Part shown: in pieces, positions 1-11,145 of the stretch | Position numbering within the stretch: position 1 is the stretch's first letter | Layout of the letters: each line of letters opens with the position of its first letter | Virus record (IMG/VR): IMGVR_UViG_2802429224_000014 | Reading direction: 5' to 3' (one strand) | Length of the DNA stretch: 11,145 bases | DNA from: a virus | Taxonomy: Duplodnaviria > Heunggongvirae > Uroviricota > Caudoviricetes | The notes under the pieces: generated by a model | What the model saw: the letters and a program-made list of their open reading frames with translations, nothing else | Told to the model about the DNA's origin: nothing | Databases searched by the model: none | Made by a program: the position numbers and the translations under genes

Positions 1-537
1 TTACTCGTCCAGCAGCACCACTTTGCCGATATACGGCAGATGACGGTAACGCTGTGCGTAATCGATGCCGTAGCCAACCACAAACTCATCCGGAATAGAG
101 AAACCGATAAATTCTACCGGTACGTTCACTTCACGGCGAGACGGTTTATCCAGCAGCGTACAAATCGCCAACGATTTCGGTTCGCGCAGGCTTAAGATTT
201 CACGCACTTTCGACAGTGTATTACCCGAGTCGATGATATCTTCAACAATCAGCACATCCTTGCCGCGGATATCTTCATCCAGATCTTTGAGGATTTTCAC
301 ATCACGGGTGGTGGACATGCCGCTACCGTAGCTGGAGGCGGTCATAAAATCGACTTCATGAGATACCTGAACTTCACGGCACAGGTCCGCCATAAACATA
401 AATGAGCCACGCAGCAGGCCTACCAGCACCATATCGCTGCCGCTGTCTTTGTAACGCTCAGTAATCTGACGACCCAGTTCAGCGATACGCGCTTTAATCT
501 CCGCTTCGGGGATCATTACTTCTACAATATGTTTCAT
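1..537 (-). CDS. hpt: hypoxanthine phosphoribosyltransferase
   Basis: Complete 178-aa ORF (ATG at 537..535, TAA at 3..1). The translation is essentially identical over its full length to E. coli Hpt as I recall it, including the PRPP-binding motif [13 protein letters not shown]. Confidence 0.96.
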
Positions 538-1117
538 GATTCACATAACCCACTGATTTTTGTCAGTTAAAAACAAATTTACACGTAGCAATTTATCAAA
601 AGTGATACACCGAATGATATACGGATCGATACACAGCGCCACAATCTCAAAAAAGCACCAGCACAATTAGAAGGCCGCGAGTATACAACATCAGAAACAG
701 GAGAGGGCAAAGCACGTAATAATTTTCGTTTTTCACAAACGCAAAAATTTGGCGAGGCTGGCGGTCCCGGCAACATGAAGCTACATAGATTTTGATCCCC
801 TGCATGGTGATGATGCCCATACAGGGCTATTTCATTTCAACGGAACCGGTATGACGAACATGATCGCACCTTCTCCCGAAAACGGTGCGACCTCCATAGA
901 GGAAATGCCTATTCAGATCCCCGGTGATTTTCACCATTCAGAATCTGGAGGGTGAGTTTTCCTGTTTTCCCCAATGGGGGATTCTGGAACAATCAACGGG
1001 TTACGCCTTACCAGCAAAAAAGCACATCAACTGTAACGGAAATCGTTATGGCTGCTGGTGGGCCAAATCATCATTACGGTGATGCAGCTATGTAGACGTT
1101 CCGGTCTCCTCAAATCG

Positions 1118-1320
1118 AGGTTTCCGAAAATATCAGTGAGTTAGCGATTAAGCTGGCGAGTAATTAAACTACGAAAATTTCGTAGTTTGTGACTATCTGA
1201 AAGATAGTCGGTTGATCCGGCCTCAGCCGTTGGCTGTTCCCGAAAATATCAACGGGTTAGGCTGGTTTCCCCGATGTTCGCCGCTGGCGAATTTCGAAAA
1301 TATCAACCAGTTACCGCCGT
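1118..1320 (+). repeat. three direct repeats with core CGAAAATATCA (at about 1125, 1243 and 1296), with two short palindromes between them (ACTACGAAA-A-TTTCGTAGT at 1169..1187; GACTATC-TGAAA-GATAGTC at 1191..1209)
   Basis: Read directly: gtttCCGAAAATATCAgtgagTTAgc / gttcCCGAAAATATCAacgggTTAgg / aattTCGAAAATATCAaccagTTAcc. Function unknown; the third copy overlaps the 3' end of the 1311..1595 ORF. Confidence 0.6.
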
Positions 1321-1595
1321 AACCGTTCCGGTTTCTTCCAGTGGTAAGTATTTTTCGCGCTCTCCCTCCGTTGCTGAGAACGGCGACGACATGCCAGCAA
1401 CTCGAGAACTCTGGTTCGTATGTTGCGCATATCCACGCCGTTAAGCTCGATACCGTCACGGCGCATCACCTCAGCCACTACACGCGCGTAATTTTCGGCT
1501 ACCACGCTGTCCGGCTGCATGGCCTCCTGTTTGCCTGCTGGCGGTCTGATTCCGGCAATCTGGCGAATCATTTTGAGCATTTCGGCTTCGGTCAT
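1311..1595 (-). CDS. hypothetical protein, about 94 aa, start chosen at the second ATG
   Basis: Minus-strand ORF; GGAGG lies 8 nt upstream of the ATG at 1595 (the ATG at 1601 has only a 2-nt spacer). No recognisable motifs. Sits just beyond the cosQ side of cos-A. Confidence 0.4.
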   Translation of the reverse strand: MTEAEMLKMIRQIAGIRPPAGKQEAMQPDSVVAENYARVVAEVMRRDGIELNGVDMRNIRTRVLELLACRRRSQQRRESAKNTYHWKKPERLRR

Positions 1596-1626
1596 TGTCA
1601 TGGCCTCCGTGGTGATGGAAAACAAT

Positions 1627-1845
1627 GCCGTAATTGTGGCGGGTCCTTCCTGGAAAATGAAATACCGGGGGTAGCCATACGCGCAATTCTTAACTGTTTA
1701 TGAAAATTTTTCGGGAAAAGTCAGATCCGTTCTTCTTCTCTGTAACTCATTGTTTAATGGTAAAATCATCAAAAAAAGAAAGGATCTGACAGTGGTCATT
1801 TTGGGCCAAAAATGACGTTATCAGATCCTTTCTCAGTTTTGTTCA
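1627..1845 (+). other. cos-A: lambda-like cohesive-end site in plus orientation (cosQ-like 1638..1653, cosN-like about 1664..1686, cosB with R3-like 1721..1738, IHF-like AT-rich segment 1743..1770, inverted R2-like 1777..1792, R1-like 1821..1836)
   Basis: By eye the sequence follows the lambda cos junction as I remember it: GCGGGTCCTTCCTGG (lambda CGGGTCCTTTCCGG), a GC-rich cosN-like core ACCGGGGGTAGCCATACGCGC, TTTATGAAAATTTTTCGG (lambda TTTATGAAAATTTTCCGG), CCGTTCTTCTTC (present in lambda R3), then GAAAGGATCTGACAG and TCAGATCCTTTCTC (lambda GAAAGGAAACGACAGG and CTGTCGTTTCCTTTCTC). R-site consensus here is TCAGATCC(T/G)TTCT in a direct, inverted, direct arrangement. Confidence 0.7.
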
Positions 1846-1860
1846 ATAATTGCGCGGCTG

Positions 1861-2445
1861 TCACTCACCTTTCTGTTGCCGTAATTTCTCCGGCACGTTT
1901 CCGGTTGTTTCCATCAGGTAGTCCTTCAGAATGCGGGGCAGGTTATCGGCAGTTTTAGCGCACGCATTACAGACGCGTGCTGTTTCTTTCCTCAGGCCCT
2001 CGATCATTGCCGGAGTCATCGCGGGGAACTGCCTTTGCATTGTGAGCGGTAAACTATCCATGATCGAAGAAATCTGGCGCGCCAGACCACGAAGCGCATA
2101 GAGAACGAACTCAGTATCTGTAACTTCCCCCGTCTCTCTGGCGTTCTTCAGTTCCTGCCCGTCCGCCTGTGCTTTGGTAAGACGGTAGCGTTCGTACTCT
2201 GTTGTGCCTGGCTGTAAATCTGATTCACCAGCAGCACGTAAATCATCAAGCTCCCTGCGGAGTTTTTCGTTTTCGATGTCCTTCTCCCTCTGTGCATACC
2301 ATTCGATCACCTGTGCAGAGTCGAAAGTCACTTCCACACCTTTACCCCCACCAGATACATGGGGAAGCCCTTGCGTTTGCCATCGTTCAATCGTGCGCGG
2401 ATCGACGCCAAAAATCTTCGCAATATTATTTTTATTAACATTCAT
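1861..2445 (-). CDS. terminase small subunit, lambda Nu1-like
   Basis: 194-aa ORF with AAGGAA RBS 7 nt upstream of the ATG at 2445. The N-terminal half aligns by eye with lambda Nu1 (MNVNKNNIAKIFGVDPRTIERWQTQGLPHVSGGGKGVEVTFDSAQVIEWY...IENEKLRREL...DLQPGTTEYERYRLTKAQADGQELKNAR versus lambda MEVNKKQLADIFGASIRTIQNWQEQGMPVLRGGGKGNEVLYDSAAVIKWY...). Confidence 0.9.
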   Translation of the reverse strand: MNVNKNNIAKIFGVDPRTIERWQTQGLPHVSGGGKGVEVTFDSAQVIEWYAQREKDIENEKLRRELDDLRAAGESDLQPGTTEYERYRLTKAQADGQELKNARETGEVTDTEFVLYALRGLARQISSIMDSLPLTMQRQFPAMTPAMIEGLRKETARVCNACAKTADNLPRILKDYLMETTGNVPEKLRQQKGE

Positions 2446-2459
2446 CTATCAATTCCTTA

Positions 2460-2668
2460 TCAAAAACCAGTTCCGACATGAAACGCCAAAAAAACAGGAT
2501 TTTTGGGCTTTATGATGTCGTATGTTTCTGGTGGTTGATTTTAATAAAAACAAACAGTTATGCGCGAGAAGTACCGACATGCTTTTTCCTGAAAAATTTT
2601 CATAAACAGTTAAGAATTGCGCGTACACGTACCCCCGGTGTTTCAGATTCCGGAAAGGACCCGTGAAA
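2460..2668 (-). other. cos-B: second lambda-like cos site, in minus orientation, immediately upstream of the Nu1-like gene (cosQ-like 2651..2664, cosN-like about 2620..2642, R3-like 2565..2582, R2-like about 2513..2527, R1-like 2467..2482)
   Basis: The reverse complement reads CGGGTCCTTTCCGG (identical to the lambda cosQ-proximal motif), ACACCGGGGGTACGTGTACGCGC, TTTATGAAAATTTTTCAGG, then GCATGTCGGTACTTCTCG, CATAACTGTTTGTTTTTATTAAAATCAACC (lambda CATAACTTAATGTTTTTATTTAAAATACC), GAAACATACGACATCAT and TTCATGTCGGAACTGG. The cosQ/cosN part is about 85% identical to cos-A with a 35-bp perfect core at 2591..2625 matching 1677..1711 inverted; the R-site consensus differs (CATGTCGGxAC). Confidence 0.7.
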
Positions 2669-2696
2669 ATTGGGGTGATCACCACCGTTCCGGACA

Positions 2697-2729
2697 CAAA
2701 AAAATCGCGAGGCCTTGCCAACCTCGCGA
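2697..2729 (-). terminator. rho-independent terminator between the capsid operon and cos-B/TerS
   Basis: On the minus strand, TCGCGAGG-ttggcaagg-CCTCGCGA hairpin (8-bp stem) followed by TTTTTTTGTGT, 14 nt after the stop of the 141-aa ORF. Confidence 0.6.
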
Positions 2730-2742
2730 ACGTTCATTTCAG

Positions 2743-3168
2743 TTACTTAACAGACAGCAACAGCTTTTCATCTTCGGTCAGTCCGGCGTTACCATCACCG
2801 GCTGCTGGCCCAACACATTTCGGGCTGTGCTTTTCCATGTACGCATCAAACAAAAAAGCCGTTTTCTTTTCCTGCATCATTGCCTGGGCATCCACAGTAG
2901 CCAATAACGTTTGTGCATAGGTTACTGTCATTGCTTCAGAATCACACTCAATCAGCTTACTGGTGAACTCAGGGTATTTTGATGCCAGCGGTAAAGCCTT
3001 GATACCCTCTATGCGCTGTTTATCACTCTCAGCCTTTGCAGTAAGCACCGTTCGGGCTTCTGTCAGTGATGCGCCATTATTCGCGAGATTTTCCGCAAGC
3101 GTCTGGTATTTCTGCGCTTCAGGCAGTGCCATGATCAATGCTCTGGTTGAATTTGCTTTCTCAGTCAT
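2743..3168 (-). CDS. hypothetical head-associated protein, 141 aa (possible scaffold or packaging-accessory role; unassigned)
   Basis: ORF in the capsid operon directly downstream of the gpD-like gene, with a 14-bp gap. No confident similarity recognised; position relative to E/D parallels lambda FI but the sequence does not obviously match. Confidence 0.55.
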   Translation of the reverse strand: MTEKANSTRALIMALPEAQKYQTLAENLANNGASLTEARTVLTAKAESDKQRIEGIKALPLASKYPEFTSKLIECDSEAMTVTYAQTLLATVDAQAMMQEKKTAFLFDAYMEKHSPKCVGPAAGDGNAGLTEDEKLLLSVK

Positions 3169-3182
3169 AAATCACCACAAAA

Positions 3183-3512
3183 TTATTGCCCTAAAGGCTG
3201 TACGGAAATACCGGAACCAACAAAAGCCGACACTTTTTTCTCGAACGTGTCCGCTGTATCAGGCCAGTTAATTTCATCGATATTAAAAACCCCGCACTTA
3301 TAAACCTGTGCGCGGTTTTTTGTGGCCGTGTTAATGTCCGATATGGTCAGATACACCGCCTTACCGGGTGTACCGTCCCACTCAACCATCAGGCCTGCGC
3401 CGTTCTGCATCAGCGGAGTTCTCGCTTTAATTTCTCCGGCACTGGCAAAACAGGCCAGCGTGCTGACCAGTTCCTGCGTGCCGGAAAGTAATTGCGTGTA
3501 AGGTGTTGGCAT
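3183..3512 (-). CDS. head decoration protein, lambda gpD-like
   Basis: 109-aa ORF with AAGGGGA RBS. Shares the gpD pattern by eye: TPLM...WDGT...YKxGxF...WP...AFxGxxIS (lambda ...[21 protein letters not shown]...[36 protein letters not shown]). Confidence 0.85.
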   Translation of the reverse strand: MPTPYTQLLSGTQELVSTLACFASAGEIKARTPLMQNGAGLMVEWDGTPGKAVYLTISDINTATKNRAQVYKCGVFNIDEINWPDTADTFEKKVSAFVGSGISVQPLGQ

Positions 3513-3522
3513 ACGATCCCCT

Positions 3523-4578
3523 TTATTTCACTTCGACGGTAACAAAGCGACCAATATCCACGGGTACTGGCTGCGGGGCGCTGTGCGTCTGCACGTATTC
3601 AATCGCCGGATCGCCCGGTACGATATAATTTTTCGGGTAGTACATCCCCTCAGAAAATCCCTCGCGTGCCGCGTCCTGATCCATGATGGCACCATAAGCA
3701 ACAAGGCCTTTATTTTCGGTATTGCCGAAAACCATCATGTTTTGTTTCAGGAAATATTGCTGCTGCCCGTTTTCGTCGTCATAACGACCGGAATAAACCA
3801 CGAGCGCCACATCACCGAGATACCCCTTGAAGCTGACAACGCCGCCCAAATCTTTTAGCGCAAGTTCAAGTGACGAGTTTGAACCGCGACGCGTGTCCAG
3901 GAGTTCGCGGAATCGACGGAACGAGCGCAAAATACGCCAGGCTTCGCCACCCATGACGATAATATTTACCGTACCTTCGGAAAAATCAGCGTAAGCCTCA
4001 ATGTCGCTTATCGGATCAAACGTTTCGGCATCCTGTTTTGACCATTCTTTCCCGCCAGCCTGCGTAATATGATTGGTTGCGGGTAATCCCCAGTCAATTT
4101 CATAACGCTCAATGCCTTCGCCCTCAATAACGTTACGGCCTGTTGTGATGGCATTGACCGCCAGCCATTCAACACGCGCTTTGATGGCTGCAAGCTGTTT
4201 TTTCTGGCTGTCGTGAACCATTTTTACGCGGCGTAGTGCCGGGGAAGACTGACCATTGCCGATCTGTTCTCCAGCCATGCGCATGATTGTTTTAGTGGGA
4301 TCAATAACGTGTTTGGGCTTCATATAACCCGGCGTGAAAGTGTTCGTTGTAAAACCTTTGTCACGCATAACCTGACTGCCTGACATTGGTGAACAAAACG
4401 GACTCATGACCACGTTTTCAATGTCCAGCGTATCAAGCGCAATATCTCGCGTACTGAACGTGGCGATATTCGGAAAAAACAGCGTCGTAAAGAGCGGATT
4501 AAATTTAAATTCCGGCACATCTTCGCGCCCGATATTTTTCAGTAGCGTTGGTGTGCTTACCAGTTGCAGCGCTGTCAT
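3523..4578 (-). CDS. major capsid protein, lambda gpE-like
   Basis: 351-aa ORF, start overlapping the upstream stop (ATGA). Conserved gpE blocks recognisable by eye: FKFNPLF..LFF, FTPGYMKPKH, ITQAGGKEWSK, DIEAYA, VNIIV, LDTRRGSNSSLE..LKDLG..VSFKGYLGDVALVVYSGRY, YPKN, GDPA, SAP. Confidence 0.93.
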   Translation of the reverse strand: MTALQLVSTPTLLKNIGREDVPEFKFNPLFTTLFFPNIATFSTRDIALDTLDIENVVMSPFCSPMSGSQVMRDKGFTTNTFTPGYMKPKHVIDPTKTIMRMAGEQIGNGQSSPALRRVKMVHDSQKKQLAAIKARVEWLAVNAITTGRNVIEGEGIERYEIDWGLPATNHITQAGGKEWSKQDAETFDPISDIEAYADFSEGTVNIIVMGGEAWRILRSFRRFRELLDTRRGSNSSLELALKDLGGVVSFKGYLGDVALVVYSGRYDDENGQQQYFLKQNMMVFGNTENKGLVAYGAIMDQDAAREGFSEGMYYPKNYIVPGDPAIEYVQTHSAPQPVPVDIGRFVTVEVK

Positions 4579-4784
4579 TGCTCACCCCCATGAGGCTGAT
4601 TCATGCCAAGCGCAGCGCGTAAATGGCTGCGTACCATCCAGCCGACTGACGGCTTCACCAGGCACAACGGATCAAGGCCGACTTTTTTTCCTGCCTCTGC
4701 GTTCTCCTCAAAGCGCGCATTAAGTGCGGCGATAATATCGGGGCTGATGTACACGGATACACCGCCCGGCTTCTGTGTTCCCAT
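4575..4784 (-). CDS. hypothetical protein, 69 aa, first gene of the capsid operon
   Basis: The ATG at 4784 is preceded by AAGAGGAA at 8 nt; the longer track ORF from 4850 lacks an RBS. Translationally coupled to the capsid gene. No motif recognised. Confidence 0.5.
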   Translation of the reverse strand: MGTQKPGGVSVYISPDIIAALNARFEENAEAGKKVGLDPLCLVKPSVGWMVRSHLRAALGMNQPHGGEQ

Positions 4785-4833
4785 AAATGAGATTCCTCTT
4801 TGACTAAAAAACAAACATAACGAAAAGTCAGTC

Positions 4834-4866
4834 ATGATTTTAATCATCATTGCATTTTTTGCAATG
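4834..4866 (-). promoter_or_regulatory. candidate sigma70 promoter for the capsid operon, overlapped by two palindromes
   Basis: Minus strand: -35 TTGCAA (4864..4859), 16-bp spacer, -10 TAAAAT (4842..4837), about 45 nt upstream of the 69-aa ORF. Overlapping inverted repeats CATTGCA-ttttt-TGCAATG (4848..4866) and ATGATT-tt-AATCAT (4834..4847). Confidence 0.4.
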
Positions 4867-4947
4867 CAATTGACTGTTGTTGCAAATCATGAAATTATCA
4901 CGCCGTGGTTTTATCACCCCAAACCGCATTAATGGTCATTGCATGAA

Positions 4948-4981
4948 ATCCCCCGGAACCTCATCCCGGGGGATTTTTTTT
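4948..4981 (+). terminator. rho-independent terminator on the plus strand
   Basis: ATCCCCCGG-aacctcatc-CCGGGGGAT hairpin (9-bp stem) followed by T8. No plus-strand gene lies upstream; see findings for a candidate short plus-strand transcript. Confidence 0.55.
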
Positions 4982-4984
4982 GCG

Positions 4985-5012
4985 CACAAAAAAACCGGGA
5001 AAAATCCCGGCT
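4985..5012 (-). terminator. rho-independent terminator after the SSB-like gene
   Basis: On the minus strand, CCGGGA-tttt-TCCCGG hairpin followed by TTTTTTTGTG, about 16 nt after the SSB-like stop codon. Confidence 0.6.
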
Positions 5013-5027
5013 TCTGTCACTCGTTGC

Positions 5028-5450
5028 TTAAAACGGTATGTTATCCCCGTACGGATCATCATTTCCCGCCTGTTGTTTTGCCCTGTTCAGTGCGTCAGTA
5101 GCCTGGCCCTGCTGGCCTTTTTTGCCGCCCGGTCGCGCCGTTCGCGCACTGATTACACTGTCTGCGATAACCTGCCAGCCCTGCCGCGTTTCGCCGTTCT
5201 GGCCTGTCCACTGGCTTACCTGCATGTTACCCGCCACGCTCACCAGTTCGCCTTTGTGGTGCCTGGCCAGTGCGTCGGCCTGTCTGCCAAACGCCAGGAC
5301 GGATAACCACATCGTCGCCGTTCCGTCATCGGCCTGGCTGCACGGCAGGGGAACCGCCATACTCGCCATCGCCATTTGTGTCCCTTTGCTGGTGGTCTTT
5401 AACTGCGGGTCAGCCACCAGCCGCCCGTAAGCCGCTATCTGTGCTGTCAT
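5028..5450 (-). CDS. single-stranded DNA-binding protein, short SSB-like
   Basis: 140-aa ORF with GGAGAG RBS, ending in DDPYGDNIPF, which resembles the acidic SSB C-terminal tip (E. coli SSB ends DDDIPF). The preceding Gly/Gln-rich linker and N-terminal region are consistent with an OB fold. Confidence 0.75.
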   Translation of the reverse strand: MTAQIAAYGRLVADPQLKTTSKGTQMAMASMAVPLPCSQADDGTATMWLSVLAFGRQADALARHHKGELVSVAGNMQVSQWTGQNGETRQGWQVIADSVISARTARPGGKKGQQGQATDALNRAKQQAGNDDPYGDNIPF

Positions 5451-5698
5451 GCTGTCTGCTCTCCGGTTTTAACGTTGATGGTTGTCACCTGTTCCGCTTC
5501 GGCAATCTCCCGTTCTGTCAGCGTGGCAAAGTTTGCCGCCGCCGTGGTCATGAATGCGCTTATCAGTTCGGGATGTGCTTTCGCGTATCCTTCTCCGGCA
5601 TGGCGGTCTATTGTTCTGATTGCCACCTTTAAGGCGTGCTCTGTCATGTCTAATGCGCGATATTTTGGCGCTGTCTTATCTCTGGTTTTTCTGGTCAT
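5447..5698 (-). CDS. hypothetical protein, 83 aa
   Basis: ORF whose stop overlaps the SSB-like start; RBS spacing at the first ATG is poor (GAGGA 1 nt before ATG), so the start is uncertain. No motif recognised. Confidence 0.45.
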   Translation of the reverse strand: MTRKTRDKTAPKYRALDMTEHALKVAIRTIDRHAGEGYAKAHPELISAFMTTAAANFATLTEREIAEAEQVTTINVKTGEQTA

Positions 5699-5699
5699 T

Positions 5700-5898
5700 C
5701 CTCACTACCACTCACTTTTATTACTCACTTTTTAAACCTACTCACTTCGCCTCACTTGAGATTAATTGTTTTCGTATCTGTATGTTTCATAAATATTTTT
5801 TCACCGCTCACTTTTTTGGGTGTATACAGGTGAGAAAGTGAGTAATTGTGTTAATTATTTGTAAAATTCTCACTATCACTCACTTTTACTCCTCACTT
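5700..5898. repeat. iteron array (at least 10 copies of CTCACT(TTT), some inverted) around an AT-rich core; putative replication origin
   Basis: Read directly: ctcactaccactcacttttattactcactttttaaacctactcacttcgcctcacttgag ... AT-rich 5761..5800 ... gctcactttttt ... gtgagaaagtgagtaa (inverted) ... ctcactatcactcacttttactcctcactttt. Lies immediately downstream of the primase/ATPase gene. Confidence 0.6.
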
Positions 5899-5899
5899 T

Positions 5900-7306
5900 T
5901 TACAGTGGTCCTACATCATCGCCGTCGATGTGAATCACGCCGTCTTTTTCCAACTTGGATAGCCAGCGCCGCATATTTTTCACATCGTACCCAAGCCTTT
6001 TCATGTCATCGCGCAACAACGGGATAGTGCATTTATCGCCTCGCTGTATGCGTGAACGGATACAGCCCCAAAGCGCTGTATGATTCTCCGTCTTGTTCCC
6101 GGCCTCCTCGATGCGTTCCAGTTCAGCAGGGGCGCGGGGAACGTCAATCACCACCATGGACACAATCTCTTCGCCATCTGTATCGGTAAACACCTCCACG
6201 CTTTTAAGGTCGTATGCGCTTTCTTTTGGCTCCTCTGCGTCCTTCATCTTCGTACACGCCGCCACCAGTGCTGTAACGTCTGAATTTTCCCGGCTGATTC
6301 GGTACTCTGCATCCAGTGCAGCACGGAATGCGCTGGAACCACGCGCCCCCTTTGTTTCATCCTTGCCGGAATGGTGAACCACCAGCACCGTGGCCCCTGT
6401 GGCCTGCTTTATCGCGTCACACCCCTGGATAAATGCGCCCATATCACGGGAATCATTTTCATCATTCCCACCAAAGCAACGGGCCAGCGTGTCTATCACA
6501 ATCAGCCGCACATTTTCGCCCGTTCTGCTCTTAACAAGTCCGGCAGTCCTGATAACCTGCTCCACATAGTCAGGCGATGCAGGGAAGACAGGCGCGTTAA
6601 CGATGCACAAATCCGTAACCACCTTGTCGTGGGTTATCTCCCACGCCTTAACGCGGCGTTTTACGCCCATGCTGCCTTCACCAGCGATATAGATAACCGC
6701 GCCCTTACTGACCCTGCGACCTCCCCATGCCATACCTGTGGCAACATGGCACGACCAGGAAATGGCGAGGAACGATTTATAAGAACCGCTGGCCCCGTAG
6801 GTGCTGCATAATGATTCAGCCGGAATAAGCCCCTTAATTACGTAGCTTTGCTGCGCGTCGAATCCCTCAGAACCCCATGAGATGGGAAGTGTGATTTTTC
6901 GCTTTCCACCATTCATGACCAGGCTTTCCCCACGTTCCCAGGTTTCTTTAAGGCGCGGTAGTTGCTCGCTCCAGTCCTCCAGTAGTTCGAAATTCTCTGA
7001 AAGTAACCGCGCTTCCCGGACACCTGCGATCGCCAGTTTGGTGGCAATGGTCAGCATCTGCATATCGTCCAGGTTTCCGGCGCGTATGACCTTTGCTCTG
7101 TATCGTCCTTCATCAACAATCTGTAAATTGTCCAGTTCGCTTAACTGATAACGGCCCAGGTAAACCGGAGGGATGGGATCGCCTGCTTTTTTGGCCTGTG
7201 CAATCATGTAATGTTCTGCAAAGGAGTGAGCATTATCACCCGCAAAAATAACCGCCTCAGTGTGTTTATCTTTCGGTAACAGTTTTACGTTTGGTGCCAG
7301 TTTCAT
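5900..7306 (-). CDS. replication protein: primase-like N-terminal region fused to a RecA-like (AAA_25/RepA-type) ATPase
   Basis: 468-aa ORF with AGAGGT RBS. Walker A-like GASGSYKS and Walker B-like RLIVIDTLARCF are visible, followed by VLVVHHSGKD. The domain order is typical of satellite/PICI primase-replicase proteins; assignment is by motif, not search. Confidence 0.85.
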   Translation of the reverse strand: MKLAPNVKLLPKDKHTEAVIFAGDNAHSFAEHYMIAQAKKAGDPIPPVYLGRYQLSELDNLQIVDEGRYRAKVIRAGNLDDMQMLTIATKLAIAGVREARLLSENFELLEDWSEQLPRLKETWERGESLVMNGGKRKITLPISWGSEGFDAQQSYVIKGLIPAESLCSTYGASGSYKSFLAISWSCHVATGMAWGGRRVSKGAVIYIAGEGSMGVKRRVKAWEITHDKVVTDLCIVNAPVFPASPDYVEQVIRTAGLVKSRTGENVRLIVIDTLARCFGGNDENDSRDMGAFIQGCDAIKQATGATVLVVHHSGKDETKGARGSSAFRAALDAEYRISRENSDVTALVAACTKMKDAEEPKESAYDLKSVEVFTDTDGEEIVSMVVIDVPRAPAELERIEEAGNKTENHTALWGCIRSRIQRGDKCTIPLLRDDMKRLGYDVKNMRRWLSKLEKDGVIHIDGDDVGPL

Positions 7307-7602
7307 TTTTTACCTCTGGATGCGCTGAGCATGCTTTTTATTTTCTTAATATTTTCCCGTGCTTTTTCCCTGCTGGTGGGCTTACCGCGTGTTGCGTTCT
7401 GTACCAGAGAAAAATCACGCCGGAACTGATAAACAGGCATCACGCAGTCATAGCCGTACCCATCACGGCGGTAAGTAACACACCGTCCCGCCACGCTTTT
7501 AATCGTTACAGTGCCGCCGTATTTATCTTTGAAAATATCGCCGGGGCAGATTTCAGGCCGAGGGAGGCCGCTGGCAGTAAAGCCAGAATTTTTCTGTTTC
7601 AT
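7303..7602 (-). CDS. hypothetical protein, 99 aa
   Basis: ORF with GGAGAA RBS; its stop overlaps the primase start (ATGA), suggesting translational coupling. Function unknown. Confidence 0.55.
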   Translation of the reverse strand: MKQKNSGFTASGLPRPEICPGDIFKDKYGGTVTIKSVAGRCVTYRRDGYGYDCVMPVYQFRRDFSLVQNATRGKPTSREKARENIKKIKSMLSASRGKK

Positions 7603-7607
7603 GGTTT

Positions 7608-7835
7608 TTATTCTCCGGTGTGATGCGTTTTATTATTCTCGTGAATTGCCATCACCGTATTTAATTCGTTAATTACTGGCGTTAATAATGTGTGCACGGC
7701 AGAAAACATCATGGGATATGATTCATCGCCATTTTCCGGCACTTCCATTAACTTAAGTAATAATGCCTCCATTTCCTTTGCGCGGATTAATGCATTCTCA
7801 GAATGAATAAGAACATCAAAGGGTATTTTATGCAT
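7608..7835 (-). CDS. hypothetical protein, 75 aa
   Basis: ORF with strong RBS AGGAGGTGA 4 nt upstream of the ATG; overlaps the upstream gene by 8 bp. Function unknown. Confidence 0.55.
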   Translation of the reverse strand: MHKIPFDVLIHSENALIRAKEMEALLLKLMEVPENGDESYPMMFSAVHTLLTPVINELNTVMAIHENNKTHHTGE

Positions 7836-8025
7836 GACTCACCTCCTGACGAATACGGGCGACGAATACAGCGACACAACCGGACGGGCAACGGTTACGC
7901 GCTTCGCGTTCTGTCCATGCGGTGACGTGGATGATTTGAGATTCTCCGGCACTCAGTGCCAGAAAACGCCACACAAAGGCCGTTTGTGTGTGCGCTAGGC
8001 GTGGGGTATGCTGTCTTACAGCCAT
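7828..8025 (-). CDS. hypothetical protein, 65 aa, first gene of the leftward replication operon (alternative start at 8040)
   Basis: GAGAGGT RBS 7 nt upstream of the ATG at 8025; the ATG at 8040 has no RBS. Function unknown. Confidence 0.45.
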   Translation of the reverse strand: MAVRQHTPRLAHTQTAFVWRFLALSAGESQIIHVTAWTEREARNRCPSGCVAVFVARIRQEVSHA

Positions 8026-8110
8026 AAAACTACCTCTCATAACGGTTTGTGGTTATAAGCCCTGCCAGTGGTAACGACACTTGCGGGGCTTTGCTTTTTG
8101 CGCCGATTGT

Positions 8111-8129
8111 GTGTAATGTGTCATTACAC
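8111..8129. promoter_or_regulatory. operator-like perfect inverted repeat GTGTAATG-tgt-CATTACAC in the divergent promoter region, with a third CATTACA half-site at 8137..8143
   Basis: Read directly; lies between the leftward operon (start 8025) and the plus-strand Arc-like gene (start 8159). Confidence 0.5.
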
Positions 8130-8158
8130 ATAAATACATTACATGAGGTGTAATTAAC

Positions 8159-8338
8159 GTGTCAACACACAAAAACGAAAGGCGTGGTAATCCTCCGTTC
8201 CAGTTCCGTTTAGATCCTGACTTACGGGAAAAGATGGAAAAAGCACAACAACAGGACGGCGATGATTCTCTTGCTGCCTGGATAAAGCGAATAATCCGCA
8301 AAGAATTACAACAGCGCGGTATCGAGCCAAAAGGCTGA
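8159..8338 (+). CDS. Arc/MetJ-type ribbon-helix-helix DNA-binding protein, 59 aa, GTG start
   Basis: Absent from the ORF track (GTG start, under 60 aa). GAGGTG RBS 8 nt upstream. Translation VSTHKNERRGNPPFQFRLDPDLREKMEKAQQQDGDDSLAAWIKRIIRKELQQRGIEPKG has the basic N-terminus, beta-strand, two-helix layout of Arc-family repressors. It is the only convincing plus-strand gene in the island. Confidence 0.65.
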   Translation: MSTHKNERRGNPPFQFRLDPDLREKMEKAQQQDGDDSLAAWIKRIIRKELQQRGIEPKG

Positions 8339-8427
8339 TAATCCACCAGCAAGCCAGCACACTGATCACATTGCCCACCAGCCAGCAAATCGCTATGATG
8401 TTCGGGCTTATGTTTAGTGTTTTCATT

Positions 8428-8455
8428 GGCGACCGCCCCCGGTCGCCTTTGTTTT
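8428..8455 (+). terminator. rho-independent terminator downstream of the Arc-like gene
   Basis: GGCGACCG-cccc-CGGTCGCC hairpin (8-bp perfect stem) followed by TTTGTTTT on the plus strand; no T-tract on the minus strand. Confidence 0.6.
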
Positions 8456-8475
8456 ATGTGTCATATACTCCCCCC

Positions 8476-8760
8476 TTATGCAGCTTTCTTACCGTACGGA
8501 TTATTGACTTTATCTACAGCAGGTGGGTTACGAACCCACCAAAGCACATCAGAGAGAAGCCACGCACAGCTATTGCGCCCGAAATGACAACGAAGCGGGA
8601 AACGCCCTTCATTTTCCATTTTGAAGCGAGTTGAGCGCGACAGACTGGTGATTTCCTGGCATTCCTTTTCACGGATACGGCGATCAAATTCAAAACCGTA
8701 TTCTTCAAGAAGCGCCCGGCGTTGTTCTGGAGTTGGGGGAATGAATGTAGTTTTTGTCAT
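8476..8760 (-). CDS. alpA: AlpA-family transcriptional regulator / excisionase-like HTH protein
   Basis: Start taken at the ATG at 8760 (GGAGG RBS 4 nt upstream), giving 94 aa. Contains the AlpA signature EITSLSRSTRFKMENEGRFPLRCHFGRNSCAWLLSDVLWWV (compare the family pattern LSRSTIYR...GxFP...W...V..W). Confidence 0.8.
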   Translation of the reverse strand: MTKTTFIPPTPEQRRALLEEYGFEFDRRIREKECQEITSLSRSTRFKMENEGRFPLRCHFGRNSCAWLLSDVLWWVRNPPAVDKVNNPYGKKAA

Positions 8761-8842
8761 ATTGCCTCCACTGTATCTATGCTTGCGGAGGCTATTTTGC
8801 AATCTTTAATACTGGATTAAAATACAGTAGTAATCATAGAAA

Positions 8843-8875
8843 CATACTGATAATGCTTATAAATATATCAGTATG
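8843..8875. promoter_or_regulatory. perfect 10-bp inverted repeat CATACTGATA-N13-TATCAGTATG upstream of alpA
   Basis: Read directly in the AT-rich region between the 309-aa gene and alpA; candidate operator in the alpA promoter. Confidence 0.45.
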
Positions 8876-8897
8876 CTTAGGAGTATATGAGTAAGGC

Positions 8898-9827
8898 TTA
8901 CTGCGACCTTTCACTCGGCCTCTTATGAGCATTACTTAAAATTGCTGCTATTTTTGTTTCTGTTTTTATTGGCAATTCACTATTAATGAACCAATCAGGT
9001 CTGGCGATCAACTCACGAGCCCAAGCAGAATAGTTAATCGTTCCATCGTTTTTTCTGCAGGTCTCATTAAAAGTATTTTGTTGCTCTTCTTTAAAACGCA
9101 TAGCAACCATTAAAATTTGCTCTCGATTTCTTGCATGTCTTTCAGCAGAATGGTGCACAATTTCATTGCCATTCATCTTGTGAGGTTCTACAGATTCAAA
9201 ATTATCTGTTAGCGTAAAATAATCGCCACCACAGTCAAGAAGTCGCCTTATATCATGAGCGGTAATCCACAAGTCATTTATAGAAATATTATTCTTTAAT
9301 ATTTGATCGTCTTCTTCATCATAATCACTATCTTCACCAACCATTAAAAGTTGTACGGCAGGATTATCAGTTTCTGGATGACACGGGGTTAATTCAAAAC
9401 CACTTAGGGAATACTCTCCAAAATTTTGTAGCTCTTCCAGCCCACTCCAAAGGCGCCACAATCCATAAGCCCTACCAATAGAGCTAAAGCATCCGTTTTC
9501 TGAGTCTTGACCGAATAAAGGCGCGTGTATAGTTTCATCTGTCTCCTCGTTATAATTGTATCTGAAAAGATGAAATCTGGAGTATTCAGTAATATTGTTC
9601 CCCATCAGTGATGTGGTCGATTTTGCATTTCTGGTATCAAACCAAGCAGTTGCAGACTTGCTATCAGTATTCATATATAAAACAGCGCGAGCATCAAATA
9701 AATTTAGGCATAAAGCTATTTTTTTAGTAACACCTAAATTCACGAGATCGCTAATCTCGCAACCCAGCAATCTTGATGCACGTTCAATGTTGCAATACTG
9801 AAAAGGAATTTTAATGTCGTTAGCCAT
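8898..9827 (-). CDS. hypothetical protein, 309 aa, AT-rich orphan gene between int and alpA
   Basis: Long ORF with GAGGG RBS 5 nt upstream of the ATG. Visibly AT-richer than the rest of the island. No catalytic motif recognised; the N-terminal 40 aa could form an HTH, followed by an acidic stretch DSDYDEEDD. Confidence 0.7.
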   Translation of the reverse strand: MANDIKIPFQYCNIERASRLLGCEISDLVNLGVTKKIALCLNLFDARAVLYMNTDSKSATAWFDTRNAKSTTSLMGNNITEYSRFHLFRYNYNEETDETIHAPLFGQDSENGCFSSIGRAYGLWRLWSGLEELQNFGEYSLSGFELTPCHPETDNPAVQLLMVGEDSDYDEEDDQILKNNISINDLWITAHDIRRLLDCGGDYFTLTDNFESVEPHKMNGNEIVHHSAERHARNREQILMVAMRFKEEQQNTFNETCRKNDGTINYSAWARELIARPDWFINSELPIKTETKIAAILSNAHKRPSERSQ

Positions 9828-9918
9828 TGCGCTACCCTCAACGCCCTAAATACTTTACGAGCCAGGCGGGTAGGGTTTCCCGCTTTTCGGTTGGCCGACC
9901 TATGCCCGTAATATCAGT

Positions 9919-11145
9919 TTAACCTCTATTCGATACAGGTAACAGCACCACATTTTGATGATTACCCGCCAGAAGTTCTAATCGGCCATACCACTTATTC
10001 AACGCATCCATTTTCTCAGGTAAGTACAGACTACGGTTATAAATAGCCATCACCCCCGGCAATGCATGACCAAGTAAAAGCTCTACAATATGTGGCGCAA
10101 TACCCATATTATTTAAACCTGTAGAAAATGTTCTGCGCAAATCGTGAAGCGTCCATGGCTCATTATGATGAAAATCTTTGTATAGCCTACGCCCTTTAAG
10201 CGAAGCAGCCTGGCGGGAACGTTCTTCACCCAGTACAATTCCTGTTTTTCCCGTTTCCTTTTTTAGATCCTCAATCCATGGGCGAATGCCCTCTGGAATT
10301 GGACGAACTATTTTTTCACGAGTTTTGCTGTGTTCTTTAGGAACCGTCCAAATCCATGACTGAAAATCCCATTCACTCCACCGGGATAATCTTACTTCCA
10401 TTGTTCGCGCCCCAAACAGCACAAGCAACTTAAGCAGACGAAGATAATAAAGTTGCTGTTCATCGCTATAAGTACACCGCCATACATCAGCTAACTCACT
10501 ATCTGACAGCACCCTATCACGCTGCCCCGATGGTTGCCCTACATCCTGGATTGTCATAAAAGCCAGGGCATCACATGAGGCATAACGGCGAACCTTGCAG
10601 AATCTTAAGGCCTGTTTACAAATCTGGAACATTCGCCCGGCAGTGATTGGCCTGGACTGGTTAATTTCATCAAAACATGCCACCCAGTGACGCGTTTCAC
10701 ACCGGGATAACGGATAGTGGCCAAGACGCGGATAAATATGCTTACGTAATTGCGCCCGCACCAGTTCCTCGTCACTACGTTTTTTTCTTGCGTAATGAAT
10801 TAGCCAATATTCAAGGGCATCATGGACAGTTACGGGGTTAAGGTTTTCTTCTGCGCTAAGTTCTAATTCAAGTCGTGGATTCAGCCCTTCCGCATACCAT
10901 TTTCGGCATAGTTCCCTCTTCTCCCTAGCCATTTTCAACGACATGTCAGGGTAACGCCCAAGAACAATGCGCTCTAACTTGCTCCCACGCCCACCAAGAC
11001 GATAAGAGAAAACCCAACTAATGCATCCCATCATGGATACTTTGATGCTTAATCCTTCACCATCCGCAATGGTAATTACTGAATCCCGCTTTACGCCGAG
11101 AAGCGATCTTAATTTTTTATCACTCAGTTTGTTTGTGCCAGCCAC
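9919..11145 (-). CDS. int: tyrosine recombinase/integrase, P4-family; N-terminus at or just beyond the window edge
   Basis: 408 codons from a GTG at the window edge to TAA at 9921..9919. N-terminal region resembles the P4-type integrase arm-binding domain (KLSDKKLRSLLG...ADGEGLSIKVS). C-terminal catalytic residues are visible: HDLRRTF, LLGHA and a tyrosine in AIYNRS. Confidence 0.92.
   Translation of the reverse strand: MAGTNKLSDKKLRSLLGVKRDSVITIADGEGLSIKVSMMGCISWVFSYRLGGRGSKLERIVLGRYPDMSLKMAREKRELCRKWYAEGLNPRLELELSAEENLNPVTVHDALEYWLIHYARKKRSDEELVRAQLRKHIYPRLGHYPLSRCETRHWVACFDEINQSRPITAGRMFQICKQALRFCKVRRYASCDALAFMTIQDVGQPSGQRDRVLSDSELADVWRCTYSDEQQLYYLRLLKLLVLFGARTMEVRLSRWSEWDFQSWIWTVPKEHSKTREKIVRPIPEGIRPWIEDLKKETGKTGIVLGEERSRQAASLKGRRLYKDFHHNEPWTLHDLRRTFSTGLNNMGIAPHIVELLLGHALPGVMAIYNRSLYLPEKMDALNKWYGRLELLAGNHQNVVLLPVSNRG

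Follow-up and report, generated by a model that had tools for sequence, protein, structure and literature searches.

A probable hpt-integrated satellite of the EcCICFT073 family of Gram-negative PICIs in Escherichia coli

Introduction

The window, by which we mean the whole analysed stretch of 11,145 nucleotides, begins with the E. coli gene hpt and ends with a phage-type integrase, and the question it raises is what kind of element has come to lie beside hpt, where its borders fall and how it might be packaged. With a probability of about 0.85, in our estimate, it is a 10.8-kb phage-inducible chromosomal island (PICI) of the Gram-negative type and of the EcCICFT073 family, nearly complete within the window, and a member of the published subfamily that integrates at hpt. 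The element is largely ordinary, in that both its family and its insertion site have already been published. EcCICFT073, from E. coli CFT073, serves as the model for Gram-negative PICIs, and its mobilization by lambda and phi80 as a satellite has been shown experimentally (Fillol-Salom et al. 2018, PMC6092414; 2019, PMC6739421). Tommasini et al. 2023 (PMC10111431) have catalogued PICIs that integrate at hpt. All five core PICI components of the SatelliteFinder definition (PMC10085698) are present, as identified with Pfam, PHROGs and NCBIfam. The genes fall into four modules, for integration (int to alpA, with an RNA motif), regulation (Arc-like and Icd-like), replication (helicase, origin and SSB) and late functions (capsid to a terminal 94-aa gene).

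Insertion at the start of hpt

The island is inserted within the first 19 bp, at the 5' end, of hpt (1..537, minus strand; Pfam Pribosyltran), the intact gene for hypoxanthine phosphoribosyltransferase. An earlier, sequence-only reading had described its product as essentially identical to that of E. coli. This holds for 176 of 178 residues in comparison with K-12, the two differences being the conservative I174V and, at the island junction, T4I, which is supplied by the island as it rebuilds the start of hpt. Immediately upstream of the hpt ATG the window and K-12 diverge. Direct reading of the window, the empty site in K-12 and strain HNSQ2209 gives an att core of 19 bp, CTTCTACA[A/G]TATGTTTCAT. 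The hpt-side copy, CTTCTACAATATGTTTCAT (519..537), spans the start codon and codons 1-6 of hpt and matches the identity block TATGAAACATA published for hpt PICIs (PMC10111431 supplement). The second copy, with G in place of A at the ninth base, is found in HNSQ2209 at window-equivalent 11322-11340, about 180 bp past the end of the window. The right junction was read in HNSQ2209, which is 98.4% identical across the whole window, and lies beyond the window's own DNA. Because the att core occupies 519-537, island DNA begins at 538, and it extends to about 11321, some 10.8 kb in all. The start had previously been set at 1311, within about 1.3 kb of the hpt start; this was wrong, as 538-1310 is also island and the junction is at the start codon.

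The same reading had taken gcd to be absent. It does lie outside the window, but only because the IMG/VR provirus call that makes up the window was cut back to gene ends. In HNSQ2209 the gene is present and intact (window-equivalent 11546-13936), some 400 bp past int, and has been neither lost nor replaced. The island moves gcd 10.8 kb away from hpt, and the suggested insertion between the two genes is upheld. Comparison with the reference hpt-gcd region, which that reading had proposed, located both att copies, with K-12 and HNSQ2209 as the references.

The native region upstream of hpt is replaced by an arm specific to hpt-integrated elements (538..834), and of 5426 complete E. coli genomes only 9 have this arm at a cover of at least 80%. 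Relatives that are inserted elsewhere align only from about 824-835 onward, and 835-1310 is common to them. Since the native upstream region is replaced, the hpt promoter must now be within island DNA; a promoter scan found no consensus sigma-70 site in 538..834. The catalogued hpt PICIs (PMC10111431), such as Eco10586.16.hpt, share the target gene and the att block with the island and, in the examples compared, the junction signature of ATT for ACT at codon 4. Those examples, however, are 15-16 kb in length, against 10.8 kb here, and differ in the int-proximal arm. In the text supplements of that catalogue no hpt element of 10-12 kb was found.

Integration, regulation and replication

The integrase, a tyrosine recombinase of 408 amino acids (9919..11145, minus; Pfam Arm-DNA-bind_3, Phage_int_M and Phage_integrase), is transcribed inward and is 47% identical to the integrase of EcCICFT073 and 52% to that of a Photorhabdus PICI-like element. 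In the 91 nt that separate int from the next gene lies the int-alpA RNA motif, Rfam RF02996 (9844..9910, minus), which scores 55.2 bits over the full model length (gathering score 35.8; E 1.8e-9). There follows an AT-rich gene (8898..9827, minus; 36-39% GC) for a 309-aa protein of unrecognised fold. It had been called an orphan, but satellites of other genera conserve it as the partner of this type of integrase (int-X-alpA), and the same three-gene module occurs in Morganella elements carrying an HK97-type capsid, protease and portal. An AlpA-family regulator or excisionase (8476..8802, minus; Pfam Phage_AlpA, 3.8e-11) comes next, then the island's only gene on the opposite strand, which encodes a 59-aa Arc-like or YlcI/YnfO protein (8159..8338, plus; phrog_228 Arc-like repressor, 2.1e-6). 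The NCBIfam YlcI_YnfO_N match of this protein is weak and sub-threshold, and a YlcI/YnfO gene is syntenic in EcCICFT073. Beyond it are an Icd-like protein of the P4 Icd-type cell-division inhibitor family (7828..8040, minus; NCBIfam phage_ICD_like, 1.1e-17, above cut-off, with PHROG matches), a 75-aa protein (7608..7835, minus; phrog_2196, 3.3e-9) and a DUF4222 protein (7303..7602, minus; Pfam, 4.1e-24), which holds the same position in EcCICFT073. The two islands belong to one size class and have int, alpA, the opposite-strand gene, the Icd-like gene and the DUF4222 gene in the same order; however, EcCICFT073 lies between roxA and phoQ and not in hpt, and the present island lacks a PerC gene and has, between int and alpA, the additional 309-aa gene.

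The replication protein is a RepA-type helicase (5900..7306, minus; Pfam AAA_25, 7.7e-43; phrog_2850, 3.8e-187). Its product also matches helicase/primase PHROGs, and the PGAP name in HNSQ2209 is 'helicase RepA family'; the gene holds the position occupied in EcCICFT073 by a primase. Just downstream, adjoining this gene, is the replication origin (5701..5902), an iteron cluster with eight exact copies of AAGTGAG and further degenerate copies around an AT-rich core. This iteron origin is real: the window has eight exact copies, for an expectation of 0.98, all of them within 5711-5898, and none of 200 shuffles reaches eight. Between the origin and ssb is a gene for an 83-aa protein (5447..5698, minus; phrog_1231, 1e-50), and ssb itself encodes a single-stranded DNA-binding protein (5028..5450, minus; Pfam SSB, 8.6e-16). 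A replication protein, an iteron origin and an SSB are likewise found in EcCICFT073.

It might be supposed that the locus is the remnant of a decayed lambdoid prophage that has retained int, a few head genes and cos, since the late genes described below (Nu1, E, D and Nu3-like) derive from lambdoid phages, as do the cos sites. We consider this very improbable. The replication module and origin are the island's own and not of lambda type; an inward int followed by alpA is the layout of a PICI and not of a prophage (PMC10111431); elements of the same compact build are found at other att sites and in CFT073; and the window contains no pseudogenes, truncated phage genes or fragments of cI, cro, N, Q, lysis or tail genes. 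The synteny with EcCICFT073 and the core PICI genes agree with the earlier view of a helper-dependent satellite, and the modules that it listed (int, alpA, Arc-like, replication, ori, SSB, capsid, TerS, cos) are confirmed by Pfam, PHROGs, NCBIfam, the iteron count and alignments.

Head genes

The head-type genes begin with one for a 69-aa protein (4575..4784, minus; phrog_3255, 1.8e-24), syntenic with a small gene upstream of the EcCICFT073 capsid gene. The major capsid protein is of the lambda gpE type (3523..4578, minus; Pfam Phage_cap_E, 2.9e-47, full length) and is 65% identical to the EcCICFT073 homologue c1499. It is followed by a decoration protein of the lambda gpD type (3183..3512, minus; Pfam HDPD, 4.9e-8, above gathering score), annotated in HNSQ2209 as head decoration protein, and by a 141-aa scaffold-like protein of the lambda Nu3 or gpC C-terminal type (2743..3168, minus; phrog_53, E 1.6e-8). 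The phrog_53 (head maturation protease) match covers only positions 500-577 of 583, and the protein is 28% identical to a syntenic 137-aa protein of EcCICFT073, which carries counterparts of all three. A terminator-like hairpin lies downstream of the scaffold-like gene, at 2705-2729. Among the window ORFs, Pfam and PHROGs gave no match to portal, TerL, protease, tail or lysis families, in keeping with the earlier observation that lysis and tail genes are lacking.

These three genes could mean that the satellite is partly capsid-forming, its own capsid, decoration and scaffold proteins building satellite-sized heads that use the helper portal and protease and have room for one or two 10.8-kb genomes but not for that of the helper. 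All three are intact and full-length and are kept in distant relatives (capsid 65%, scaffold-like 28%), among the late genes of Gram-negative PICIs those for capsids are the most frequent (PMC10111431), and PmCI172, which also has a capsid homologue, makes small capsids (PMC6092414). We nevertheless regard such heads as unlikely here. The island encodes no portal or protease, PICI capsid genes are reported not to be required for transfer (PMC10111431), and the capsid and decoration homologues of EcCICFT073 are reportedly dispensable, deletion of either leaving interference unrelieved, while the DNA of that island is reported to be packaged as multimers in phage-sized heads (PMC6092414, PMC6739421).

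The capsid-forming PICIs (cf-PICIs), for instance EcCIEDL933, are likewise satellites that integrate, carry int and alpA, and have capsid and TerS genes of their own. As their preprint outlines them, they supply every head and packaging component themselves and depend on the helper for tails alone (bioRxiv 10.1101/2022.09.08.507074). The Morganella elements mentioned above carry capsid, protease and portal, whereas the present island is without portal, protease, connectors or TerL. AlpA and the Icd-like protein recall P4-type elements, but Pfam and PHROGs revealed none of the P4 genes for alpha primase, sid, psu and delta among the window ORFs. Identity as a cf-PICI or a P4-like satellite is contradicted by this gene content, and we give it next to no credence.

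The packaging region

The terminase small subunit of the island is a full-length Nu1-family TerS of 194 amino acids (1861..2445, minus; Pfam Phage_Nu1, 4.5e-67, positions 1-162 of 164). It is 68% identical to PhiR5_1 Nu1, 57% to phage 21 gp1 and 51% to lambda Nu1, carries a 12-residue C-terminal extension relative to phage 21 and PhiR5_1, and at residues 17-24 reads RTIERWQT, matching seven of eight positions in phage 21 (RTIERWQS). The gene occupies the position of rppA in EcCICFT073, although no similarity between TerS and RppA was detected.

Upstream of terS, in the phage arrangement, is cos1 (2446..2671, minus), with a cosQ-like element at 2650-2662, a predicted cohesive-end site GGTACGTGTACG at 2622-2633, and phage-21-type R sites with CATGTCGG cores: R3 at 2566-2581, an inverted R2 at about 2513-2523 and R1 at 2470-2480. 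The R sites were assigned from the R3/I1/R2/R1 annotation of phage 21, whose cos and gene 1 give a blastn match of 73% to the region. The packaging modules of phage 21 and PhiR5_1 share with cos1 the cosQ, spacing, IHF site and three R sites; they differ in that no TerL follows the island TerS and in the cohesive-end site. In the latter, 7 of the 12 positions differ from lambda and phage 21.

On the other side of terS is cos2 (1632..1860, plus), inverted relative to cos1 and recognised by alignment to the lambda and phage 21 sites. It comprises a cosQ-like element (1641-1653), a predicted cohesive-end site GGTAGCCATACG (1670-1681), an R3-like site (1720-1738), an IHF-like site (about 1740-1759) and an R2/R1-like palindrome, I2 (1777-1833). 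Its R sites are lambda-like but have CAGATCC where CGTTTCC is expected; no TerS gene follows it, and the island encodes no cognate TerS. The inverted repeat I1 joins the two sites (arms 1632-1755 and 2548-2671, 78%). Judged by alignment to the cos of lambda, phage 21 and PhiR5_1, the cos sites are real, and together with the Phage_Nu1 match they sustain the lambda-type cos/Nu1 packaging proposed earlier.

In EcCICFT073, too, the packaging-specificity gene is flanked by two cosN sites in inverted orientation, which lie within a 77-nt inverted repeat. The Rpp of EcCICFT073 (144 aa), however, must pair with the helper TerS, whereas the present island has a complete TerS and a full phage-21-type R3-I1-R2-R1 cosB, and the EcCICFT073 cosN is GGGCGGCGACCT, whereas that of the island is not lambda's.

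The last island gene encodes a 94-aa protein (1311..1595, minus; phrog_1561, E 2e-47) that matched no Pfam family and is 68% identical to the product of the last gene of EcCICFT073, the pair forming a terminal 93/94-aa gene common to both islands. It is followed by a hairpin-rich non-coding region (940..1320; RNA fold z = -5.3), conserved across the family, with four copies of a short hairpin plus TTCCGAAAATATCAACGGGTTAG (repeat family D1; 960-1004, 1100-1144, 1216-1260 and 1270-1314). EcCICFT073 has two copies of the reverse complement of the D1 motif, TAACCCGTTGATATTTTCG, downstream of its own last gene.

Helper and proposed life cycle

The earlier expectation of a lambdoid helper with a lambda-type terminase stands as regards the cos/Nu1 type. 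The cohesive-end site, however, is not that of lambda, with which it agrees at only 5 of 12 positions, and the helper terminase may therefore be of a lambdoid subgroup and not of lambda itself. The helper is probably a lambdoid prophage of the same cosN class (CGGGGGT-N6-ACGCGC), such as that of CEA224S. This class is common to a 47-kb viral contig and the CEA224S prophage, both with TerS and TerL, and the latter also with a portal gene; CEA224S and C5 each hold such a prophage plus a relative of the island. No phage with the exact cos1 core was found, and the cos1 and cos2 cores both differ from the core in the candidate CEA224S helper. PhiR12 phages have the TerS/cosB type of the CEA224S prophage yet a lambda-type cosN, a combination showing that the link between TerS type and cosN class is not a tight one.

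For mobility, excision, replication, packaging and the identity of the helper the argument is one from homology to EcCICFT073 and phage 21. By analogy with these, a lytic lambdoid helper would switch on the alpA operon, Int and AlpA would excise the island, and replication by the island helicase, starting at the iteron origin, would yield concatemers. The island TerS, through its phage-21-like recognition helix, would then bind the R3-I1-R2-R1 sites of cos1, and its C-terminal domain would recruit the helper TerL to nick the adjacent cosN, after which the DNA would be packaged from cos to cos in particles whose heads and tails come from the helper. Such redirection of helper TerL to satellite DNA by a satellite TerS would resemble that of TerS-encoding SaPIs (PMC6739421), although packaging there is headful (pac), whereas here there are cos sites and a Nu1-family TerS. 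SaPIs block the helper TerS with a separate protein, Ppi (PMC6739421). With TerL captured for cos1, helper packaging should also drop, and a complete TerS would thereby do here what Rpp does for EcCICFT073.

Gene content and satellite class

The minus-strand hpt gene (1-537) encodes a protein identical to K-12 Hpt at 176 of 178 positions, and nearly all of the genes to its right share its direction of transcription. A tyrosine integrase with Pfam integrase domains is found at the far end of the window (9919-11145). It is followed, reading leftward, by the int-alpA RNA motif (9844-9910; Rfam RF02996, at 55 bits where the gathering cut-off is 35.8), a 309-aa protein that matches no family, AlpA (8476-8802; Pfam Phage_AlpA) and an Arc-like/YlcI protein (8159-8338) encoded on the strand opposite to its neighbors. 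Family scans place Icd-like, 75-aa and DUF4222 proteins between the Arc-like/YlcI gene and an AAA_25/RepA helicase gene (5900-7306), an 83-aa protein and SSB to the left of the helicase, and a 69-aa protein between the SSB and capsid genes. In the late region, the major capsid protein is of lambda E type (3523-4578) and the decoration protein of lambda D type (3183-3512). A 141-aa protein (2743-3168) matches the C-terminal, Nu3-like end of a head protease PHROG, and beyond it are encoded a full-length Nu1-family TerS of 194 aa (1861-2445; Phage_Nu1 match over 1-162 of 164) and, by the last gene of the island, a 94-aa protein (1311-1595).

The window has eight exact copies of AAGTGAG, where 0.98 would be expected, and all of them lie at 5711-5898, surrounding an AT-rich core and adjoining the helicase gene; this repeat cluster (5701-5902) is an iteron origin. 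Several sub-threshold Rfam matches, on both strands, were also recorded in the 177 nt that separate ssb from the 69-aa gene and in their left flank (4807-5013). The best of these scores 33.6 bits, below the gathering score of 60, and the matches are probably due to chance, although the region may be structured.

This content corresponds to that of a PICI. An inward-pointing integrase at one end is followed by an AlpA-family regulator, the island has its own replication module of helicase and SSB with an adjoining origin, and its length falls within the ~10-15 kb expected of an element that lacks lysis, tail, portal and TerL genes. When the family matches are set against the published SatelliteFinder definition, in which the PICI core consists of an integrase, a regulator, a primase/replicase, a capsid-like gene and a small terminase (PMC10085698), all five functions are present in canonical order. 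To these can be added homology and synteny with the proven PICI EcCICFT073, the tested Gram-negative model from E. coli CFT073, and the relatedness of two cos sites to those of lambdoid helpers, as aligned to lambda, phage 21 and PhiR5_1. As judged from its sequence, the island is a compact 10.8-kb TerS-bearing PICI of the EcCICFT073 type.

Three other classes were considered. A cf-PICI encodes its own portal, protease, capsid, head-tail connectors and terminase, and the island has only capsid, decoration, scaffold-like and TerS genes rather than a complete head and packaging set. A P4-like satellite can be set aside because family matches to the alpha primase-helicase, sid, psu and delta are missing, the Icd-like and AlpA-like proteins being the only shared features. 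A defective lambdoid prophage, which usually has pseudogenes and an int that points outward, would be expected to retain remnants of immunity, N/Q, lysis or tail genes, none of which was found by ORF and family scans; the same scans gave no ORF match in the window to a portal, TerL or protease. The integrase also points inward, and its orientation is among the layout criteria that separate prophages from PICIs (PMC10111431). The sequence-only reading had proposed a helper-dependent element rather than a decayed prophage, and both halves of that proposal agree with the gene content, the layout and the synteny with EcCICFT073.

Insertion into the start of hpt

The closest complete genome, that of E. 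coli HNSQ2209, matches the entire window at 98.4% and supplies the sequence to its right. Its gene order is can-hpt-island-gcd-cueO, and by annotation gcd lies intact ~400 bp past int, so that it has been neither lost nor replaced. The junctions were read by base-by-base comparison of the window and HNSQ2209 with K-12, in which the site is empty. Across the start of hpt, K-12 reads CTTCTACAGTATGTTTCAT followed directly by atctctaacc. The window has CTTCTACAATATGTTTCAT at 519-537 and then unrelated DNA, and HNSQ2209 has a second copy of CTTCTACAGTATGTTTCAT at the equivalent of 11322-11340, followed by the native hpt-gcd spacer. From this three-way comparison the island is seated in the first 19 bp of hpt, with a core-to-core length of 10,803 bp. 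As aligned, it starts at 538 and ends ~180 bp past the window, as read in HNSQ2209. The comparison with reference genomes proposed by the sequence-only reading thus locates the junctions and both att copies; the island itself is real, and its left border is moved from 1311 to 538, next to the att core. Judged by the lone mismatch between the two cores, strand exchange most likely occurred within TGTAGAAG. No tRNA or tmRNA is present within the window as a target.

The limits of the window explain why gcd was not seen. The window is itself an IMG/VR provirus call (IMGVR_UViG_2718218172_000007), with identical coordinates and trimmed at gene ends: since its limits are the stop codon of hpt and the start codon of int, it takes in a host gene and leaves out the att site on the right. 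Of 5426 complete E. coli genomes, 9 have the hpt-specific arm of the island.

Insertion has consequences for hpt, a housekeeping gene of purine salvage, in altering both its promoter and its fourth codon. The start of the gene is rebuilt by the island such that codon 4 reads ATT for ACT (T4I), and the whole upstream region is exchanged for island DNA. A scan of 538-834 for a consensus sigma-70 promoter returned no site.

Relationship to known PICIs

Tommasini, Mageeney and Williams (2023) described 49 hpt-integrated PICIs as a new subfamily, with TATGAAACATA as the att identity block and the same ATT junction at the hpt side (PMC10111431). The present island likewise lies at the 5' end of hpt with the TATGAAACATA att block. 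Since hpt PICIs have already been described, it is a further member and not a new kind. The published examples compared are 15-16 kb long and have a different int-proximal arm, whereas the island is 10.8 kb. Its integrase is 52% identical to a Photorhabdus integrase, and the block of replication and late genes is found again, beside different integrases, at further sites such as tRNA-Pro in strain CEA224S.

EcCICFT073, which is located between roxA and phoQ in CFT073, has the same gene order as the island, with the Arc-like/YlcI, Icd-like, DUF4222 and SSB genes in the same places. Identity between the two is 65% for the capsid, 68% for the terminal 94-aa protein, 47% for the integrase and 28% for the scaffold-like protein. 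EcCICFT073 is known to carry a capsid homologue, c1499, and a decoration homologue, c1500 (PMC6092414). The replication genes differ. The island and many of its relatives have the RepA-type AAA_25 helicase, whereas the corresponding gene of EcCICFT073 (27242-28996 of L005, its locus) is a 'DNA primase family protein'. A primase-type gene is also found in the close island relatives STEC313 and C311, and on this comparison the replication gene is a module that is swapped within the family.

Downstream of the last gene are four copies of a TTCCGAAAATATCAACGGGTTAG repeat (960-1314), which is also present in EcCICFT073. The surrounding block (940-1320) is non-coding and hairpin-rich, with an RNA fold z of -5.3, and its unit consists of a short hairpin plus TTCCGAAAATATCAACGGGTTAG. 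These D1 repeats are unlikely to be arm sites of the hpt integrase: because they also occur in the tRNA-Pro relative, which uses a different integrase, as well as in EcCICFT073, the block probably does not serve as an integrase arm site. Further palindromes are found at 1168-1218 in the same non-coding block.

Small terminase and cos sites

The island TerS is 68% identical to that of PhiR5_1, 57% to that of phage 21 and 51% to that of lambda, and the identity extends over the C-terminal region, which in lambda binds TerL (PMC9026076). Upstream of terS is a site homologous to the cos of phage 21 (73%, including gene 1). The parts of this site, cos1 (2446-2671, minus strand), were assigned by aligning it with its counterparts in lambda, phage 21 and PhiR5_1, with the phage 21 annotation as a guide. 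It has a cosQ-like GGGTCCTTTCCGG at 2650-2662, keeps the conserved TTTATGAAAATTTT block, and has three CATGTCGG-type R sites (2566-2581, ~2513-2523 and 2470-2480) in an arrangement of R3, I1, inverted R2 and R1. Residues 17-24 of TerS read RTIERWQT, matching the RTIERWQS of phage 21 at 7 of 8 positions. With these phage-21-like residues and a phage-21-type cos1, the protein and its site look cognate.

A second site, cos2, lies on the opposite strand (1632-1860), with cosQ as in cos1 and a lambda-like R3, inverted R2 and R1, in which the R sites have CAGATCC where lambda reads CGTTTCC. Downstream of cos2 is only the 3' end of terS. The packaging gene is flanked by a 124-nt inverted repeat (1632-1755 and 2548-2671, 78%). 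Such twin inverted sites are no novelty, for the layout of EcCICFT073 is the same, with two lambda cosN sequences inside a 77-nt inverted repeat that flanks rppA. Both of its cos sites have been shown to be functional; cos1 is required for transfer, and deletion of cos2 slightly raises transfer (PMC6092414).

The terminase distinguishes the island from the Rpp-type cos PICIs (RppA/B/C), in which an Rpp of ~144-153 aa heterodimerizes with the helper TerS and cosB lacks R2, R1 and I1. The island protein at the rpp position, the full Nu1-family TerS, has no BLASTP similarity to RppA, and cos1 has R3, I1, R2 and R1.

A class of cosN sites and candidate helpers

When up to 3 mismatches were allowed, hits to the lambda cohesive end GGGCGGCGACCT in the window did not exceed chance, and the cos sites were for this reason located by alignment. 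The 12 bp aligned to GGGCGGCGACCT are GGTACGTGTACG in cos1 and GGTAGCCATACG in cos2, which match lambda at 5 of 12 positions in a register that is uncertain by ~2 bp. The cos/Nu1-type packaging proposed from sequence alone stands as far as TerS and the lambdoid cos sites are concerned, but the cosN core is not that of lambda.

Across 18 aligned sites, CGGGGGT and ACGCGCAA flanks are invariant around a variable 6-bp center, seen as AGCCAT, ACGTGT, AGGCAT, CATAGC, ACGGGT or ACGGAT. The two cosN sites of the island (1670-1681 and 2622-2633) have different centers. Sites of this class elsewhere include, among the loci compared, 6578-6619 of L025, 3491-3532 of L028 (strain CEA224S) and those of L009-L023. 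In IMG/VR, the pattern GGGGGTA-N4-TACGCGCAA was found in satellite-sized contigs and in one 47-kb viral contig, where it is placed as in a phage, ahead of a TerS gene and of sequence homologous to TerL. A similar prophage in CEA224S has holin, endolysin, cos, TerS, TerL and portal genes. By alignment, the class is distinct from that of lambda and is common to E. coli-type satellites and at least two lambdoid phages or prophages.

When IMG/VR was searched for exact copies of the cos1 core, three satellite-sized contigs only were returned, the window among them, and no helper phage. CEA224S itself (loci L028 and L029; NZ_CP166080.1 1103336-1110259 and 2390370-2407367) carries both a tRNA-Pro relative of the island, with the same replication and late modules and a different integrase, and a lambdoid prophage of the same cosN class, and strain C5 likewise has both. 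Each strain offers a candidate satellite-helper pair, and because a prophage and an island relative occur together in each, the CEA224S-type prophage is the best helper candidate. The link is a loose one. The PhiR12 phages (PhiR12_1; PV340549.1 24542-25725) have TerS and CATGTCCGG R sites as in the CEA224S prophage, but their cosN, GGGCGGCGACCT, is of lambda type; cosN class and TerS/cosB type therefore reassort independently among lambdoid phages. Murialdo and Feiss describe the TerL nuclease as low in sequence specificity and positioned by TerS, and the range of helpers may for this reason be wider.

If terminase nicks at the conserved flanks, satellite and helper molecules, or molecules initiated at cos1 and cos2, would be unable to anneal together. 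That this second, freely varying class provides 'barcoded' cohesive ends, with the complete TerS as a distinct route of TerL hijacking, is a tentative proposal that we regard as improbable at present.

Proposed life cycle

Gene content, junctions and site homologies are read from the island itself, whereas every dynamic step, from induction, excision and replication to packaging, high-frequency transfer and helper interference, we infer from EcCICFT073 only. A lytic lambdoid helper would activate the alpA operon, and Int together with AlpA would excise the island. Helicase-driven replication from the iteron origin would then generate concatemers, on which the island TerS would bind cos1 and recruit the helper TerL. 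Cutting at cosN would be followed by cos-to-cos packaging into helper heads fitted with helper tails, and the capture of TerL for cos1 would depress packaging of the helper. Four island genomes amount to 43.2 kb, against 48.5 kb for lambda and 45-50 kb for the lambdoid genomes compared, a length consistent with multimer packaging as reported for EcCICFT073 (PMC6092414).

The capsid, decoration and scaffold genes are all intact, as they would be if the island built its own smaller heads on the portal of the helper. Published deletions in EcCICFT073 argue against own heads as a requirement, and such an assembly seems unlikely; packaging into helper heads is the preferred scheme.

The 309-aa protein

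The gene between int and alpA (8898-9827, minus strand) had been labeled an orphan, a description that does not survive comparison across genera. Homologues form 21 clusters only, none with a Pfam domain, and the source-assigned names all belong to the Enterobacterales; the family loci compared include 8001-8948 of L030 and 8001-8951 of both L031 and L032. A homologue occupies the same slot, ~93 nt after an integrase of 406-408 aa and directly before alpA, in a Photorhabdus element, whose int, alpA, AntA and primase genes are of PICI type, and in Morganella elements with an HK97 capsid, protease and portal. A confident AlphaFold model gave no significant match among solved structures. By these comparisons the gene is not random cargo, and its product could be a missing regulator of induction or excision.

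Significance

The main value of this work is a clean annotation, in that a 'viral' provirus call becomes a PICI-type satellite with exact junctions. The findings leave current understanding standing; the variable-center cosN class and the 309-aa protein are the sole leads beyond published work, and both are small and testable. With the same chassis and twin inverted cos sites, but a complete TerS and a phage-21-type cosB, the island offers a natural contrast to the Rpp paradigm, and its comparison with EcCICFT073 could explain why some islands have a whole TerS and others a DNA-binding decoy.

Follow-up and report, generated by a model that had tools for sequence, protein, structure and literature searches.

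A hairpin-bearing array of putative IHF sites directly 3' of a conserved small gene in Escherichia coli phage-satellite islands

The window, by which we mean the whole stretch of 11,145 nucleotides analysed here, contains a PICI-like phage-satellite island of about 10.8 kb inserted at the 5' end of hpt. E. coli HNSQ2209 carries the same island between hpt and gcd, with 99.8% identity over positions 538-1700. By comparing the window with the empty site of K-12 and with the int-proximal junction of strain HNSQ2209, we defined a 19-bp att core, and island DNA is everything from position 538 onward. Since the core overlaps the hpt start codon, the island replaces the native promoter and 5' UTR of hpt, and hpt expression in lysogens must therefore depend on island DNA. 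The gene content includes a lambda E-type major capsid protein, a D-type decoration protein, an SSB and a RepA-type helicase/primase, besides the genes listed with the other features in Table 1. A preliminary description had reported direct repeats near the hpt-proximal end of the island; these do lie inside it, and they are missing from the empty hpt-gcd site of K-12.

Close to the small terminase gene lies a lambda-type cos, which was recognised by its colinear alignment with the left end of lambda and with the O157 island and by its inverted R repeats. Its R3, R2 and R1 repeats are altered, with GATCTGAC where lambda has GAAACGAC (region 1664-1866), and its cosN differs from that of lambda, the lambda GGGCGGCGACCT being retained in the O157 sister island. 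The Nu1-family terS stands tail-to-tail with cosB and not downstream of it. The 11.1 kb contain seven Chi sites, where shuffled sequence would lead one to expect 0.25. The one at 1054-1061 faces the direction in which RecBCD would enter after cos cleavage, and Chi-based protection may serve a satellite in which no gene was seen to resemble a RecBCD inhibitor.

Table 1. Features of the window and their coordinates
Feature	Position	Strand	Details
hpt	1-537	-	
att core	519-537		CTTCTACARTATGTTTCAT, 19 bp; island boundary
Core-adjacent IHF-consensus site	546-558	-	AATCAGTGGGTTA; attP-type; same extended form as the units
Candidate integrase arm-type sites	602-634	+	GTGATACAC, ATGATATAC, TCGATACAC; 12-bp spacing
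Unit 1	961-1003	+	Diverged, missed in the preliminary description; covariance model 42.2 bits, E=6e-9; hairpin TCCCC-aatg-GGGGA 968-981; spacer ttctggaac; IHF-consensus AATCAACGGGTTA 991-1003
Chi site	1054-1061	+	GCTGGTGG; conserved between array and att end in sister islands; outside the repeat
Unit 2 (preliminary copy 1)	1101-1143	+	Covariance model 45.5 bits; hairpin CCTC-aaatc-GAGG 1108-1120; spacer tttccgaaaa; TATCAGTGAGTTA 1131-1143, WATCAR form
Palindrome 1	1166-1188		AAACTACGAAA-A-TTTCGTAGTTT
Palindrome 2	1191-1209		GACTATCT-gaa-AGATAGTC
Unit 3 (preliminary copy 2)	1217-1259	+	Covariance model 48 bits; hairpin CAGCC-gtt-GGCTG 1224-1236; spacer ttcccgaaaa; TATCAACGGGTTA 1247-1259
Unit 4, terminal (preliminary copy 3)	1271-1313	+	Hairpin TTCGCC-gct-GGCGAA 1277-1291; spacer tttcgaaaa; TATCAACCAGTTA 1301-1313
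Conserved 94-aa gene	1311-1595	-	phrog_1561; last gene of late/packaging operon
Lambda-type cos	1664-1835	+	cosN about 1668-1680; R3 1720-1737; R2 1773-1790; R1 1818-1833
Small terminase gene (terS)	1861-2445	-	Nu1 family
All Chi sites, plus strand	1054, 5388, 7372	+	
All Chi sites, minus strand	5414, 6379, 8343, 8375	-	
Small unannotated ORF	8154-8426		
HTH regulator	about 8478-8762		From HNSQ2209 annotation
Tyrosine integrase gene (int)	9919-11145	-	

The 11-mer CGAAAATATCA occurs exactly three times in the window (1125-1135, 1241-1251 and 1295-1305, all on the plus strand) and nowhere else in it, even when one mismatch is allowed. Shuffled sequence gave 0.39 matches on average, and three were reached in 2 of 200 shuffles. 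The three exact copies of the preliminary description are thus present, and each is followed, after four variable bases, by GTTA as it had stated; the spacings, given there as 118 and 53 bp, measure 116 and 54 bp. What did not hold was the extent of the repeat, for the true unit is not about 20 bp but about 43-45 nt long, includes an upstream hairpin and is present in four copies.

Each unit consists of a GC-rich stem of 4-6 bp with a loop of 3-5 nt, a spacer of 9-10 nt (ttYCCGAAAA or similar) and the motif WATCAR-N4-TTA. The fourth, diverged copy was found by a repeat finder, which placed it at 960-1004, and confirmed by a covariance model of the unit, which we built from 24 units. The model has exactly four matches in the window, all in the same orientation, and found no unit elsewhere in the whole island and its flanks or in 55 kb of K-12 DNA. 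The segment 1095-1196 recurs in many genomes with 88% identity.

The conserved 3' part of the unit resembles the binding consensus of the host protein IHF, which is WATCARNNNNTTR. Its strict form, WATCAANNNNTTR, has five exact matches in the window against 0.64 expected, a number reached in none of 200 shuffles, and three of the five fall in 991-1313. The WATCAR form adds the fourth unit and the site at 546-558 by the att core. Scored against WATCAR-N4-TTR, the four units comprise three exact WATCAA and one WATCAG, and all fit the consensus. Among 53 distinct units aligned with the covariance model, information peaks at ATCA and TTA while the N4 positions vary; in the resulting frequency matrix, W is A in 17 units and T in 34, R is A in 32 and G in 18, and TTA is kept in about 50 of 50, figures to be read with the fact that the model was seeded with units picked by this motif. 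The degeneracy of the motif is that of the IHF consensus, and from this degenerate match we infer that the units are IHF sites. A C at N1 and a G at N4 of the four-base gap are more conserved than IHF requires, as might be expected if the units share an ancestor or if something other than IHF reads the motif. The lambda H' site has an A-tract 9-14 bp upstream; in most units GAAAA or CTTTT lies directly 5' of WATCA, and it is the GC stem that stands 9-14 bp upstream.

The hairpin is as regular a part of the unit as the motif. A perfect stem of at least 5 bp ending 4-11 nt upstream of the motif was found in 26 of 32 distinct units, compared with 2% of shuffles, and for the window's own four units the chance of a rightly placed 4-bp stem is about 0.037 each. 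The sequences of these stems differ widely: we counted 18 different stem-loops, every one of them complementary, including CCTCA/TGAGG, ACTCA/TGAGT, CAGCC/GGCTG, TTCGCC/GGCGAA, TCCCCC/GGGGGA, (A)ACGCA/TGCGT(T), GCTCA/TGAGC and TTCCACA/TGTGGAA. Double-sided changes number 49, against 20.4 +/- 3.4 in shuffles, and none of 500 shuffles reached 49. In the model-based alignment all five stem pairs vary on both sides and the true register beats slid registers; such an alignment leans toward the structure used to build the model, and the raw list of stems makes the same point. Because the stems differ and yet stay complementary through double changes, the pairing appears to be under selection, and therefore a single-stranded state, of RNA or of single-stranded DNA, appears to matter. 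As to which strand functions, the mismatches are tied, with two G-T (G-U) and two A-C.

The array is locked to the gene beside it. Its product, a protein of 94 aa, belongs to a family that clustering at 90% identity divides into about 985 protein clusters, nearly all of E. coli or Shigella origin. In classical and capsid-forming satellites of E. coli alike, its gene is always the final one of the late operon. It has no match in Pfam, NCBIfam or the PDB, and its AlphaFold2 model shows three helices, of which the C-terminal one is basic, with no informative fold match. The preliminary description had questioned the C-terminus of this ORF on the ground that a repeat copy overlaps its 3' end. We reject that doubt: the copy overlaps the stop codon alone, the last TTA of unit 4 (1311-1313) being the complement of the TAA stop, and the C-terminus is secure because it is nearly invariant among homologues (...TY(H/Q)WK(K/R)PERLRR*, with PERLRR* unchanged).

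To describe the surroundings of the gene more widely, we collected 41 loci, which gave 27 distinct sequences downstream of it. In 26 of these 27 distinct islands, between one and about nine units lie immediately 3' of the gene, the terminal unit sharing the 3 nt of the stop codon in the same register, and the first hairpin starts about 19 nt past the stop. Significant matches to the covariance model in the other loci fall only right beyond this stop codon or in the array of an island remnant, and their orientation is always that of the array. The one exception, locus L005, keeps the gene and has five TGTCAC direct repeats with 10-11 bp spacing directly after its stop codon (2950-3003), which may be an alternative protein-binding array; since L005 has the gene but no array, the array is dispensable or replaceable. 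Conversely, the island remnant L010 keeps the array without the gene. At locus L016 (2150-3250), a PerC-family regulator, a hypothetical gene and a (CCAGCCAG)n microsatellite lie between units, which suggests that units flank exchangeable cassettes.

Across islands, the array tracks the 94-aa gene and is independent of integrase type, att site and packaging type. It is carried by islands with Nu1-type terS and capsid genes (this window, Nissle 1917 and O157:H7), by DUF1441 islands with a protease-capsid fusion and by capsid-forming islands with HNH, TerS-P27, TerL and portal genes, and the islands that bear it occupy the hpt, phoQ, clpS, yejO and narP sites. Of the 5,426 complete E. coli genomes, at least 1,120 have matches to parts of 940-1315, which form a mosaic; the O157:H7, ST131 and Nissle 1917 lineages are among these genomes. 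A scan of species-representative genomes for relatives outside E. coli returned one Shigella locus alone. A search of 900-1320 against phage records gave no match, and one against plasmid records gave four short, unannotated matches.

The units stand in a region rich in other structure. Hairpin density in 900-1330 is about seven times that of the remaining window, and the array region folds far better than shuffles do on both strands (z of -6.65 on the plus and -4.89 on the minus strand). Two perfect palindromes lie between the first two copies of the preliminary description, just as it had reported, with 11+1+11 and 8+3+8 symmetry; the whole window has six distinct palindromes with arms of at least 8, against 0.9 in first-order Markov simulations. 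The first of the two, palindrome 1, accompanies unit 2 in many islands and is conserved in L006 and L011 and, in two copies, in L010; it might act as an operator or as a weak bidirectional terminator. Palindrome 2 has a counterpart in L016 about 25 nt 3' of the PerC-family gene that sits between units, and in the window it is probably the relic 3' hairpin of a PerC-type cargo cassette. Outside the four units there are extra short hairpins at 921-937, 1034-1048, 1068-1085 and 1310-1325; one example, a GGTGA-ttt-TCACC hairpin followed by ATTCAGAAT, recurs ahead of the first units in sister islands.

Several familiar kinds of element were considered for the unit and set aside. A scan for intrinsic terminators called none of the unit hairpins, its sole call being a GTTAC/GTAAC stem at 1325-1308 on the minus strand. 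The unit stems are followed by UUUCC or UUCCC and then A-rich sequence on the plus strand and by no U-run on the minus strand, and classical intrinsic terminators are excluded by this lack of U-tracts. Because the stems have only 4-7 bp, are weaker than REP stems and are without U-tracts, the unit hairpins would be poor terminators or exonuclease blocks. No match to a sigma-54 promoter that IHF might serve lies near the array. Integron attC sites carry GTTRRRY, and IS200/IS605 ends carry TCAA/TTAC; these two, along with CRISPR-repeat mimicry and type III antitoxin repeats, each fit only some units, and we dropped all four readings because of the absence of a cognate enzyme, the irregular spacing and the non-constant stems.

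A relic of tRNA or tmRNA is likewise rejected for the array, as ARAGORN finds nothing. Elsewhere in the window, a conserved block of two hairpins (GGCGGTCCCATAAGCAATGGGG...GGGATTTCGATCCCC) that resembles a tRNA T-arm occurs at about 756-800, and again at L005 2865-2925, L007 3605-3665 and L016 1498-1550. It is degenerate in the window, where ARAGORN finds no tRNA, and may be a small RNA or what is left of an older tRNA att site. An Rfam covariance search of 900-1330 returned nothing up to E=1; the only real Rfam match in the window is the int-alpA RNA motif (RF02996) at 9844-9910 on the minus strand, just downstream of int (55 bits, E=2e-9).

Based on these observations, we propose, tentatively and with somewhat less than even confidence, that the array forms the 3' boundary of the satellite's late operon, as an element that carries hairpins and is putatively bound by IHF. 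A role of this kind has been put forward for the RIB/BIME-1 elements of E. coli. The array sets in where the last gene of the late (packaging) operon ends, at its stop codon. In duplex DNA, host IHF would bind each unit and bend the DNA sharply every 50-140 bp; in the late transcript, the unit hairpins would form a structured 3' tail. Together they could attenuate or insulate read-through into cargo, into attP and int in the excised circle or into hpt in the integrated island, and the array would organise the DNA locally. IHF binding, the relevant hairpin strand and the function are what we infer here. The broader idea of the preliminary description, that these are repeated protein-binding sites, fits the data and their location in island DNA; the specific options it offered fare poorly, as set out below.

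The alternative that deserves the most attention, although we think it unlikely, is that the units act only as RNA, in the 3' UTR of the late operon or in an antisense or other non-coding transcript, and that the match to IHF is coincidental. They might then govern how the transcript is processed or how stable it is, or they might bind an RNA-binding protein or act as its sponge, the adjacent small protein being a possible candidate. The compensatory stem changes do indicate a single-stranded state, hairpins are frequent in this well-folding region, the distance from the stop codon of the conserved gene to the first hairpin is always about 19 nt, and the C-terminal helix of the 94-aa product is basic. 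However, the split conservation of the motif (ATCA, four free bases, TTA), with its W/R degeneracy, is typical of a DNA site and suggests one rather than an RNA site, and no Rfam family matches. A lambda-N-like Arg-rich motif in the 94-aa protein was also rejected: BLASTP produces no alignment with a lambda N sequence, and not all members of the family have the Arg-rich stretch, which is replaced by VQMYQEKEK in some islands that carry units. A narrower form of the idea, which we regard as rather more doubtful, makes the units a single-stranded cis element of the satellite in which hairpin and motif are read together on RNA by the adjacent 94-aa protein, IHF being a second reader or none. If true, such an RNA-protein module would be a new control of late-transcript read-through or stability, or a protein sponge, in phage satellites of E. 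coli.

The units could instead be neutral or selfish by-products, either scars of duplication and recombination or linkers for the exchange of packaging modules and cargo cassettes. This would account for BLAST matches that break inside or between units in a mosaic manner, for the GTTACCGCGCCG remnant, like the end of the ORF, that follows some internal units, for the cargo between units in L016 and for a copy number that ranges from one to about nine. We find it quite improbable nonetheless, because stems stay paired through double changes (CCTCA/TGAGG against ACTCA/TGAGT, for example) and the bases critical for IHF are almost invariant in 53 distinct units, both of which argue for selection on the units. 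A role as linkers would not exclude a function.

It is also improbable, and to a slightly greater degree in our judgement, that the units are DNA sites for a protein common to these islands, such as the 94-aa protein, and not for IHF. The gene and the array are nearly always adjacent, and the C and G of the N4 gap make a small AAC-NN-GTT dyad for which IHF has no need. Against this, the 94-aa protein has no recognisable DNA-binding fold or family, the variation of the motif follows the IHF consensus, and the two can be parted, L005 having the gene without the array and L010 the array without the gene.

The preliminary description had further suggested a part of the cosQ-distal packaging region. 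In this form the units would be an accessory packaging signal upstream of cosQ, which either bends DNA for the terminase at termination or protects the free end after cos cleavage. They do lie 350-700 bp upstream of the lambda-type cosN in this island, with a conserved and correctly oriented Chi just past them, and lambda cosB itself uses an IHF site (PMC9026076). Still, we consider this very unlikely. In capsid-forming islands the array follows terL and lies about 2.3 kb from the expected cos, a distance that takes cos, on gene order, to lie in the HNH-terS interval; the array is common to islands with three terminase types; and the known termination signals of lambda are close to cosN (PMC9026076). 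Nor can the units be counted among the lambda cos subsites, which have a fixed position relative to cosN and a terminase-specific sequence that the units lack.

The leading idea of the preliminary description, integrase arm-type sites of attP, is the least credible of all, and the data refute it. The units are, as the idea has it, directly repeated and placed within the island on its attL side, but the near edge of the array is about 420 bp and its far edge about 775 bp from the core, where arm-type sites are expected within about 50-200 bp of it on both arms; the int-proximal arm has no unit, and a search for the motif at the int-proximal end beyond the window, as had been suggested, found none; and the units stay unchanged beside other integrases and att sites (phoQ, clpS, yejO and narP), each with its own arm repeats, whereas the sequence of true arm-type sites should change with integrase and att specificity. 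Better candidates are the RTGATAYAC triplets, which lie 65-115 bp from the att core and are symmetric on both arms: the int-proximal arm mirrors the triplet of Table 1 with GTGATATAC, GTGATACAC and a more diverged third repeat (L001, about 24633-24670). Together with the core-adjacent IHF-consensus site, these triplets have the look of a full attP layout. Instead of RTGATAYAC, the end-proximal arm repeats of the phoQ and clpS islands are pairs of TAACTACACC.

Returning to the proposed boundary element, its significance would depend on IHF. If IHF binds, a major class of mobile islands would be tied to a host factor in how it expresses its late genes or organises its DNA. The unit and the 94-aa gene mark the int-distal end of these satellites, and the array region is present in both classical and capsid-forming phage satellites. 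The analysis also places the real att core and the candidate arm-type sites. In two papers on PICI packaging and in the Murialdo-Feiss analysis, cosQ, cosN, cosB and Rpp are discussed and the hairpin/IHF unit is absent; full-text searches on PICI and IHF found nothing relevant to the unit. The unit array is a previously undescribed, moderately ordinary kind of cis element, an IHF-consensus site combined with a palindrome; what sets it apart is how strictly it is coupled to one small gene and how widely it is distributed.

Among known systems, the IHF sites of lambdoid attP (H1, H2 and H') and cosB (I1) share their consensus with the units, and the units, like the lambda sites, are part of a mobile element that would depend on the host factor. 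Unlike those sites, the units have no recombinase or terminase site next to them, occur whatever the type of att or cos, and come in one to about nine copies in one orientation, each with its own hairpin. A second likeness is to nut-type sites, in which a conserved single-stranded box and a 5-bp hairpin are read by an Arg-rich protein. Read on the minus strand, the unit is a conserved linear motif, a short spacer and a 5-bp hairpin beside the gene of a small basic protein. The units differ in having no boxA-like sequence, variable loops of 3-4 nt and many tandem copies, and we take the likeness as a resemblance only.

The closest parallel is with RIB/BIME-1 elements. The linkers of BIME-1 carry an IHF site, and REPs vary yet keep their complementarity (PMC3333891). 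RIBs are located at the 3' ends of transcription units according to that paper's account of its reference 6. For RIB/BIME-1 and for the units alike, an architectural or attenuating function is probable (PMC3333891, with its citation of Boccard and Prentki 1993). Like these elements, the units combine an IHF-consensus site with a GC-rich extragenic palindrome whose arms are variable but complementary, immediately follow an operon's final gene and may be tandemly repeated. They differ in that they have neither the REP consensus nor the GTAG/CTAC tetranucleotide, their stems are of 4-7 bp only (with one of 8 and one of 11), and a single hairpin stands on one side of the IHF site in place of two inverted REPs. 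The units thus share the extragenic 3' position and the IHF-consensus site with BIME-1/RIB and do not have its inverted y/z1 REP pair around an L linker; a scan of 50 kb of K-12 DNA for REP plus IHF gave no comparable element to align. They are also confined to satellite islands and locked in register with the stop codon of one gene. Because of the missing REP consensus, the single short hairpin and the confinement to satellites, we place the units outside the RIB/BIME-1 class. If IHF binds them, the array would be a tractable, island-borne analogue of these chromosomal elements.

Follow-up and report, generated by a model that had tools for sequence, protein, structure and literature searches.

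The stretch of DNA analysed here (the window, 11,145 nucleotides) is a phage-inducible chromosomal island (PICI) of about 10 kb from E. coli that belongs to the EcCICFT073 family. Its packaging module contains two convergent cos sites on either side of a full-length small terminase gene. The cosB specificity can be read in both sites, and each matches a class of prophages that co-occurs with the cassette, which suggests a reason for having two cos sites. From these sequence matches, we consider it probable that the two sites serve the small terminases of different helpers. With two cosB specificities, the second cos would widen the helper range of the island.

Island identity and gene content

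The island is inserted beside hpt. The window shares 98.4% identity with the HNSQ2209 island, which sits between hpt and gcd. As att core, the HNSQ2209 island was searched for a direct repeat of 13 nt or more shared by its hpt and int sides; 12-mers at most were found. Gram-negative PICIs have co-directional integrase, alpA and replication genes, a size of 10–20 kb and a specific chromosomal integration site. In the window, the three genes are all on the minus strand: a tyrosine integrase (9919..11145; Pfam PF00589, PF13356 and PF22022; the open reading frame reaches the window edge), an alpA-family regulator as PICI hallmark (8476..8802; PF05930, E 3.8e-11) and a RepA-family replicative helicase (5900..7306; annotation and Pfam AAA_25, E 7.7e-43). 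The island also encodes an SSB and, on the minus strand, homologues of the head decoration protein gpD and the major capsid protein gpE (3183..4578; PF02924 and PF03864). The equivalent homologues in EcCICFT073 are c1500 and c1499 (PMC6092414).

The cos pair is bordered on the cos-B side by a gene for a 141-aa protein (2743..3168, minus strand) resembling the C-terminal (Nu3/scaffold) part of a head maturation protease (phrog_53 positions 500–577 of 583, E 1.6e-8). On the cos-A side, it is bordered by a conserved 94-aa gene (1311..1595, minus strand; phrog_1561), with homologues adjoining the cos pair in EcCICFT073, TUM1881 and 2014C-4135. A hairpin with a T run (2705..2729, minus strand; a 10-pair stem with six GC pairs) resembles an intrinsic terminator and is located between the scaffold-like gene and cos-B.

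The sequence-only reading had treated the DNA as a lambdoid genome with an extra cos. The integrase, alpA, RepA-type helicase and capsid homologues identify a phage satellite instead. A capsid-forming PICI (cf-PICI) would itself encode TerL, portal, protease and head-tail connectors; the island has just the gpE-, gpD- and scaffold-like genes plus terS, and this identity was rejected on gene content. A P4-like identity was rejected on gene content as well.

Anatomy of the two cos sites

Two complete cos sites of lambda architecture flank the Nu1-family terS in inverted orientation, as had been proposed from the sequence. An alignment with the cos regions of lambda, phage 21, PhiR5_1 and SerU-LTIIb recovered all elements; both sites are cos-like and keep the lambda element order throughout: cosQ GGGTCCTT, the cosN region, the I2 box, R3, the I1 block TAACTnnTTGTTT, R2 and R1. 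Each cosB has three R boxes with I1 between R3 and R2, and I2 is located between cosN and R3. The elements follow one another as annotated for phage 21. Across nine aligned cos sites, including cos-A, cos-B, lambda, 21, PhiR5_1 and SerU, the cosQ motif GGGTCCTT, the I1 block and the I2 box are invariant. Both cosN are GC-rich segments that align with lambda cosN, although their core sequence is unlike that of lambda.

The similarity of the two sites is confined to one side. Identity of cosQ and cosN had been estimated at about 85% and was measured at 84% over cosQ-cosN-I2 (1632–1714), registered on the TTTATGAAAATTTT box. A perfect core of 35 nt (1678..1712, plus strand) is the reverse complement of 2591–2625, in agreement with the earlier observation; it contains the I2 box TTTATGAAAATTTT at 1697–1710. 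The inverted-repeat arms extend over 124 nt (1632–1755 and 2548–2671) and are 78% complementary. In 200 shuffles of 1300–2900, the longest exact inverted repeat had 18 nt. In contrast, the cosB parts are merely 39% identical, and their R sites differ, as had been noticed. The putative 12-nt overhang regions, GGTAGCCATACG in cos-A and GGTACGTGTACG in cos-B, differ at the predicted four positions. The nick positions are inferred from the alignment to the lambda cohesive end GGGCGGCGACCT.

cos-A (1632..1845, plus strand; predicted rightward packaging) has a cosB of the SerU-LTIIb/Stx2k-prophage type and shares 74.6% identity with the SerU-LTIIb cos. On the plus strand, a cosQ-like motif GGGTCCTTCC (1641..1650) is followed by the putative cohesive-end 12-mer (1670..1681), which aligns with that of lambda and is of the CCGGGGGT-N7-ACGCGCAA class also present in resident prophages. 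The R3 box CAGATCCGTTCT (1722..1733, plus strand) precedes an I1-like IHF block TAACTCATTGTTTA (1743..1756, plus strand) with the invariant TAACTnnTTGTTT. The block is located in the R3–R2 stretch like the annotated I1 of phage 21 (record coordinates not mapped to alignment columns). The inverted R2 box CAGATCCTTTCT (1777..1788, minus strand) and the R1 box CAGATCCTTTCT (1822..1833, plus strand) are exact pattern matches. The motif CAGATCCKTTCT occurs three times in cos-A (direct, inverted, direct) versus 0.07 occurrences expected in the window. The site ends about 25 nt past R1 and abuts the terS stop codon. It adjoins the opposite-strand terS at its 3' end and is not upstream of a cognate small terminase gene.

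The SerU-LTIIb and Stx2k prophages (KU052038; STEC313) share with cos-A the AGATCC(G/T)TTCT core in three boxes, the cosN class and the spacing. In these phages, the cos precedes its cognate terS, whereas cos-A abuts the 3' end of a terS of other specificity; the spacers are only 61–64% identical to those of cos-A. Lambda has the same architecture, identical spacing, a common I2 box and cosQ core, and the TCCnTTCT half of its R boxes is found in those of cos-A. It differs by a single site in place of two inverted ones, by R-box specificity and by cosN. The window and the 2014C-4135 island are 76% identical. Between them, R3, R2 and R1 of cos-A are conserved at 100%, 95% and 95%, in comparison to 64–68% for the spacers and cosQ-I2. 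This pattern argues for selection on cos-A.

cos-B (2460..2671, minus strand; predicted leftward packaging) has a phage-21-type cosB in the canonical position upstream of terS. It is 77% identical to the annotated phage 21 cos, R and IHF sites included, and its R3 block is identical in 22 of 22 positions to the cos of the HNSQ2209 prophage. The minus strand carries the cosQ-like motif GGGTCCTTTCC (2652..2662), the putative 12-mer GGTACGTGTACG (2622..2633), which aligns with the lambda cohesive end, the I2 box TTTATGAAAATTTT (2593..2606), the R3 box CATGTCGG (2574..2581), the I1-like IHF block TAACTGTTTGTTTT (2547..2560) and the R1 box CATGTCGG (2473..2480). R3 and R1 are exact matches. The inverted R2 box GATGTCGT (2514..2521, plus strand) is degenerate and weaker; it aligns with R2 of 21 and PhiR5_1. 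R1 is about 20 nt ahead of the terS start codon. Phage 21 (M81255; annotated R4, cosN, I2, R3, I1, R2, R1 and I0) has the same element order, the CATGTCGG consensus and the position upstream of the small terminase gene. It differs by the cosN core, GGGCGGCGACCT versus GGTACGTGTACG, by a stronger R2 and by being a phage; the window element is a satellite without TerL.

The small terminase and its recognition helix

The terS gene (1861..2445, minus strand) encodes a full-length Nu1-family small terminase of 194 aa (Pfam PF07471, E 4.5e-67; PDB 6hn7_B, E 3e-38). Residues 1–162 align with profile positions 1–162 of 164, and residues 1–98 with the lambda TerS structure 6hn7_B, a chain of lambda TerS 1–98. 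The N-terminal winged HTH, the central self-assembly region and the C-terminal TerL-binding region are all present. A dN/dS of 0.08 was obtained against the TerS of the 2014C-4135 island. Rpp proteins have 144–153 aa and combine a TerS-like DNA-binding domain with an unrelated C-terminal dimerisation domain. The island TerS was rejected as an Rpp: it is longer and Nu1-like throughout, and the match to RppC is merely E 0.012 over 50 residues. The DUF1441 protein of ProQ/PerC islands was another rejected Rpp candidate; it has no PDB similarity to RppC and belongs to phrog_141, another small-terminase family.

R boxes and recognition helices co-vary. Lambda has SIRTIQNWQ with CGTTTCC. DPRTIERWQ goes with CATGTCGG in phage 21, the HNSQ2209 prophage and the island TerS. 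SerU, the STEC313 Stx2k prophage and a phage contig from a metagenome-assembled genome have DVRTIT(G/A)WQ with CAGATCC(G/T)TTCT. The recognition helix of the island TerS, VDPRTIERWQ, is identical to that of phage 21 gp1. The C-terminal half is not 21-like, with 57% overall identity to gp1; the end of the protein follows the lambda/PhiR5_1 type and has a tail of its own. In the co-occurring prophages, the TerS C-termini and the TerL N-termini (92–98% to 21 gp2) are both 21-type. Under the pairing rule of lambda and 21, the island TerS might fail to engage these TerL, which speaks against the two-helper proposal. The TerS-bearing form of the island looks like the ancestor of the Rpp system.

Candidate helper prophages

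The cassette co-occurs with both prophage classes in statistics that ignore clonality (e.g., STEC306, STEC307 and STEC308). The SerU/Stx2k-type cos-TerS was present in 16 of 32 cassette-bearing E. coli genomes versus 38 of 5426 overall (Fisher p 5e-28), and a 21-type prophage with matching cosN class in 8 of 32 versus 41 of 5426 (p 5e-11). One or both classes were found in 20 of the 32 genomes and in 74 of 5426 (about 1.4%) overall (Fisher p 6e-31), neither in the remaining 12. The co-occurrence is indirect evidence for helper-driven induction, excision and high-frequency transfer of the island. The cosN class switches jointly in both sites: it is lambda-type in 2014C-4135 and of the CCGGGGGT type in the window. 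The resident prophages have the cosN type of the window. In species-representative genomes, the exact island R3 25-mer had no match. A degenerate I2+R3 pattern had a single match there, in a phage contig binned as Collinsella that represents a third phage of the SerU/Stx2k type.

Packaging in either direction, two helper terminases with different cosB specificity and a decoy had been offered as functions of the paired sites. The match of the cosB types to two enriched, real prophage classes favours the second of these. A role of cos-A mainly as decoy would mean that it binds the small terminase or holoenzyme of the helper and interferes with helper packaging. We regard this as unlikely. In cos-A, the cosB of the helper is mimicked exactly, PICIs as a rule interfere with helper packaging (PMC6739421), and in the convergent layout an initiation at cos-A runs into cos-B. 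But a pure TerS sponge has no need for the complete cosQ-cosN-I2 that is kept in cos-A, and each cloned cos of EcCICFT073 rendered a plasmid transducible (PMC6092414). Given a full helper-type cos, the island would in any case be packaged once it replicates, and hence decoy and substrate are inseparable by sequence alone.

Comparison with EcCICFT073 and other satellites

The arrangement had been thought undescribed. EcCICFT073 was already reported with two functional cos sites, cos1 and cos2 (Fillol-Salom et al. 2018, PMC6092414; 2019, PMC6739421). Transfer is abolished by deletion of both (PMC6092414). cos1 depends on RppA-TerS (PMC6739421). cos2 was dispensable for transfer mediated by lambda and phi80, and its deletion raised transfer (PMC6092414), so a second cos can be costly. 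Only these two phages were tested and the authors left the purpose of the second cos open. The TerS of lambda and phi80 recognise neither EcCICFT073 cosB, and hence the second cos looked dispensable. The main text of both papers (PMC6092414; PMC6739421) does not mention how the sites are oriented, describes no phage cosB in either site and leaves open why there are two cos sites. In the CFT073 sequence, rppA has cos1 on its upstream side and cos2, in convergent orientation, on its downstream side; the genes around the pair are homologues of those flanking it in the window.

Both islands are of one family and have the order capsid, decoration, scaffold-like gene, cos, HTH packaging-specificity gene, convergent cos and 93/94-aa gene. 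Both have two cos sites with common cosQ/cosN and differing cosB, and in each the protein encoded by the island has the upstream cos as its cognate site. They differ in this protein, an Rpp of 144–153 aa in EcCICFT073 and a 194-aa Nu1-family TerS in the window. In EcCICFT073 cos1, an I2-like box is followed by rppA and no three-box cosB was seen, whereas the upstream cos of the window has a complete three-box 21-type cosB. The cosN class of the window is not that of lambda, unlike EcCICFT073. Among the new findings are the full-length TerS in place of Rpp and the readable cosB class in each site. The TerS-bearing form of the module is thereby documented.

P4, SaPIbov5 and SaPIbov4 follow the same strategy, in which a satellite copies the helper cos for packaging by the helper terminase. 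SaPIbov4 is cited with two putative cos sites (PMC6092414). These elements are unrelated and use other terminase families; no report of a two-specificity cos pair flanking a satellite terS was found for them in the searchable literature. A literature search, with subscription journals outside its coverage, retrieved no study of satellites with two cos sites later than the papers of 2018 and 2019.

Genes for virulence and resistance are moved by PICIs at high frequency, and prophages that convert with Stx2k or LT-IIb are among the helpers implicated here. Comparing the R-box type with the TerS recognition helix would extend the prediction, from sequence, of which phages mobilise which islands. 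The question of the two cos sites is now experimentally addressable with matching helpers.

Proposed packaging of the island

Helper induction would lead to excision of the island and replication into concatemers. The common cosQ, cosN and I2 may be the part read by the helper large terminase and the differing cosB the part read by the small terminase. cos-B would be the cognate site of the island TerS and of the resident prophages with 21-type TerS. cos-A appears to copy the cos of a second lambdoid class, the LT-IIb and Stx2k converting prophages with the TerS helix DVRTITGWQ. The small terminase present would bind the matching cosB, IHF would bend I1 and the helper TerL would be placed on the adjacent cosN. 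Packaging would then proceed from the chosen cos in its own direction until the next cos of equal orientation. We infer that both sites are cut and used. If cos-A and cos-B were both cut on one monomer, a 0.95-kb fragment would be freed and packaging aborted, which counts against the proposal.

The opposite directions of the two sites could also suggest that they package the chromosomal DNA flanking the integrated island on either side, a bidirectional in-situ transduction. But the sites converge into the terS segment of the island and do not point outwards. Termination needs a second cos in equal orientation, which the chromosome does not offer. This makes in-situ transduction highly improbable.

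Rearrangement and module exchange

In the proposed two-helper packaging, the 124-nt inverted homology would let the terS segment invert and the module, in its terS or rpp version, be exchanged between islands. The cassette was found in both orientations in two island backbones, and the crossover in inverted relatives maps to the 35-nt core. An alternative use of the arms is an invertible switch that sets terS on, in the direction of the island operon, or off, in antisense. Beside the two orientations, this is suggested by terS decay, which was antisense in every inspected case (A36 frameshift, VTB97432v deletion). However, the homology, 78% over 124 nt with the 35-nt core, fits rare RecA events, and orientation varies between diverged lineages and not within one assembly. 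Additionally, a terminator already lies between the upstream operon and terS. There is no invertase gene or recombinase site in or beside 1600–2750; the sole recombinase is the island integrase 7 kb off. A site-specific switch of the Hin/Gin/Fim type, which has a dedicated invertase, was rejected, and a switch by the cos arms in general is quite improbable.

The ready recombination of the cassette by inversions, rpp/terS module swaps and terS deletions could also mean that one site, likeliest cos-A, is a non-functional by-product of island-phage recombination at cos, carried as harmless. The 12 cassette genomes without a matching prophage and the dispensable, even costly EcCICFT073 cos2 (PMC6092414) are in line with this. 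The by-product is nonetheless fairly unlikely. It leaves unexplained the conservation of the cos-A R boxes above that of the spacers, the joint change of its cosN class with the partner site across islands and the strong enrichment of the cassette with prophages bearing its R boxes. cos-A ends exactly at the expected phage terS start. It is also intact where terS is deleted: both cos sites were retained in eight genomes with an internal terS deletion and in a relative with a frameshifted terS.

The proposal of two sites for two helpers can be extended tentatively, at a little less than an even chance. The upstream cos would be fixed to the TerS or Rpp of the island. The downstream convergent cos would be an exchangeable copy of the cos of the local helper, SerU/Stx2k here and PhiR12 in EcCICFT073, and the common cosQ-cosN-I2 arms would be the recombination substrate for swapping, inverting and homogenising the module. 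If true, cos2-type sites would be essential with natural helpers. A downstream cos that is a phage copy was found in two of three islands tested. The exception is U90, a sister island with an Rpp-like 146-aa gene in the terS slot. Its downstream cosB, with ACTTCCGGTTT boxes, had no counterpart in the phage collection, and E. coli genomes gave cosN/I2 matches only. Judged by alignment, EcCICFT073 cos2 is a near copy of the PhiR12 phage cos. Over 179 nt, which begin in cosN, span R2 and reach into R1, it is 93% identical to the cos of PhiR12_1 to PhiR12_5, all isolated phages. On the two sides of the 35-nt core, TUM1881 shows a recombined pairing of cosN and cosB types.

Element identity and cos anatomy

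The window is a satellite of ~10 kb in the hpt-gcd interval with the gene set of a Gram-negative PICI of the EcCICFT073 type (PMC6092414). It encodes a tyrosine integrase, an AlpA regulator, a RepA-type helicase and an SSB, together with gpE-like capsid, gpD-like decoration and Nu3/scaffold-like proteins. It is not a lambdoid phage. The island of HNSQ2209 is 98.4% identical.

Two inverted cos sites around a Nu1-like gene, recognised in the sequence-only reading, were confirmed by the repeat structure, the R boxes, the alignment and the identity of terS. The rightward cos-A (1632–1845, plus strand) and the leftward cos-B (2460–2671, minus strand) share an inverted repeat of 124 nt at 78% identity, pairing 1632–1755 with 2548–2671. 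A perfect 35-nt core is common to both sites (1678–1712, the reverse complement of 2591–2625); the shuffled region yielded exact inverted repeats of 18 nt at most. With the register set on the TTTATGAAAATTTT box, identity is 84% over cosQ-cosN-I2 and goes down to 39% in the cosB parts. cos-A carries CAGATCC(G/T)TTCT exactly three times, in direct, inverted and direct order (0.07 expected). cos-B has two copies of CATGTCGG and a weaker inverted GATGTCGT. In an alignment with the cos sites of lambda, phage 21, PhiR5_1 and SerU-LTIIb, both sites have all lambda elements in order, as do the annotated cos features of phage 21. The alignment shows no variation in the cosQ core, the I2 box or an I1-like block TAACTnnTTGTTT. 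Between cos-A and cos-B, 1861–2445 (minus strand) encodes a genuine full-length small terminase of the Nu1 family.

The 12-mers aligned with the lambda cohesive end were compared for the window (1670–1681, 2622–2633), L012:2675–2690, L014:6050–6065 and the loci L008 and L010. Their centre is hypervariable among otherwise similar sites (GGTAGCCATACG, GGTACGTGTACG, GGTCATAGCACG, GGTCTGGGGACG, GGTACGGGTACG, GGGCGGTAGACG) and the flanks CCGGGGG and ACGCGCA are retained. Such centres could give each element private cohesive ends and block end-joining between helper and satellite DNA.

Two cosB specificities and their probable helpers

cos-B shares 77% identity with the annotated phage 21 cos across I2, R3, I1, R2 and R1. 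The recognition helix of the island TerS, VDPRTIERWQ, is that of 21 gp1 and differs from that of lambda (SIRTIQNWQ). The match of cos-A is the SerU-LTIIb cos, from an LT-IIb prophage whose TerS has the helix DVRTITGWQ. Two further phage sequences pair AGATCC boxes with a DVRTIT(G/A)WQ helix: the Stx2k-converting prophage of STEC313, which is complete, and one phage contig of a metagenome-assembled genome. These matches of boxes and helices suggest that cos-B is cognate to the island TerS and 21-type helpers, and cos-A to a different helper TerS. Judged from the sequences, the two sites represent two real specificity classes, each with its own predicted cognate TerS.

Among 5426 complete E. coli genomes, 32 had a cassette of the window type, either as such or with terS deleted. 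A cos-TerS of the SerU/Stx2k type occurs in 38 genomes in all, including 16 of the 32; a 21-type prophage with the matching cosN class occurs in 41, including eight of the 32. Either class was found in 20 cassette genomes; the 12 with neither do not fit this pattern. Fisher p values for co-occurrence, uncorrected for clonality, are 5e-11 to 6e-31. The closest relatives of the window (HNSQ2209, cq9, U90) have the 21-type class, and its R3 block is identical to that of cos-B (22/22). Bidirectional packaging, two helper terminases of different cosB specificity and a decoy site had been proposed as functions. The class matches and the co-occurrence best support two terminase specificities; the interpretation as a whole is partly supported.

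The prophage class matching cos-A includes the Stx2k-converting prophage (STEC313, L014:258–1498 and 6000–12659) and the LT-IIb enterotoxin prophage (L003). Toxin-converting phages of animal-associated E. coli are therefore likely helpers of the satellite.

Relation to EcCICFT073

Contrary to the sequence-only reading, the arrangement has been described: cos1 and cos2 of EcCICFT073 are published. The CFT073 locus was read directly and then matched to the authors' supplementary Figure S1A. As in phages, cos1 precedes rppA; cos2 follows it on the opposite strand, so that both converge on the gene. Homologues of the 141-aa and 94-aa genes of the window border the pair. The window hence has the EcCICFT073 layout with TerS instead of Rpp. 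New is a dual-cos PICI module bearing TerS; the two-cos layout itself was already published in outline.

Either EcCICFT073 site made a plasmid transducible, deletion of both abolished transfer, and deletion of cos2 alone increased transfer by lambda and phi80 (PMC6092414). A complex of phage TerS and the island-encoded RppA recognises the cosB of cos1 (PMC6739421). The authors reported no phage cosB in cos2. Aligned with the corresponding site in the isolated phages PhiR12_1 to PhiR12_5, cos2 is 93% identical over 179 nt, a stretch covering cosN to R2 and part of R1. The TerS of PhiR12 differs again in its DNA-binding domain. EcCICFT073 appears to fit the same rule as the window, its cos2 matching a real phage cos. 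The cos2 boxes are CATGTCCGG, one base longer than CATGTCGG of phage 21. By eye in the alignment, the lambdoid prophage at icd in CFT073 (L009:39560–39960) has the phage 21 cos; its cosB is absent from both cos1 and cos2.

The sister island of U90 occupies the same hpt site with a 97.5% identical backbone. The slot of the terS cassette there (L010:1840–2960) is taken by an Rpp-like gene of 146 aa, a cos pair different from that of the window and ~250 nt of extra DNA. The packaging module is thus exchangeable: islands that are otherwise identical swap it as one unit. The downstream cos of U90 does not fit the rule, with no phage counterpart in the collections searched.

Proposed mechanism

After helper induction, the island would replicate into concatemers. 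Whichever small terminase is present would bind its matching cosB, with IHF at I1, and load the helper TerL onto the adjoining cosN. Packaging would proceed in the cosN-to-cosB direction, which is rightward for cos-A and leftward for cos-B, and stop at the next cos in the same orientation. By the established polarity of lambda, an inverted cos reached from the wrong side is ignored. The second cos would widen the helper range at a cost: cuts at both sites of one monomer would release a 0.95-kb fragment. This cost fits the published transfer gain on cos2 deletion. Readable cosB specificities offer a testable answer to the stated open question of why there are two cos sites.

Conservation and rearrangement of the cassette

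The 2014C-4135 island, 76% identical to the window, has the same two cosB types flanking terS. In cos-A, R3 (100%), R2 (95%) and R1 (95%) are conserved, compared with 64–68% for the spacers and cosQ-I2, which suggests that the R boxes are under selection. Both 2014C-4135 sites have the lambda GGGCGGCGACCT as cosN core; both window sites belong to the CCGGGGGT-N7-ACGCGCAA class, also present at the cos of resident prophages. The cosN class switches jointly in both sites. The window arms are 84% alike, versus 65–80% for either arm with its counterpart elsewhere, which points to exchange between the arms.

The cos pair is intact in eight genomes with an internally deleted terS, and likewise beside a frameshifted terS. 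In VTB97432v, the one deletion read, the first ~20 and last ~70 nt of terS remain. That both sites outlive terS suggests that both matter.

TUM1881 has the same flanks around an inverted terS segment. The cos-B-type cosN of the window is joined to cos-A-type R boxes, with the reverse combination on the other side, indicating a crossover within the 35-nt core. On the capsid-type backbone, terS is co-directional in the window and STEC313 and antisense in TUM1881; on the ProQ/PerC-type backbone, it is co-directional in A19 and antisense in IGC, A36 and VTB97432v. No invertase is present, and the inversion is therefore read as occasional homologous recombination and not as a switch. Co-directional terS is under strong purifying selection (dN/dS 0.08). 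Among the three ProQ/PerC-type islands with an antisense cassette, IGC retains an intact Nu1-type terS, A36 has a frameshift in the gene and VTB97432v an internal deletion. ProQ/PerC-type islands with the same cos pair encode just upstream a DUF1441 protein (L008:5008–5517, L013:2010–2519), a different small-terminase family (phrog_141, E 7e-55).

At its C-terminus, the island TerS resembles those of lambda, PhiR5_1 and PhiR12 and has a conserved tail of its own. In the co-occurring prophages, both the TerS C-termini and the TerL N-termini are of the 21 type. Under the pairing rule of lambda and 21, this mismatch predicts that the island TerS does not engage the TerL of these prophages. Like Rpp, the island TerS may act through mixed oligomers formed with helper TerS. 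Alternatively, it may serve a third helper class; none was found. The tail comprises the last 12 residues (1861–1900, minus strand; ETTGNVPEKLRQQKGE). It is absent from the TerS of lambda, 21, PhiR5_1 and PhiR12, is conserved in the diverged 2014C-4135 island (76%) and may be a satellite-specific interaction surface.

Further island features

The 141-aa protein encoded upstream of cos-B (2743–3168, minus strand) is similar to the C-terminal region (Nu3/scaffold) of the head maturation protease of lambda type (phrog_53, E 1.6e-8). This scaffold-capsid-decoration trio with the gpE-like and gpD-like proteins might redirect capsid size. Between the 94-aa gene (1311–1595, minus strand) and the hpt-side island end, a unit of ~45 nt occurs four times in 960–1314; it consists of a small GC hairpin with TTCCGAAAATATCAACGGGTTAG after it. 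These repeats may represent arm-type sites for integrase/excisionase or some other signal close to the end. Similar units follow the homologue of the 94-aa gene in EcCICFT073 (L009:3650–3830).

Follow-up and report, generated by a model that had tools for sequence, protein, structure and literature searches.

The window, i.e. the whole 11,145-nucleotide stretch of DNA analysed here, is a cos-type Gram-negative PICI of the EcCICFT073 family, of approximately 10.6 kb and located between hpt and gcd, that encodes capsid shell proteins in a four-gene cassette. We found that this cassette is intact across relatives and under purifying selection and that the 141-aa 'unknown' encoded by its last gene is, as judged by sequence comparison, a Nu3/gp6-type scaffolding homologue; both are new results of our analysis. 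A shell-only cassette without portal, protease or TerL is a known, widespread trait of EcCICFT073-type PICIs, not a new one, and published data argue against its being needed for transfer. The best explanation, which we hold with modest confidence, is that in this EcCICFT073-family PICI the conserved cassette is an accessory shell kit that would work on the portal and protease of the helper.

An EcCICFT073-family island between hpt and gcd

In the chromosome of E. coli, the island occupies an att site in the hpt-gcd interval, and one of its ends carries a tyrosine integrase. In strain HNSQ2209 the order is hpt, island and gcd, with core genes on either side. The island is approximately 10.57 kb long, is bounded by the att-like core CAAAAGTGATAyACC, and ends inside or just past the window. 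All its major ORFs are on the minus strand in the ORF list (Table 1).

The island was assigned to the EcCICFT073 family of PICIs because its cassette is syntenic and homologous to c1498-c1501 (63, 65, 50, and 28% identity) and because it combines int, AlpA, the int-alpA RNA motif, a RepA helicase and iteron-like repeats, SSB, cos and TerS. It carries a replication initiator with an ori downstream, as Gram-negative PICIs do (a RepA/AAA_25 helicase and repeats, the ori being predicted), and a packaging module combined with dependence on a helper for virion proteins (two cos-like sites together with a Nu1-like TerS, and none of the TerL, portal, protease and tail genes). None of the genes of P4-like satellites (Sid, Psu, delta, alpha primase) was found in Pfam and PHROG scans of the ORFs, and the island replicates with a RepA-type protein instead. 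With hpt and gcd as its flanks, the present copy is not a helper-embedded PICI, and PADLOC found no defence proteins among its small or unassigned ORFs. The small ORF downstream of the packaging gene is annotated as a 94-aa hypothetical protein and is found in 60 of 80 related loci.

The prototype EcCICFT073 (Fillol-Salom 2018, 2019) and this island have in common int, alpA, a replication module with ori, SSB, the 68/69-aa protein, the major capsid protein (MCP), the D protein and the 137/141-aa protein, followed after the cassette by cos with a packaging gene and an ORF of roughly 93 aa; two cos sites are found in both. They differ in that EcCICFT073 has RppA and a D5-type primase, while this island has a full-length Nu1-like TerS and a RepA-family helicase, lacks PerC, and carries another integrase with another attachment site (hpt-gcd). 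No Rpp was found in the window, and the Nu1-like TerS stands in its place.

Table 1. Coordinates of the features of the island within the window.
Feature	Position	Strand	Evidence or content
Integration and regulation module	8476-11145	-	Tyrosine integrase, int-alpA RNA motif, 309-aa ORF, AlpA
Tyrosine integrase	9919-11145	-	Pfam Phage_integrase, Arm-DNA-bind_3
int-alpA RNA motif	9844-9910	-	Rfam RF02996, 55.2 bits
309-aa ORF, no assigned function	8898-9827	-
AlpA, downstream of int	8476-8802	-	Pfam Phage_AlpA, E 3.8e-11
Replication module	5028-7306	-	RepA-family helicase, iteron-like repeats, 83-aa ORF, SSB
RepA-family helicase	5900-7306	-	Pfam AAA_25, E 7.7e-43
Iteron-like 34-nt repeats	5701-5734 and 5869-5902		Repeat search; candidate ori just downstream of the rep gene
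SSB	5028-5450	-	Pfam SSB, E 8.6e-16
Promoter-like site of the cassette	4837-4865	-	Consensus scan: TTGCAA, 16-nt spacer, TAAAAT; putative function
69-aa protein, c1498 homologue	4575-4784	-	Stop overlaps the start of the capsid gene
gpE-like MCP, 351 aa, HK97 fold	3523-4578	-	Pfam Phage_cap_E
gpD-like head decoration protein, 109 aa	3183-3512	-	Pfam HDPD (PF02924), 33.6 bits (cut-off 29.1)
Free-standing Nu3/gp6-type scaffolding domain, 141 aa, c1501 homologue (by homology)	2743-3168	-	Without protease domain
Intrinsic-terminator-like hairpin closing the cassette	2705-2729	-	10-bp stem followed by T7; conserved in relatives
Lambda-type cos site upstream of terS	2548-2671	-	Alignment with lambda cos and helper-type prophage cos
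Full-length Nu1-like small terminase TerS, 194 aa	1861-2445	-	Pfam Phage_Nu1, E 4.5e-67
Second cos-like site, in opposite orientation to the first	1632-1755	+	124-nt inverted repeat, 78% complementary
Small conserved ORF, ~94-104 aa, downstream of the packaging gene	1311-1625	-	phrog_1561, E 2.9e-47

Two cos-like sites and a Nu1-like small terminase

The cosN of lambda (GGGCGGCGACCT) is absent from the window, even allowing two mismatches, and the cos sites were therefore recognised by alignment. The site upstream of terS holds a cosQ-like GGGTCCTTTCC, a putative 12-nt cosN GGGGTACGTGTA (2624-2635) that differs from that of lambda, and TTTATGAAAATTTTTC. Its inverted counterpart contains a putative cosN GGGGTAGCCATA (1668-1679) and a lambda-R3-like TCCGTTCTTCTTC. 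TerS, which an earlier sequence-only reading of this DNA had called Nu1-like, deserves that name: in addition to its Pfam match, it shows 51% identity with lambda Nu1 along 180 residues and matches the lambda TerS chain 6HN7_B (E 2.9e-38). Its C-terminal half resembles the TerS of a helper prophage, whereas its N-terminal DNA-binding domain does not.

A capsid shell cassette in reversed gene order

The same reading had proposed that positions 2743-4784 encode gpE-like and gpD-like proteins together with two small unknowns. The ORF list and Pfam (Phage_cap_E and HDPD) confirmed the four ORFs and both identities, in the order 69-aa protein, gpE-like MCP, gpD-like decoration protein and 141-aa protein on the minus strand; of the two unknowns, the 141-aa protein now has a homologue (see below). 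The MCP matches Phage_cap_E (PF03864) over residues 25-349 (E 2.9e-47, 161.8 bits for a cut-off of 22.9), is 45% identical to lambda gpE and 65% to c1499, and matches PDB entries 3BQW and 7VI9, the former being the crystal structure of c1499. The gpD-like protein shows 34% identity to lambda gpD and 50% to c1500, and matches phrog_49 as well as gpD/SHP structures, including lambda gpD 1C5E and 7VII (~E 5e-9). The inversion of E and D that had been noted relative to lambda is real, and broader: the island has E before D, the opposite of the arrangement found in lambda, phage 21, Gifsy-1, and three prophages.

The 69-aa protein is 63% identical to a 68-aa ORF of CFT073 and matches phrog_3255, a family with no function assigned; it had zero matches among 50,697 phage records. 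An alternative upstream ATG at 4850 would extend it to 91 aa. Its AF2 model (pLDDT 78) consists of three helices, with no significant fold neighbour in PDB or BFVD. We considered a ribbon-helix-helix regulator and did not adopt this reading, as the N-terminal GGVSVYISPDI motif was all that spoke for it and the model had no neighbour in either database.

The -35 hexamer of the promoter-like site ahead of the cassette overlaps a palindrome, ATTGCAAAAAATGCAAT (4849-4865). This promoter-like block is near-invariant across 14 distinct PICIs from two subfamilies, with 62 of the last 100 upstream positions invariant.

The 141-aa protein is a scaffolding homologue

Residues 7-140 of the 141-aa protein align with residues 362-492 of Gifsy-1 gpC (498 aa) at 33% identity (BLASTP, E 6e-8), and the protein matches the C-terminus of the S49 protease of a helper prophage (E 2e-10 by BLASTP; 1.3e-8 by tblastn) and that of phrog_53 (E 1.6e-8). 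Profile-profile comparison by hhalign with Gifsy-1/phage 21-type templates gave a 98.1% probability (E 8e-14; residues 6-126 against 364-481 of 492). Its EcCICFT073 counterpart c1501, to which it is 28% identical, matches the phage 21 scaffolding protein gp6 (E 4e-11). The homology covers the C-terminal scaffold region with its repeat units and the F-x-x-F/Y-M-x-x-H-S-P motif, as expected of a Nu3/gp6-type domain. Similarity to lambda Nu3 itself is weak (a non-significant BLASTP E of 0.12, and 43% by hhalign with lambda as the template master sequence). Word-indexed and exhaustive phmmer searches yielded near-identical proteins only, and the scaffold assignment therefore relies on the pairwise, PHROG, and profile-profile comparisons.

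The cassette holds three structural homologues (Phage_cap_E, HDPD, and a Nu3/gp6-type C-terminal domain) of lambda C/Nu3, D and E (phage 21 gp5/6, shp, and gp7). It differs from the lambda head genes in its reversed order (E, D, scaffold), in the satellite-specific 69-aa gene that precedes them, and in a scaffold that is free-standing, without protease and without the N-terminal part of Nu3; identities to phage proteins are 33-48%.

No portal, protease or large terminase in the island

When lambda and helper-prophage proteins were run against the six frames of the window by tblastn, portal, protease, TerL, W, FI and FII gave no hit below E 0.1, except that the scaffold region at the C-terminus of the helper protease matches the 141-aa ORF. 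Likewise, no ORF of the ~10.6-kb island had a Pfam or PHROG match to a portal, protease, TerL, adaptor or tail gene, so that the absence of these genes, claimed from the sequence alone, holds. It is not explained by genes of the same element lying outside the window, where none was found and where hpt and gcd flank the island as core genes. Nor is it peculiar to this copy: none of 80 relatives has a portal, protease or TerL inside the island, and in the 4 loci where such genes are found they lie beyond the int boundary and belong to the host prophage.

The contrast that had been drawn with cf-PICIs is also correct. A cf-PICI carries genes for TerL, HNH, portal, protease and head-tail connectors, and builds small heads of its own. 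The cf-PICI EcCIEDL933 shares with our island an HK97-fold capsid protein of its own, a TerS, and the same int, alpA and rep logic; the TerL, HNH, portal, protease and connectors are found neither here nor inside the 80 relatives, and this island has no head-tail adaptor either.

What does not hold is the view of this gene content as a distinct strategy. EcCICFT073 carries the cassette too, as c1498-c1501; a 2018 paper already identified c1499 as a capsid protein and c1500 as a head decoration protein (PMC6092414). Capsid genes are reported to be the commonest late gene of Gram-negative PICIs, being found in 21 of 29 reference elements (PMC10111431).

The cassette is conserved and under purifying selection

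To assess conservation, we compared 80 IMG/VR loci whose capsid protein belongs to the PICI clade. All 80 had a full-length MCP; full-length too were the 69-aa protein in 79 loci (with a partial match only in the other one) and D in 78. A scaffold homologue was present in 71 loci, and the order was the same in all 71 holding the four genes. No internal stops were found in the cassette genes of the relatives compared, so the E- and D-like genes are not pseudogenised in homologues. dN/dS ranged from 0.09 to 0.15 for the MCP and from 0.15 to 0.25 for the scaffold; the D gene showed few changes, mostly synonymous in most pairwise comparisons. The cassette is kept across Escherichia, Salmonella, Edwardsiella, and Serratia.

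The scaffold gene is lacking in four PICIs (L006, L007, L009, and L011) and in about five of the 80 loci; its absence from some related PICIs is a point against a shell kit.

The capsid proteins of PICIs group together in a single clade, separate from phage gpE; the context of seven PICIs and four phages was verified. Their identity to any deposited phage MCP is at most 48%. When 5,426 complete E. coli genomes were screened by a distant-DNA search, 1,881 gave a capsid-like hit, a count that is partly phage gpE, and one MCP protein cluster has 1,951 member sequences; a scan of genome contigs with a single MCP found no relative.

Relatives with ~90% DNA identity over positions 1309-7847 are embedded in prophage late regions, in the manner of helper-embedded PICIs (HE-PICI, 11capE; PMC10111431), and carry the same cassette; the present copy differs in being chromosomal (hpt-gcd) and in its integrase. 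Six loci are helper-embedded (L004, L010, L011, L015, L016, and L018). The prophage hosting the ~90% relatives has lambda-type head genes, a P2-type tail and a cos whose left half is a near-match to that of the window, and the MCP of a close relative is 46% identical to that of the prophage hosting it.

What the cassette may do

In the laboratory, lambda, phi80, and a resident prophage can transfer EcCICFT073 without its cassette. Deletion of c1499 or c1500 left transfer and lambda interference unchanged, packaged DNA was phage-sized with no monomer band, and an island carrying c1499::cat was transferred more than the tetA island (PMC6092414). Synthetic islands with c1498-c1501 swapped for cas9 or melA were made in a phi80 delta-cosN lysogen and delivered to recipients. 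Nevertheless, the capsid tests of 2018 employed c1501::tetA islands, in which the scaffold homologue is marked, or c1499::cat islands, in part with non-native helpers (PMC6092414), so that an intact cassette lay outside those tests.

If the cassette is an accessory, not an essential, shell kit, a lambdoid helper would induce the island, and the island TerS, with its lambda-like DNA-binding domain and helper-like C-terminal half, would steer the TerL of the helper to the island cos. The likeliest helper would combine lambda-type head genes with a contractile tail, because the ~90% relatives sit in a prophage with such heads, a P2-type tail and a near-matching cos left half. The cassette proteins would then co-assemble on the portal-protease initiator of the helper, an idea that gains some support from the scaffold homologue and from purifying selection, and we infer that they most likely enter the DNA-filled heads built on it. 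In lambda, gpD binds expanded heads only; since a satellite-specific D is co-conserved, the satellite gpE-like protein probably reaches the expanded state and DNA-filled heads, where the matching gpD-like protein could bind. That a satellite MCP can co-assemble with proteins of its helper has a precedent in SaPIbov5, a cos-packaged satellite that has the capsid-protein homologue Ccm and no portal or protease (PMC5052747, PMC8569155). In this Gram-positive system, Ccm acts with the scaffold and capsid protein of the helper and has a demonstrated effect on size and shape; the E. coli cassette adds a decoration protein and a scaffold of its own, and any effect of it is a predicted one.

A bolder form of this explanation, which we find doubtful, is that the four genes are a minimal shell kit building satellite-specific heads, possibly below T=7, on the helper portal and protease, an intermediate degree of capsid autonomy between classical PICIs and cf-PICIs. 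Such heads would have gone unnoticed, since the islands employed in the capsid tests were marked in the scaffold homologue c1501 or in the MCP gene c1499, often with non-native helpers.

It is unlikely that the cassette serves to redirect size. In this reading, the satellite MCP, scaffold and 69-aa protein would use the helper portal to form heads of reduced size (T below 7) that hold one or two 10.6-kb copies and exclude the helper genome; Ccm of SaPIbov5 and, possibly, PmCI172 are the precedents. Head size is usually determined by the scaffold, and the cassette has a scaffold homologue; PmCI172, which encodes an MCP homologue, makes small heads (PMC6092414); the island measures 10.57 kb; and the size data for EcCICFT073 appear to stem only from islands marked in c1501 or c1499. 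Yet those data gave phage-sized DNA only, the c1499::cat island was transferred better, not worse, several relatives have no scaffold gene, and four copies of the island (~42 kb) already fit a lambda-sized head.

Quite improbable is a role in interference, in which satellite capsid proteins would co-assemble with, and poison or divert, the head assembly of the helper or of rival lambdoid phages. The MCP is diverged enough from phage MCPs (45-48% identity) that mixed lattices could be defective, and PICIs often carry interference functions after ori; but a poison needs no matched decoration protein, as gpD binds only expanded heads. Moreover, when the post-ori genes of EcCICFT073 were cloned singly, c1503 (rppA) alone inhibited lambda, with c1499, c1500 and c1501 leaving plaques unreduced, and deletion of rppA alone fully restored plaquing (PMC6739421); deletion of c1499 or c1500 did not relieve interference (PMC6092414).

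We give very little credence to the cassette being a back-up copy of captured helper head genes that compensates for those disrupted when a helper-embedded PICI integrates. The insertion targets of helper-embedded PICIs are indeed the head genes A, B, C, and E (PMC10111431), some relatives of this island lie within prophages, and the cassette spans E, D and the 3' part of C. However, the interrupted gene is restored on excision, neither this island nor EcCICFT073 is embedded, the MCPs of the satellites form an old clade with only ~46% identity to that of the host prophage, and the L004 relative is inserted in a portal gene and has no portal gene of its own. Finally, that the cassette is decaying or neutral cargo, a dispensable 'adaptable module' with no current function, is scarcely credible: particle production and delivery do survive its replacement by cas9 or melA and no c1499 phenotype was found, but an MCP intact in 80/80 loci, a four-gene order kept in 71/71, a dN/dS of about 0.1, conserved promoter and terminator blocks, and persistence in four genera all speak against it.

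Discussion

What is new here is the identity of the scaffold, the finding of an intact cassette under purifying selection whose capsid proteins form one separate clade, and the realisation that the islands of 2018 were marked within the cassette. With a third structural gene that is a probable scaffold, and with published knock-outs made in islands already marked inside the cassette, the question of its function becomes cleanly testable. The cassette is very common in E. coli and under clear purifying selection. If its proteins stay out of particles, the island is simply a typical PICI. If they enter particles, classical PICIs would grade into cf-PICIs along a continuum of capsid autonomy, and engineered PICI delivery vehicles, which now discard c1498-c1501, might behave unlike natural islands.

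The cassette encodes capsid, decoration and scaffold proteins

Profile and sequence comparisons established the gene identities of the cassette and bore out the three proposed in the sequence-only reading: the 351-aa ORF is a gpE-family major capsid protein (MCP; Pfam E 2.9e-47; 45% identity to lambda gpE), the 109-aa ORF a gpD-family decoration protein (D; above the Pfam cut-off; 34% identity to gpD), and the small terminase (TerS) is a full-length Nu1-like protein (180 residues aligned at 51% identity). The 141-aa ORF, an unknown in that reading, is by homology a scaffold protein. It is matched by PHROG 53 ('head maturation protease') at the far C-terminal end of that family (E 1.6e-8), and its residues 7-140 pair with positions 362-492 of the Gifsy-1 gpC homologue, which is 498 aa long (33% identity, E 6e-8). 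In a prophage-embedded relative, the C-terminus of the host prophage's S49 protease matches that relative's 141-aa protein (E 2e-10); residues 115-192 of the phage 21 scaffolding protein gp6 match c1501 of EcCICFT073, the prototype Gram-negative phage-inducible chromosomal island (PICI) (E 4e-11); and hhalign gave a probability of 98.1% (E 8e-14) when a profile built on 42 distinct PICI proteins was compared with six gpC proteins from phages. There was no direct match to lambda Nu3, which is too diverged. The cassette therefore combines three structural proteins (capsid, decoration, scaffold) with a 69-aa protein that has no phage homologue and no recognisable fold.

The proposed lack of portal, protease and large terminase (TerL) genes also held. 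Six-frame tblastn of the window gave no match to the lambda proteins A, W, B, C, FI and FII, and with TerL, portal and protease of a helper prophage the single match was the protease C-terminal region, on the 141-aa ORF. The island relies on its helper to supply the portal, protease, TerL and tail. Gene order is indeed reversed relative to lambda: E precedes D in the cassette, and D precedes E in every phage examined.

The element is complete

The same sequence is found at 98.4% identity in E. coli HNSQ2209, the strain closest to the window, with hpt on one side, gcd on the other and core genes flanking both, and an att-like core (CAAAAGTGATAyACC) delimits ~10.57 kb; the window therefore contains the whole element, and no part of it, portal, protease and TerL genes included, lies outside. 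The minus strand carries all substantial ORFs. The 309-aa ORF had no Pfam or PADLOC match, and its position is typical of accessory cargo. The ~45-nt direct repeats fall between the att side and the last ORF, where ORFs are few, and may serve either as arm-type or as regulatory binding sites.

Features of the island and its flank
Feature	Coordinates	Strand	Remarks
Tyrosine integrase	9919-11145	-	Pfam Arm-DNA-bind_3 and Phage_integrase
int-alpA RNA motif	9844-9910	-	Between integrase and 309-aa ORF; Rfam RF02996, 55.2 bits
309-aa ORF	8898-9827	-	Between int and alpA; low GC (0.36-0.39); sole match phrog_7144 (function unknown)
AlpA		-	Below 309-aa ORF in coordinates; Pfam
Small ORFs, including DUF4222			Between AlpA and RepA helicase
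RepA/AAA_25 helicase (repA)	5900-7306	-	
34-nt iteron-like direct repeats (CTCACTAnCACTCACTTTTA...)	5701-5734 and 5869-5902		Just downstream of repA, flanking an inverted repeat; with it, probable replication origin
83-aa ORF and SSB		-	After iteron-like repeats, before cassette
Promoter-like block	4837-4892	-	Upstream of 69-aa gene; TTGCAA, 16-nt spacer, TAAAAT
Capsid cassette	2743-4784	-	
cos site	2548-2671	-	Putative 12-nt cosN core GGGGTACGTGTA (2624-2635)
Nu1-like TerS	1861-2445	-	After cassette
cos site	1632-1755	+	Putative 12-nt cosN core GGGGTAGCCATA (1668-1679)
~100-aa ORF			After TerS, towards low coordinates
Four direct repeats, ~45 nt each	960-1314		Core GAAAATATCAACGGGTTA
hpt	1-537		

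HNSQ2209 carries a second island at tRNA-Pro/yejM (L100, 1763648-1797755), with a 99.9% identical capsid cassette, an identical TerS protein accession, a different integrase and a repA broken by IS5, which points to module exchange between PICIs. The MCP also has a 100% match in IMG/VR record L020 (IMGVR_UViG_2718218172_000007, 11,147 nt).

Candidate helpers and a proposed route into heads

Relatives with ~90% DNA identity sit in a prophage whose head genes are lambda-type and whose contractile tail is P2-type. Close relatives in L015, L016 and L018 (E. coli SA53-3, PapRG-04-4) and L011 (Salmonella) are embedded between the head and tail modules of prophages that carry lambda-type head genes and contractile-tail genes. 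Such prophages are candidate natural helpers. The host prophage MCP shares just 46% identity with the island MCP. Island and prophage TerS (L018 40052-40561) are similar in their C-terminal halves, while the lambda Nu1-like N-terminal DNA-binding domain of the former is unrelated to that of the latter, so that the island TerS looks mosaic. On either side of terS lie the two lambda-type cos sites, which together make up a 124-nt inverted repeat; their putative cosN cores differ from each other and from lambda's, the (+) copy retains a lambda-R3-like TCCGTTCTTCTTC, and the left half of the host prophage cos (GGGTCCTTTCCGGAATCTGAAACACCGGGGGT) is nearly equal to the window's. EcCICFT073 likewise has two cos sites, just one of which is required.

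We infer that the island TerS would bind the island's own cosB and recruit helper TerL. Satellite shell proteins most likely enter DNA-filled heads built on helper portal and protease, because gpD-type proteins, as established for lambda, bind expanded heads only and the satellite-specific D has been conserved together with an MCP and a scaffold that are themselves satellite-specific.

The cassette is that of EcCICFT073

EcCICFT073 has the same arrangement (68-aa ORF, 351-aa MCP, 111-aa D, 137-aa ORF, then RppA), with identities to the window proteins of 63%, 65%, 50% and 28% for the first four. Its c1499 and c1500 were named capsid protein and head decoration protein in 2018 (PMC6092414), crystal structure 3BQW is c1499 itself, and reviews remark on PICI capsid genes as a puzzle. 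Supplying shell proteins only, put forward as a distinct strategy in the sequence-only reading, is thus a rediscovery, since the cassette is the known one.

Capsid genes occur in 21/29 Gram-negative reference PICIs, whose transfer does not require them (PMC10111431), and the EcCICFT073 cassette is dispensable in laboratory transfer. Deleting c1499/c1500 left transfer unaffected, and EcCICFT073 DNA was packaged at phage size (PMC6092414). A phi80 delta-cosN lysogen still produced synthetic islands with c1498-c1501 swapped for cas9 or melA, and these reached recipient cells. These negatives are weakened because the marked islands carried c1501::tetA (c1501 being the 137-aa scaffold homologue) or c1499::cat, and lambda and phi80 are non-native helpers. 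Interference with the helper or with competing lambdoid phages by satellite capsid proteins is an unlikely role: the same c1499/c1500 deletions left lambda interference unchanged (PMC6092414), and rppA (c1503) was the sole lambda inhibitor among cloned genes (PMC6739421).

Conservation and selection

MCP homologues form one clade, from 100% down to ~48% identity, apart from phage gpE (NJ tree). Its members, in Edwardsiella, Salmonella, Serratia and Escherichia, lie in a PICI in every case checked; phage-clade gpE members lie in full head modules. Across 80 IMG/VR loci, full-length genes without stops were found for MCP in 80/80, the 69-aa protein in 79/80 and D in 78/80, so the E/D-like genes are not pseudogenised in homologues. 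A scaffold homologue is present in 71/80, with identical gene order in 71/71; 4 of the other nine loci end at a contig edge. Nu1-like TerS occurs in 40/80 loci and Rpp in 20/80. Portal, protease or TerL appeared in only 4/80, always past the integrase boundary in the prophage hosting the island, and never inside an island. Neutral decay of the cassette is contradicted by its intactness across the 80 loci and by dN/dS among close relatives of 0.09-0.15 (MCP) and 0.15-0.25 (scaffold); D has few changes, and in the majority of pairwise comparisons these are mainly synonymous. The cassette has been under long-term purifying selection.

Terminator-like hairpins bracket the cassette, one after the last gene and two, read by eye, after ssb. 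The -35 hexamer of the promoter-like block overlaps a palindrome (ATTGCAAAAAATGCAAT), and the block, which may be an operator for some regulator, is near-invariant between two PICI subfamilies that share only 66% DNA identity in their MCP genes.

The island is a typical further member of a known satellite family, and its headline feature is already published. What we add is the scaffold assignment, a census that shows a fixed four-gene cassette lacking portal and protease, evidence of purifying selection upon it, and the point that the published capsid experiments used islands marked within the cassette.

Follow-up and report, generated by a model that had tools for sequence, protein, structure and literature searches.

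The control of capsid and packaging genes in Gram-negative phage-inducible chromosomal islands (PICIs) is essentially undescribed, the accessible literature covering AlpA activation of the early operon only. AlpA controls that early operon in Gram-negative PICIs (PMC6092414, PMC6739421); on the intergenic region that concerns us here, and on promoters, operators, or an RNA in it, the accessible PICI papers are silent. The region lies upstream of the capsid genes in an 11,145-nucleotide stretch of DNA (the window), and it raises a question: what does a strong intrinsic terminator serve when, as a first-pass annotation of this DNA had claimed and as we also find, nothing coding follows it on the plus strand that it faces? 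The gap from 4785 to 5027 is the control region and the upstream edge of a lambda-like capsid module; its elements are of known kinds, but this instance of them is newly described. The explanation that, as a whole, we somewhat favor is a capsid control region with a promoter for the capsid operon, P(-), a pair of operators, O1 and O2, a divergent promoter, P(+), and a trans-acting small RNA (sRNA). The features discussed below are collected in Table 1.

Table 1. Predicted and annotated features of the capsid control region and its neighboring genes, in window coordinates
Feature	Position	Strand	Details
T(-), intrinsic terminator of the ssb/replication operon	4985..5012	-	stem CCGGGA 4995-5000/TCCCGG 5005-5010, 4-nt loop
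T(+), strong intrinsic terminator	4946..4981	+	11-bp stem, 9-nt loop, T8 at 4974-4981
Predicted ~77-nt non-coding RNA	4905..4981	+	5' end inferred from the P(+) -10
P(+), predicted extended -10 promoter	4870..4898	+	TTGACT 4870-4875, 17-nt spacer, TG 4890-4891, AATTAT 4893-4898; 9/12
O2, degenerate second copy, GTTGCAaatcaTGAAAT	4879..4895	.	over P(+) spacer and -10; 2 mismatches
O1, 17-bp dyad, ATTGCAtttttTGCAAT	4849..4865	.	ATTGCA-N5-TGCAAT; covers P(-) -35
14-bp dyad, ATGATTttAATCAT	4834..4847	.	covers P(-) -10
P(-), predicted capsid-operon promoter	4837..4864	-	TTGCAA 4864-4859, 16-nt spacer, TAAAAT 4842-4837; 9/12
Capsid-operon 5' untranslated leader	4785..4830	-	ribosome-binding site GAGGAA
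ssb	5028..5450	-	last gene of the upstream replication module
First capsid-operon gene	4575..4784	-	69-aa protein, phrog_3255, function unassigned
Rest of the capsid operon after the 69-aa gene	2743..4578	-
gpE-like capsid	3523-4578	-	capsid operon
gpD-like decoration	3183-3512	-	capsid operon
Nu3/protease-C-terminal-like protein	2743-3168	-	capsid operon
Terminator closing the capsid operon	2705..2729	-	-16.9 kcal/mol, U7

The island and the edge of its capsid module

Judged by its gene content, the window is an E. coli phage satellite, an EcCICFT073-type PICI adjoining hpt. It carries int, an int-alpA RNA, AlpA, a RepA-type helicase, SSB, and gpE, gpD, and Nu1 homologues, that is, an integrase, AlpA, replication genes, and some packaging and capsid genes, with no tail or lysis genes; the definition of a PICI that we applied also includes a size of ~10 to 15 kb and an origin adjacent to the replication genes. 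The island is syntenic with those of CFT073, N10, and TW14359. It shares with the EcCICFT073/EcCIEDL933-type Gram-negative PICIs (Fillol-Salom 2018, PMC6092414; 2019, PMC6739421) the order int, alpA, replication genes, ssb, (perC), small ORF, gpE-like, gpD-like onward, and its control region aligns with the perC-c1498 stretch of CFT073 at 75 to 79% identity. Unlike them, it lies by hpt, has a RepA-type helicase and a full Nu1-like small terminase, and is without perC.

The layout is held by ~620 of 5426 complete E. coli genomes (22 of the window type and ~600 of the CFT073 type), and it recurs outside E. coli in Salmonella (L187, L189, and L191) and Edwardsiella (L192), and also in locus L195. 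A BLAST search of the region against phage genomes returned no match, a capsid peptide scan of genome contigs confirmed nothing, and the pattern ATTCCTCTTTGACTNAAAAA, scanned over genome contigs, gave chance matches only, an unrelated Edwardsiella locus among them. Our comparisons below draw on 60 distinct variants from 88 loci, and the count of the O1 motif covers 197 fetched loci.

Two intrinsic terminators, each a GC-rich hairpin followed by a U-tract, point in opposite directions 6 bp apart. T(-) begins 15 nt past the ssb stop codon (5028 to 5030) and has a stem of 6 to 8 bp (-13 kcal/mol), U7 on the minus strand (A-run 4988 to 4994), and a folding z-score of -3.75; terminators of its type also follow ssb or perC in relatives and occur in Sakai Sp7. 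The arms of T(+), AAATCCCCCGG (4946 to 4956) and CCGGGGGATTT (4966 to 4976), are 100% complementary, and its hairpin, at -18 to -19 kcal/mol, is the strongest of the 6 terminator sites that our scan finds in the window (scan rule, a hairpin of -10 kcal/mol or better and then at least T6); Markov-1 random sequences give 1.1 +/- 1.0 such sites. Both are missing from a standard terminator scan because of its rules, as the loop of T(+) exceeds 8 nt and the stem of T(-) can extend into its own T-run. The first-pass annotation had proposed both; T(-) is present exactly where it was placed, and T(+), given there as 4948 to 4981, is confirmed with arms that start at 4946.

What lies between T(-) and T(+) in relatives is nothing, perC, or a 170-bp spacer. 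The block of P(-), operators, P(+), and T(+) moves with the lambda-E-like capsid module, and T(-) moves with the upstream module, a pattern that bears out the module boundary suggested earlier. T(+) stays by the promoter block in relatives that have 170 bp or perC between it and T(-), and Sakai Sp7 keeps T(-) in front of an HK97-type head module and has neither P(+) nor T(+). As read from these alignments, the junction between T(-) and T(+) is the place of module swapping. Taken jointly, the boundary, the terminators, and an independent promoter are very probably correct.

The capsid promoter and its operator-like dyads

P(-) is predicted to be a near-consensus sigma-70 promoter with a start near 4828 to 4831, and its counterpart in CFT073-type relatives reads TTGCnn-16-TATAAT. 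The capsid leader of the window island is unstructured (z of +0.87), and the ribosome-binding-site block ATTCCTCTTTGACT is conserved across all classes. The whole window holds 15 promoter-like matches against 17.3 in shuffles, so hexamers alone are not significant; support for P(-) and P(+) as predicted promoters comes from conservation instead. Both have the hexamers, the 16- to 18-bp spacing, and the -11A and -7T of sigma-70 promoters, and these two key bases are present in essentially all 60 variants (L108 by eye) and in further classes.

Published expression data from the CFT073 homologue, another island that is 63 to 67% identical to the window island, support an independent and insulated capsid operon. 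At 37°C, c1498 to c1501 rise significantly (+2.24, +2.05, +1.45, and +1.17 log2), and neither ssb (+0.24 log2) nor c1503 (+0.33 log2) changes significantly (PMC12890032 supplement); rppA, like ssb, is unchanged while this homologous operon shifts. T(-) would end the ssb/replication operon, and the capsid operon would run from its own P(-) to the closing terminator at 2729 to 2705, the position of which matches the c1501/c1503 expression boundary in CFT073. The data thus uphold the proposal that the capsid operon is independently regulated, given that its CFT073 genes change and ssb and c1503 do not, and they rule out, at least in the homologous CFT073 island, ssb read-through as the sole source of capsid mRNA. 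The accompanying idea of a helper-encoded regulator finds no such support: the CFT073 operon responds to temperature without helper induction, and phage lambda, considered as a source of the O1/O2 binder, was rejected because it has no enrichment of the operator motif.

The sigma-70-like capsid promoter is overlapped by two palindromes where the first-pass annotation had put them. Part of the CFT073 class carries a symmetric double change in the -10 dyad (ATGATT..AATCAT to CTGATT..AATCAG). O1 is the sole perfect match to its motif in the window, and the exact motif ATTRCA-N5-TGYAAT occurs in 71 of the 197 fetched loci, nearly always at the O1 position; O1 also persists in the classes from Salmonella and Edwardsiella and in the L195 class. 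O2 is a copy that the earlier reading had missed. It lies 30 bp, three helical turns, from O1, and it has counterparts at the same spacing in Edwardsiella L007 (a perfect ATTGCA-N5-TGCAAT) and Salmonella L187 (ATTTCA-N5-TGAAAT). Repeated over the -35 of P(-) and the -10 of P(+), and conserved in all classes at these divergent promoters, O1 and O2 are probably operators.

One dimeric DNA-binding protein would occupy O1 and O2 and set both promoters together, with start sites ~75 bp apart at ~4830 (minus) and ~4905 (plus), as at lambda PRM/PR. The PRM/PR-OR region of lambda has back-to-back sigma-70 promoters and three 17-bp dyad operators 23 to 24 bp apart. It has in common with the region studied here start sites ~75 to 82 bp apart and 17-bp dyads between or over both promoters, and the likeness of layout suggests that one protein might set both promoters here, as one can in lambda. 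Unlike lambda OR, to which it has no sequence similarity, the region has two predicted operators, 30 bp apart, and neither of its promoters appears to drive a repressor gene.

No cognate DNA-binding protein for O1/O2 was identified among the 69-aa product, the Arc-like protein, and the lambda motif test. The Arc-like protein (8159 to 8335), whose gene in the window has ATTACA-N5-TGTAAT (8138 to 8154) upstream, was rejected because the protein and its upstream repeats differ in CFT073, where O1/O2 are the same. The 69-aa protein was rejected as an autoregulator because it has no detectable DNA-binding fold, and it gave no significant Foldseek, PDB-sequence, or Pfam match; its AF2 model has two helices (pLDDT 77) and is ribbon-helix-helix-like by eye only. 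As leads only, we take the -10 dyad to resemble Fur or FNR boxes, the TGCAA half-sites to resemble CytR octamers, TTGC-N5-TTGC to resemble lambda CII sites, and the TTATCAC repeats at 4895 to 4920 to resemble lambda operator half-sites.

A predicted plus-strand RNA and its alternatives

The plus-strand promoter-like element of the first-pass annotation is present as described. Essentially all 60 unique variants hold TTG-17-TGnAATnAT, with the -35 TTG, the TG, and -10 positions 2 and 6 retained, and 4 further sequence classes do likewise; a few -35 hexamers are degenerate (TCGATC and TTTGGT), and the L108 promoter, mis-located by our script, reads TTGTTC/TG/AATAAT by eye. In every relative a plus-facing terminator lies 70 to 99 nt downstream of P(+), with hairpin sequences that differ. 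It is found at the T(+) position in 60/60 unique variants (88 loci; -11 to -22.5 kcal/mol, T6 to T8) and in the 4 further classes, and at least 6 unrelated hairpin sequences fill the place. Replacement hairpins in the same place and orientation, together with a compensatory paired C/G insertion in L174, point to upkeep of the hairpin by selection.

Three diverged classes align through 4789 to 4898 and then diverge, each ending in a different plus-facing terminator. Identity between the window and CFT073 is 79% in the promoter/operator core against 67 to 70% in flanking coding DNA, and it is 50% in the RNA body and 56% in the terminator. Column conservation peaks at the -10 dyad, at O1, at the P(+) TTG, and at O2 plus the P(+) -10, and it collapses right past 4899. 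On these alignments, conservation of the promoter/operator core equals or exceeds that of coding DNA, and conservation of the RNA body and terminator sequence falls short of it. O2 overlaps the conserved bases of P(+), some of which could therefore be kept as operator sequence.

A short plus-strand transcript, tentatively raised in the first-pass annotation, is considerably strengthened by comparison, since 60 variants and 4 classes keep the predicted promoter-terminator layout, and we consider it fairly likely that a plus transcript exists. P(+) would make a terminated RNA of ~77 nt. The predicted RNA (77 to 79 nt) folds at -29 kcal/mol (z of -3.4), nearly all of which is contributed by the terminator, and in CFT073-type copies it is predicted to start ~7 nt past TGAAATGAT and to end in the U-tract. 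As expected of a base-pairing sRNA of the Hfq/ProQ type, it has a predicted promoter and terminator of its own, no conserved ORF, and a predicted length of 70 to 99 nt across relatives, within the 50 to 300 nt looked for. The predicted RNA holds no conserved ORF, most CFT073-type copies reading ATGAAATGA, and we found no published record of this plus-strand RNA.

It is distinctly unlikely that there is no plus transcript, T(+) acting as a back-up terminator, or in both directions, to protect P(-) against ssb or perC read-through and the bases of P(+) being kept as O2 and as the UP/activator region of P(-). O2 does overlap the P(+) -10, shuffles have at least as many promoter-like hexamers as the window, the 5' A-tract of T(+) (3 to 6 in most classes) yields a hairpin plus U3 to U6 on the minus strand, and the Edwardsiella and L195 classes are without a separate T(-) beside T(+). 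The T-run, however, measures 5 to 9 on the plus side and 0 to 6 on the minus side across classes and is always longer on the plus side (U8 versus AUUUCA in the window), and the minus side of Salmonella L189 and L191 has no U-tract at all. Position 4898, the final T of the P(+) -10, falls outside O2 and is nonetheless invariant in the 59 of 60 variants for which our script located the promoter, and by eye it is also present in L007 and L108; the TG and the -35 TTG are held at 17-bp spacing in all classes; and T(+) is retained by the promoter block even where a good T(-) after ssb and a 170-bp spacer are present. A further idea, which we consider very improbable, is that the plus unit is, or descends from, the 5' leader or attenuator of a plus-strand protein gene lost from the window island. 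A plus-strand ORF of the phrog_1561/7271 family does start ~95 nt beyond T(+) in Edwardsiella L007 and L192, but nothing coding follows T(+) on the plus strand in the window or in any E. coli or Salmonella class, the feature that comes next past it, be it T(-), perC, or ssb, lies on the opposite strand, and we saw no conserved ORF or alternative anti-terminator structure.

Under our preferred explanation, the RNA would be a functional sRNA gene belonging to the capsid module; it would join a swappable 5' part to a terminator scaffold fitting Hfq- or ProQ-type binding and would act in trans on targets beyond the island, in the helper or the host. In the CFT073 class, two unrelated 5' parts occur with a single 3' part: the 5' part is exchanged as a block, and the terminator stem and the linker CCUCAUAUGCAAAAG are almost invariant. 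No seed or structure beyond the terminator is conserved across classes, the linker motif being kept within the CFT073 class only. The 5' part has no more structure than shuffles (mean z of -0.6 over 11 classes). A hairpin-linker-terminator form can be drawn in every class, yet a conserved 5' hairpin was rejected, as the 5' part is no stabler than shuffles.

Within the island, duplex energies against all translation-start regions do not rise above chance (largest |z| of 2.6 over 47 tests), and stretches of contiguous complementarity of at least 10 nt to island transcripts are as numerous as in shuffles; an 11-nt match of the CFT073-type terminator arm to the gpD/next-gene junction is absent from the window. 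With no above-chance complementarity to island mRNA, the notion that a small RNA adds a layer to capsid regulation is left unsupported. That the plus-strand RNA acts in trans by base pairing is a tentative proposal, possible though doubtful.

The same findings bear on an alternative that we judge rather unlikely, in which the plus unit is transcribed, its RNA has no sequence-specific role, and divergent transcription itself matters, through coupling or competition with P(-) or through supercoiling; T(+) would then merely stop antisense transcription into the replication module. The promoter, its orientation, and its distance are kept and the sequence of the RNA body and terminator is not, the 5' part of the RNA is not significantly structured, no targets were found within islands, and the -35 hexamers of P(-) and P(+) are 5 bp apart, so that the polymerases and any protein bound at O1/O2 must interact. 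The near-invariant linker and stem with a block-exchanged 5' part nevertheless resemble selection on an RNA scaffold, U-tails of 6 to 9 on GC-rich stems exceed the needs of mere insulation, and in L195 a ProQ/FinO RNA-chaperone gene is next upstream of the region, ~400 nt beyond T(+).

The predicted RNA has no Rfam family at gathering score, and 10 related loci gave no match at all. The sub-threshold candidates ncr1175 (33.6 against a gathering score of 60), rnk_leader (29.7 against 50), anti-hemB (24.7 against 49.5), and ar14 (22.2 against 58.8) were rejected, each being carried by the terminator. Lambda oop (77 nt) is antisense to cII, unlike the predicted RNA, which no gene overlaps. The 6S/pR'-tR' RNA of lambda is the unmodified product of the Q-antiterminated late operon, whereas nothing coding lies downstream here; P4 CI RNA is processed from a longer transcript. 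SviR of PLE is a satellite sRNA used against the helper (bioRxiv 10.1101/2022.04.08.487710). All of these are like the predicted RNA in having a strong promoter and an intrinsic terminator within 100 to 200 nt inside a mobile element, and none has a sequence or Rfam relationship to it.

One study describes prophage anti-sRNAs as variable 5' parts on a conserved 3' part (PMC4104026). The anti-sRNAs AgvB/AsxR and Esr41, which bind Hfq and are encoded by prophages of pathogenic E. coli, are like the predicted RNA in a size of 50 to 90 nt, a GC-rich terminator, a long U-tail, a variable 5' and a conserved 3' part, and a place at mobile-element module junctions (PMC4104026, PMC5286369). Esr41 (EcOnc14; ~70 nt, GC hairpin, poly-U, O157 island) was rejected as the identity of the RNA because sequence and context differ; its sequence, taken from a published primer table, maps by iha in SpLE1, away from any PICI capsid genes. 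In its accessible part, the O157 Sakai EcOnc sRNA table has no entry mapping to the island type, and a text search there for SpLE2/ECs1588-1592 came back empty. Sakai carries a capsid-forming PICI that lacks the lambda-like capsid module, and its Hfq-binding survey therefore gives no information on the RNA.

Significance for Gram-negative satellites

The map supplied here has three parts: a capsid operon of four genes, insulated and with a strong predicted promoter of its own; conserved operators, which imply a regulator; and a candidate small RNA. It applies to EcCICFT073, a model island, and to ~11% of the complete E. coli genomes, with Nissle 1917, ATCC 25922, and O157:H7 lineages among the carriers of the element, and it offers a structural explanation for the temperature response reported for c1498 to c1501 in CFT073.

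A bolder reading, which we consider quite unlikely, is that the lambda-like capsid module of PICIs in enterobacteria carries a mobile regulatory cassette made of a two-operator bidirectional switch and a modular sRNA whose 5' part, and perhaps also whose CCUC-containing terminator loop, is matched to helper-phage or host transcripts. Were this true, archetypal Gram-negative satellites would exploit the helper or control the host at the RNA level too, through an RNA co-expressed with the capsid genes, and no sRNA would have been described for a PICI before it. If the RNA is not real, the region still shows terminators marking the recombination joints of mosaic mobile elements. If it is real and trans-acting, pathogenic E. 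coli would draw regulatory RNAs from satellites as well as from prophages.

Gene content and the joint between modules

The long ORFs of the window, all on the minus strand, follow the gene order of EcCICFT073, the archetypal Gram-negative PICI, and of its relatives in N10, STEC383 and O157:H7 TW14359, and the control region is therefore the gap between the replication and capsid modules of a PICI satellite. By analogy with lambda and EcCICFT073, the non-coding stretch between the capsid-operon terminator and the terminase gene is the likely cos site. An early regulatory switch probably occupies 8105-8447; palindromes precede its Arc-like gene, one of them sharing the 6-5-6 geometry of O1, the dyad on the capsid promoter.

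Coordinates of features in the window
Feature	Position	Strand	Remarks
hpt	1-537		
phrog_1561/7271 protein	1311-1625	-	last gene in E. coli PICIs
Small terminase, Nu1-like	1861-2445	-	
Non-coding stretch	2446-2742		about 300 bp
Capsid-operon terminator	2705-2729	-	
Nu3/protease-C-terminus-like protein	2743-3168	-	
Decoration protein, gpD-like	3183-3512	-	
Major capsid protein, lambda gpE-like	3523-4578	-	
69-aa protein of unknown function	4575-4784	-	phrog_3255
-10 dyad	4834-4847		ATGATTttAATCAT
P(-), capsid-operon promoter	4864-4837	-	
O1	4849-4865		ATTGCAtttttTGCAAT
P(+), divergent promoter	4870-4898	+	
O2	4879-4895		GTTGCAaatcaTGAAAT
Direct repeat	4895-4920		TTATCACGCC / TTATCACCCC
Predicted RNA	4905-4981	+	
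T(+), plus-facing terminator	4946-4981	+	arms 4946-4956 and 4966-4976; loop 4957-4965, AACCUCAUC
T(-), ssb terminator	5012-4985	-	stem 4995-5010
SSB	5028-5450	-	
RepA/AAA_25 helicase	5900-7306	-	
Palindrome	8138-8154		ATTACAtgaggTGTAAT
Arc-like ribbon-helix-helix protein	8159-8335	+	phrog_228; YlcI/YnfO in relatives' annotation
Terminator downstream of Arc-like gene	8428-8447	+	
AlpA-family regulator	about 8476-8802	-	
DUF4222 protein		-	
int-alpA RNA motif RF02996	9844-9910	-	Rfam, 55 bits, E 2e-9; between integrase gene and next ORF
Tyrosine integrase	9919-11145	-	

Every element that the first-pass annotation had listed in this gap was found in place when the sequence was read. T(+) has 11-bp arms of perfect complementarity, a 9-nt loop and T8; T(-), 15 nt past the ssb stop, pairs CCGGGA with TCCCGG ahead of U7 on the minus strand. 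Shuffled versions of either fold much less stably. Neither was listed by a rule-based terminator scan, T(+) because its loop exceeds 8 nt and T(-) because its stem can extend into its own T-run. A custom scan for a hairpin plus T6 returned six sites in the window (1.1 ± 1.0 in random sequence), with T(+) ahead of the rest; apart from T(-), the minus strand has a single strong site, which closes the capsid operon.

T(+) and the promoter block always occur together, and the DNA beyond T(+) varies: T(-) and ssb follow immediately in the window, T(-), perC and ssb in CFT073, T(-), a small ORF and perC in TW14359, and in L113 170 bp of spacer, then T(-) and ssb. The O157 Sakai element at the same (phoQ-adjacent) site shares early genes, pchE and T(-) with the CFT073 and TW14359 islands, carries an HK97-type head module, and is devoid of P(+)/T(+). 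The module joint thus falls between the terminators, at 4982-4987, in line with the module boundary originally proposed, and Sakai Sp7 shows how a packaging module can be exchanged as a whole at this terminator joint. That element (L186 9712-25172, Sakai prophage 'Sp7; untypable') is a capsid-forming PICI with HK97-type head, protease, portal, TerS and TerL.

Conservation of the promoters and palindromes

By BLAST, 22 complete E. coli genomes have the region in full, and many more, CFT073, Nissle 1917 and ATCC 25922 among them, have the left part alone (4789-4898) at 75-79% identity; about 600 of 5426 genomes carry the CFT073 version. Our comparison set comprised 88 IMG/VR loci gathered with a capsid alignment, to which Salmonella, Edwardsiella and one unassigned element were added via homologues of the small ORF. 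When three diverged classes were aligned, the conserved block stopped abruptly at 4898, beyond which each class has unrelated sequence leading to a different GC-rich plus-strand hairpin with T7-T8. Four further classes (Salmonella L187, Salmonella L189/L191, Edwardsiella L192, and L195) share this layout with other hairpins. Between the window and CFT073 the promoter/operator core is 79% identical, as against 64-70% for the small ORF, capsid and gpD DNA, 56% for the terminator and 50% for the RNA body.

P(-) and P(+) each have 9 of 12 matches in a promoter scan, and such hexamers alone prove nothing, because shuffles yield at least as many promoter-like matches as the window. Across 60 unique variants, however, the P(+) -35 TTG, 17-bp spacer, TG and AATnAT are essentially always kept, save for a few degenerate -35 hexamers (the L108 promoter, mis-located by the script, was read by eye). 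Column conservation peaks at the -10 dyad, O1, the P(+) TTG, and O2 with the P(+) -10, whose final T is invariant and lies outside O2.

The palindromic control sites are likewise borne out: the -10 dyad covers the P(-) -10 and O1 its -35, and O2, a degenerate second copy of O1, overlaps the P(+) -10. O1 reads ATTGCA-N5-TGCAAT in the window, ATTGCA-N5-(T/A)GCAAT in the CFT073 type, ATTGCA-N5-TGCAAC in Edwardsiella and (A/G)TTGCA-N5-CGCAAC in Salmonella; O2 reads GTTGCA-N5-TGAAAT in the first two, a perfect ATTGCA-N5-TGCAAT in Edwardsiella and ATTTCA-N5-TGAAAT in Salmonella L187. The distance between them is always 30 bp, and exact ATTRCA-N5-TGYAAT occurs in 71 of 197 fetched loci, almost always where O1 lies. 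Such a pair of 17-bp dyads, separated by three helical turns and with one on each promoter, would suit a dimeric repressor-type protein. The 69-aa product of the first capsid-operon gene is most conserved at GGVxVYISPDI, next to which come a helix, a 13-residue insert and PSxGWxVRxxLRAAL; by eye it resembles a ribbon-helix-helix protein, an identity to which profile and fold searches lent no support. The direct repeat at the 5' end of the predicted RNA contains TATCAC(C), identical to the lambda operator half-site; it is limited to the window class, as half-sites only.

Expression of the capsid operon

For CFT073 moved from 23 to 37 °C, a published supplement (PMC12890032) lists log2 changes. 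Significant rises are given for c1498 (+2.24), c1499 (+2.05), c1500 (+1.45) and c1501 (+1.17), which are homologous to the small ORF and to the capsid, decoration and Nu3-like genes, whereas primase (+0.31), c1496 (+0.36), ssb (c1497, +0.24) and c1503 (rppA, +0.33) did not change significantly. The responding genes fill exactly the interval from P(-) to the 2705-2729-type terminator. These data from the CFT073 homologue support an independent, insulated capsid operon, as first suggested, and one active without helper induction; the accompanying proposal of a helper-encoded factor is unsupported. The AT-richness of 4800-4899 (28% GC) would fit a putative temperature-dependent silencing by a nucleoid protein.

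Directly past P(-), most CFT073-type loci have a 10-12-bp hairpin, CAUAACUGGAUG..CAUCCAGUUAUG, then AUUUUUU (L002, that is CFT073, 7020-7047); the structure resembles a terminator and lies some 35-40 nt from the start of the capsid mRNA. It shows compensatory variants (AGGAC..GUCCU in L137, ACAAC..GUUGU in L172), is absent from 4785-4830 of the window, and may serve as an attenuator close to the promoter or stabilise the 5' end.

A probable short plus-strand RNA

Essentially all 60 variants keep the terminator hairpin, at -11 to -22.5 kcal/mol, together with 6-8 Ts and a predicted RNA of 70-99 nt, and the T(+) stem of L174 has an inserted C (5' arm) matched by an inserted G (3' arm). Through complete turnover of the sequence in between, the distance from a good promoter to a strong terminator in the right orientation has stayed fixed, which argues that the plus strand is transcribed and that this matters. 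The short transcript proposed earlier is probable; experimental sightings are nil.

Our first-ranked reading is that the capsid module includes this unit as a small RNA gene. U-tails of 6-9 favor it, as does an almost invariant linker and stem in the CFT073 class, attached to two unrelated 5' parts; prophage anti-sRNAs are known for such a variable 5'/constant 3' pattern (PMC4104026). One relative, L195, moreover has a ProQ/FinO gene next upstream of the region. Against it, the RNA is not conserved between classes, its 5' part has no significant structure, a target search within islands found none and an Rfam search gave no family. Transcription for its own sake, with T(+) insulating, ranks second, and a back-up role for T(+) with no plus transcript third. 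Last comes the leader of a lost gene, whose sole hint is a plus-strand ORF past T(+) in Edwardsiella. The phrog_1561/7271 gene, last in E. coli PICIs, lies in the Edwardsiella element on the strand opposite to its E. coli orientation, just past T(+) (L007 3300-3488 (-) / L192).

The L195 gene (1411-1887; PF04352, E 1e-17) encodes a ProQ/FinO-domain RNA chaperone, and perC or ssb holds its position elsewhere. Three of six unrelated terminator hairpins have CCUC or CCUCC in the loop (the window; L002 about 7170-7181, CCACCUCUGAC or AUGCCUCCUGUA; L189, UUUUAGCCUCCUCUUG), and the CFT073-type linker has one more CCUC. This anti-Shine-Dalgarno-like motif was spotted after the fact, and its pairing with the capsid operon's own RBS is not significant. 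SviR, of the Vibrio PLE, is the only satellite sRNA description that we found in the literature.

The PICI literature that we found holds no description of this control region, a new case built from familiar kinds of element. The satellite family is well studied and widespread, and experiments are straightforward in standard strains.

What the first reader, a model, noticed from the sequence alone, without database searches (positions are those of the whole stretch)
8898..9827. AT-rich 309-aa orphan gene in the int-proximal slot: candidate cargo (defence or helper-sensing regulator)
The gene sits between int and alpA, a position that in P4-like satellites and some islands is a hotspot for variable cargo including anti-phage systems. 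Its base composition is clearly AT-richer than the neighbouring genes, suggesting separate acquisition. The protein has no motif I can recognise: a possible N-terminal HTH (IERASRLLGCEISDLVNLGVTKK), an acidic segment and a long C-terminal domain. A perfect palindrome lies just downstream of it in the alpA promoter, so it could alternatively be the island's master repressor.
Basis: inference. Interest (0 to 1): 0.62.

Follow-up and report, generated by a model that had tools for sequence, protein, structure and literature searches.

The report
Swappable satellite gene behind int-alpA RNA
The AT-rich 309-codon gene between the integrase and alpA of this E. coli phage satellite is real and under selection, but it is not an orphan: it belongs to a large, uncharacterised, fast-evolving protein family that always sits in this one exchangeable slot, directly behind a known structured RNA, and its function (probably binding a phage protein) has still to be shown.

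Summary
The ORF (8898-9827, minus strand, 309 aa), its low GC and the downstream palindrome are all present. "Orphan" is wrong: it matches phrog_7144 full length, and an exhaustive profile search finds 334 family clusters. In every context sampled (about 12 independent ones) the order is int -> X -> alpA, co-directional.

X diverges much faster than int or alpA and is exchanged independently of them. Its middle domain is hypervariable. In sister elements the slot holds other subfamilies, an unrelated DUF6387 protein, a broken copy, or IS + BREX. X is 8-15 GC points below its neighbours in all loci, so AT-richness is a family trait, not recent acquisition. dN/dS is 0.07.

The int-X spacer is the Rfam int-alpA RNA (RF02996), ending 16 nt before the start codon. 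The palindrome is a post-stop hairpin found, with a different sequence, in most of the ten loci compared.

No Pfam, NCBIfam, PADLOC or PDB sequence match and no significant fold match. The protein is acidic (pI 5.0) and its HTH is not supported by sequence.

Best reading (about 0.4): a non-enzymatic cargo protein in an exchangeable cassette that binds a phage protein. The master-repressor reading is weak. Function is unproven.

The parts
8898..9827 (-). Gene X: 309-aa protein of an uncharacterised family (phrog_7144). Predicted layout: N-terminal strand-helix-helix-hairpin domain (res 1-58), acidic beta-rich hypervariable middle (59-198, including a disordered D/E loop at 163-178), flexible linker, conserved mildly basic four-helix C-terminal domain (225-309).
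   Evidence: ORF. phrog_7144 E 4e-36. No Pfam, NCBIfam or PADLOC hit. AF2 pLDDT 81.6. dN/dS 0.074. Domain conservation C 70% > N 50% > Mid 39%. pI 5.0, middle domain net charge -19.
9844..9910 (-). int-alpA RNA motif (Rfam RF02996), filling the int-X spacer and ending 16 nt before the X start codon. Probable 5' leader of the slot gene.
   Evidence: cmscan 55.2 bits against a gathering score of 35.8, E 1.8e-9. The same motif lies directly upstream of the slot ORF in L009, L013, L015, L017, L020, L022 and L024. Compensatory stem changes (GCGGG/CCCGC to GCAAG/CTTGC) are visible.
9835..9839 (-). Shine-Dalgarno GAGGG of X, 7 nt before the ATG.
   Evidence: Read directly from the sequence.
8840..8878 (-). 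Hairpin 20 nt after the X stop codon (13-bp stem, 13-nt loop). It is best read as the 3'-end or terminator-like hairpin of the cassette.
   Evidence: Inverted repeat I1. It forms in the RNA minimum-free-energy fold; the spacer fold has z = -3.5. Most of the other nine loci have a hairpin or inverted repeat of different sequence within a few tens of nt after the stop codon (read by eye).
8761..8897 (-). X-alpA spacer, which is exchanged together with X. Homology to sister elements stops at the X start and resumes only 10-15 nt before the alpA ATG.
   Evidence: blastn breakpoints between the window and L020, L022, L028, L041, L031 and L037.
8764..8792 (-). Stem-loop that sequesters the alpA Shine-Dalgarno (GCCUCCGC...GUGGAGGC).
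   Evidence: RNA fold. Equivalent hairpins with covarying sequences (CUCUCUGU/ACAGAGAG, UACUUCC/GGAGUA) lie upstream of alpA in the other loci.
8812..8827 (-). CTGT-N8-CCAG, a LexA-box-like element in the spacer. Weak lead only.
   Evidence: Pattern hit (3 hits in the window against 0.8 expected, so not significant alone). The same position reads CTGTATTTTCATACAG in L014 and CTG-N10-CAG in L002 and L009.
8476..8760 (-). alpA (94 aa by the RefSeq start), the master activator and excisionase-type regulator of Gram-negative PICIs. It forms the right border of the slot.
   Evidence: PF05930 E 3.8e-11. RefSeq annotation. Role from PMC11773190.
9919..11145 (-). P4-type tyrosine integrase (408 aa). 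It forms the left border of the slot.
   Evidence: Arm-DNA-bind_3, Phage_int_M and Phage_integrase. Annotation.

Best explanation
Gene X is the protein-coding part of an exchangeable cargo cassette. The cassette consists of the int-alpA RNA leader, one ORF of about 255-315 codons, a post-stop hairpin and the spacer up to alpA. It sits between the integrase and alpA of AlpA-type phage satellites (PICI and cf-PICI) and related islands.

Shown:
- X is a real gene under purifying selection.
- It belongs to a large family with no recognisable enzymatic, membrane or known defence domain.
- It has a conserved N-terminal and a conserved C-terminal domain around a hypervariable, strongly acidic middle domain.
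- It is swapped independently of int and alpA, and can be replaced by an unrelated protein or lost.

Inferred: X acts stoichiometrically, by protein-protein binding. The variable acidic middle domain would recognise a fast-evolving phage protein of a helper or a competitor. The conserved terminal domains would couple that binding to an outcome that benefits the satellite or its host, most likely interference with phage reproduction, as with Tai, Ppi or Rpp. It is not the island's DNA-binding master repressor. The transcript probably reads in from int through the RNA leader, because only 16 nt separate the RNA from the start codon.
For: Gene is real: dN/dS 0.074 against the L002 copy, and similar in all four domains.

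Family: phrog_7144; 334 clusters; lengths about 260-340 aa; N-terminal domain in 141 of 145 full-length representatives, C-terminal in 93, middle in 57.

Fixed position: int -> X -> alpA in E. coli (two different satellites at two att sites), Xenorhabdus, Morganella, Photorhabdus, a Klebsiella record and four metagenomic lineages, including members only 25% identical.

Independent exchange, as Int/X/AlpA identity to the window: 58/91/80 (L002), 80/42/63 (Xenorhabdus), 57/29/78 (L022), 84/N-terminus only/80 (L020). Homology breakpoints fall at the X start and just before the alpA ATG.

Alternative occupants behind the same RNA: DUF6387 in 13 of 24 RNA-anchored viral loci and X superfamily in 11 of 24; the two are unrelated (hhalign 0.4%); a broken copy in L023; IS3 remnant + BREX in L089. 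Of the 25 E. coli genomes with this RNA spacer, X-309 is found in 12 E. coli genomes, an L022-type X in 3, DUF6387 in 3, and two other types in one each.

Mosaic evolution: the C-terminal domain is 73-75% identical where the middle domain is 8-10%.

AT-rich in all loci.

Literature: PICIs carry immune systems at the int end, and Tai is a single non-enzymatic PICI protein that blocks phage by binding a tail protein (PMC11364771).
Against: No experiment and no homology supports any activity.

No PADLOC model matches X or any alternative occupant.

Unlike typical defence genes, the whole superfamily was seen only directly upstream of alpA, never in other hotspots or fused to known effector domains. 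That pattern argues for a function tied to AlpA rather than free-standing immunity.

dN/dS gives no sign of positive selection at the one close pair available.

The conserved, mildly basic C-terminal domain could bind nucleic acid.

The DefenseFinder 'FS_*' models derived from PICIs could not be tested.
Confidence: 0.4

Rival explanations
1. X is a helper-sensing regulator of alpA, functionally like Stl. Its conserved terminal domains would hold alpA off, at the spacer DNA, at the SD-sequestering leader RNA, or by binding AlpA itself. Binding of a helper-phage protein to the variable middle domain would release this block and switch the satellite on.
For: Strict adjacency to alpA in every context, including elements whose Int is only 26% identical.

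The whole X-alpA spacer travels with X, as in an immunity module of regulator plus target.

The layout of variable middle and conserved ends resembles Stl.

Predicted strand-helix-helix-hairpin N-terminus, with weak fold hits to HTH_17/excisionase proteins.

The C-terminal domain is basic in 85% of the members scored.

A structured alpA leader exists that could be a target.

The trigger for alpA induction by helpers is described only as helper-dependent (PMC11773190).
Against: X is absent from int-alpA modules of other PICI-like E. coli islands (L021, L025), broken in L023, and replaced by the unrelated DUF6387 next to 77%-identical alpA genes with the same leader.

The N-terminal domain is on average net negative, with an invariant Asp in the would-be recognition helix.

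HTH_17 is not supported by sequence.

The palindrome is better explained as a post-stop hairpin present in most loci compared.

X is co-directional with alpA, not divergent. It is much more AT-rich than the genes it would regulate.
Confidence: 0.2
2. X is an establishment or counter-defence factor. It would be co-expressed with int when the satellite enters a new cell. As an acidic protein, it would neutralise a host or prophage defence (for example as a DNA mimic or decoy) or exclude competing elements.
For: X lies 3' of int with no room for its own promoter after the RNA. In L003 the int-X gap is 12 nt, and in L014 the genes overlap by 4 nt, which suggests an int-X operon.

Strongly acidic middle domain with a disordered D/E loop.

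Rapid diversification of the middle domain.
Against: No similarity to Ocr, ArdA or any other known anti-defence fold.

The model shows no elongated DNA-mimic architecture.

Co-transcription with int is not shown.

This reading does not explain the strict linkage to alpA.
Confidence: 0.1
3. X is a decaying or spurious ORF in AT-rich spacer DNA and has no function.
For: Low GC. No recognisable domain.
Against: dN/dS 0.074. Conserved 309-aa frame at 89% nucleotide identity. 334 family clusters. Confident AF2 model. Good Shine-Dalgarno.
Confidence: 0.02

Closest known systems
Accessory or immune genes in the 5' (int-proximal) region of Gram-negative PICIs (Fillol-Salom et al. 2022, as cited in PMC11364771), and single-protein PICI interference factors such as Tai
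   Same: Same position at the int end of a PICI-type satellite. Variable between related elements. AT-rich. A single gene without enzymatic domains. Not recognised by defence-prediction models.
   Different: No anti-phage activity has been shown for X. No sequence relation to Tai could be assessed. X is confined to the slot directly upstream of alpA and is preceded by a conserved RNA motif, whereas Tai sits next to pri and also occurs in prophages and P4-like elements.
Stl master repressors of staphylococcal pathogenicity islands (SaPIs)
   Same: Encoded next to int. Highly divergent between related islands, with a more conserved N-terminal domain. A variable part could recognise a helper-phage protein.
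   Different: No sequence or fold relation. X is co-directional with the regulator gene rather than divergent. It is dispensable in related elements. It is acidic with an unsupported HTH. No operator is conserved with it.
DUF6387 (PF19924) proteins
   Same: They occupy exactly the same slot (int-alpA RNA -> ORF -> alpA) in sister satellites. Similar length (268-301 aa). Uncharacterised. Also adjacent to alpA in ICEKp258.2 (PMC10763509).
   Different: Unrelated in sequence (hhalign probability 0.4%).
int-alpA RNA motif (Rfam RF02996; filed as an sRNA)
   Same: The motif is present at 9844-9910, between int and alpA as its name implies.
   Different: Here and in all related loci it abuts the start of a protein-coding gene. 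In other viral contigs it follows structural or terminase genes rather than int, and precedes HNH endonucleases, a helicase and unknown ORFs. It therefore behaves like a 5' leader of accessory ORFs, not like a free-standing sRNA tied to int and alpA.
HTH_17 / AlpA / Xis (MerR-like winged helix) domains
   Same: Predicted strand-helix-helix-beta-hairpin topology of residues 11-52. A similar hydrophobic pattern (ERAAxLLGC..DLL..G..I).
   Different: No Pfam match. Profile-profile probability of 0.7% against AlpA. Acidic residues where the DNA-contacting residues would be.

Membership tests
phrog_7144 (uncharacterised phage/satellite protein family) | Full-length match to the family HMM | tested here: met
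   E 4.4e-36, residues 3-301 against profile positions 4-311 of 313.
PICI int-proximal (5') accessory cargo | Located between int and alpA of a PICI-type element | tested here: met
   int 9919-11145, X 8898-9827, alpA 8476-8760. Island gene set.
PICI int-proximal (5') accessory cargo | Content of the slot differs between otherwise related elements and is dispensable | tested here: met
   Other X subfamilies, DUF6387, a broken copy, IS + BREX, or no gene.
PICI int-proximal (5') accessory cargo | Confers protection against phages | not testable with these tools
   Needs a phage challenge of a strain expressing X.
Known anti-phage defence systems (PADLOC-DB v2) | Match to a defence protein model | tested here: not met
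   0 families at E<=10 for X, and none for four alternative slot proteins and the L022-type X. The DefenseFinder FS_* models from PICIs were not available.
HTH_17 / AlpA / excisionase winged-helix DNA-binding domain (N-terminus of X) | Sequence match to the family profile | tested here: not met
   No Pfam hit for X. 1 of 140 family members hits HTH_17, at E 0.005. hhalign of the X N-terminal profile against an AlpA profile gives 0.7% probability.
HTH_17 / AlpA / excisionase winged-helix DNA-binding domain (N-terminus of X) | Strand-helix-helix-beta-hairpin fold | tested here: inconclusive
   AF2 elements E11-13, H14-21, H25-33, E39-52 at pLDDT >90. Foldseek hits to HTH/excisionase proteins have only probability 0.2-0.6 and E>0.7.
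Master repressor of a satellite (Stl/CI-like) | Present in all related elements as an essential regulator | tested here: not met
   Absent, broken or replaced by an unrelated protein in related int-alpA modules.
Master repressor of a satellite (Stl/CI-like) | Operator palindrome in the regulated promoter bound by the protein | tested here: inconclusive
   A palindrome exists. It lies 20 nt after the stop codon, and most other loci have a different hairpin near the same position. Binding cannot be tested here.
Rfam RF02996 int-alpA RNA (element upstream of X) | Covariance-model score above the gathering threshold | tested here: met
   55.2 bits against 35.8.
P4-like satellite | sid / psu / delta capsid-hijacking genes | tested here: not met
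   The RefSeq annotation of the identical island lists none. The island has a lambda-type capsid E, a decoration protein and a Nu1 TerS instead.

The most novel reading that the evidence does not exclude
The int-alpA RNA, the X-family protein and the SD-sequestering alpA leader together form the helper-sensing switch of this class of Gram-negative satellites. X would read a helper-phage protein through its hypervariable middle domain and release alpA expression. That would supply the so far unidentified trigger of PICI induction and give the orphan int-alpA RNA a function.
Probability: 0.12. Interest if true: 0.8.

Novelty: new variant of a known kind. Interest (0 to 1): 0.5.

Why it matters
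If X is a phage-binding interference or defence protein, it adds a widespread family of at least 334 sequence clusters, with a fold not matched in the PDB, to satellite-borne immunity.

The work also defines a compact cassette (RNA leader, ORF, hairpin) whose borders are precise enough to mine for further cargo.

Independently of X's function, the Rfam int-alpA motif always abuts the start of a variable ORF. In phage contigs these ORFs include HNH endonucleases. This turns an RNA of unknown role into a testable 5' leader of accessory genes.

If instead X regulates alpA, it would bear on how Gram-negative PICIs sense their helpers.

Tried and rejected
Sequence families. Pfam, NCBIfam, PADLOC and PHROGs on X: only phrog_7144, of unknown function. 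Pfam on 140 diverse family members and on 26 C-terminal domains: nothing meaningful.

Solved structures by sequence. PDB profile searches with the full family, the N-terminal domain and the C-terminal domain gave only chance-level hits.

Profile-profile comparisons. X N-terminus against AlpA, and X against DUF6387: both negative.

Domain-only homologue searches with the C- and N-terminal alignments returned almost nothing, because of the word index.

Literature. No paper mentions this family. EcCIMP1_002, a gene between int and alpA, is an unrelated small protein. The Cell 2022 PICI-immunity paper and the Weinberg 2017 supplement were not held. A search for the FS_* defence names was useless. 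A possible identity with the DefenseFinder 'FS_HP' system is only a recollection and could not be tested.

Rejected readings:
- Recent foreign acquisition as the cause of AT-richness.
- The palindrome as an X operator.
- A P4-like identity for the island.
- A spurious ORF.
- The LexA-like box as a solid finding: 4 mismatches to the 20-mer consensus, and the pattern is not significant alone.

Full report
**The observation.** The window is an E. coli island inserted between hpt (1-537) and gcd. It matches strain HNSQ2209 best: 100% over 8400-11145 and 97.8% over 1800-8800. All island genes are on the minus strand:
- int, 9919-11145
- the gene in question, called X here, 8898-9827, 309 aa
- alpA, 8476-8760
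- an Icd-like gene
- a DUF4222 gene
- a RepA-type helicase (AAA_25)
- SSB
- a lambda-type major capsid protein E
- a decoration protein
- a Nu1-type small terminase

This gene set is PICI-like, not P4-like. X has a good Shine-Dalgarno (GAGGG, 7 nt upstream of the ATG). GC is 0.376 for X, 0.453 for int and 0.474 for alpA. GC3 is 0.30 for X, 0.40 for int and alpA, and 0.52-0.67 for the rest of the island. The palindrome exists: arms at 8840-8852 and 8866-8878, with the inner 10 nt perfect.

**Not an orphan.**
- X matches phrog_7144 (unknown function) over its full length, E 4e-36.
- It has 21 close clusters in Enterobacter, Photorhabdus, Arsenophonus, Morganella and others.
- An exhaustive profile search of 1.8 billion representatives finds 334 clusters at E<=1e-3, nearly all 260-340 aa.
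- Only 12 of 5426 complete E. coli genomes carry X: 9 at hpt/gcd, and 3 in a capsid-forming PICI at yhdJ.
- dN/dS between the two E. coli versions is 0.074, and similar in all four domains, so it is a working gene.

**Anatomy of the protein.** AlphaFold2 with the family alignment gives mean pLDDT 81.6. The predicted parts are:
- residues 11-52: strand-helix-helix-beta-hairpin
- residues 59-198: beta-rich, including a disordered D/E loop at 163-178
- residues 199-224: a low-confidence linker
- residues 227-299: a four-helix domain

Within the X clade the C-terminal domain is the most conserved (mean 70% identity). The N-terminal domain follows (50%), and the middle is hypervariable (39%). Two members keep 73-75% identity in the C-terminal domain with only 8-10% in the middle, so the protein is a mosaic. 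Across 145 full-length representatives, the N-terminal domain is detectable in 141, the C-terminal in 93 and the middle in 57. X is acidic (pI 5.0). The middle domain has net charge -19 (family mean -8.8), the N-terminal domain averages -1.6, and the C-terminal domain +2.7.

Nothing identifies the fold or a function:
- no Pfam domain in any of 140 members
- no PADLOC or NCBIfam hit
- no PDB relative by sequence profile

Sequence does not support it: HTH_17 hits 1 of 140 members at E 0.005, and hhalign against AlpA gives 0.7% probability.

**Context: a fixed slot with exchangeable content.** Every context I could retrieve has int -> X -> alpA, co-directional:
- two different E. coli satellites
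- five complete Xenorhabdus loci, plus a sixth with only the C-terminal third of X upstream of alpA
- Morganella and Photorhabdus
- a Klebsiella record deposited as a phage
- metagenomic elements, including members only 25% identical to X whose Int is 26% identical

X does not co-evolve with its neighbours. Identity to the window's Int/X/AlpA is:
- 58/91/80 in the E. coli cf-PICI
- 80/42/63 in Xenorhabdus
- 57/38/63 in Morganella
- 57/29/78 in the Klebsiella record
- 84/N-terminal domain only/80 in an E. coli island at the same gcd site

Nucleotide homology between sister elements stops at the X start codon (or up to about 40 nt inside X). It resumes only 10-15 nt before the alpA ATG. The exchanged unit is therefore the ORF plus the whole ORF-alpA spacer. 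X is 8-15 GC points below int and alpA in all ten loci examined, whatever the host GC. The AT-richness is thus a lasting property of the slot's content and not a mark of recent acquisition in this island.

**The upstream RNA.** The 91-nt int-X spacer is conserved even between elements with 26% identical Int, and shows compensatory stem changes. It is the Rfam family RF02996, the int-alpA RNA: window 9844-9910, minus strand, 55.2 bits against a gathering score of 35.8. The motif ends 16 nt before the X start codon. It occupies the same place in seven other loci tested, and is absent from two int-alpA modules that lack a slot gene.

I anchored a search on the RNA rather than on X. Of 24 satellite-sized viral contigs with the exact core, 22 have an ORF of 255-315 aa that starts 33-39 nt after the core and is followed by alpA; the other two are truncated. 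Eleven of the ORFs are X-superfamily and thirteen are DUF6387 (PF19924). DUF6387 is unrelated to X. DUF6387 is also adjacent to alpA in ICEKp258.2 (PMC10763509).

In E. coli complete genomes this RNA spacer occurs in 25 of 5426. The occupant genes were counted in separate searches: X-309 in 12 genomes, another X type in 3 (one broken into two ORFs), DUF6387 in 3, and two further N-terminal-domain relatives in one each. In one further strain, the related int plus RNA at the gcd site is followed, right after the RNA, by an IS3 remnant and a BrxR/BREX defence system.

A degenerate core pattern found 37 more viral contigs. All 12 that I tested score above the Rfam threshold. In the ten upstream ORFs I read, the products look like phage structural, terminase or helicase proteins rather than int (by eye; not scanned). 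An ORF starts 11-93 nt downstream (mostly 36-52 nt) in 29 of the 37. These ORFs include three HNH endonucleases, an SF2 helicase and unknowns. The motif therefore behaves as a generic leader of accessory, moron-like ORFs.

**The downstream spacer.** As RNA, the X-alpA spacer folds better than shuffled controls (z = -3.5). Most of the other nine loci have a hairpin or inverted repeat of unrelated sequence within a few tens of nt after the slot gene's stop codon, several followed by a U-run; L028 shows no clear one (read by eye). Every locus also has an SD-sequestering stem with covarying sequence upstream of alpA. The palindrome is therefore most simply the 3'-end hairpin of the cassette, not an operator for X. 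A CTGT-N8-CCAG element lies in the spacer. It reads as a perfect CTGT-N8-ACAG in one relative. This is a weak lead for SOS control.

**Interpretation.** Shown: X is a real, conserved, non-enzymatic, acidic protein with a hypervariable middle. It sits in a precisely bounded, exchangeable cassette behind an RNA leader, and sister elements can replace or lose it. This fits cargo of the int-proximal accessory region of PICIs, which the literature describes as carrying immune systems (PMC11364771). It resembles single-protein, binding-type interference factors such as Tai.

I therefore favour, at about 0.4, a protein that binds a fast-evolving phage protein through its middle domain and so interferes with phage reproduction.

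The main rival, at about 0.2, is an Stl-like sensor that controls alpA. It is the only model that explains why the whole superfamily, and also DUF6387, is found only directly upstream of alpA, and why the spacer travels with the gene. It is weakened by the dispensability of X, the acidic N-terminal domain, the unsupported HTH, and the hairpin explanation of the palindrome.

An establishment or counter-defence role co-expressed with int gets about 0.1. It is suggested by the 12-nt int-X gap in L003 and the 4-nt overlap in L014. A spurious ORF is excluded.

**Novelty and score.** The family is uncharacterised and its fold is unmatched in the PDB. The kind of thing, a variable cargo gene at the int end of a satellite, is known. 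The new elements are:
- the strict coupling to alpA
- the precise cassette borders
- the RNA leader

I rate it a new variant of a known kind, with interest 0.5. The incidental result on the int-alpA RNA may be as useful as the gene itself.

Noticed in passing
window 9844-9910 (-); loci L026-L088: The Rfam int-alpA RNA (RF02996, filed as an sRNA) always abuts the start of an ORF. In 22 of the 24 satellite loci found with the exact RNA core, the ORF starts 33-39 nt after the core; among 37 further viral contigs found with a degenerate core, 29 have one starting 11-93 nt after it (mostly 36-52). In the viral contigs it follows structural, terminase or helicase genes rather than int, and precedes HNH endonucleases, a helicase and unknown ORFs. 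It looks like a 5' leader of accessory genes.
   Followed up: partly
window 8764-8792 (-): A stem-loop sequesters the alpA Shine-Dalgarno (GCCUCCGC...GUGGAGGC). Equivalent stems with covarying sequences precede alpA in all compared loci, which suggests translational control of the satellite's master activator.
   Followed up: partly
window 8812-8827 (-): CTGTATTTTAATCCAG, a LexA-box-like element between TTACTA and TATTAA hexamers upstream of alpA. One relative (L014) has the perfect CTGT-N8-ACAG. The pattern is not significant on its own and has 4 mismatches to the 20-mer consensus.
   Followed up: partly
window 8853-8892 (+) and L014: Two tandem 20-nt units (ATGCTTATAAATATATCAGT / ATGCTTAGGAGTATATGAGT) overlap the hairpin. 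A related motif, GCATACT(G/C)ATA, recurs in the spacer of L014, whose X is only 35% identical. It could be a binding site for AlpA or Int rather than for X.
   Followed up: no
L089 (E. coli Ec1120, gcd site): A related integrase plus int-alpA RNA is followed, exactly where X would start, by an IS3 transposase remnant and then a WYL (BrxR) gene and a BREX system. This is a defence island in the same slot.
   Followed up: partly
L023 (E. coli PCP06171): The slot gene is a copy, 98-99% identical, of the Klebsiella-type X that is split into two ORFs of 158 and 112 aa, i.e. a pseudogene. This shows the gene is dispensable for keeping the element.
   Followed up: yes
window 1861-4578 (-): The island encodes a lambda-type major capsid protein E, a head decoration protein and a Nu1-type small terminase, but no portal, protease or large terminase. 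[quoted passage not shown] Parts of this module occur in about 2000 E. coli genomes.
   Followed up: no
window 8159-8338 (+) and 8428-8447 (+): A small plus-strand ORF (59 aa, Arc-like repressor by PHROGs, E 2e-6) runs against all other island genes. A strong G+C hairpin with a T-run follows about 90 nt downstream on the plus strand. It is a candidate for the island's actual small repressor.
   Followed up: no
PQ569648.1 (L022); plasmid records NZ_CP069874.1 and NZ_CP070523.1: A 106-kb record deposited as 'Klebsiella phage P12620-1' contains a satellite-type int-X-alpA module. 'Plasmids' of 16.0 kb and 24.7 kb that carry X homologues are probably circular satellite forms.
   Followed up: no
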